Assembly (NCBI RefSeq): GCF_000315625.1 | Contig: NW_005434533.1 | Span: forward strand, 1-35,228 | Direction: 5' to 3' | DNA length: 35,228 bases | Source: Guillardia theta CCMP2712 | Taxonomy: Eukaryota > Protista > Cryptophyta | Part shown: one piece after another, positions 1 through 35,228 of the stretch | Layout of the letters: every line of letters begins with the position of its first letter | Position numbering within the stretch: the stretch's first letter is position 1 | The notes under the pieces: model-generated | Databases searched by the model: none | Told to the model about the DNA's origin: nothing | Seen by the model: only the letters and a program-made list of their open reading frames with translations | Position numbers and translations under genes: made by a program

Positions 1-124
1 CCCACCTCTTCCCTCACCCGGCAATCGTCCCTAACGCCTGTCTCCTTGGTGCTAGGCTTGTTTTCCTTCCCTGCCTGTGCTCCATAGGTGGCTTGCCCAT
101 GAGCCGCGCCTGCCCCCCATCGGA

Positions 125-3100
125 CTAGGTCGACTCGCTTCCCCTTCTTGCCGTCCATAGCATGTGTTGCACCACCAGCAGTTGCTTGATTGCTGCTGTC
201 TTGATGCCTTCCCATTCCGTGTCTTCCACCCTTAGCACCCTGAAATTCTCATGCCATTCCCTTTCCATGATCGATCCTTTCACTCCTGCTATGAATGTTG
301 CTTGTTCAACTTCATGATCAGGTAGCAAAGCTGTGATTTCTGCTCGTAGGGGGGCATATTTCTCTTCCTTTTCCTGAAATTTCTTCTTCAGGCATTCCAG
401 GCTTGTTTGTCCGACTCCGTCATATTCCGATGTCCTTGCAAATTCGATGAGGACAATGCGTTTGATGCTTGCAAAGTAGCAGCAACCGTCAGGTATCCAG
501 TGCCCTTCTCGGTGCATTGAAGTCCCCATCGCTTCCATCACGATGCGTATTGGGGTGTCCCACCATGAATTGACCTGTACCCTTTGTTTCCTCCAACTCT
601 GCTGCAGTCTTACCTTGATCTTCTTCATGACTTCATTGTGTGCTTTTTGAATCATATCTTGGAACTGCTTGCACGCTAGCTGAACATGACCCCAGGTTTC
701 TTCTCGATCTGGACAGTGAGGACAACATGGTGAGTTAGTCTTCCCCCATTGAAAGAGCTTCTTCCTCGTCGGTGCTGAGAAGGTGATCGCTTGGATAGCT
801 GTTCGCGTAACTGACCCTTCACATTGTTTGAACCCTCTCCCTAGTAAATCTCTTCCCACATGCATTTCGAGCATGAATTTCTCTGTCAAGGTGAGGTCTC
901 CCGCTCGAATCCTTGCCACCATTGTCTGTTGTCTGATAATGTAGTCCCATTTCTTCAAGCGATCGAATCCTGATGTAGGATTTTCTTCTCCTGCAATGAT
1001 GAATTCCATTGGACTATCGTAGATTGCTTTCTCCCATCCCGAGGCAAATGTTTGTTTTGCTTGCTTGGCCATTTCCTTTGCCTCTTGAATGTTTCTATGA
1101 GATTCTTTTGCTAGTTGGAGTCGGATCCTGATTCCCCTCCCTTCGAGTTTCCTCATGCAAGTGAGTAACCGATCATGTAGGTCCTCCAGCAGTTCGTCTT
1201 CGTATCGCATGGTATCCATTCGCAACGTATTTGTCATAAAGCGGTGGAAACGTGTGGACTGGTACATTATTGTGACTTGATTTCCCCTTTTGATCTGTAT
1301 TCCTTCCTCAAGGACATGTTGCAGAAGTAAACCGATTGCGATTGTGTTCGCTCGGATGATGCTGCACTTCCCATTGATTTTCATCCCTCCTCCTGACGTC
1401 ATCTCTTTTTGTTGGAGAACATATCCTACTCGCATGGATCTGTTTTTTCTGCCCTGCATGATGTCGCCTTCAATAGCTGCTGTGAAATGCCTTCCGCCTT
1501 GATGATCGCTGCACGGCTGGATCTGATCCCTTCGTCTGTTACACAGCTCCTCATACGTTGGGAGGATGTTGTCCTGAAGCTGGACTCGTAAGTATGTTGG
1601 GAGTGTGTGCCTAACTAGTATCCATAACTCCTCTGCAGTCTTCATCAAACACCTATTTCCTGTCTGCCAGAAGTTTGCTGCATAGGCTATTTGAGCGCCT
1701 TTCGGGACCCGGCTGATAATTTCAAAACCTTCTGGTATCTCATCAATGTTATTCTTCCATCCTATCAGAATGACATGTATTGTATCCAGGATTTGTTCAC
1801 GAAATCTCTTTTGTTTGTCCATCCAAACCACCACTCTGTGCAGTTCCCTTGCTCTCTTCTTGTCCAGAGCCTGGGGATGTGTGTGTAGGGTAGGCCAGTT
1901 ACGAAATGTACTGATGTCGCATTCTGTAATCTCCGCTAAATGTTGTAAAAACTCGTATGCCAATGGTTGTGTTGTTTGTTGGCGAACCTCTGATACTACC
2001 TCCTCGAGTTGTTGCCACCATGCTGTAGCTTCTGTTTCGCCGTCGTCCAATGCATTAACTATTTCCAGCAGCAGATGGATGCTTTGATTGCAGTCTCTTC
2101 GGTTATTACCGTCCTCTTCCCTTGTTGCAGATGCGAAGGGAGCCGAGTCCAGTGACGCTTCCAACCATTCTATTGGTGGATCCACAGTCTTGCTTTCTTC
2201 AATTTGAGATCGCTCAAAGATGGCTATGTTCCCTTGAACTTTGAAAGGTATATTGCTTGTAGTGTAACAGAATCTTTCTTGCTGATTCCCTCCTTCACCA
2301 TAACAGGTGGGGTCATGTTGGAGCCACCGCCTCAAATTTACCCGGGTACAAGCCTTCGTATTCGTTTCCTCTCTCCCTTGGTCCGGTCTGGCTAGTTTCT
2401 TGTGTGGCTGAAGTTCATGTGGGCTAGCCTCCCTTTTTCCTTTCCTTCTCTTGTTTAGCGGCTTCCCCTCCTCCCTGGCTGGCCTTCTTCTCTTCCCTGT
2501 TCCTGCCTGCTCAAGTCCGAGTTTGGCCCAGATGACATTCGCTTGCAGATATCGTGCAAGGATTTCTTCTGCTTGTTCCCTTTGCTTTGGGAATGGCCAG
2601 AGTCGGATGGGCAGGTGCAGGGAGATGCCCTCGGTATCCGGGACGGGTAAGACACTTGTCATGGAGTGGAAGCCTACTTGGGGCAGTAGTCTCCATGCCT
2701 TTGCAAAACTCTCCCAGCCTTGCCGAGCAGGAGATGTAGGTAAGGAGTTTTCTCCGGACAGCAGGGAGTTTTCTTCTGAGAGCATCTTGTCCTCCAGGTC
2801 GTGTAAGATGGCTATTGTCCCCGGTTTCATCCTGCTTTCAATCATTTCCCAACTGATGGTGGTCTGCATTTTTTCCGCTATCCAGATTGCGAGTCTTTCC
2901 GGTCCTCTTATCTCTTCGTTCTCTTTGAGTCTGCCCGATCTGATTTCTCGTTGTAGCTGGTTTATTGTTTGACACCCCCATTGGTTGCACCATGATGTTA
3001 GTTTGTGGATCAGACTGCTTTTGATATCATCATCCACCCTGCATTTCTTATTTGTTTCTTTCTCTAGATACCGAATCGCCGCCCTTCCCAAGATGGGTGC

Positions 3101-3643
3101 TGGATGGGGGAGTTGGAGGCCTCCTCTGTCCCCAGGTAGGTGAAAGATAGCGTTGCTTGTACTCTTGCTCAGTCCCATAGCTCTTTTGAATGCTCTGGTC
3201 CAGAGGGTATCTAAGGTTTGTAAGTCTGACCAAGACCAGCTCACCAGTACCGCCGAGTATCTAAAGATATTGACGATGCCTACCTTCACCAGGTAATATT
3301 TTTGGGCTGCCGAGTAAGCAGATGATTCAATCAGCTTTGTCAGTTCTTTTGTCTTCTCCAAGATGTGTTCTTTCTCTCCCCACGTGAAGGGGCAGGTGTG
3401 CGCCTTGTTGCCTCTTCCTCCTGGTCTCCACAAGCTGATCCGGATCCCTAGATATTTGAACCATTTTGTCGGTGGTAGGTTCACAAACTCCTTGTCAAAG
3501 AACTTGATGGTTTGTGTTCCTGGGATCTCCCTCCTTAGCCGATAATCAAAGCTGGTGATTTCAGATTTCTTCGTGTTCAGTTCTAATCCACTCCATCGAC
3601 AGAATCGTTCTACCACTTGAACAAGCGTTTTCATCTCTCTCAC
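125..3643 (-). pseudogene. E1 ORF2, C-terminal part: RT domains 6-7 and thumb, degenerate RNase H, CCHC knuckle, restriction-like endonuclease; separated from the N-terminal part by a frameshift
   Basis: SGLELNTKKSE, FKYLGI, RGGLQLP; CPHC-x4-ETWGHVQLAC; AHN; PDG...LIEFARTSE...KEEKY...FIAGVKG. Confidence 0.85.
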
Positions 3644-6600
3644 TGAATGTCAAGGTCGTCTGCAAATGACAGATTATTAGGGTGTTGAGTTGCAATCTCG
3701 TTTTGTTGATCAAGTTGTCTGGACAAGATGCTGAGCAGAAGATTTGTTTTTGGCGGACTTGCGGGGCTGCCTTGGGGTAATCCTCTGAGAAGTGGGATTG
3801 CTGCTGTATCAAACCTCTCAGTCTGAATTTGCAGAGCTATGCCTTGACTGCAGCTGACTGCGACGTCGACATCGCGCTGGTGGAATCCATATACCTCCAT
3901 GATTTTTGCGATGGATTCAACCGCGACGTTATTGAAGAAGTTGGCAAAGTCGAGGTATAACAGTATAATGTTGTTTTGACTGCTCTGGGCCTCCTCGATG
4001 ATGTTAAGTAGTCTATGACCTTGACGGATCGTCCCGCCCTCGGGTCGGAAACCCTCTTGGTTATCTGTTAGCAGCTTGTGCCTCTCAGCTGCTTTTGCCA
4101 GTCTGTGTGCTATCACCGCTTGGAAGATTCGCGTCACCGACGAGAGGATACATATAGGACGCATATTTTCCAGAACATGACAGAGCTCGTTTTTTGGAAG
4201 GAGTCTGACTCGTGCTAGCATGTTCAACAACGTTTTGTCTCCTGTCAACGCTCTACTGATCACTTTTCCTATCTCCTCCTTTGCGCTGTCAGGTAAAGCT
4301 TTCAGGATCTCGTTTGAGATCAAATCCATGCCTGCTGCCTTGCGATTTGATACTTTTTGAATCCAAATCTGAATTTCTCCTGGCTCCAGGGGAAAAGCAA
4401 TTTCTATTTCCCTGGTCGGGTGTTGATCAATGTTCGTGGGAGAGTTGAATTCCGGTGGTTGGACGGAGGTGAATGATTGACACTGTTTGCAGAAGAAGAG
4501 GATCGTCGTTTCTTCGTTCTTCTGACCTTTGTCATATAGCGGGATCAGTCGTCCTCGTGTTTGACACTCCGCCTTTGCGCAGGTTCCATTCGTCGTGCAG
4601 CCGTTGACTGCGAAGAAGGTTGCCGTGTGGGTTTCATCTTCGAGTTCGCTAGCCAATCTCATAGGGAGAAATTGCTCGATGTTCTTGTATCCTTCTAGGC
4701 GCCACCCTCCTGGTTGTGGGAGCAGTTTCCGAATGATTTGTACAATCAAATGTGCTGGCGCCACGGTGAGGGAGAGCTTCTTTGATGTTTGATTTCCCGC
4801 CCCGAGGACCTCAACTTGCAGTAAGGTTTGATGTTTTGCATTCCAAAAAGTTTTGCTTGATTCTTTGGAGCTGTTTTGCAGGAATGCTTCCATCAGCGGA
4901 TCCAGGTCCTGTAAATACTCTAGCTCTGATTGCTGCAGCGCTGGTTGGAGATCGCTCCATGAGGTGAGTTCGATTGTATTTGGGTGGCATTTCTCTGGCA
5001 GTTGGCTACTCATTGGGGCTTTGGGCTTATAGTCCGATTTCTTCCCCATTGCATTCTGGGACTCTTTACTCCCTATCGTGCCCAGTCGTCTTCGGCGTTC
5101 CTCGCAAGCTTTCAGGAAGGTTTGTTGGTCCTGTTCGGTGCAGATCTCCTTGAATTTGATCATAGTCTCTCTTAGTTCGGCGTTGATACTCGACTCCCTG
5201 TGTGCACGATCAATATAGTCTGTGATTTCTGATGCGCTTCTCAGATCCTTGCGAAGTTGCTTAATCTTCCTTTTCAGGTCCATTTGAATCTTCGATGAGT
5301 ATCGCTTCCCACCTGAGGTTCGTAGGGGGATTTCCTTAATGGGAAGGGCAGTTGTTATCAAATTGATAATGTCGCAATCTTGCTGTAGAGCTTGTGCCGC
5401 TTGTATCTTCTCGTCGAGAGCCATTGCCCATTCCACGCCTAGTCGTCCCGATATCTTTTCTATCTCTACCACCCGCTTCTTTCGTCGAAGAATGGCATCT
5501 CGGTCCTTCCTTTGTGTGAGCATTTCAACCGTTGGAATAAATTGTTCGCCCTTATCATCTAGCGCAGTCACATTCACCACCAGTGCCCTGTGATCGACTG
5601 CGGCTCCTATGATGCAGTCTTCTGCGGTCTCTGATATCAGGCTTACTGTGCGAGATGAATGATGCAGAGCGAAGACATGGTCTAATTTGGCTTGGTGGTG
5701 GCCCTGTTTGTACCATGTGGAGAAGGTGAAATGCGAACTGCTTCTGCTCATCTTTTCGCAGGTGACCATCTGATATCGCCCCAGCTCATTTAAGTTTCGT
5801 TCCATTTCCTCATCTGCGCGGTGCACGTTCGAGTTGATCCCGTACCCTACTCTCGTGCAGATCTCTGCAAGCTTTCGAGATGCGTTGAAGTCGCCTCCGA
5901 CGATGCTGAGCTTAATGTTTGGGTCCATCTTGAGCATCTGGCTCAGCGCCTTCCACATGTTGTCTCGGTCCCTCCCCTCCGATGCGATAGGGAAATGTAC
6001 GTTCGCCAACACTATTGTTTCTTTTTTGCGGCCAACGTGTAAAACCTGTATTCTTTTTTGGGAGACCTCGCGCTCCTCTTCCATGGCGAAGTGCCATGGC
6101 AGGGGGGGGCGAGGTGCAAGGTCAGCATGCGCTAATGTCATGAGGCGTAGGTCACTCTTACCCTTTCTCCCGCCCCCCGTGCCTTTCGTGATAAATACTC
6201 GATAGCATCCCCATTCCTTCTTGATCATCGTTCGGAGAGCTATCTCTTTCCTCCTCCCCCCTACCAAGACCTCCTGCAGCATTACCACGCTCGGCTGGTA
6301 TGTCTCAATCAGGTATCCCAAGATGTGTTTCAGCACAAACTGGCTGCACCCATTAACATTTTGAGAGATGATGTTGCCTGGGGTGTTATCCTTTCTGTGC
6401 ATCTCCACCCATGATGGTTGCTCTGATCTTTCTGTTCGCATTGCATTGTGAGGTTTTCTACCTGTTGTTAGTATTTGTTCCTCTTCCCTATTGGCCCATT
6501 GAAGTTGATGTGGTACTCCCCTTCGATCTCTTGCCGGGGAGTGCGTCTCCTCCTCCTCCCTAGTTCCCCTTACATCGTTCGAAGCTTGTTCTTTGTGCTT

Positions 6601-7728
6601 GCCCACTGGGGGGAGCGATGTGGCCTGCGGCGGTAGTGAGTCCATCTGTTCTGACCTTTCATATGTCCGCAGGTCCGCCATGTTTCTCGCTTGCCACGGT
6701 TCTTGCTCTCCCTGCTCCATCTCTTGTGCCTGGGTCACCTCTGCTGCTTGCCATTCCTTGTACCCTTTATCTTGCGCGTGTTGTAAAGCTCTGCAGATGC
6801 CTTTGATCGTTTCTCGCATGCGCACTTTTCCTGGATCCTCCACCCAAAGCGCATCCAGCAGCCGGTGCCTCATCCTCTCGAGCCATTGCTGGGGTGGGGG
6901 GACGCCTTGCTGCCTACCTGTTTTTGAGATGTCTCGTTGTGTCGGTCTGTTTGTCTTTGCGATCAACAGCAAATGCAACAGTATGAAGATCCCACAGTTG
7001 TGATTGTCTGTTTGTTGTAGCTCAGTTGACAGGTAAACCCGCCATGTCGTTGCATGTTCCTGCTGGTCGCTGAACGCCTCCGTGACAATCGTCGCCGCGA
7101 GTGTGGCTAAGTCCATTCGTTGTGCGCCTTCCAGCTGAAACTGTGCCTCCCTTTGACTTCTGACAATCCCCAAGTCTCTCTCAGCCGTGCTGAGTGAATC
7201 AACAATGCGTATTCTTTTTGTGTCAAAATCTGCCATTAGTAGAATCCAATGATTGCCATTCTCTACGCACGGGAATAAGAATGGCTGGGCTGCCCCGGCT
7301 AGTAGTCGCTTTGCTCTCTTTGTCCTCCCCTCTTGATCTCTCAAACAAGCTACTATTCTCGGGAGGACAATAGTCCCTCTCGGCGACTCGACCTGGTTTC
7401 TAGTTTGCGCGCTCGCGTACCTCTTGTCTCGTAGCCATGCTACTTGAAATCTGTCTTCCAATGGTTCGATACCTTCGCTTGCCTCGAGGATTATCGCCTC
7501 CACAACATCTTCGGAGAGAAAGCCAGCTTCTCCCGAGTTGAGTAGCGCCGCTAATCCATATTCTCTGTTTTGTTCCCTTCGACTCCAGGGGATCTCCCCT
7601 ACTAGGTCGAATGTTTGTGCCGTTTTTTGATTTTCTTTGTCTTTGTTTTTCTCACCTTCTTGTCCTTCCACCTCACCCTTGTGCCAATTGTCCCACCTGC
7701 CCTCGTCTCCTCCTGTTCCTGCGTCCAT
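3640..7728 (-). CDS. E1 ORF2, N-terminal part: Ulp1/C48-type cysteine protease, AP endonuclease, Cys-rich motif, RT domains 0-5
   Basis: NHWILL..D and QQTDNHNCGIF; SQNVNG, MLQE, NVHFP, GGDFN, LDHVF, VDHRAL; KAAGMD, RPICILS, QEGFR, LDFANFFN, RGLPQGSPASP, SFADDL. Confidence 0.92.
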   Translation of the reverse strand: MDAGTGGDEGRWDNWHKGEVEGQEGEKNKDKENQKTAQTFDLVGEIPWSRREQNREYGLAALLNSGEAGFLSEDVVEAIILEASEGIEPLEDRFQVAWLRDKRYASAQTRNQVESPRGTIVLPRIVACLRDQEGRTKRAKRLLAGAAQPFLFPCVENGNHWILLMADFDTKRIRIVDSLSTAERDLGIVRSQREAQFQLEGAQRMDLATLAATIVTEAFSDQQEHATTWRVYLSTELQQTDNHNCGIFILLHLLLIAKTNRPTQRDISKTGRQQGVPPPQQWLERMRHRLLDALWVEDPGKVRMRETIKGICRALQHAQDKGYKEWQAAEVTQAQEMEQGEQEPWQARNMADLRTYERSEQMDSLPPQATSLPPVGKHKEQASNDVRGTREEEETHSPARDRRGVPHQLQWANREEEQILTTGRKPHNAMRTERSEQPSWVEMHRKDNTPGNIISQNVNGCSQFVLKHILGYLIETYQPSVVMLQEVLVGGRRKEIALRTMIKKEWGCYRVFITKGTGGGRKGKSDLRLMTLAHADLAPRPPLPWHFAMEEEREVSQKRIQVLHVGRKKETIVLANVHFPIASEGRDRDNMWKALSQMLKMDPNIKLSIVGGDFNASRKLAEICTRVGYGINSNVHRADEEMERNLNELGRYQMVTCEKMSRSSSHFTFSTWYKQGHHQAKLDHVFALHHSSRTVSLISETAEDCIIGAAVDHRALVVNVTALDDKGEQFIPTVEMLTQRKDRDAILRRKKRVVEIEKISGRLGVEWAMALDEKIQAAQALQQDCDIINLITTALPIKEIPLRTSGGKRYSSKIQMDLKRKIKQLRKDLRSASEITDYIDRAHRESSINAELRETMIKFKEICTEQDQQTFLKACEERRRRLGTIGSKESQNAMGKKSDYKPKAPMSSQLPEKCHPNTIELTSWSDLQPALQQSELEYLQDLDPLMEAFLQNSSKESSKTFWNAKHQTLLQVEVLGAGNQTSKKLSLTVAPAHLIVQIIRKLLPQPGGWRLEGYKNIEQFLPMRLASELEDETHTATFFAVNGCTTNGTCAKAECQTRGRLIPLYDKGQKNEETTILFFCKQCQSFTSVQPPEFNSPTNIDQHPTREIEIAFPLEPGEIQIWIQKVSNRKAAGMDLISNEILKALPDSAKEEIGKVISRALTGDKTLLNMLARVRLLPKNELCHVLENMRPICILSSVTRIFQAVIAHRLAKAAERHKLLTDNQEGFRPEGGTIRQGHRLLNIIEEAQSSQNNIILLYLDFANFFNNVAVESIAKIMEVYGFHQRDVDVAVSCSQGIALQIQTERFDTAAIPLLRGLPQGSPASPPKTNLLLSILSRQLDQQNEIATQHPNNLSFADDLDIQ

Positions 7729-9941
7729 TAAGCTTGTGCCGCAGGGGGGGAGTCTAGTGACATCCCCTCTGCGTCGTCCGCCTTGCTCCCTTCCTCCGGT
7801 TCCTCTTCCATTCCGGCCTCTTTCATCTGTAGTTCAGTGCTCAACATGAACTTTAGTTCGTCGTTATCTCCCAGCATTCCTACCGAAGAGATTACTGTCT
7901 CCTCTAGGAATTTATTCAATGCAATGAAGAGCAGGTCAGTCTTAAACTGCTTCTCTTCTTTGGGGGCAAAAGCGCTTTGCTTGCGCTTCGCGACCTTCCA
8001 TGTATGCTTCTCAACGATTCGTTGGACTCGCTCTTTGAAGCCCTTACTCTGGGTATCCCATGTCGCTCCAGTGCCTTTATCAGCCCATTCTTGCAGCGTG
8101 GAGAAGGACGCGTTGCCTGGACTGTCTAAGGCGACCTGCATGTCGTGCACAGCATCGTCAAGACGAAGTAAGGTCTTTCCTTGCTGTTGTAGGTCATTGT
8201 TAACTACTTCCGCGATAGCTGTCTTGATCTCAGCAATTACTACCTCTGCTTCCGCGTCGGGCAGGTTTGTTTCGTTGATGATTGAGTTCAGTTCAATCTC
8301 TTTCCACACGGTTCCGCCTGCTCTGGTTCCCGGCGTTTGTGATCTGGCTTGGTCAGATTGATCCTGTGTTGCCTGAGGCGACACTTTGAGGTTCAGACTA
8401 CTTGCTGTCGTCTGGATCTCAACTGTGCCTTGCCAGCAGAGAAGGTGTGTGGGGAATTCAGCCATCATCTTTCTTGCACTCCTTTCACTTCGTAGCCTGA
8501 GAATAATTCCAGACCCATCCCACATCCCCGTCTCTGCGTCACATTGGATGTGTACCCGCTGCAGCTCTTTTTCAACCTGTGGGTCCCAGCATGCGACAGA
8601 CCTCCGGATGTTTCGGATGACTTTGGCTCTGCCCGTTTCGTCACTGGCGCAGATTTTTTCAATCTCACTTCGAGAGAACTTCCCTGATGGCACTGGGGAG
8701 GAGATTTGCACTGAGTACAGCATCTCTGCCCCCGTTGCCGTTGCCGCCTCCTGTCGCACAGCATTCTTCGTATGCTTGAGCATAGTCGTTGCTTCCATTT
8801 GAACTGAAAACCATTTCAGTATTTTGTCATTCTCTGAGACCAATCCCAAAGTGACTCCTGCTCGATCTTTTCCATGTCGATCGAATGCCTGGAGGACGAT
8901 GTCCGCTACTTCCAGGCTCGAACAAGTCGCGATCCAGTCTACCTCTCTGTTCTGGTTGACTGTGTCTATTCCTACCGCTGCAAACACCTTCTTTGGCGGC
9001 AGGTTCCTCTTGGGGGGGAGGTTCACTGTCATTCCCGCGTTTGGGATCAGGTCGATAATTGCTAGGCCCTGTTTCAAGCACAACTGCCTGTAGATCTCAC
9101 ATATATCACCTGTACTCGAATCATTGAGCTTAAGGAGTTGGGCCACCTCCGCTAGGATTCCGACTCTGCCCATGTTCTCCTTCTTTGGTCGCATCTTGAA
9201 CGAGATCGGTGGGTTGGCTGCTGGGTTCACTGCTAGGATCCTCCTTCCAGCCACCTTAAAGGTACCTTCTCCTTTCCAGAATTTCTCTGCCGCCTCGTTG
9301 CGGACAAAGGTGATCACTGCTGGGATCTCTTCTGCCTTCGCCAGGTCAGGCTTGAGGGGAGCCTTGAAGATCAAACTCCTGCTGTCTTGCGTCTGATCTA
9401 CGATCAAGCCTTGCTCTTCCAGCTTGACGCATAAGTTTTCAACCTGTCTGGAGAAGTATGCAGGTATCCCTAGTACCTTCATGGTAATCGTCTGCACACT
9501 CGTGCCCTGGTCATCATAAGACCTGGCCTCCATCTGCCGTTGCCTGTCTGCTAGAAATTCGGACAGGTACCACTGCCTGGCATCATCCCCCCACTGCCCG
9601 AGACCTTTCAGACTCTCCAGTGATGAAGGTTCAGCAAAGCTGCATGTGTGACTGATGGCTTCGGCTAAGGCTTCCAAGGATATCTCTTTGGCTTTCAGAG
9701 CTTTGCTCGTCCTGCTTTTGGGATTCTGCCTTGCGAAGTCATCCAGTCGTCGCACAAGCTCAGCTGGTGACGGCATCGTTCCAGTTTCCGTCTGCCTCTT
9801 GAGGTAGCTGGAGGTACGGTACTGCACGATCTCGTCAGGGTTCACAATAGATATTGGCCACATGCTTCGGAGCATTCTCAATGGTTTCCCAAGCTTCCGT
9901 CGTTCCTGGCGGCTCTTACTCCACCAGCGCAGGGGTACCAC
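7728..9941 (-). CDS. E1 ORF1, probable RRM-type nucleic-acid-binding protein (true ATG probably at 9875 or 9776)
   Basis: 737-aa open frame directly upstream of ORF2 with a TAATG overlap; RRM-like pattern ITMKVLGIP...AVITF...FKVAGRRILAV; homologous to the 10664-12807 ORF. Confidence 0.8.
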   Translation of the reverse strand: MVPLRWWSKSRQERRKLGKPLRMLRSMWPISIVNPDEIVQYRTSSYLKRQTETGTMPSPAELVRRLDDFARQNPKSRTSKALKAKEISLEALAEAISHTCSFAEPSSLESLKGLGQWGDDARQWYLSEFLADRQRQMEARSYDDQGTSVQTITMKVLGIPAYFSRQVENLCVKLEEQGLIVDQTQDSRSLIFKAPLKPDLAKAEEIPAVITFVRNEAAEKFWKGEGTFKVAGRRILAVNPAANPPISFKMRPKKENMGRVGILAEVAQLLKLNDSSTGDICEIYRQLCLKQGLAIIDLIPNAGMTVNLPPKRNLPPKKVFAAVGIDTVNQNREVDWIATCSSLEVADIVLQAFDRHGKDRAGVTLGLVSENDKILKWFSVQMEATTMLKHTKNAVRQEAATATGAEMLYSVQISSPVPSGKFSRSEIEKICASDETGRAKVIRNIRRSVACWDPQVEKELQRVHIQCDAETGMWDGSGIILRLRSERSARKMMAEFPTHLLCWQGTVEIQTTASSLNLKVSPQATQDQSDQARSQTPGTRAGGTVWKEIELNSIINETNLPDAEAEVVIAEIKTAIAEVVNNDLQQQGKTLLRLDDAVHDMQVALDSPGNASFSTLQEWADKGTGATWDTQSKGFKERVQRIVEKHTWKVAKRKQSAFAPKEEKQFKTDLLFIALNKFLEETVISSVGMLGDNDELKFMLSTELQMKEAGMEEEPEEGSKADDAEGMSLDSPPAAQA

Positions 9942-9950
9942 AGATCTGCA

Positions 9951-10289
9951 TGCCAGGAAATAAGGAACCTGCCAGGAAATAAGGAACCTGCCAGGAAATA
10001 AGGAACCTGCCAGGAAATAAGGAACCTGCCAGGAAATAAGGAACCTGCCAGGAAATAAGGAACCTGCCAGGAAATAAGGAACCTGCCAGGAAATAAGGAA
10101 CCTGCCAGGAAATAAGGAACCTGCCAGGAAATAAGGAACCTGCCAGGAAATAAGGAACCTGCCAGGAAATAAGGAACCTCCTAAACATAAGGAACCTTAG
10201 GGTTCTAAACCCTAAACCCTAAACCCTAAACCCTAAAGGAAATAAGGAACCTGCCAGGAAATAAGGAACCTGCCAGGAAATAAGGAACC
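9951..10289. repeat. 19-bp tandem repeat TGCCAGGAAATAAGGAACC: 12 perfect copies at 9951-10178 and ~2.7 more at 10238-10289, interleaved with telomeric repeats
   Basis: Directly counted. Confidence 0.97.
10205..10237. repeat. Telomeric tract (CCCTAAA)4+
   Basis: Direct; preceded by an inverted TTAGGGTT at 10197-10204. Confidence 0.95.
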
Positions 10290-10291
10290 TG

Positions 10292-10338
10292 AACCCTAAA
10301 CCCTAAACCCTAAACCCTAAACCCTAAACCCTAAACCC
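10292..10338. repeat. Telomeric tract (CCCTAAA)6+
   Basis: Direct. Confidence 0.97.
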
Positions 10339-10424
10339 GCGCGAGCACTGGGAGTACACGGCCTACAATGCGAACCCTGCTTCTGAGGTCTCTTTCTACT
10401 TTCTACTTCTGCTGTCTTCTCTTG

Positions 10425-10638
10425 GCTTCCTCAGCCTCAGTCAGGAGAGTTGCCTCTCCTCACCTTGGCCTTCGGTCGCCACCTACTCTACCTCCATTCA
10501 GCTTCCTCAGCCTCAGTCAGGAGAGTTGCCTCTCCTCACCTTGGCCTTCGGTCGCCACCTACTCCTCCTCCATTCAGCTTCCTCAGCCTCAGTCAGGAGA
10601 GTTGCCTCTCCTCACCTTGGCCTTCGGTCGCCTCCTAC
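10425..10638. repeat. 76-bp tandem repeat (~2.8 copies) in the E2 3' UTR
   Basis: GCTTCCTCAGCCTCAGTCAGGAGAG... starts at 10425, 10501 and 10577. Confidence 0.93.
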
Positions 10639-10663
10639 CTTCTCTCCTTACCTTGAGCTCAGC

Positions 10664-12807
10664 TCAAGCTCGGTACGGGCTCGCCCCGTCTTCTTCCTCG
10701 CCATCGCCTTGCTCTTCCTCCATGTCTTCCTCTTCTTCGTCATCTTCCCTCATCTCCACCCGCAGTCGGTCCTTCTTGTCCACCTTCAGCGAGCAGGCCA
10801 GCACGTGCATCTCTGCGAATTTACTCAGTGCTATGAACAGGAAGCTAAGAGATCGACGCTCGATGTCGTCGCTCTCCGCCTCCTGCTCAAGCTCAGCAGC
10901 TGCCGTTGCCCGTGGCGAGAACGCGCTGCCCCTCCTTGCCTTCTTGCTCTCTCCTTGCACGCGAGTCCAGCGCTTGCTCTGCAGCCACTTCCCCAGCTTC
11001 TCCTTGAGAACGTTGCGTCCCACTCCCTGCTCCTCTGGCGTCTTCGCCCACTCTCCCAGCGACATGAACTCCAGGCTCCCCGGAGAGTAGAACGTGTCGT
11101 GGAGGTTGCCAACAGCCTTGTCCAGGACCAGCTTGATCGGCTCGCTCGTCCCCGTCTCGTTCAAAGAAGCTGCATCTTCGATGACTGCTGACAGCTCGCT
11201 GACAAGCTGCATGTCCTCTTGGCTTGACGGAGATGCTGCCTCCATTGTGATCCTCTCCAGGTCTGTAAACTCCAGCCACTCTCCCTCGCTCTCCGCCTGT
11301 CGCTGCGCTGCGTCGCTGGTGCCCCGCTGACCAGCCGCCTCAGAGTCAGGCTCCTTGTCGAAGCCGACTGCTTCGAGCTTGGTTGCTGCGCCTTCGAGAT
11401 AGAAGGGCAGCTCCTTCATCATGCGTCGAGCATCCTCCGTGGAGCCGAGGAGGATGCATAGCTTGGACCCGTTCCAGGACTTCGTGTTCAAATCCTCCTC
11501 CATGTCGATGCCTTCAACTTTGATCTCGAGCCTGTTAGCGATCTCCAACAAGACTCTCTTGACTCTTGCGATGGACGTGTTGCCGCCGTTGCACAGCCCC
11601 TCCATCTCCTTCCTCGTGAAGCGACCAGATGCCGCCGTCGACTTGATGATGATCTTGATCTCCTTGCCGTCCTTGCCGCCTGCCTTCTTCTGCATCCTTG
11701 ATGCCTTCTTCAACTTATTTCTGGACACAAAGCGATCAGCTGTCAACTCGACTGCGAGCGCCTCTCTGATCTTCGGGTCCTCGCTGAACAGAGTCAGGTG
11801 TACTCCCTCCATCGCTTCGCTCTCTCGGAAAGCTCGAAATGCTGTATCATTCGCCTCTGGGCAGCTCGAGGAGACGATCCACTCCACCTCCCTCTGTCTC
11901 CAGATGACGTTGGCCCCTACAGCGATGAAGCCTTTCTGACCTAAGCCTTTGTGGACTTGCTGTCCTGGCGCCCCAGCGACCAGCATGCCTGCCAGCGGCT
12001 GGAGTTGGACCGCTGCAAGGGACTGGCGCAGCAGCTGATACCGGTAGACATCAGCAATTTCGGCTGTTGTCATGCCGCCCAAGGTTAGCAGGTGAGTCAG
12101 CTCTGCCAAGCTGCCCCCTTTGCCCCAGGGTCCTCTCTTGGCTCGAATCTTGAAAGATCGATCGTGCACGATGCTCACATGTACAGCTGTGAACTTGCGA
12201 CCATCGATCGCGAAGTCCTCTCTTCCCTGCCAGAGCTTCTCCGCTTGTGCATTGCGGAGGAAGGAAACAGTCACCGGGATCTCCTCAGCACTCGCTATCT
12301 CGGGTCTATACGGAGCCTTCCACATGATTGCTTTACTCTCTTGCACTGAGTCTACGATCAGTCCGATCTCTTCGAATTTCTTCTTCAGCTTTTCTTCATG
12401 GTTGACATACACCGAGGAGATGCCCAGGAGAGTCACGGAGATGAAGGAAGTCACCTCGTTGCCTGCTGAGACGGTGTATGTCTCGACCTTCTCCTTCTTG
12501 GCTTCTTCAATCTGCTGCATAAACCACTCTCAGTGGATGCGTCACTCCATCCAGTCATTGCTTCTTGTAGAAGCTCGCGTCGTGCCTGCTGACATGTCGA
12601 GCGGATGGCTTCTGCGATAGCGTCGGGGGTGCATCCCTCCACAGCCTTGCAAGCCTGAGCTGTCCTGTTAGGAAAACGTTTCGCGAAGCTCTTCACTTTC
12701 TCGACAAGATCAGCTTCGAGGACCGCGGCATCCACAAGCTCGCCCTGCGTGTATTGGCATGATCTCCGATGATACAGGCGCGATGATGTTGCGAACACTT
12801 TCATCAT
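10664..12807 (-). CDS. E2 ORF1 homolog, frameshifted near 12527-12532 (ORF-track frames 12451-12807 and 10664-12520)
   Basis: GLIVDSVQESKAIMWKAPYRPEIASAEEIP aligns with E1 GLIVDQTQDSRSLIFKAPLKPDLAKAEEIP; upstream frame ADLVEKVKSFA..AIAEAIRSTC aligns with E1 AELVRRLDDFA..ALAEAISHTC. Confidence 0.8.
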
Positions 12808-12928
12808 ACTGAAGAACCATACTTAGAAAGCTATTTGAAGTATACAAACCTCTTGCTCGCAGCTTCCTTGGCGCCCTGGCGGCTTCCCCTACACCTGGCA
12901 GGGAGCCATGCTGCCGAAAATAACGGCG

Positions 12929-12961
12929 CCCTAAACCCTAAACCCTAAACCCTAAACCCTA
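12929..12961. repeat. Telomeric tract (CCCTAAA)4 CCCTA
   Basis: Direct. Confidence 0.96.
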
Positions 12962-13357
12962 GAAGCTGTTTCAACTCTACCTAACCCTTGCTCGCAGCTT
13001 CCTCCGGTCCCCTTGCGCTCTCCCTACGCGCCGCAGAGCAGCATGCTTTTACTAAGGCCGGCCTGCTTTTACTAAGGCCGGCCTGCTTTTACTAAGGCCG
13101 GCCTCTGCTTTTACTAAGGCCGGCCTGCTTTTACTAAGGCCGGCCTGCTTTTACTAAGGCCGGCCTCTGCTTTTACTAAGGCCGGCCTCTGCTTTTACTA
13201 AGGCTGGCCTGCTTTTACTAAGGCCGGCCTCTGCTTTTACTAAGCCTGGCCGGCCTGCTTTTACTAAGGCCGGCCTGCTTTTACTAAGGCCGGCCTGCTT
13301 TTACTAAGGCCGGCCTCTGCTTTTACTAAGGCCGGCCTGCTTTTACTAAGGCCGGCC
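12962..13357 (-). mobile_element. E3: 5'-end stub (~100 bp leader plus terminal repeat array) of a third related element
   Basis: CTTGCTCGCAGCTTCC and the following leader are shared with E2 12850-12912. Confidence 0.72.
13044..13357. repeat. 20-bp tandem repeat TGCTTTTACTAAGGCCGGCC, 15 copies, five junctions carrying an extra TC
   Basis: Directly counted. Confidence 0.96.
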
Positions 13358-13359
13358 TA

Positions 13360-13401
13360 TAAACCCTAAACCCTAAACCCTAAACCCTAAACCCTAAACC
13401 C
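13360..13401. repeat. Telomeric tract (CCCTAAA)5+
   Basis: Direct. Confidence 0.96.
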
Positions 13402-13665
13402 TTGGCATCCAGGATTCGATCGCTGTTTCGTTGTTTCTGTGAAGTTTTTCCATAGTCCTCAGTTCCGGGCCGCCCGTGCCGCGCCTCCCCCGGGCCCGGC
13501 TTGACGGTTTCAGTGTGACCGTCTACCTGTCCATTTGTTGCGCTAAGTCCTTGTCCCTTCCCTGCCTGCCGTCTGTGAGGCTTCCCCTTCGGTCTGTCGT
13601 TGACCTTTCCCCTGTCGTCTTCCAACCTCGTTGACCTTTCCCCTGTCAGAGTCGTCTTCCAATTG
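13402..13665 (-). mobile_element. E4: probable 5'-truncated 3'-end fragment of a related element
   Basis: Lies between telomeric tracts; 13529-13615 resembles E1 3' UTR 40-145 (shared CCTTCCCTGCCTG and flanks). Confidence 0.45.
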
Positions 13666-13708
13666 CCCTAAAACCCTAGTAGTAAAACCCTAAACCCTCA
13701 AAACCCTC
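13666..13708. repeat. Degenerate innermost telomeric repeats
   Basis: ccctaaaaccctagtagtaaaaccctaaaccctcaaaaccctc. Confidence 0.85.
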
Positions 13709-13883
13709 TGGACTAAGTTTATATAAGGGGTTGTTTGTGCTTCGCTCGAAAATGCCACGACGTCATGCAGACGGCATAAACAAGGACTTTTCAAGAATTT
13801 AATTTCAGAGCTATGAAAAGAACTTGAGCTCATACTTATCCCATGCATGGAGAAGGCTTTTTAGCCTCCATAGCGAAAGGATT

Positions 13884-15358
13884 ATGATGGAAGAAGGAGC
13901 TGAAATGATTCGTTTGCAAACAAAGCGGAAAGAAGAAGATTATGAAAGAGAGTTTTCAAGATGTTCTTTTCAACCTGCTTTTCTTCCATCTACCTTGCAG
14001 TGTATTGTTGTAATCACCCTACTTCTTTCAATTATCACACTCTCCACTCAATTGAGCAGTCAAATTCAATCATGGTGGATCAGTGCTCTGGAAGGCGGGA
14101 TTCCTGGTGCCGCCGCCATGGTCGTACAGGTTCCTCAGTGCAACTCAAGATTTGCGATCAATAACCTCTGATGTTCTATTCTTCTCTGCAGGTCTTCGCT
14201 CTTCTATGGCTTCGAACCACAATGAACTACCAGTATCGATATGGCGGGAGCATGAAACAGGCGCTGCTGCATCTCTACAGGGAAGGAGGGATCCCAAGAC
14301 TGTATGCTGGGCTTCTTCCTGCTCTGATTCAAGGCGTGCTAACATGATACTTGTTTGTCCCTTGTGTTCTAATGCCTTCACAGGTCCCCTTGCTCGATTT
14401 GGTGACACAGCAGCAAACAACGGCGTACAAACAGCCTTGAGATCGCTCGAAGGCATTCTAAGCATGCCTTTGTGCCTACATCTCACTTGTCGTCTCTCCA
14501 GCAACAAAGGACTGGTCAACTGCAACCGTTTCCCTCGTCTGCTCCCTAGTGGCCGGGTTGTTTCGGATTTTGCTTGTGCCTCTCGAGGTTGTCAAGACGA
14601 CTTTGCAGGTTCCTGAAGCTTAAAATGTGAGTATGCGATTGACAGAGAGGTCAGGTAGAAGGACGGTCCGGGTTTGTTTCTCTATTGAGAAGAGTTTCTC
14701 AACGTGGCTTCTGCTGCTTGTTTGAAGGAGTCCTCGCTACCTTTGCTGCTCACTTCTGTGGTCATTATCCCTGGTTTGCGACTCGCAATTTCCTTACCGG
14801 GTGACGAAAAACTGTAAATCATCATGGTCAATTTGACAATATCTCGTTCCTGTCCGTGCCGTTCAGTATTTGGACGAAATCAGACGATGCACCTTTCAAT
14901 GTTTTCAGGAATGCAGTCATCGGTGAACGAGAAAAACCTGGTTTAAGAGAAGATAATGAATCATGCAGGATTGCTGGCGTCGATTGTAGCAGATACGTTT
15001 TCAAATCCTGCAAGGGTAATCAAAACATACAAACAGGTACTGAATCGTTCGGGTTATTTTTTCATTTTTCATTTTCATCGCTGGCAGACAAGCATGGAGC
15101 AGATAAGTTACCTCAGCGCAATCCAACAAGTTTGTACAGGGATCAAACATCACTCGCTAACTTCATGCAAAGGTGCTGGCGCAAGGAGGCTTCCAAGGAT
15201 TTTTCACTCGGGGGCTGGGAACGAAGGTTTTCTGTAATGCAATACAGGCAAGCTTGTTTGGGAAACACATATTTCTGACATCTCTTCAAAAGTCAATGTT
15301 TTTCAACATCACCTGGGAGCTCTTCCAAGAGAAATACAAACTTCTAAGATCTGCCTAG
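13884..15358 (+). CDS. Mitochondrial carrier-like protein, multi-exon (start uncertain)
   Basis: Spliced: [89 protein letters not shown]. Confidence 0.8.
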
Positions 15359-16518
15359 ATTGCATTTTGCAGAACCAAATCTACTGTTCGCTGTGCAAAA
15401 AAAGTGTGACGTCAAAGGAGATATGCGGACAATACAACTCAGACCGGATGTGTTTTTAAAACAAAAAGTTCTACTCTCTACGCTGTCATTATGCAAAGGC
15501 AAAGGCCATGTGCTCGGATGTGACTCTGATTCTACAGAAGAAATACCAAGAAGTCTCACTGAATCGTCGCTCAGTTTGTAATAATCGCTTCCATGACCCA
15601 TCGGTCTCTGCTTCTCCAAAACGATAAACCCACAGTTTGGCAAATTTTTGCTAAGCATGAATGTTTCGGGAGACCAGTGCAACCATCGCATGGCGAAGAG
15701 CCTGACAGCTAACCCGTGACTGACAATCAGAACAACTCCATTCTCGACGTCATGTTGACATTGAAAAACTCTCCACAGAGAGTCAATGAACAAGGAAATT
15801 CTATCGTAGACATCTGCACATGATTCTCCACCTGGAGGCCTCCAAAAGAATCTCGAATAGGAGTCTTCGTCGCTGCGATCTGGTGCATTCCGTTGAAAGC
15901 TTCCACTAAATTCCCTCTCGCGGATCCGAGGGTCTTCATGGTTGTAGAGAACTTTGACATTTGATTTTGAAAGCTCAGACAGAACTATCGAAGCAGTCTG
16001 CCTCGTCCTCACATACGGTGAGCTGAAACTAAAAACTGGTCGTTTGCCGATGATTTTTCGAAGAATGCCGGTTGCTTGGACTGCCTGCATGACTGATTAG
16101 CAACAATGAGGTCAGCCACATGCAAAAGGCGTCAAATAATGAATAACATAGACCTGTTGGACTCCTTCTTTGGTAAGTTGTATGTTTGGATCACCAACTG
16201 ATGCATATTTCTCAGGATTTACGTTCGCTTCTGACTCTCCATGCCTCATTAAAATGATAAGATCTGCTTCAGGCATCAGAACATGACATTCATCGTCAAC
16301 CATTGGATACCTGGTTTATGATAACGTTTCTGATGAGCGATTCTCTTTTCAAGCTTGAGAATCCTTCTCCAAAGCATGTAGGAAATCAGGAGCGTGCCGG
16401 TGCAAAAAGCATTCCGAGCCCACGGAAACAAAGCTTCGAAACTTTTCGAAGGAAGGAGAAACAATTGGTTGACAGAGATAGAGGAGAGGAGGCGGTAAGG
16501 GTCGAGGAGCGTGAGCAT
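15344..16518 (-). CDS. Histidine phosphatase / phosphoglycerate mutase-like protein (Det1/AT74-like), multi-exon
   Basis: LMRHGESEAN, SSPYVRTRQT, DPRIRERE, GGESCADVYDR, VSHG motifs. Confidence 0.88.
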
Positions 16519-17059
16519 GTTTCTCAGGGATCCATGAGTGTAGCTATGACAAGAGCTGATCGCATTCCAAACCACGTCCCCTATACTTGGGTTTTTATTC
16601 AAGTTACTCAACGTTGTTCCCCGCCGCGGCCGGGCCCGGCGCCGCCCGGGCCTGGGGCCGCCCGGCCGGCCGCCGGCGGGGCCCCCGGCCCGGTAGGACG
16701 GTATCGTCCTGACGGTACGCCGCCCGGCCCAGTACGCTCGGGGAGTCAGAGTCGCCGTGCCAGGCCGCGGGCTGTGCCGCGCCGGGCACTGGCTGGCACG
16801 CCGGCTAGCCTAGTAGTCACTCTGAGCCGGAGTAAACCGGTACGGTCGCTGACGGTTCCAAGTTCCTAAAGTCCCTTCGGATCGCCTAAACATTGAACGA
16901 TATTGAACGTGAGTGATGCTTGTATTATAGACTAAGTTACGACTTACTAACGGCGGCGTGCCGCGTGAAAAGATCAGTCGCGGCAGTACTCAGTGATGCC
17001 GGACTGGAAGCCTCGAACCGTGAACCGTTTGGAACTGCCGCAGTGCCATGATCCAATGA

Positions 17060-17985
17060 TTAAAAGACGTAGACATTGTGGCCTGTCGTTAAGTCTTCCT
17101 TGGTATCATGCGATGATAAACAACGAGCTCGCCATGAAGCAATAATTGCCTTGTCTTCCCAATCATGCGTCATCGCTGGCTTCTCATTCTTATTATCGTG
17201 GAACTCTTCGGCGGTCGCAGATTTGTCTTCTTTCTGCAGCTTGTCTGTCTTCGAACCCAGCAGCTCCACAAACGCTGAGTCCAGTATGCCTTGCAAGTCC
17301 ATGCTAGACGCGCGATGATCCGCAGAATACATGTTATGCTTGTCTTCGCTATTTCTGAAGGAGTTGCTACCCCAGCTGAACGGAAAATTCAGCAGTGAAG
17401 ACAATGATGACTCGGAGTCCACGTGCTCTTGAGGACTCATTGTAAGAGACTCGAAGCTTGGGGCTGCGATAGACTGTTGCTCTGTCTCATCGAGGTGAAG
17501 CATGGGGTTCCTACGTCTTGAATCGGACTTTTTGATATGTCGCTTCGGTTTTGTTTGTTCAGAAACTGTGTCTTTGATGTTCGGTCGATGACTTGCGAGA
17601 TTTTCTTCATCGTCTTGCTCTTCATGACTTTGTGAAGTTGTTTTCTCTTGTTCTGGATTGCTCTTTGCATCAGAATATTGTTTTTCAGCTTTGAGCCATT
17701 CATGGACTTTAATCATGGAATGTTTCTCTTCGGCCGATAACTGATTGTAGCGCATGATTTGACTGAGAGAGTTTCAAGGGTGGGATCGACGGGAGATAGA
17801 GGTAGTTGTGTGATGTGATGGTGGCGGAGCCTTAGAGCCTTTAAACAGGAAAAGAGGTGGAAAGGGCGATGACCCAGGCAAGGAGGGGTCATATGAGCCT
17901 GTTTGTCCAGGTGAAATGATCTGTTCGACTCGTGCAGTCCTGAAGTACACGATAAGAAGTCTTTTCGACTGTCATCGAGGTTCAA
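17060..17985 (-). CDS. Hypothetical protein (5' exons unresolved)
   Basis: 231-aa hydrophilic open frame at 17060-17755 with a plausible upstream exon; no recognised domain. Confidence 0.5.
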
Positions 17986-18239
17986 GTTGAGGCGAAAACA
18001 TACACTATCAGGTCTGCACTACGGCTGTTTTAGTACCCTACCCCCTTCGTTACCTATTTCATGACCGGGGTACAAAACGAGGTGCAATAGCAGATGCACG
18101 CTGACTGTCATCCAGTCTGGGTGTAAACTATAACGGTTCCGGAAGCGTGCAGTAACGGTCTGAATGCCTCGGCGGGCCTGCTTGGGCACTGCTACTTCCA
18201 CCCGCTGGCGCACAGTCGCAAGCACATTTTCTACTAGCG

Positions 18240-18293
18240 ATGGCGATGGCGATGGCGATGGCGATGGCGATGGCGATGGCGATGGCGATGGCG
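18240..18293. repeat. (ATGGCG)9 microsatellite at the TPR gene start
   Basis: Direct. Confidence 0.95.
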
Positions 18294-21110
18294 AACGGCG
18301 TGGAATCAGTTGGAAAGATGGAGTCAGTACAGAGAAATCTGCAGCATCAGTACTTTGCCTTGTCGCAAGGGTCAGCGTCGAGAAGCATCAAAGTAACCTT
18401 GCCTGCCTTCGTTCCACCCTTGAGATCCCAAAGAAGAGTGTTCGAATATTCTGCCTCTTGTCCCATCCTCGGCAGGAGTCGAGCATGCCCTTCTTACGCG
18501 GCTATGATCCACCTCCGCTGCTGGAATCAGCGCAGGAAAACTCGACGACCTTGTGCGTTATTGCCGGCTCGGATGCAAAAAGAGTCTTTTGACGACGACG
18601 ATCCCTTGAAAGATCTCCCAGAGTTCGAAGAGCTTGAACGATTGCAGTATCCCATACCAGAAGGAGAGCTGGTAAATATATCAGGAGATATCTTTCAACG
18701 ACAAAAAAACGGCTTTCGGAATCTGAATGTCTCGGAGGAAGAGATACAGTCTAACAAAGAGCAGGAAGAAAGGATGATGAAGAGGAAACAACAAGAAGTC
18801 GATATAGAGCAATCACTTATTGAGACGGAGTCAAGAATGGGATTTCCCGAACAGGACCCTGAATCTCCCATGGATCTTGAATTTATACGCGAGGAATATT
18901 TAGAAAAAATGCAAGAGAATCTGATTACTCGTCCAGACGAGGTTGTTGCACTTGCTTCTTGTGTGAACCAGTTTACGCCAAACCTGTTTTGATCATTTTC
19001 TTACGATGGACTTCAGTTTGCAGATGAATTTGACCAAATTTGGCGAAACGAAGATGAAGAGGAGCAAGTATATCAAACTCTCAAGAATGAGTCATCCGCC
19101 AAAGACTCAGTGACCGTGGTTGGACTTTCTTTAGAATTTTCTCTGAATAGTCGAAATAAGAGCCTTGATGTAGGAGACCGCACTGGACAATGATGACAGG
19201 GAGGAGGACAACATTATCCAAGAATATTCGCAGGCAATTGAATGGATGCAAGTACAGAAACAGGATGTGGGGAGTGAAGAGGCTTCGAGAAATCCACCGA
19301 TAGTGAAAAGTCTGTATTTTGATCCGAACTCATGATTGCTTTCTCAAACAATCAATAGGCTCGAGACTGGAGAATGAAGATGATATCAAACTGCTAAAAA
19401 AGAAGCTAGAAGATCTTTCCCAGTCTGCTCCATCACAAGAAGAGATGGCGGATGTGAGTTGTGATGTATGCAGATTGACGAACATGACATGGATGCAACA
19501 ATCAGATTGAGCAAAGGCTTGGTTTAGCATACCTAAGTGCAGGAGATTGCAGTCAAGCTCTTGTGCATTTGAATATTGCTCTGAAAAGTGCGTTTTCTCA
19601 ACAGTACGGAAAATGCAAGGTTGTGTAAAGGTTGTCTTTTGACAGTGCGTAAGTCAATTCATGGAGATTTGGATGAAACTATTGCATCCTTGATCAATGA
19701 CATTGGTGAATTCTATATCATTCGAACTGCTTGTAACCAAAGTATATTGCAGGAATGACGTATGATGCTTTGTGTGGTATGCACCAAGCTTCAGCGTCCT
19801 AGGAGATTCATGTCTATCCGCAGAATATCAACTCGCGCTGGATTGTTTCAAGCAGTCTCTACACATCCGCAGACAAGTTGGATCGCCAAAAGTACATGTT
19901 CCTTGTTCTATGAATGTACTGAGCACAGGCAGTATCTTTTAGCTACATGCCATTCCAATATCGCTGGAATTAGGATCAAGATGGGTGAGATTCCTGAAGC
20001 ACTCAAGAGCTTGGACAGAGCATATCAAACACAAAGGTAGTCGCCAATCAAAGCTTTTTTTTATTGACAGAGTTTATGCTGAAGTGAAGTCTTGGAAGAA
20101 AGCCATCCAGCTCTGATTGCAACGATGAAGAATCTTGGATGCGTTCACATTTCACGTGGAGATGGGTACAGGGCACTCTATTACCTGAGAAAGGTGCGCT
20201 TGCTGCAGACGATAGAAAGAACTTATTCTCGTCAGGCATTGAAGGTTGAATTAGCCATGAAGGGTATGCAATCAGAAGACGTCGCGGTCACGATTTACAA
20301 CATTGGCCTCGCTCACTTTCAGGTGCCTATGTGGATGGCAAGAGGTTGTGGGACTAAATGGAGTCATCAAGAATGATAATTACGAGAGGGCCATTCGTCG
20401 ATATGAGCAGGTATGGTTTGTGATCAGGTTGTCAGGGTACTTATGATGTCACACGGTTCAGTCTCTGGATATTCGTCTCAATGTTCTCGGGGAGAGGCAT
20501 CCAATGGTAAACTTTTCACTCATGAGGATTGTCTGTGTGATGAAAAGGGCCAGGTAGCCATGGTAGTCAAGAGCATGGGTCAAGCGTATTTTGGTATACA
20601 AGTCACCTGGTTGACCAATAGTGATGGTGTACTGTAGCTCAAAACGAAAACGAACGAGCGCTCAAGTACTTTCAAAAGGTATCCTGGTTTACGTGGTTTT
20701 GAACCATGCAGTTGAATCGGACTCAGGCCCTTGAGATTGAGAATGGGTATTTCAAGGAAAGCGAGATGCACCTCCAACCAGCTGTAACAAAATTCTACAT
20801 GGCGAAAATCTTGGTCAAGTGAGAGATTGAAAACCATCAGTGACTTGTTTCTGATTCTTTTAATTTTGTGAACAGGGAAAATCTCTTCCAGCAAGCTTTG
20901 GGGCTATATAAGCAAGCAGCATCGACTTTCTCGTACAGATTAGGAGAGAATCCATACACGCAAGAAGCCCTTGATGTAGGTTTTTAGTCTGATGAAGCCA
21001 TCTCACTTCTCACATCACAGGGACAGCGACTTTGCCAGCTGAAGATGACAAACTCCTTGAAAATAGACTTTCCGAAACCTCGTGGCTTGAGAGATAAAGA
21101 TTCGTACTAA
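18240..21110 (+). CDS. TPR-repeat protein (kinesin light chain / nephrocystin-3-like repeats) with acidic N-terminus, many short introns
   Basis: HPALIATMKNLGCVH..ALYYLRKAL; VAVTIYNIGLAHF; YEQSLDIRLNVLGERHP; ALKYFQKALEIE. Confidence 0.82.
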
Positions 21111-21855
21111 TCATTGAACACCGGCCTCCTTCAAAGTGACCGTACTCCCGGATCCGCGCCTCCGTGGCAGCGCCCGATCAGGTAGACCAGACCTTCCGGG
21201 CCGAGAAATTCGGAAGTTGACATAGTAGTGACTGACTCTCAGAGACGCGGCTGCCTGGCAGATCGTGCAGACTCCGCGGCGGGCTCACCGAGTTGGAGCC
21301 CGGCCTGGACCGCCGGGCCGGGTCGCCCCGCCGGGACCCGAGTCACTCAGAGGCAAGGGATGAGGGGGGATGAGGGGTTTATGTCGTCCGTTGGTACGCA
21401 CGCCTCCTCCCAACCTGTCGCCCACTCCCTCCCTCCACGATCCCCTCCGTTCCCTCCGTTCCCTCCGTTCCCTTATTCTCCTCCTTCCCCTCTCTACCTT
21501 CTCCTCCCTCTCCTCTCTACCTTCTCCTCCCTCGCCTCTCTACCTTCTCCTCCCTCCCCTCCGTTCCCTCATTCTGTTCTTTTCCCTTTGTTTCTCCTCT
21601 CTGCACTCTCAACCACTCATCCTTTTCCTCTTATCCTCAACATCAGGGCTGACAGTGTGAATCGAGTTATAATCAGTCCTACCATCTTGCCAGCTCCTCG
21701 CATGCGTATTGCCTTCCCTTGTGCTCGCTGCAACATCCGGTGAGATGCGTCGAGGGGAGGGCTGGAACATCAAGGCTTGAGGCCAACGTCTCCTTGCCTT
21801 GTTTCATAGACGGGGGTGTAGAGTTGAGGTAACAGCGTGTGTGAGCGTTGGAGGC

Positions 21856-22947
21856 ATGAGATCTAGCATTGAGATTGCAGCAAAAAAGATCTGGAGGTGT
21901 TGGAGAAGCTTCAGAAATCGTAGGATCTTCGCGTACCTTCGTCATGCTGTCTGCCGAGCAGAGGACAGCTTGACCCATCAGGTTCTCCGCAAGATCAGCC
22001 CTCTCGAGGCTTCTGTCCTCCGTGATCCAACCCTCAATGCTCGTCTTCGTTTCCGCTTCGGAGGAAGCAACTTTCCGCCGCTCATTCTGTACAAGATCTT
22101 CATCAACGCGAATGTACAATACATCGCCGGGGCCAACCGAATTCTCGCTGGCAGCAAGGCAGCTGAAGATGCTTGTGACATCATGGGGGAACGAAAATAT
22201 TTTGACATCATTCTAAGCGACGTCGAGAACTGTACACCGTTATCTGACTCGGTGCTGATCCAAGACGATCTCAGCCTGCAAACCCGGTTGAAAGAGCACA
22301 GCATGTTGGATTCACATGCTGTGTGGCTGGGTGGACGAGGAAATGGATGGCGGGTGTTGATCGACGACAGGTTCATCATCAACGAGAACGCCCTCCGCTT
22401 CTCTGCCTCCCGAGATGTTCAGAGCGGCAAGTACGAGAAGATCATGGACTCGCTCTTGACGGTAAGCTTTTCACCCTAAACCCTAATCCTACCGGTCAGG
22501 CCTCCTCCTGCTTTGTTGACATGTCGGTTGCAGGGCCTCGAGAGGTCAATCGCCGCACAACATGTGCATGCTGCCGTGCCTGTGAAAAAGAAGTTTGCCT
22601 CGAGAGACACCCTCGAGCGAATTCATGTGACGCAGCAGCGGGTGCGGAGCCAGGAGATGAGGAAACTGTACTCGTCCCACCTCCGCGAGGACGACGACAA
22701 GGAGGAGAGACATGGCTGGCAGCACCGACAACTCAGTCACCCACGAGAAGATGGAGAAGGTCATGGACGGGGACGGGGATCGCTGTCAGGGGACGAGGTG
22801 CTTGACGACGAGAGTCTTGAAACAGCAACCGAGTCCCTGCTGGACTGGGCTGGCGAGCTGAGCTTTGAGAAGTATCACGAGGCGTGGGAGAGAACAGCGG
22901 CTACCATCATGCCGAAGTTCGACAACCCTCTTACAGGATCCCCTTGA
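21856..22947 (+). CDS. CXorf58/C11orf65(MFI)-family protein with IQ-like N-terminus; intron ~22462-22533
   Basis: AAKKIWRCWR..LRHAVCRAE..ISPLEASVLRDP..LRFRFGGSNFPPLILYKIF; C-terminal LLDWAGELSFEKYHEAW. Confidence 0.72.
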
Positions 22948-23004
22948 CGTGGGATGGAGGCGTAGATAGATATGTACTGATGCATTCACTCAGACTAGCT
23001 GCAC

Positions 23005-25569
23005 CTACCACAACACACACTTGTCCTTGGGGTTCATCCTGGAGTTGATCGGGCACTTCCAGTCCCTGGCGAAGTCTTCGTTCTGCGTTAGCGGTCCGTT
23101 GACTCGAAACTTGTCCGGCGAGTGCTCGTCGGTCTGCAAGGCCATTTTCATCGACGGGTCCCGCTCCTTGTCGCACCAGTTCTGCCCATACGACACCCAG
23201 AAGAGATGCTTCTGCCAGATGGCTGGCTTCGCCTGCTCCTCGCACAGCTGAAACGTGAGCGGCATGTCCTCCTTGTCGATCCCTCGGCAGAAGTCGTCTG
23301 TATCAAACGTCAGCGTTTTGCCGACAAGCCTCAATACTTGTACCTTTGAACCAGTTCAGCCATGCGTGATAAGCTGCCTTGAGGCCCCCGAAATCTGCGA
23401 TGTTCTCTCCAAGAGTAAGGTTTCCCTGTCAGCTCGTCAGCGTCATCGGTGTGACAGCCCTCCGTCTCACCTTGACATGCATTCCCAGCATCTCAAACTT
23501 GGAGTAAAGCTTTGCGATGCACTGCCCACGAGCTTCGAACTCATCTACAGTCTTCCTGTCCCACCAGTCTCTTAATCTGCTCTCCTGATCGTACTTGCGT
23601 CCAGTGTTGTCGAACCCATGCGTCAGCTCGTGGCCCATGATCGCTCCTACCCCCCCGAAGTTTCTTGACATGTCGTACTCAGCGTCAAAGAAAGGCTTCT
23701 GCAGCATCCCGGCTGTGATAAAAAGACCGTTGACAGCGTTGTCGTAGTAGCTGTTGACTGACATCACGCTCATGCTCCACCTCCTTCTCTGTGGGGCAGA
23801 GAACAGGCGCGCAAGCTTCTTCATCTTCCTGTGCTCGCAGGAGACCAAGGAATTGTTGAAGTAGGAGGTGGGGCTCACTTCCCAGTCGCACTCATCCCAC
23901 TTGAGAGGGTGCCCGCACTCAAAGAAGATGTTGGCCAGCTTCTCCAACGCAGCTTCACGAGCCTGCTCAGACATCCAAGAAACCTGTTCGAGGTCCTGCT
24001 TGAAGGCATCGCGAATGTAATCCAGCATCGTGAGAGCAATCTTCCTGTCCTCTTCCGAGAAATAGTTCTCGATGAAGAGTTGGTCAACGATCATCGGCAA
24101 GGCGCTCTTGGCCGCTGCTACACATTTGTGCCATCGCTCAGGCTGCTTTGAGATGCCCATCAGGTTGGCGTCGACTTTCAAAGTGGCTTCGAGGAACTCA
24201 TGCGAGAGCAGAGGCGAGAGGTTGTAAACCAAATGCCAGCGCAGATACGGGATGAGACTCTTTGCACTCCGCTTGCCGAAGAAGTCATTCAGCCTTTGGA
24301 AGAATTCCGGGGCTTTCACAACAATATTGTTCCTCTCGGTTCCCACTTGCGAAATCCCCATACGGTCAAACAGCATCGTGAAGTTTACGTTGGGATAAGA
24401 TTCGACGAGTTCCTGTTGAGAGATATGCTTGAAGGATTTCTTCAAAGACACGTATGGCTCCAAACGCTGATAGATCGCCAACTCCGTTTCGATTTCGAAG
24501 CAAATGTCAGCATCTGTGTTTGCTTGTTCCTTCGACAAACCAGCCAGAGTCAGCTGGGTGACAATGAATTCCCGGTAGGCAGCACGATGAGACTTCATCT
24601 CGTCGTTATTTTCAGTGTAGAAGGTGTAGTCTGGAAGAATAAGGCCTCCGGTGCCGAGGTAGAAGTTCATCAGCTGTGGCTCCAGGTTGTCAGCTCCCAC
24701 CCACCAATCAAAAAACGCCGGGACATCCCAAAACTATCGCAGTCAAGTCAGACCAAACGGCACAACATGTGTAGAATCGACCTGAAACTGAGACATGACT
24801 TCCCACAGGTCTTGATAGGTCTCGATATTCGCAATCTGTTCGAGGTAGGGCTGCAACGGTTTGGCTCCTTGCTGCATTGAACTCGATCAAAACAGGCCAC
24901 GAAGATTCGAATCATAAACCTCGTTGACATAGTCCACCATCATGCAAGACCTGTACCAGTCACCTGCTTTCCCTTGGTCTTTCTCGAGAACCTGAAGAAT
25001 TCCATGAGCTCAAGCTAAGTAAACTAGTCGCCACCACCTTCCGCATCTCGTCGTAGATCTTGGCAGAGCCTCCATCCCAGGAGCGTGCAAACCCCCCGAG
25101 GTCCTCAGGTATTTGAACATGTTCCTCAAAACCACCACAAGCATACTATTTCGTGGAAACACGTCAAACCAAGTTCACACCGTTACAAACTAGCACCTGA
25201 TAAAAATCTTCGCAAGGATCTGCACTCAAATCCATCTGTCTCACCTACTTCAACGTGAGTGCTCGACCATCCACGCACTTGTCGTCCACACACCACTGAA
25301 GCTGGGAAATGCGCTGCTGCTGCCCGCCCACGTTGCACTCCAAGTGGCGCGATCGAGACGCCGAGGGGGTCATGCACACTCAAGGTTGAGATTCTCTGAG
25401 ATTCAAGGGAGCAGATCAGCAAGGGCAGGGCAGGGCCATGGCGACTGACCTGAGGTGGGGAAAGGAACGCAATGGATCCTATGATTGAAAGAGCTGCTGC
25501 TGCTGCTGCGAACCCCAGCGAGGCGAAGACAGCGTTCTTGCTGCTCATGCTGTGCAAGCGCTCTGCCAT
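23005..25569 (-). CDS. M13 family zinc metallopeptidase (neprilysin/ECE-like) with N-terminal membrane anchor
   Basis: [51 protein letters not shown]. Confidence 0.93.
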
Positions 25570-26371
25570 GGCAGACGAATCGAGATCTCCCTGGCCAACT
25601 GCCACTTCCCCTGAACAAACGATCGACGTCAGTGCCTTGTCAAGCCTGTGATCTTCTCAACGACCGTCCTTGCAATCACTTTCCCACAGCCTCCTTCCTT
25701 CCTCCCATCTCCTGTGTTTCCGACCATCGAGTAGATATCCGCTTCTTCGGTTCGCACCTCTATTTTGGGGACCATATCCGTCTCCTCTCTCTTTCCTCAC
25801 CCGCCCTCCTTGCACAAAGTTGTCAAGCTACCCAACTGTTGTCTTGCACACGACTCTTTGCACCTACATACTCCTCTTCTCTTCCCTCGACCTCTTGCCA
25901 ACTTCGTTTGACCTCGCCATCTCCATCGATCGTATCTCTCTCCTCAGCCTCTCTCTCCTTCTCTTCCCTCTTCCTCTTGGTTACCTTGCCGTCGGCCCTG
26001 CACTCTACTTCGCCATTGTGCGAAGAGGCACTGAGATCTTTCAGGGTGGGTAGTGAGGTATTTTCGGGTGGATTTTCAGGGTCCAGAGTCATAAGGGGTT
26101 AAAAAGTATGGGGTATAACCCAATAAAACGAAGGTAAAATAGAGGTAGTAGTTTGTTTAGGTGGGTAGTCATTACGAGGGGGCTGAATCACTGGGAGAAT
26201 TCGGGGTGGGGGTATATAGTGTGAGGGAAGGGAGGAGGTACTAGGGGGTGGGACCGGTACAGGAAATGAGTACGGTCATCCATCATTTGTGGTTACAATT
26301 CTGTTGGAGCGTGAACGTGAAGGCGAAAATGAAGCCATGATCATTTCGAAGCATGTGATGAACTAGAAGAA

Positions 26372-26412
26372 ACAAGACAAGACAAGACAAGACAAGACAA
26401 GACAAGACAAGA
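26372..26412. repeat. (CAAGA)n microsatellite
   Basis: Direct. Confidence 0.9.
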
Positions 26413-26764
26413 ACACACGAGGCAACAACAGAACACGTAAGACAACAGCAACCACTAGAACCCCTCGTGGTTACTGGGAACAAGAATGTTCATGATCGGG
26501 CTACGATGTGGTGGAGCGCTTGCATGCTTCATGATGGCAGCGTATGCGATTGGAAGGTACGTGGAGTGTCAGCAAATGACAAAACAAAAGATGAGACGGA
26601 GGTGTTGACTGAAAGTGCTAGAGATAGGAACTACCAAGGTGAAAGGCAGTGTATGAGAACCTTGGATTACACGAGAATCAGTTAGTGGGATTAGGATTGT
26701 GTGGTTTCTTCTGAATGTCTACCGTCTTCCTGATGAGCTACTTGTATCACTGATCATCAAGCTG

Positions 26765-28269
26765 ATGGTGAACCATGGCAGGCATACCAAATCTCACGAC
26801 ATAGCACAAGCAGAGGACTCGAGAAATTCGCAAGAGTCAGACGAGCTTACGGCAGAGGTCGGGAAGCTTCGCAAAGAGCTCGAGGAAATGAAATTGAAGC
26901 GCGAGGCAGACCGTTGTGGGAGAATCCGAGCCGAGAGGGCATTGCGAGAGCAGACAGTGAAAGGCGATAGAAACAAGAAGGTGATAGAGGCTGGAACTAC
27001 TGAACAAGAAGAGACTATTGGGAGAGAAGGAGACGGAGACGATCTCAACCTCTATCGCATGAGGCCGATAGGTTGGCTTCGATCCTGCTATCGGAGAAGG
27101 TTCGGTACTCCTCGACAAGGTACAGTCGTGCATGGCGGCCGGGCGACCCTTAAGCTGACATCGGAGTGTAATCCCCTGATGAGCACCTGTAACCTGTCGG
27201 ATTATTCCCATGTGTGGCTGATCTACATATTTCATGAGAACACCAATTTGGGAACCAAGACTCAAGTGAAGAGCAAGGTAGCTTCAAGCAAAACTTTGTG
27301 CTCGAGGCAACTCACTCGCTCGCTGCGAATCAGGTTCGGCCCCCGAGGCTGGGAGGAGAAAAGGTGGGCCTCTTTTCCACAAGGTTGAATCGCATGCGCC
27401 TGGGTCTGTCTGATCCTTCAGGTCAGGACTCCACATCGACCCAATCCTATCGGTCTCTCTCTCGTGAGGCTGCAGAAAATCGAGAAGGGGGTATTGTGAG
27501 TTTTTTGTCCTTGGTTTCCTCTTCATATTCGTTTGATGCTCATTTTTCAATACACTTGTTTGCCAAAATACTTGTTTGTTGTATGCTGTTTTGTTCAATG
27601 TTCGGATTTGTTGTATATTTGAAGCACATTTATTGAGTCTTACGGCATGTCCAGGCATTTCTCTGGTCTGGACCTCATTGATGGGACACCGATTCTCGAC
27701 GTCAAGCCCTACCTGCCTAGCTCGGACAGCATTCCTCCCGAGCAGGTTGCCATGTCTTACCATCTCCAGCCTCCGACGAGCCCTCGCAGGTGTCAGTGCC
27801 TGGATGGTTCAATGCTCCAGTGGTCAGCGGTCATGAAGCAGTCTTCTTCAGCCCCTCTGCTGAGGAACAGCTCAGGTTCTGATTTCGAAAAATTTTACTC
27901 GGCAGTGAACGTCAATCAGGGATGTGGTAGATGACCTTGAATTCTACGACGATTATGAGACCATCTGCTCTACTTTGAAGGAGGTTGGTTGACTAGAACT
28001 CGTTAGCTCTCTTGTTTTGGTCCATGACAAGCCCTTGTCTTCAAAGGTTCTAAGTAATGATATCCGATCCCTGCGCATGCGGGACTCTGACAGTGCAGAA
28101 ACAGACGAAAAGCCCAACATCCACTTCGACAATGTGAGATTGATGAGGGGATGATAGAAAGAATGCTGAGCTGTTGCCTTCGCAGCTCAAAATTTTCTTT
28201 CAAGTGAGCCAAGCAAACACGGTCGAGGTTACATGTGTCGAGCTCGCAAGAGTGATCAAGAGAGCTTAA
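26765..28269 (+). CDS. TRMO: tRNA m6t6A37 methyltransferase TrmO/TsaA-like, with N-terminal coiled coil
   Basis: PIGWLRSCY..GTPRQG, YSHVWLIYIFHEN, VRPPRLGG..GLFSTRTPHRPNPIGLS, GLDLIDGTPILDVKPY. Confidence 0.9.
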
Positions 28270-29309
28270 GGTACTTGTGCGTCTTCCATGGCGACAAGCT
28301 TATCGTCTCCTCCCCTCCTCTCAGCAGGGCGTTGCAAGCAGCTGTCAAGCAAGGATCGGGGGGCGGTATGGGGGCGGTTCTTACAGCGAACCCCCTCTTT
28401 TGACTACAAAAGTACCGGGTGGTATCATCCTAGGGTAGGGCATAGGTCTCTGTATATAGAAACCTCGTAGGAAACCCCCTCCAGCTGGTCCTAGGAATGA
28501 TGGTAGAAATCATTATACTTTTATACAACATTGCTTAGGAAGATATGAGTTCCTAGAACCCCGTGAAGAGCTGACGTAACCCCCCAGTCATGTACCCACC
28601 CCTCCATTACAAGATACAATGTGGTACCTACCCCTCATTTCTACTGTGCAAATCACCAGCCCCTTATGGGTTCAAGAAAGCCTATGGTCATCAGCTGTAC
28701 AAGATAATTTCTTAGTGTTCTAATCGAATGATTTACAACCATAACCCCCCTACCAGACACCTACTTCAGTTGGTAACCGTCACCTCCTCGCTAGTTCATT
28801 ATGCCTCCTTCAGTATTCCCCACCCCTGGGATTTCTCCAGTACCCCTCCAAACATGACTACCCTACATGGCCAGTGTGGCGAATGGAGATGCGAAATGAG
28901 TTATGAGAGGAGCGGAAATGAGAGAAGGAAGACTGAAGGAGGGGACAAGGCATGGGTTGGTCAAGGTTAGCAACAGATGAGGTAACGAATGTTAAGGGGT
29001 TTGTAAAAGCGTGATGTGAACTGGCGAAGAATGAGATTAAGCAATGGAGAAAGAAGCAATGGAGAAAGCTGAAGCAAACCAGAGAGCAATAGGGATAGAT
29101 TGAACGTAATGTTTGAAACTTTTTGATGCGCCTAAATCTTCTCTGTGCGAAACAGTCAGAGTGAGCTGAAAATCAGCTTGTTTTAGGTGAAATCAGTCGT
29201 TTGGGATCGGAATATTGCTTGTAGGTTTGATCAATATATCATGCCTCCGATTTAGAATCGATTCTGGTTGAAATTTCATCCTGCCTCCTCTCTCAACTAG
29301 TGGAGCTGC

Positions 29310-31632
29310 ATGGTGCTCTGTTCGTGCATTCCGTGGACGCTGAAGAAGCAGAGGGAGCAAGTGAAGGACAGCGAAGAGAAGGACGGAGATGAAGCGAATT
29401 GGCAGCCTCTCTCGGACTACCTCAGCGCAAGTGAGATGCAGATTCTCGGTCAGCTAGCTTCGCGAGTCCGCGTCATGCTGGATCCTTCCATGCCCGCCAC
29501 CTTGCATGGCACCTCTCGTGTGCAGAAAGGCGTTCCCCTCGCCATCGTCAACCCGAACGCGCCAGACAAGCGCTACGTGATTCTGCACGAGCTTATGCAC
29601 CATCAGCTCGACGAGCTGGGCTGCCCGAGCTTGTGCTGCACCCTGCAAGGACGAGAGCCTCCTGCGGACTCGTGGCTGAGACGAACTCAGTTTCAGGTGA
29701 TAACTCTCACTCTGTTCGTGCATGAGTGAAGCTGAAGCACGCGCGGTGTCAGATCTTTGTGCGAGGTCTCTTGGTCCAGCTATGGGAGCTCATCCAACAC
29801 TCGCGCTTCAACTCGATGATCGACCGCGTCTTCCGTTGCGGCCCTCAAAGTGCACGCGATGGCGAATACCGGTGAGCAATCGGGTCACGACGTGTCTGTT
29901 AGAAGCTCATGCCAACAAGTTGCTTGTGTTTGTGTTGGTCCATGGGGGAAGCAGTGCGAGAACCAAGTAAAGAAGGAGCAGGAGCAAGAGCAAGAGCAGA
30001 AAGAGAACAAATGAGGGAGCAGAAGTGGGAAAAATAAGAGGAGGAGGATTTGAAGCGTGGACTTGGCTTGGCTTGACTTGCAATGTCTTGCAGGGGCTAC
30101 ATAAACAGAAATCTGCTGCCAACGTACGGAATGTGTCGAAGTGACGGCCACGTCTCGATCAAGAAGGTAATGGAGATGGGGGAGTGGAGGCTGCTGCTGG
30201 GAGGGTTATCAAGACTGGAGACGGAGGATGTTGCGCAAGCAGAAAGTTGTTGACGAGACAGAAGGAGAAGCACAAGAAGTATCCTTACAGCGCTTAATGT
30301 GTGTGCGTCAGGTTGCTGTGGCGGCGCATGTTGCTACAGTATTCCTCGAGTGCTCTCAGGAGATGAGGAAGGAATTTTTAGGTGGGAAGAGATGACGTGG
30401 AGTTGTCAGTGACAATGACGATGATGATAGAATATGTGAAATACAAGTACTTGGACTGGGAAGAGATAATTGAGGTGATTTTGCTCTGGTGCTGCAAACC
30501 TTAGAAGCTGATCACTCCCCGTCTCTCAGCTCGGCAAGCACATCTGCTCCTGCATTCACCCGTGTGATGTAGAATTCCTCAAGCTCTCAAGCAAGGTCTT
30601 CAACCCTTCCACTTATCCCTCATGCTCTCCCTTTTGTTTCTGACTTCTATCTTAAACCTCCTCGTTTCCTCTCGCTCGCTCTCTCGCTCTCTCTCCTTGT
30701 CTTTCTCTGCTGCTTCGTTTGCTTCCTTTTGAAACTTGCAAGCAGGAGCTCAATACTATCATGTACTCAATGCTCGACGACCTTAAGCTGGTCCTAGAGT
30801 CACTTGACCTCAGGATGAATGTAGAAGTAAGCAATCCTCTCCTCTCTCCTCTCCCCTCGCTCCTCTCCCCCCTCTCCTCTCTCCTCTCTCCTCTCTCCTC
30901 TCTCCTCGCTCCTCTCCTCGCTCCTCGCTCCTGATCTTCCTCCTCCTCCTCCACTTCTTTTTGTTCTTGGTTGAAGCGTAATCTCCTTTCAAAAGGTGGG
31001 AGAGATAAGGCCACTGAAAGTGAAATTCAATCAGCGATGCAGGTTCTCCCCTCCTGCTTATCTTCTCTTCTTGTCCCTCGTGCTCCCCCCATGTTTTGTT
31101 CTGCTCTGCCTCTCGCAGCCATGTCGCTTTGACATGGTCTTGTAGCACGGCGGTTAACATTGACTTTGTCAATCCCTCGAAAACTTCTTCGTCGATGGTC
31201 AGCGCCGGTGGTTTCGGCGGCAGGTGAAACATATTCGCCCCTCCTACATTCTCTTCCTCCTCCTCATCGTCGTGATTGACATCATCTCTGCTATTTCTGC
31301 CTTTCCGCATGCTCATTATCCACTTGATCGTCCTCCTCCCTTGCGCGTGTTGACGCAGTGCTCGGCAGATTCGGCTTCGACACGAGGCAAAGGAAGGAGG
31401 ATGAGGGGGCAGCGGTAGGCAGCAGGGAAGGCGATTGGAGGTCAGGGGGTCTGACATGGGGGAAGAAATCCAAGAACTCCGTTTGCTGCATCGAGACGAT
31501 GGGAAGAAGTCAGCGAGTGATTTTAAGATGCGCCTGCTGCTCGTAAGGCAAGCAAAAGGAGGAGGAGGAGAACGGGTAGAAGGACCTGGAGGACACAGTC
31601 GGCATACTTCGTTGTTATTGTTTCTTTGCTAA
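29310..31632 (+). CDS. Hypothetical protein with HExxH zincin-like motif, multi-exon (3' end uncertain, between 31145 and 31632)
   Basis: YVILHELMHHQL in exon 1; successive GT-AG pairs on the + strand. Confidence 0.55.
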
Positions 31633-31786
31633 ATCAAATATTTGCTGTAAGATCCGAACCAGAGGGACTTGGAAGGGCGGAAAGAGGAAGAGGAAGAGGA
31701 AGAACGGGAAAGGTGATGGAGGAGGAGGAGGAGGAGGATGGGGCGAGGGAGGGGCGAGGGAGGGGCGGGTTGGGGGGTCAACAGTG

Positions 31787-33636
31787 TCAAGTCCATCGAC
31801 CAACGTAGGAGAGCGCCTGGGAGACATAGCGAATCCACTGACAGGATCGTGAGAGACGATGACAAGTAGAGGTGAAAGGAATGAGAAGAGGAGAGAAAGT
31901 AAAAGAAGAGGACGAGAAAAGTCTTGAAGAAACCTTGTTCGGCGACTTGCTGCCACCCTGCAGGAACTCAAGCTGCTTGATCTGACAGAAACTTATGAGA
32001 AGCGAGATGAGAATTTACGAGAGAGAGAGGAAAGGAGGCCGGGAGACAGAGAAGGGGAGGAAGTAACGAGGAAAAGGGTAGAGAACTACCTGCAGCCCAG
32101 AAAGGACGTACATAGGAAGCTCGAAATGAACTTTTACAGCTCCAAACTCACTGAGATCGCAAGAAGAAGCCTGAAACGATGAAGAAACGATGAGAAGAGA
32201 AGAAAGGGAGCAGAGATGGCAACGCCATGGAGAAGCATAAGTCGTAATGAGAGACGCGGAAGAAACAAATCCAGGTCAAACACAAGGAGATGAAAGAGAA
32301 GAGGACATAGAGGAGAGGAGGAGGTGGTGGAGGAGGAGGGAACAGCGACCTTGGTGTGCGAAGGCAAGACAATCTTTGCCCGAACAATCGCTTCTGCTCC
32401 TCCTGCTAGACGTCAGGAGAAGGGAAAGCAAACACAGAATATGAAACAATGTTGAGGCAAGCAACAAATGAACTGATTTCAGATAAAGGAGGGCAGGAGG
32501 CAAGAGGAGAGGGGAAAGGGTTGAAGAGGATGAAGGAAAGAAAGAGAGAGAAGCAGCAGAAGAAGCAGCTGCAGCAGTAGATGAAGCAGCAGAAGCAGCT
32601 GCAGCAGAAGCAGCTGCAGCACAAGTAGGAGACAGAAGGTCAAGCAAGTGACTGGTCGAATCTCTCACCTGGCATCTTAGGGATCACCCACGTGACCACG
32701 TGATTCTTCCTGTCCAGCTCAGCGCGACCTGATCGGAATAAGCGAAGAATGAGGACAAAGACAGGAACACAGGGATCGAGGAGGAGGAGGAGTGATAGGA
32801 TGGAGGCGAAGAAGACAAGAACGGACCTGAAGGGAGCGATTTGCCGTCTGGTAAAGGAGCTCCTGCTGTCTCCACCGACACGCTGGAAGAAAAGTCAATG
32901 AACAGGAGAAGACCAGAAGGAGCATTCGAATGAAGGAAGAGATGAAGCAAGCAAGGAGGTAGGAGGAGGAGGTAGGAGGAGGAGGGGGGGGAGTAGGAGT
33001 ACGACGTAGGACAAGGAGGAGGTAGGAAAAGGAGGAGGTGGAAGCAGGTAAAAGGATGTAGGAGGAGGTAGGAGGATGTAGGAGGAGGTAGGAGGAGGAG
33101 GTAGTTGTAGCAACAAGAAAAAGAAAAGAGGAGAAGAAAGAATGACGGAGGAGCAGAGGGGTGGGGGCAAGGTGAGGGACCTGGTGGCCCAGGAGGGGAG
33201 GGCAAAGTGGAGGGTGACGTTGGTGGCAGTTCTGTCTGGTGGGAACTCTGAACGGACTCGGATGACGTAGTCCAGGCCGTTGGGCCCTTGCGGCTCCAGG
33301 AAGGGCTGGAGGGTGACAGGAGGGAGAAACGCGCTCTTGATCCTGCCGGGTCAGTGAGGCGAGGGAACATGGCTAGAGGAGGAGGGAGGGGAGGAGGATG
33401 AAGAAGTGGAGGGTGAAAGAGGAGGGTGAAGAACAGGAGAGAAGGCATCGGCGGGTGATAAAGGTGAGGATGAGAACGAGAACGAGAGCGAGAGCAACCA
33501 GACAGAACGCGAGCGAGCAGACAGGACGCGAGGACGAGGACGAGCACGGGCAGAACGAGGAGGAGGAGGAGACGGAGACGGAGACGGAGGAAGAAAATGG
33601 TGAGAAAACGGAGGAGGAGGAGGAGGAGGAGGAGGA

Positions 33637-33728
<92 letters not shown>

Positions 33729-35228
33729 CCTGTATGTGAGAAGGGTGAACTCTCCGTCAGGAGCGAAGAAGTTAAACTCTGCACGTTTGCTGCCTTCTGT
33801 CCACCTCACGCACTCGTGGAAATTCACATCCTGTGGGATCCAAAGTCAGAAGAACGCCTCCTCCTCCTGCTATCCAACGTCAAGGGTGAGGCTGGGAATC
33901 CCTCCTCCTGCTCCTCCTGCTCCTCCTCCTCCGACGATTCCCAGGGAAGTGATAGAAATGTCTTCGTTGAGCGACAGCTTCATTTCCGGGCTGGCGGAGT
34001 TCGAGTCAGAAGGATCGTTGGGGAGACACGGCAGAGGTCAGGAAAGCAGCAGGTGACGTGGAGGAATGAAGAAGCAAACATGAGAAAGAGAGGGGGTAGG
34101 CAGAGCAAGGCAGGGCAGGGGCAGCACAAGAGGGGTGAGTATACCTTCCAGTTAGGAAGCTTTTCAGCACAATGGCTCCGTTGATGTAATGGTGGGTTAT
34201 CCGTGCGTTCCTGGAATTCGAAGGTGGGAGGTCAGAAGCAGAGAAAGAAACGAAGAAATCAAGCAGAAGAAAAACAAGAACGACAAAAGACAGTGACAAA
34301 AAACCAGAGACAAAGAACAATAAGGGAATCACGATCCCTTACCTATCAGAGACGACAGTCAACTTCTCTATCACGTCGACGAAGATGGTGTTGTCCTTTC
34401 TATCAGAGGTCCCAACCTGCATGCTCGTCACGCTGAATGCAACAAGTGCAAAAGACTTCACAGTGATCGGCTTGTTCGCAGCCGCCGACGTCATCGTCTT
34501 TCTCTCACCAAGATTCACCTGAAACAAAAATTTTAGTTTGCACTTCTGCATCCAACCTGCTGTTCCAGGCATCCTTCTCCTCGACCTCCTCCTCCCTCCT
34601 CTCTTTTTTCCACTTCTCTCCCATCACCATCACCATCACCATCACCCCCTCCCCCTCACCTTCTCCGCCAGCGCGTCGGAAAGTTTGTTCAGCTTGCTGC
34701 TTACGCCTCCTGCAGTGGCTTCAGAGGAGCAAGATGGGACTTCAAGCAGCATCTACCGGAGGAAGGGGCGTGGACAGCGACGGGCTCGTTGTAGATGTAT
34801 GCTTTCAGCAGCTCCGTCGACATGCCCTGCCCAGCCATGAGAACCTCCCCTCACGCGCCCGCCATGCTGCACCTGCGGGTACCCGCGATCGAACACTTCA
34901 TCCAAGAGCTCGTAGAGGAGGAGGAAGTTCCTCCTCACGCTCTCTTCTGTTAGGACGCCGCAGTAGTCCTGCAATGCAGTCAACAGAGGAGGAGCGAGGA
35001 GCAGCAGACAACCTTGAAGACGCGGGACAGGCGCTGGAGGAGCTCGATGAGAATGGAGCTCTGGATGTTCTTGGTGGTAGTGAAGACAAAGTACATGTGA
35101 TTGAGTTGCAAGTGACAGTATGTGACGCCGTCGATGAGGAAGATGGGTGGGGCAGCTCGCTTCCCCTCAGACCTTTCCTTCTGGACATGCTGCAGGAGAG
35201 ATCCGCAGTCGATCGGTTCACAGTGCCC
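31787..35228 (-). CDS. AP4M1: Adaptor complex AP-4 mu subunit; 5' part outside the window
   Basis: DYCGVLTEESVRRNFLLLYELLDEVFDRGYPQ, SAAANKPI, NTIFVDVIEKLTV, INGAIVLKSFLTG, NFHECV, PDGEFTLLTYR, WIRYVSQALSYVGRWT*. Confidence 0.87.
33611..33724. repeat. (GAG)10(CAG)28 compound microsatellite in an AP-4 mu intron
   Basis: Direct; lies immediately after the - strand donor GTATG. Confidence 0.95.

Follow-up and report, generated by a model that had tools for sequence, protein, structure and literature searches.

Telomere-specific retrotransposons are known from few lineages, namely insects, Giardia, Chlorella and Magnaporthe, and they have been central to ideas on the relation between retroelements and telomerase. 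In the silkworm element SART1, the sense strand lies on the G-rich telomere strand, and ORF1 and ORF2 overlap at the sequence UAAUG. The Dualen/RandI elements form a separate group of LINEs, those of Chlamydomonas having reportedly been described by Kojima and Fujiwara in 2005. Cryptophytes, too, have Dualens, reported with C48, APE, RT, RNH, CCHC and RLE domains (Lescot et al. 2016, PMC5029228). In Chlamydomonas, the active Dualen-4b inserts across the whole genome and generates long target duplications (PMC9977147). The targeting of SART1 to telomere repeats has been described (PMC7265360), and the MoTeRs of Magnaporthe use a restriction-like endonuclease (RLE) and include a partner that lacks reverse transcriptase (RT) (PMC7367193).

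Here, we consider a window of 35,228 nucleotides (the whole stretch of DNA that was analysed) from Guillardia theta CCMP2712, in which positions 1-13708, the start of contig C141, consist of non-LTR retrotransposon pieces and are followed by single-copy host DNA. In the reading that we favor, with a probability of roughly 0.8, these positions are the inner part of a chromosome-end array built by non-LTR retrotransposons that are related to one another and take the telomere repeat as their specific target, with subsequent erosion and healing by telomerase.

Anatomy of the array

The retrotransposon pieces in positions 1-13708 all share one orientation and are spaced by short telomere-repeat tracts; matches to the telomere-type 7-nt repeat number 18, against 0 expected by chance. 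Only the minus strand, the G-rich one, has coding potential. The features are these:

1-124, minus strand: partial 3' UTR of E1, the contig beginning inside the element
125-7728, minus strand: E1 ORF2, about 2534 codons with one frameshift
128-850, minus strand: CCHC zinc knuckle and RLE, at the C-terminus of ORF2
3437-4197, minus strand: RT domain, split by the frameshift
3640-3655, minus strand: site of a 10-bp deletion in the RT, right after the FADD motif
5494-6336, minus strand: APE-type endonuclease domain
6934-7275, minus strand: Ulp1/C48 cysteine protease domain, with H, D and C motifs visible
7726-7730, minus strand: TAATG overlap, the ORF1 stop and ORF2 start sharing one base
7728-9878, minus strand: E1 ORF1, about 716 aa from the first ATG
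9951-10204, minus strand: 5' terminal tandem repeats of E1, about 13 copies of a 19-nt unit
10205-10237: telomere tract, 4.7 units
10238-10291, minus strand: stub of E1-type 5' repeats, 54 nt or 2.5 units, a 3'-truncated remnant between two tracts
10288-10338: telomere tract, 7.3 units
10339-12928, minus strand: E2, an ORF1-only element of a family about 2.7 kb long
10425-10638, minus strand: 76-nt tandem repeats in the E2 3' UTR, the unit occurring also in L039
10664-12807, minus strand: E2 ORF1, interrupted by 2 nt inserted at 12532-12533, an insertion private to this copy
12929-12961: telomere tract, 4.7 units
12962-13360, minus strand: E3, a 5' stub of an E2-like family, with 20-nt 5' repeats (13044-13358) and 85 nt of 5' UTR
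13360-13402: telomere tract, 6.1 units
13403 to about 13660, minus strand: E4, an internal 3'-UTR fragment of a fourth family, its last ~130 nt missing
about 13661-13708: degenerate telomere-like repeats at the border with unique DNA

The original prediction, made from the letters of this DNA, had described co-oriented segments with their sense on the G-rich strand, telomere-repeat spacers between them and host genes straight after 13708. All of this agrees with the minus-strand coding, with the four mapped tracts plus the degenerate one, and with the DNA beyond, where unique sequence begins by 13750 and positions 13750-17750 are single copy in the genome, with the ordinary host domains His_Phos_1, Peptidase_M13 and TrmO. 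Its count of four segments was one too few: E1 to E4 are real, and the 54-nt stub is a fifth piece.

E1, about 10.6 kb at full length, had been taken for an autonomous element. The copy in the window is cut inside its 3' UTR by the contig start, does not reach the true 3' end (an AATAAA signal and a trinucleotide ATA/AAT tail), and is frameshifted and defective by the RT deletion, which it shares with the C486 copy and with no other copy compared. Autonomy can still be ascribed to the family. Other copies extend past window position 35, full 3' ends are present in L021, L022, L039 and L005, and homologues with an intact ORF2 of 2573-2575 aa exist (P0003, P0004 and P0157). The TAATG overlap is kept in the window, L021 and L022, and the gene calls overlap by 1 nt in L021, L022 and L039. 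E1 ORF1 has no domain match in Pfam or the ESM Atlas, and its AlphaFold model, from a 10-row alignment, has a low pLDDT of 40.

The ORF1-only partner is a real and abundant family, as had been proposed, with at least 40 near-full copies of E2, 2.6 kb long and 96-97% identical, each without ORF2; E2 outnumbers E1 at contig ends, the E1 copies being fewer and mostly partial. In the window copy, the 2-nt insertion leaves a frame of 618 aa and an upstream one of 118 aa, while intact copies encode about 713 aa. This copy also lacks the last ~105 nt of the family 3' end, which can be seen in full in L018, L003, L012 and L011. Over 579 aa, E1 ORF1 shares 30% identity with the E2 ORF (E 1e-67), the ORF1 of the E3 family is 58-64% identical to that of E2, and E1 and E2 have the terminal motif TCTAATAAACTCA(A/C)ATA in common. 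All that the E2 and E3 families retain is an ORF1 plus the terminal ~20 nt at the 3' end, and the E1 ORF2 protein probably copies them in trans.

The two innermost pieces are fragments. The rest of E3 is missing, other copies of its family continuing into ORF1. Intact copies of the E4 family finish with an AATAAA signal and a (TAC)n tail, and the E4 repeat occurs at 16 places near contig ends; E4 was considered as a 5' piece and rejected, its sequence being a 3'-UTR fragment.

The RT-encoding family, a probable Dualen

The expectation that ORF2 carries two endonucleases is borne out by profile and fold comparisons. The APE domain lies N-terminal to the RT, and a profile of seven family members matches the human L1 endonuclease over its full length (E 3e-11), the Pfam Exo_endo_phos match being weak (E 5e-4). 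Past the RT, toward the C-terminus of ORF2, come the CCHC knuckle and the RLE. The RLE contains the motifs PD, E and K..KY, and the alignment shows conservation of the C, C, H, C, PD and E columns. The RLE profile matches R2 proteins (E 2.7e-15), and its AlphaFold model (pLDDT 90) finds R2 in all of the top seven Foldseek hits (TM 0.66-0.70). The RT itself matches RVT_1 (E 2.4e-17), with the match resuming in the next frame, and resembles R2 and L1 ORF2p structures. Finally, the cysteine protease scores 24-30 bits against PF02902 (Peptidase_C48), above the Pfam cut-off of 20.7.

The nearest relatives of the E1 RT are long proteins in which an APE domain precedes the RT and an RLE follows it; they also have C48 and, in some, SET and RNase H domains, and all of the best 10 long relatives carry both APE and RLE. 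Their layout matches that of Dualen-1_GCr (PMC5029228); moreover, Dualen-1_GCr, Dualen-5_CCu and the Chlamydomonas Dualen/RandI elements all have the same C48, APE, RT, CCHC and RLE in one polyprotein. Judged by its predicted proteins, E1 probably belongs with the cryptophyte Dualens, as an element with two ORFs. The R1 clade was also considered and is ruled out by the domain set and by nearest relatives of Dualen type. Dualens had been presented in the original prediction as single-ORF elements described from green algae; with the published cryptophyte Dualens (PMC5029228), the group extends beyond green algae, and the domain set, dual endonuclease included, is not new.

E1 does differ from published Dualens in having a separate ORF1 with the stop/start overlap, ORF1-only partners, and no detected RNase H. 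Between RT and RLE, residues 2050-2360 of P0003 give no RNase H signal in Pfam or BLAST, whereas the relatives P0012 and P0017 do have the domain, which may be degenerate or lost in E1. No similarity was found between E1 ORF1 and the upstream ORF of a distant Dualen relative. A further difference is in targeting. Published Dualens come from transcripts or interspersed copies with no reported target preference, while targeting to the telomere repeat is strict here; we found telomere specificity of a Dualen nowhere in the searchable literature. Because the distant relatives L040-L042, seen only on short contigs, show no 7-nt tracts, such targeting may be limited to this lineage.

Location, junctions and a model for array growth

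The families were predicted to be enriched at chromosome ends genome-wide, and this is what the contigs display, if contig ends are taken to stand for chromosome ends (most contigs end before any long terminal tract). Nearly all copies are near contig ends: 31 of 32 plus-strand E2 matches start less than 22 kb from the contig start, and E1 matches on contigs of known size, some of them 0.3-1.3 Mb long, all fall within about 31 kb of an end, the remaining contig sizes being bounded from the size-sorted contig order. About 27 of 30 E1 matches have the telomere-consistent orientation, and probes for E3, E4 and the E1 3' end are likewise confined. The few exceptions are copies that are oppositely oriented or without a tract (C154, C72 and C321, and a junction in L018) and small E1 fragments that may be interstitial (C39:334797). 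A mostly interstitial distribution, which would have spoken against the prediction, is thus not what the contigs contain.

Could the same distribution arise with no insertion specificity at all, if copies persisted only at ends because selection cleared all others from a gene-dense genome? Some LINEs do accumulate in gene-poor regions in this way. Selection alone, however, leaves unexplained why full-length copies are flanked by tracts on both sides, in one orientation and with one 3' register, and we consider this explanation very improbable. That repeated reads were assembled into a chimeric array is harder still to credit. The older scaffold assembly has N gaps, and many contigs stop inside elements; nonetheless, the order of parts is repeated at dozens of contig ends, and the sequence E2, tract, E1, tract, next element recurs in L021, L022 and L039, three JGI and ENA assemblies that are independent and draw on other data. 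As to wider occurrence, a Hanusia phi transcript is 54% identical, and small assemblies from at least five studies, guessed to be RNA, contain 62-68% of E2 words.

The junctions between elements and tracts fall into two classes. All 17 intact 3' tails join the tract in a single register, as expected of a LINE specific for the telomere repeat. Real tracts also follow the 18 truncated ends, but there all seven registers occur. In the window, 3' truncation affects E2, E3, E4 and the 19-mer stub alike; every proximal piece here is capped by repeats in variable register. The pieces called stubs in the original prediction are present, not as ordinary 5'-truncated LINE copies but as 3'-truncated ones capped by telomere repeats. 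This contrast with the single-register intact tails is newly noted here, as are the defects of both window copies and the nature of E4.

Considering these observations together, we propose that the C-rich strand would be nicked at one set point within the repeat, with the step between CCC and TAAA as the simplest choice, and that each element would insert there by target-primed reverse transcription. Since the target consists of tandem repeats, this point carries an ambiguity of up to 2 nt for elements with ATA or TAC tails. A fixed C-strand nick would place the sense strand on the G-rich strand and point the 3' tail of each element toward the chromosome tip. Indeed, C-strand nicking is the only route to the observed orientation, which upholds the earlier suggestion of such nicking rather than priming on the tip; the exact position of the nick we infer. 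The E1 ORF2 protein would also copy the ORF1-only families in trans. Upon loss of the distal tract, elements would be eroded from their 3' ends, since these face outward; telomerase, of which a TERT RBD is encoded at C21, would extend the broken end with fresh repeats, giving the next element a new tract to insert into. The window would record at least four such rounds of insertion, erosion and healing.

The healing step has a competitor, in which the 3'-truncated, capped pieces arose by internal priming on truncated RNA, by target deletions at the next insertion, or by unequal exchange between tracts. Target DNA can be deleted during LINE integration, and at the L018 junction an E1 stub abuts the 5' end of an E2 with no tract in between. 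On the other hand, internal priming at a fixed nick would hold one register, and tracts that start in all seven registers are expected of de novo addition at random breaks; telomerase is encoded, and outward-facing 3' ends are exactly what erosion removes. We regard these routes as unlikely.

Sequence exchange between subtelomeres occurs in many eukaryotes, and arrays might have spread mainly by recombination or segmental duplication between ends, with retrotransposition into the repeats rare or ancient. The neighbor pair of an E4-family 3' end followed by E2 does recur in several loci, and some arrangements of a stub plus E2 are shared by several ends, which means that arrays are spread by exchange between ends as well. 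As the main process it is nonetheless improbable: the highly similar E2 copies differ in their neighbors, tract lengths and 5'-repeat numbers, the constant register of the 17 intact 3' junctions argues for a repeated enzymatic event, and intact ORF2 copies exist.

A broader extension of insertion into repeats followed by erosion and healing is offered only tentatively, as something we rather doubt. Most or all ends in G. theta, and probably in related cryptophytes, might be composite telomeres, with a Dualen-derived two-component system taking a regular and possibly beneficial part in end maintenance alongside telomerase. The ORF1-only family might then be a HeT-A-like targeting partner, and the endonucleases might split the work, one cutting the C-strand and the other the G-strand, 2 bp apart in the repeat.

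Comparison with other telomeric elements

The original prediction of an independently evolved, telomere-specialized family that builds the subtelomere is in keeping with the confinement to ends, the one orientation, the one 3' register and the Dualen-type domains. The Guillardia system points to an independent origin in another eukaryotic supergroup and another LINE group. Because the 3' ends face outward, each array may serve as a readable record of past erosion and healing of a chromosome end. The host, a model alga, is available in culture and has a public genome, where the element proteins are still annotated as hypothetical. Its Dualen provides a natural system to ask what each Dualen endonuclease does, the target being a defined 7-bp repeat.

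SART1 and TRAS1 of Bombyx mori, members of the R1 clade, likewise show endonuclease-dependent, orientation-fixed insertion into repeats made by telomerase, and SART1 shares with E1 the G-rich sense strand and the stop/start overlap. Their only endonuclease is an APE and their tails are poly(A), whereas the elements here have ATA or TAC trinucleotide tails and an additional R2-type endonuclease; we know of no ORF1-only partner of SART1 or TRAS1. The E1 system works like SART1 but is not a member of that group.

In HeT-A, TART and TAHRE of Drosophila, a Gag-only element outnumbers its RT-encoding partner in head-to-tail end arrays shaped by erosion, as here. The Drosophila elements attach by their 3' end to the tip, which leaves that end proximal, use no endonuclease and replace telomerase, while in Guillardia the 3' ends are distal and two endonucleases, telomerase repeats and TERT are all present, which rules out membership of that type. 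The parallel that had been drawn to the TART/HeT-A pairing is thus a functional one only, the orientation being opposite: Guillardia has an autonomous/ORF1-only pairing like that of Drosophila, yet alongside telomerase.

Zepp of Chlorella, the MoTeRs and GilM/GilT of Giardia are also non-LTR elements in or near the telomere repeats of microbial eukaryotes, although they belong to other clades (L1-like, CRE-like and Giardia-specific, respectively). None of them, to our knowledge, pairs APE with RLE, and Dualen would be the only telomere-targeting LINE group with both endonuclease types.

Layout of the array and its place in the genome

Across the array (1-13708) the plus strand is the C-rich strand, as expected of a left chromosome end, and all of the long ORFs lie on the minus strand. 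The contig begins within the 3' UTR of an E1 element, the RT-encoding two-ORF family, and the pieces that follow are separated by four clear tracts of 7-nt telomere-type repeats, each 4.7 to 7.3 units long.

Features of the array (window coordinates)
125-7728, minus: E1 ORF2, encoding in order a C48/Ulp1 protease, an APE endonuclease, RT, and CCHC plus restriction-like endonuclease (RLE)
7728-9878, minus: E1 ORF1, ~716 aa
10205-10237, C-rich on plus: telomere-type tract
10238-10291, minus: stub of 19-nt repeats, 54 nt
10288-10338, C-rich on plus: telomere-type tract
10339-12928, minus: E2, with one ORF and no ORF2
12929-12961, C-rich on plus: telomere-type tract
12962-13360, minus: E3, the 5'-most ~400 nt of an E2-like family, with 20-nt repeats and then 85 nt of 5' UTR
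13360-13402, C-rich on plus: telomere-type tract
13403-~13660, minus: E4, an internal 3'-UTR piece of a fourth family
~13661-13708, C-rich on plus: degenerate telomere-like tract

Single-copy DNA runs from 13750 onward, and ordinary host domains are encoded beyond that point. The tracts, minus-strand ORFs and single-copy DNA agree with the original prediction of co-oriented pieces, tracts between them and host genes after 13708; its layout of four segments stands, but the count falls short, the piece at 10238-10291 having been missed. The boundary itself (13661-13708) is marked by telomere-like units that have degenerated, ~50 nt in all; no classical subtelomeric satellite lies there, and the nearest host ORFs begin at most ~1.5 kb past it.

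The 87.1-Mb G. theta CCMP2712 genome was searched as 669 contigs sorted by size, an order used to bound unknown lengths. As had been anticipated, copies are enriched at ends: probes for E1, E2, E3 and E4 match near contig ends with few exceptions. Of 32 plus-strand E2 matches, 31 begin no more than 22 kb from the contig start, and minus-strand matches lie near contig ends. On contigs of known length, including those of 0.3-1.3 Mb, all E1 matches lie within ~31 kb of an end, and ~27 of 30 are oriented with the 3' end outward; the E1 3'-end, E3 and E4 probes are similarly distributed. The exceptions are inverted pieces in C154, C72 and C321 and small fragments (for example, C39:334797). Three assemblies from other data (L021 and L022 from JGI, L039 from ENA) contain complete elements with flanking tracts, L039 in the order tract, E2, tract, 5' repeats, E1, tract, next 5' repeats; an assembly artefact is therefore very unlikely. 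Near the start of contig C90 (L007:6285-9746), a Gypsy-type LTR retrotransposon pol (RT, RNase H, integrase) adjoins a 5'-truncated E1, and so the terminal arrays hold other element classes too.

Element families and their ends

In E1, the ORF1 stop and ORF2 start overlap in the pentamer TAATG, which is kept in three diverged copies. The homologues of ORF1 are annotated "hypothetical protein GUITHDRAFT_..." in Guillardia theta CCMP2712. Within ORF2, the protease scores above the Pfam cut-off, the APE domain is recovered by a family profile against L1 endonuclease structures (E 3e-11), and the CCHC knuckle and RLE that follow the RT domain match R2 proteins (profile E 2.7e-15). The predicted RLE structure has a pLDDT of 90, and R2 accounts for each of its seven best fold matches; RNase H was looked for in ORF2 and not detected. 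Among 1.8 billion representatives, the RT is closest to long proteins in which APE precedes and RLE follows the RT; some of them also carry C48, SET and RNase H. Lescot et al. (2016, PMC5029228) described this C48/APE/RT/RLE arrangement in Dualen elements of cryptophytes. The nearest outside relative of ORF2 is a Hanusia phi transcript (54% identity). A distant Dualen relative in L042 (1-10607), P0012, carries C48, APE, RT, RNase H and RLE; it too has an upstream ORF, with a 4-nt overlap at the ORF2 start, and the two-ORF layout may be common in the Dualen group. A second Dualen ORF lies nearby in opposite orientation (L042:13362-16607), and L042 contains no 7-nt tracts.

The window copy of E1 is dead: a 10-bp deletion in RT, directly after the FADD motif and shared only with the C486 copy, shifts the reading frame. 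Intact ORF2 copies occur elsewhere in the genome (L007, L013), as do intact homologues of 2573-2575 aa in other assemblies (P0003, P0004, P0157).

The E2 ORF is 30% identical to E1 ORF1. Genome-wide, at least 40 near-full-length copies exist at 96-97% identity, and E2 is therefore a true ORF1-only family, not a one-off deletion. In the window copy, a private 2-nt insertion (12532-12533) splits an ORF of ~713 aa, and the last ~105 nt found in other copies, AATAAA signal and ATA tail among them, are missing. In other copies E3 leads into an ORF1 that shares 58-64% identity with the E2 ORF. The E4 piece lacks the last ~130 nt of its family, whose complete 3' ends bear a (TAC)n tail.

Complete E1 3' ends have an AATAAA signal and then a trinucleotide tail (ATA/AAT) that adjoins the tract. 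A terminal motif around TCTAATAAA is common to E1, E2 and the E4 family, and E1 and E2 have ~20 nt of 3' terminal sequence in common. Common 3' ends are expected of partners copied by the same RT, and presumably E1 mobilises E2 in trans. The 3' UTRs also contain family-specific tandem repeats, with units of 76 nt in E2, ~80 nt in the E4 family and ~65 nt in E1 (window 10425-10638; L030-L038; starts of L005, L009 and L020).

Every family opens with tandem copies of a 17-23-nt unit (19 nt in E1), from 1 to >15 of them, and the number differs between members of a family (window 9951-10291 and 13044-13358; 5' ends of L002, L006, L012, L021, L022, L025, L030 and L039). The unit opens with a hexamer that is GC-rich and often palindromic (GGATCC, GGCGCC, GGCCGGCC, GGTTCC), and has a T-rich centre and GGCA at the end. 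These repeats may serve as a promoter or as a module that binds protein, or may result from slippage at the 5' end. Hints of array-element expression come from the Hanusia phi transcript and from small assemblies, guessed to be RNA, that contain 62-68% of E2 words.

Junctions and a proposed model for array growth

Comparison of 43 distinct tracts separates two classes of junction. Intact 3' tails join the tract in a single register in 17 of 17 cases (10 ATA-type, 7 TAC-type), as expected if target-primed reverse transcription starts at a C-strand nick in a constant position; a nick between CCC and TAAA suits both tails, allowing a 2-nt ambiguity. At the 18 ends broken inside an element, the tract starts in all seven registers, a pattern consistent with repeats being added de novo wherever the end happened to break. 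A telomerase RBD is encoded in the genome; the single match (G000:C21:562211-562372, 51 bits) is likely the G. theta TERT gene.

The 19-mer stub, E2, E3 and E4 of the window all belong to the broken-end, variable-register class. Each would once have lain near the chromosome tip and lost its outward-facing 3' end; the broken end would then have been healed, and the next element inserted. The 5' junctions fall mostly after ...TTAGG, a tentative hint that the G-strand is cut at an offset of 2 bp from the nick in the C-strand; APE and RLE would each make one of the cuts. At the right end of contig C149 (L018:760-775), an E1 stub cut within ORF1 is joined to an E2-type 5' end without a telomere tract, a rare and non-canonical junction.

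Comparison with known telomeric elements

Full-text searches of the journal literature returned no description of a telomere-targeted Dualen element or of a Guillardia telomeric retrotransposon. Like SART1/TRAS1, the Guillardia system inserts endonuclease-dependently and in fixed orientation into telomerase repeats, and E1 has the same stop/start overlap. As in TART/HeT-A, an RT-encoding element is accompanied by a commoner ORF1-only one. The system lies outside the SART1/TRAS1 and TART/HeT-A clades, and it differs from the Drosophila telomere elements in its orientation, in the endonucleases that it encodes and in the apparent presence of telomerase.

Follow-up and report, generated by a model that had tools for sequence, protein, structure and literature searches.

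The question raised by this locus is whether one element carries both an AP endonuclease (APE) and a restriction-like endonuclease (RLE) in a single ORF2, and whether both nucleases are intact. The two have been reported together only in Dualen (PMC9977147, PMC4640811). The DNA analysed here (the window) is a stretch of 35,228 nucleotides from the cryptophyte Guillardia theta CCMP2712 (contig NW_005434533.1). It very likely holds, as part of a subtelomeric array, a copy of a non-LTR retrotransposon of the Dualen/RandI group, from a family with an ORF1 and an ORF2 polyprotein of about 2575 aa.

Layout of the element and its relatives

A metagenome scan yielded one locus only, the contig L001, which holds a full-length relative. 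Its ORF2 is a single uninterrupted frame of 2575 aa with C48 protease, APE, reverse transcriptase (RT), CCHC and RLE, and its ORF1 stands ahead of ORF2 with the same stop/start overlap as in the window. Outside the two nucleases, the window copy has the following features.

9951..10338, minus strand: 5' end of the element, with about 18 repeats of its terminal 19-mer followed by (TTTAGGG)n
7728..9941, minus strand: ORF1, 737 aa from a GTG start
7726..7730, minus strand: TAATG, in which the ORF1 stop and the ORF2 start overlap, conserved in L001
3640..7728, minus strand: ORF2 part A, 1362 aa, with C48 protease, APE, Cys4 cluster and the RT as far as the FADD box
6934..7275, minus strand: Ulp1/C48 cysteine protease (ORF2a residues 152-265; Pfam PF02902), HW...D...NHNCG catalytic motifs present
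4480..4581, minus strand: Cys4 cluster (C-x4-C ... C-x2-C) just upstream of the RT
3652..4392, minus strand: N-terminal part of the RT to the FADD box (Pfam RVT_1, 2e-17)
125..3643, minus strand: ORF2 part B, 1172 aa in another frame, with the remaining RT and thumb, a long linker, the RNase H-like remnant, CCHC and RLE
1004..1501, minus strand: probable RNase H-like remnant, from alignment with the RNase H of relatives

ORF1 shares 89% amino acid identity with ORF1 of L001 (dN/dS 0.16 between the two) and 30% with the ORF of an adjoining ORF1-only element at 10664-12520. It gave no Pfam match and no known domain, its language-model neighbours scored only 0.77, and no similarity was detectable between it and the ORFs that lie upstream in the more distant relatives L002-L004. 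In the family, ORF2 would be coupled to ORF1 via the TAATG overlap. The two-ORF layout, read from the sequence alone as a move towards APE-clade organization, is real but not special to this element: in distant relatives, too, ORF2 is preceded by an ORF that adjoins or overlaps it (in L002 by ATGA in place of TAATG).

The family ORF2 would encode, in order, an Ulp1/C48 protease, an AP-type endonuclease, a Cys4 module, the RT, a degenerate RNase H-like region, a CCHC knuckle and an R2-type RLE. Parts A and B of the window copy were searched separately throughout. The cysteine protease expected of Dualen/RandI was detected by Pfam (Peptidase_C48), with E-values of 4e-5 for the window and 3e-9 for L001; a jackhmmer search of the Ulp1 piece against a small set of long relatives gave no match, although Pfam detects C48 there. 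The Cys4 cluster, which is invariant in 15/15 aligned Dualen-type proteins, is probably a zinc-binding module. A Dualen/RandI RT would be expected to branch between the RLE clades (R2 group) and the APE clades (L1 and later). Against PDB, the window RT matched R2 best (1e-12), followed by L1 ORF2p (1e-7), and the RT of L001 gave 83, 60 and 56 bits with R2 proteins and 53 with L1 ORF2p; dN/dS for the RT was 0.05-0.11 between the window copy and L001.

Downstream of the RT, Pfam detected RNase_H in distant relatives and not in the window or L001; RNase H is counted among the domains of Dualen, and its absence from the Pfam matches of this lineage is a point against the assignment. The corresponding region of the window carries E, N, Q and K at the four catalytic carboxylate positions of the relatives' RNase H. 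Its alignment with their RNase H by hhalign was weak (E 0.08), its language-model neighbours were RNase H clusters (score 0.92), and dN/dS against L001 was 0.11. The region is probably a degenerate RNase H remnant.

The order APE-RT-RLE in one protein is common to 13 distant relatives, several of which also have SET, C48 or RNase H domains. The nearest long proteins (P0013, P0170 and P0019) combine SET, C48, APE, RT, RNase H, zinc finger and RLE. With an APE upstream and a CCHC-RLE downstream of one RT, and a C48 protease in addition, the Dualen/RandI assignment made in the sequence-only reading is supported.

As to the host, the ORF of the adjoining element shares 98.8% identity with the end of G. 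theta scaffold JH993060.1. Elsewhere in the window, an M13 peptidase ORF (23432-24700) matches a G. theta UniRef entry with 100% identity.

The two nuclease domains

The nucleases and their motifs are placed as follows.

5554..6408, minus strand: AP-endonuclease-like domain of the exonuclease-endonuclease-phosphatase (EEP) fold, ORF2a residues 441-725
APE motifs, minus strand: SQNVNG 6349-6366; MLQEV 6268-6282; GGDFNAS 5878-5898; KLDHV 5674-5688; AVDHRA 5584-5601
128..931, minus strand: CCHC zinc knuckle (632-727) and RLE core (PD 485-499; IEFAR 434-451; KEEKY 356-370)
C-terminal motifs, minus strand: CCPHC 713-727; WGHVQLAC 671-694; KAHNE 632-646; WIPDG 485-499; LIEFAR 434-451; KEEKY 356-370

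Pfam alone was weak, with an E-value of 0.01 for the APE, below the curated cut-off, and with no family that covers the RLE; the case for both nucleases therefore rests on profiles and folds. The APE profile matched ExoIII (2e-10) and L1 EN (3e-9) in PDB. The APE model (pLDDT 80, pTM 0.84) adopts the EEP fold, and Foldseek matched it to Tdp2, ExoIII, L1 EN and TRAS1 EN with E-values of about 1e-11. Similarly, the CCHC+RLE profile matched R2Tg in PDB at 1e-23; phmmer with ORF2 part B against PDB gave nothing useful, and R2 was reached only by the RLE alignment profile. The CCHC+RLE model (pLDDT 95, pTM 0.90) has the fold of a PD-(D/E)xK, R2-type endonuclease, and its top seven Foldseek matches were all R2 proteins (TMq 0.60-0.71, E 2e-9 to 7e-5). 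The motifs that had been pointed out by eye are thus present where they were placed and, given profile and fold matches for both domains, are not due to chance. The AP-type endonuclease lies N-terminal to the RT, and the CCHC and PD-(D/E)xK endonuclease lie C-terminal to it, as in Dualen/RandI.

Both domains of the window copy were shown by sequence comparison to keep every catalytic residue and to have evolved under purifying selection. In the APE, the catalytic N (QNVNG), E (LQE), D/N (GDFN), D (LDH) and D-H (VDH), all invariant alignment columns, are kept. In the RLE alignment, P-D, K and Y are invariant and C, C, H, C, H and R nearly so, and the window RLE keeps the C, C, H, C, HN, PD, E and K..KY residues. 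Comparison of the window copy with L001 gave a dN/dS of 0.18 for the APE and of 0.15 for CCHC+RLE.

One of the two domains might nevertheless be a catalytically dead relic with a structural or DNA-binding role, in an element that is otherwise a plain APE-type or RLE-type LINE. APE-only and RLE-only LINEs (L1 and R2) each achieve both cuts with one nuclease, and the neighbouring RNase H-like region is an example, in this very lineage, of a domain that has lost catalytic residues and is still under purifying selection. Against such a relic, the window, L001 and distant relatives all retain the full set of catalytic residues in the two domains, both nuclease domains have low dN/dS values, and a telomere-flanked deletion derivative in G. 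theta retains the RLE catalytic motifs. A dead relic is quite unlikely.

A 10-nucleotide gap in ORF2

The expectation of one ORF2 with both nucleases intact stands for the catalytic residues but not for the frame. In the window copy, ORF2 consists of two ORFs in different frames (3640-7728 and 125-3643), which are parted at the following feature.

3647..3651, minus strand: frame break, where 10 nt present in L001 and in public-run contigs are missing, directly after FADD-L

Nucleotide alignment of the window with L001 places the gap cleanly between 3651 and 3650. The change of frame makes part A terminate as SFADDLDIQ-stop, and the gap also takes away part of the RT active-site hairpin. The public-run contigs, which have loose ends at 3646/3651, translate there as FADDLVLIAN-SVREM, in frame over the break. 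Both nucleases and the RT are found in one ORF in the family (L001, with the run contigs in frame over the break) and not in the window copy, where the 10-nt gap puts the RLE out of frame with the APE and RT. As assembled, therefore, the window copy cannot make a protein with both nucleases, and it is most likely dead.

The gap itself could be an assembly error. That the window copy is functional, with the break being either such an error or a programmed ribosomal frameshift, is improbable. In favour of a functional copy, no further stop interrupts the two halves along their 1362 and 1172 codons; yet the relatives and the public-run contigs have the 10 extra bases and need no frameshift, the gap deletes conserved RT hairpin residues after FADD, and the loss of 10 nt is atypical for a homopolymer error. 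A programmed frameshift was also considered as such and judged unlikely.

It is scarcely credible that the nucleases come from two elements, with an APE-type LINE inserted into an RLE-type element, or lying against it, and the frame break as the joint. The split does fall precisely where the half with APE and RT meets the half with the RLE. The break nevertheless lies within the RT domain (FADD upstream, motifs D/E and thumb downstream; Pfam RVT_1 aligns over profile positions 2-156 in part A and 165-205 in part B), L001 reads through it as one ORF, and the APE, RT and CCHC-RLE occur together in one protein in the 13 distant relatives, whose shared order excludes a nested-element artefact.

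Telomeric setting, strand cleavage and known systems

The 5' end of the window element adjoins (TTTAGGG)7. In L001, which is flanked on both sides by TTTAGGG repeats, here (TAGGGTT)n, the same 5'-terminal sequence occurs once, after (TAGGGTT)3. At a G. theta scaffold end (L005), elements are parted by TTTAGGG arrays and have 3' ends of the form |TAGGGTT. All three full-length 3' ends seen abut ...|TAGGGTTTAGGG in constant phase, the 5' junctions mostly follow TTTAGG, and the element sense strand runs with the G-strand. Repeats on both sides, one orientation and a fixed phase, as in a telomere-repeat-specific LINE, were thus found at a handful of junctions, the 3' end of the window copy lying beyond position 1. 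Copies of the more distant relatives L002-L004 are not embedded in TTTAGGG repeats.

These junctions are consistent with target-primed reverse transcription into telomeric repeats. Since the sense strand runs with the G-strand and the 3' ends abut the repeat as described, the priming 3'-OH would be expected to be supplied by a nicked C-strand (after CCCTA) and not by the natural G-overhang; integration would then need an endonuclease. The constant phase could also reflect how a read-through RNA tail anneals, and not the specificity of cleavage.

A division of first- and second-strand cleavage between the two nucleases, suggested for this element from its sequence, had already been proposed for Chlamydomonas Dualen (PMC9977147). 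In the G. theta family, the APE may make the priming C-strand nick and the CCHC-RLE the second, G-strand cut, in keeping with 5' junctions that mostly follow TTTAGG; this is the favoured assignment, but one held with reserve. It is possible, with less conviction, that a single nuclease performs both cuts and the other is accessory. The reverse assignment, with the RLE as priming nuclease on the C-strand and the APE cutting the G-strand second, is rather doubtful. In its most specific form, the proposal is of a telomere-repeat-specific Dualen lineage that has kept both nucleases because they cleave different strands of the 7-bp repeat, the APE at CCCTA^AA (C-strand, priming) and the CCHC-RLE at TTTAGG^G (G-strand), and this must be put forward tentatively. 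If true, the family would be the first in nature to offer a short, fixed target on which the division of labour of APE and RLE in one LINE protein could be mapped, and would bear directly on how the APE replaced the RLE in LINE evolution.

The pairing of APE and RLE is a known hallmark of Dualen, and the layout with a protease and two nucleases is already published for cryptophytes. [quoted passage not shown] The G. theta family resembles them in the order C48 peptidase-APE-RT-(RNase H)-CCHC-RLE, in the single polyprotein and in the cryptophyte host (PMC5029228). It differs in the lack of a SET domain, in a separate ORF1 (about 720 aa) with the TAATG overlap, in the replaced catalytic residues of RNase H and in copies embedded in TTTAGGG repeats. 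The telomere-repeat location, separate ORF1, missing SET domain and degenerate RNase H are the less described features. A 2025 survey found LINE/Dualen expanded in all cryptophytes except G. theta (PMC12747079). The present family corrects the impression of a G. theta without Dualen elements, which are probably located in chromosome ends poorly resolved by the 2012 assembly.

The added value of the family is its setting, only in the TTTAGGG repeats at G. theta chromosome ends and in an orientation that the natural G-overhang cannot prime. The 7-bp repeat target makes nick mapping simple, and the role of each nuclease in the presumed RLE-to-APE transitional state is therefore directly testable.

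The Chlamydomonas Dualen (Kojima and Fujiwara 2005, as cited in PMC4640811 and PMC9977147) likewise has APE and RLE with RT, RNase H and a cysteine protease, which is the founding definition of the group; unlike the present family, it has a green-algal host and dispersed insertions. Dualen-4b_cRei has very long target-site duplications (median 900 bp), in contrast to the telomere-repeat junctions of fixed phase in G. theta. The R2 elements (9dou, 9nl2, 9nl3 and 8gh6) share the CCHC knuckle and PD-(D/E)xK endonuclease C-terminal to the RT, and R2 RT was the best PDB match; they are without APE, C48 or ORF1 and target 28S rDNA. The APE-type elements TRAS1 and SART1 of Bombyx are alike in their one-orientation insertion into telomeric repeats and in an APE of the same fold (1wdu was among the top matches), but belong to the R1 clade, lack RLE and C48, have poly(A) tails and target TTAGG. 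SART1 also has a UAAUG overlap of ORF1 and ORF2.

Layout of the element and the reading frame of ORF2

A long non-LTR retrotransposon lies on the minus strand of window positions 1-10338, where the ORF listing contains three abutting minus-strand ORFs.

Open reading frames of the element
7728-9941, minus strand: ORF1, 737 aa
3640-7728, minus strand: first piece of ORF2, 1362 aa, ending in ...SFADDLDIQ-stop
125-3643, minus strand: second piece of ORF2, 1172 aa, starting with VREMKTLVQVVERFCRWSGLELN

ORF1 is joined to the first piece of ORF2 by a TAATG stop/start overlap. The two ORF2 pieces are in different frames, and the start of the second continues the reverse transcriptase (RT) past its active-site box. 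Pfam splits RVT_1 in the same way, with profile positions 2-156 matched in the first piece and 165-205 in the second. The ORF2 of the window is therefore one gene in two pieces, with a frameshift inside the RT. The sequence-only reading had described a single ORF2 carrying both an AP endonuclease (APE) and a restriction-like endonuclease (RLE); its motifs and domains are confirmed, whereas the single frame does not hold for this copy.

Searching metagenome contigs with the RT tail yielded a single locus, L001 (10,737 nt), which carries a full-length relative of the element. Its ORF1 (719 aa) leads through the same TAATG overlap into one ORF2 that runs without interruption for 2575 aa; the window pieces align to this ORF2 over residues 1-1401 (73% identity) and 1408-2575 (83% identity). 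At the joint of the two pieces L001 reads SFADDLVLIAHSVREMK; aligned to it at the nucleotide level, the window lacks 10 nt in one clean gap that falls between 3651 and 3650. Independently of L001, contigs from four public runs cease to match the window at 3646 and 3651, and their overhangs read FADDLVLIAN-SVREM in frame. The single ORF2 of L001 and these in-frame contigs show that a continuous ORF2 is the family state and that the window copy is broken as assembled; with low probability, the 10-nt gap itself could be an assembly error.

Directly upstream of the RT is a Cys4 cluster (C-x4-C ... C-x2-C; 4480-4581, minus strand), invariant in 15 of 15 aligned Dualen-type proteins; it may bind DNA or RNA as a zinc module. 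The neighbouring 'ORF1-only' element has an ORF (10664-12520, minus strand) that is paralogous to ORF1 (30% identity over 579 aa, E = 9e-68) and matches the end sequence of G. theta scaffold JH993060.1 at 98.8% identity.

The two nuclease domains

Nuclease domains of ORF2
5554-6408, minus strand: APE domain, residues 441-725 of the first piece
128-931, minus strand: CCHC knuckle and RLE, last 268 residues, aligned with 23 relatives

The APE region gave a sub-threshold Pfam match to Exo_endo_phos (E = 0.01). Iterative search recovered this domain, again upstream of the RT, from 13 long relatives. When these were aligned, the columns without any variation were the catalytic positions GDxN, two D and the final D-H, and conservation was almost complete at the N of QNVNG and the Q of LQE/D. 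The AlphaFold model of this domain (pLDDT 80, pTM 0.84) matches Tdp2, ExoIII, APE1 and the endonucleases of L1 and of the telomere-specific LINE TRAS1 (E about 1e-11). Against PDB sequences, the APE profile matched ExoIII (2e-10) and the L1 endonuclease (3e-9).

The RLE alignment shows no variation at P-D or at the K and Y of K..KY, and very little at the four CCHC ligands, the H of AHN and the R of IEFAR. The CCHC-RLE model is very confident (pLDDT 95, pTM 0.90). R2 retrotransposon proteins take the first seven places among its Foldseek matches (TMq 0.60-0.71, E 2e-9 to 7e-5), ahead of viral cap-snatching PD-(D/E)xK nucleases. The RLE profile matched R2Tg (E = 1e-23) with CCHC, HN, PD, the acidic residue and K..KY all aligned. 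The C-terminus thus models as a PD-(D/E)xK fold, as its motifs had been read. In a telomere-flanked 2.5-kb deletion derivative at the JH993060.1 scaffold end (L005, 9311-11834), an ORF1-like N-terminus runs in frame into the RLE core. The fusion, annotated as GUITHDRAFT_116523 (419 aa), has intact HN, PD, E and K..KY motifs and lacks the first two knuckle Cys; the MMETSP transcript fragment P0173 spans its RLE.

An origin of the APE and RLE in different nested elements was rejected, as relatives share the layout in one chain. Long relatives recovered with the second piece carry the RT, a linker of 700-1000 aa and the CCHC-RLE in a single chain, and Pfam also finds C48 and RNase H in them, and SET in three. 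Together with the APE upstream of the RT in the 13 relatives, this places both halves in one element, as originally claimed. Between the window copy and L001, dN/dS (Nei-Gojobori) was 0.18 for the APE, 0.15 for the CCHC and RLE, 0.03 for the knuckle, 0.05-0.11 for the RT, and 0.16 for both C48 and ORF1. Selection has retained both nucleases while the two lineages diverged.

Pfam found no RNase H match in the window element or L001. At the position of the relatives' RNase H (1004-1501, minus strand), E, N, Q and K occupy the four catalytic carboxylate sites, as they also do in L001 and in the protein P0001. The region is under purifying selection (dN/dS 0.11) and is a tentative homologue of RNase H.

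Classification and host

Dualen (RandI) is defined by APE and RLE together (PMC4640811, PMC9977147), which supports the proposed assignment of the element to this group. Cryptophyte Dualens carry SET, C48, APE, RT, RNase H, CCHC and RLE (PMC5029228), and G. theta is reported to be the one cryptophyte without an expansion of LINE/Dualen (PMC12747079). The dual-nuclease layout is therefore already known, and the window element is a further member. In contrast to the cryptophyte Dualens with SET (PMC5029228), the window lineage is without SET. It has a separate, TAATG-coupled ORF1; since the overlap is ATGA in one distant relative and others also have an ORF upstream, the two-ORF layout is not unique to this lineage.

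The window is a subtelomere of G. theta, as shown by the M13 peptidase ORF below and by the match of the neighbouring element's ORF to JH993060.1. Rhodomonas salina, Hanusia phi and G. theta are the sources of close protein fragments.

Host gene in the window
23432-24700: M13 peptidase ORF, 100% identical to a Guillardia theta UniRef entry

For window 2600-4600, the fraction of 31-mers present in metagenome runs from freshwater, lakes and runoff reached about 0.7. G. theta is a marine alga, and these 31-mers could be carry-over or derive from close freshwater relatives.

Telomeric junctions and proposed integration

The APE and RLE pairing is already known; the interesting part is the telomeric setting. 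No paper in the literature searched ties Dualen to telomeres in this sense. L001 has (TAGGGTT)n on both flanks, the 5' end of the window element is preceded by (TTTAGGG)7, and TTTAGGG arrays lie between elements at the JH993060.1 scaffold end. In the elements seen, the sense strand always follows the G-strand direction. The RT primer would therefore be a nicked C-strand and not the G-overhang, and a nuclease would be needed for integration.

Three full-length 3' ends (L001 10600-10640, L001 150-170 and L005 11810-11835) finish in (TAA)3, CATAA and (TAC)4, with an AATAAA-like signal followed by a short trinucleotide run and no poly(A). All three meet the telomere repeat in one phase, |TAGGGTT. 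This would fit reverse transcription primed by a nicked C-strand with its 3'-OH at CCCTA; the phase could equally be set when a read-through RNA tail anneals to the repeat. The 5' junctions fall mostly after TTTAGG, compatible with a 4-bp stagger or a 3-bp loss, which are indistinguishable on the repeat. The two nucleases may share first- and second-strand cleavage, as the sequence-only reading proposed. Sequence alone cannot assign the cuts to the nucleases; the order in which the APE would cut first and the RLE second is favoured with low confidence. At its 5' end the window element carries about 18 copies of a 19-mer (9951-10291, minus strand) that L001 has a single time at its own 5' end (194-215), so the window array arose by amplification of the terminal sequence of the element itself.

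The neighbouring elements (window 10339; 12950-12975, minus strand) are 3'-truncated relative to the element upstream in L001. In these, telomere repeats are joined directly, ...GCTCGCGC|GGGTTTAGGG, in a phase unlike that of the full-length ends.

In run X11, guessed to be RNA, 11 of the 15 joints listed for window 1000-6900 have GT..AG ends on the plus strand; they skip 51-365 nt, are antisense to the element ORFs, and suggest spliced antisense transcripts heading inward from the telomere side.
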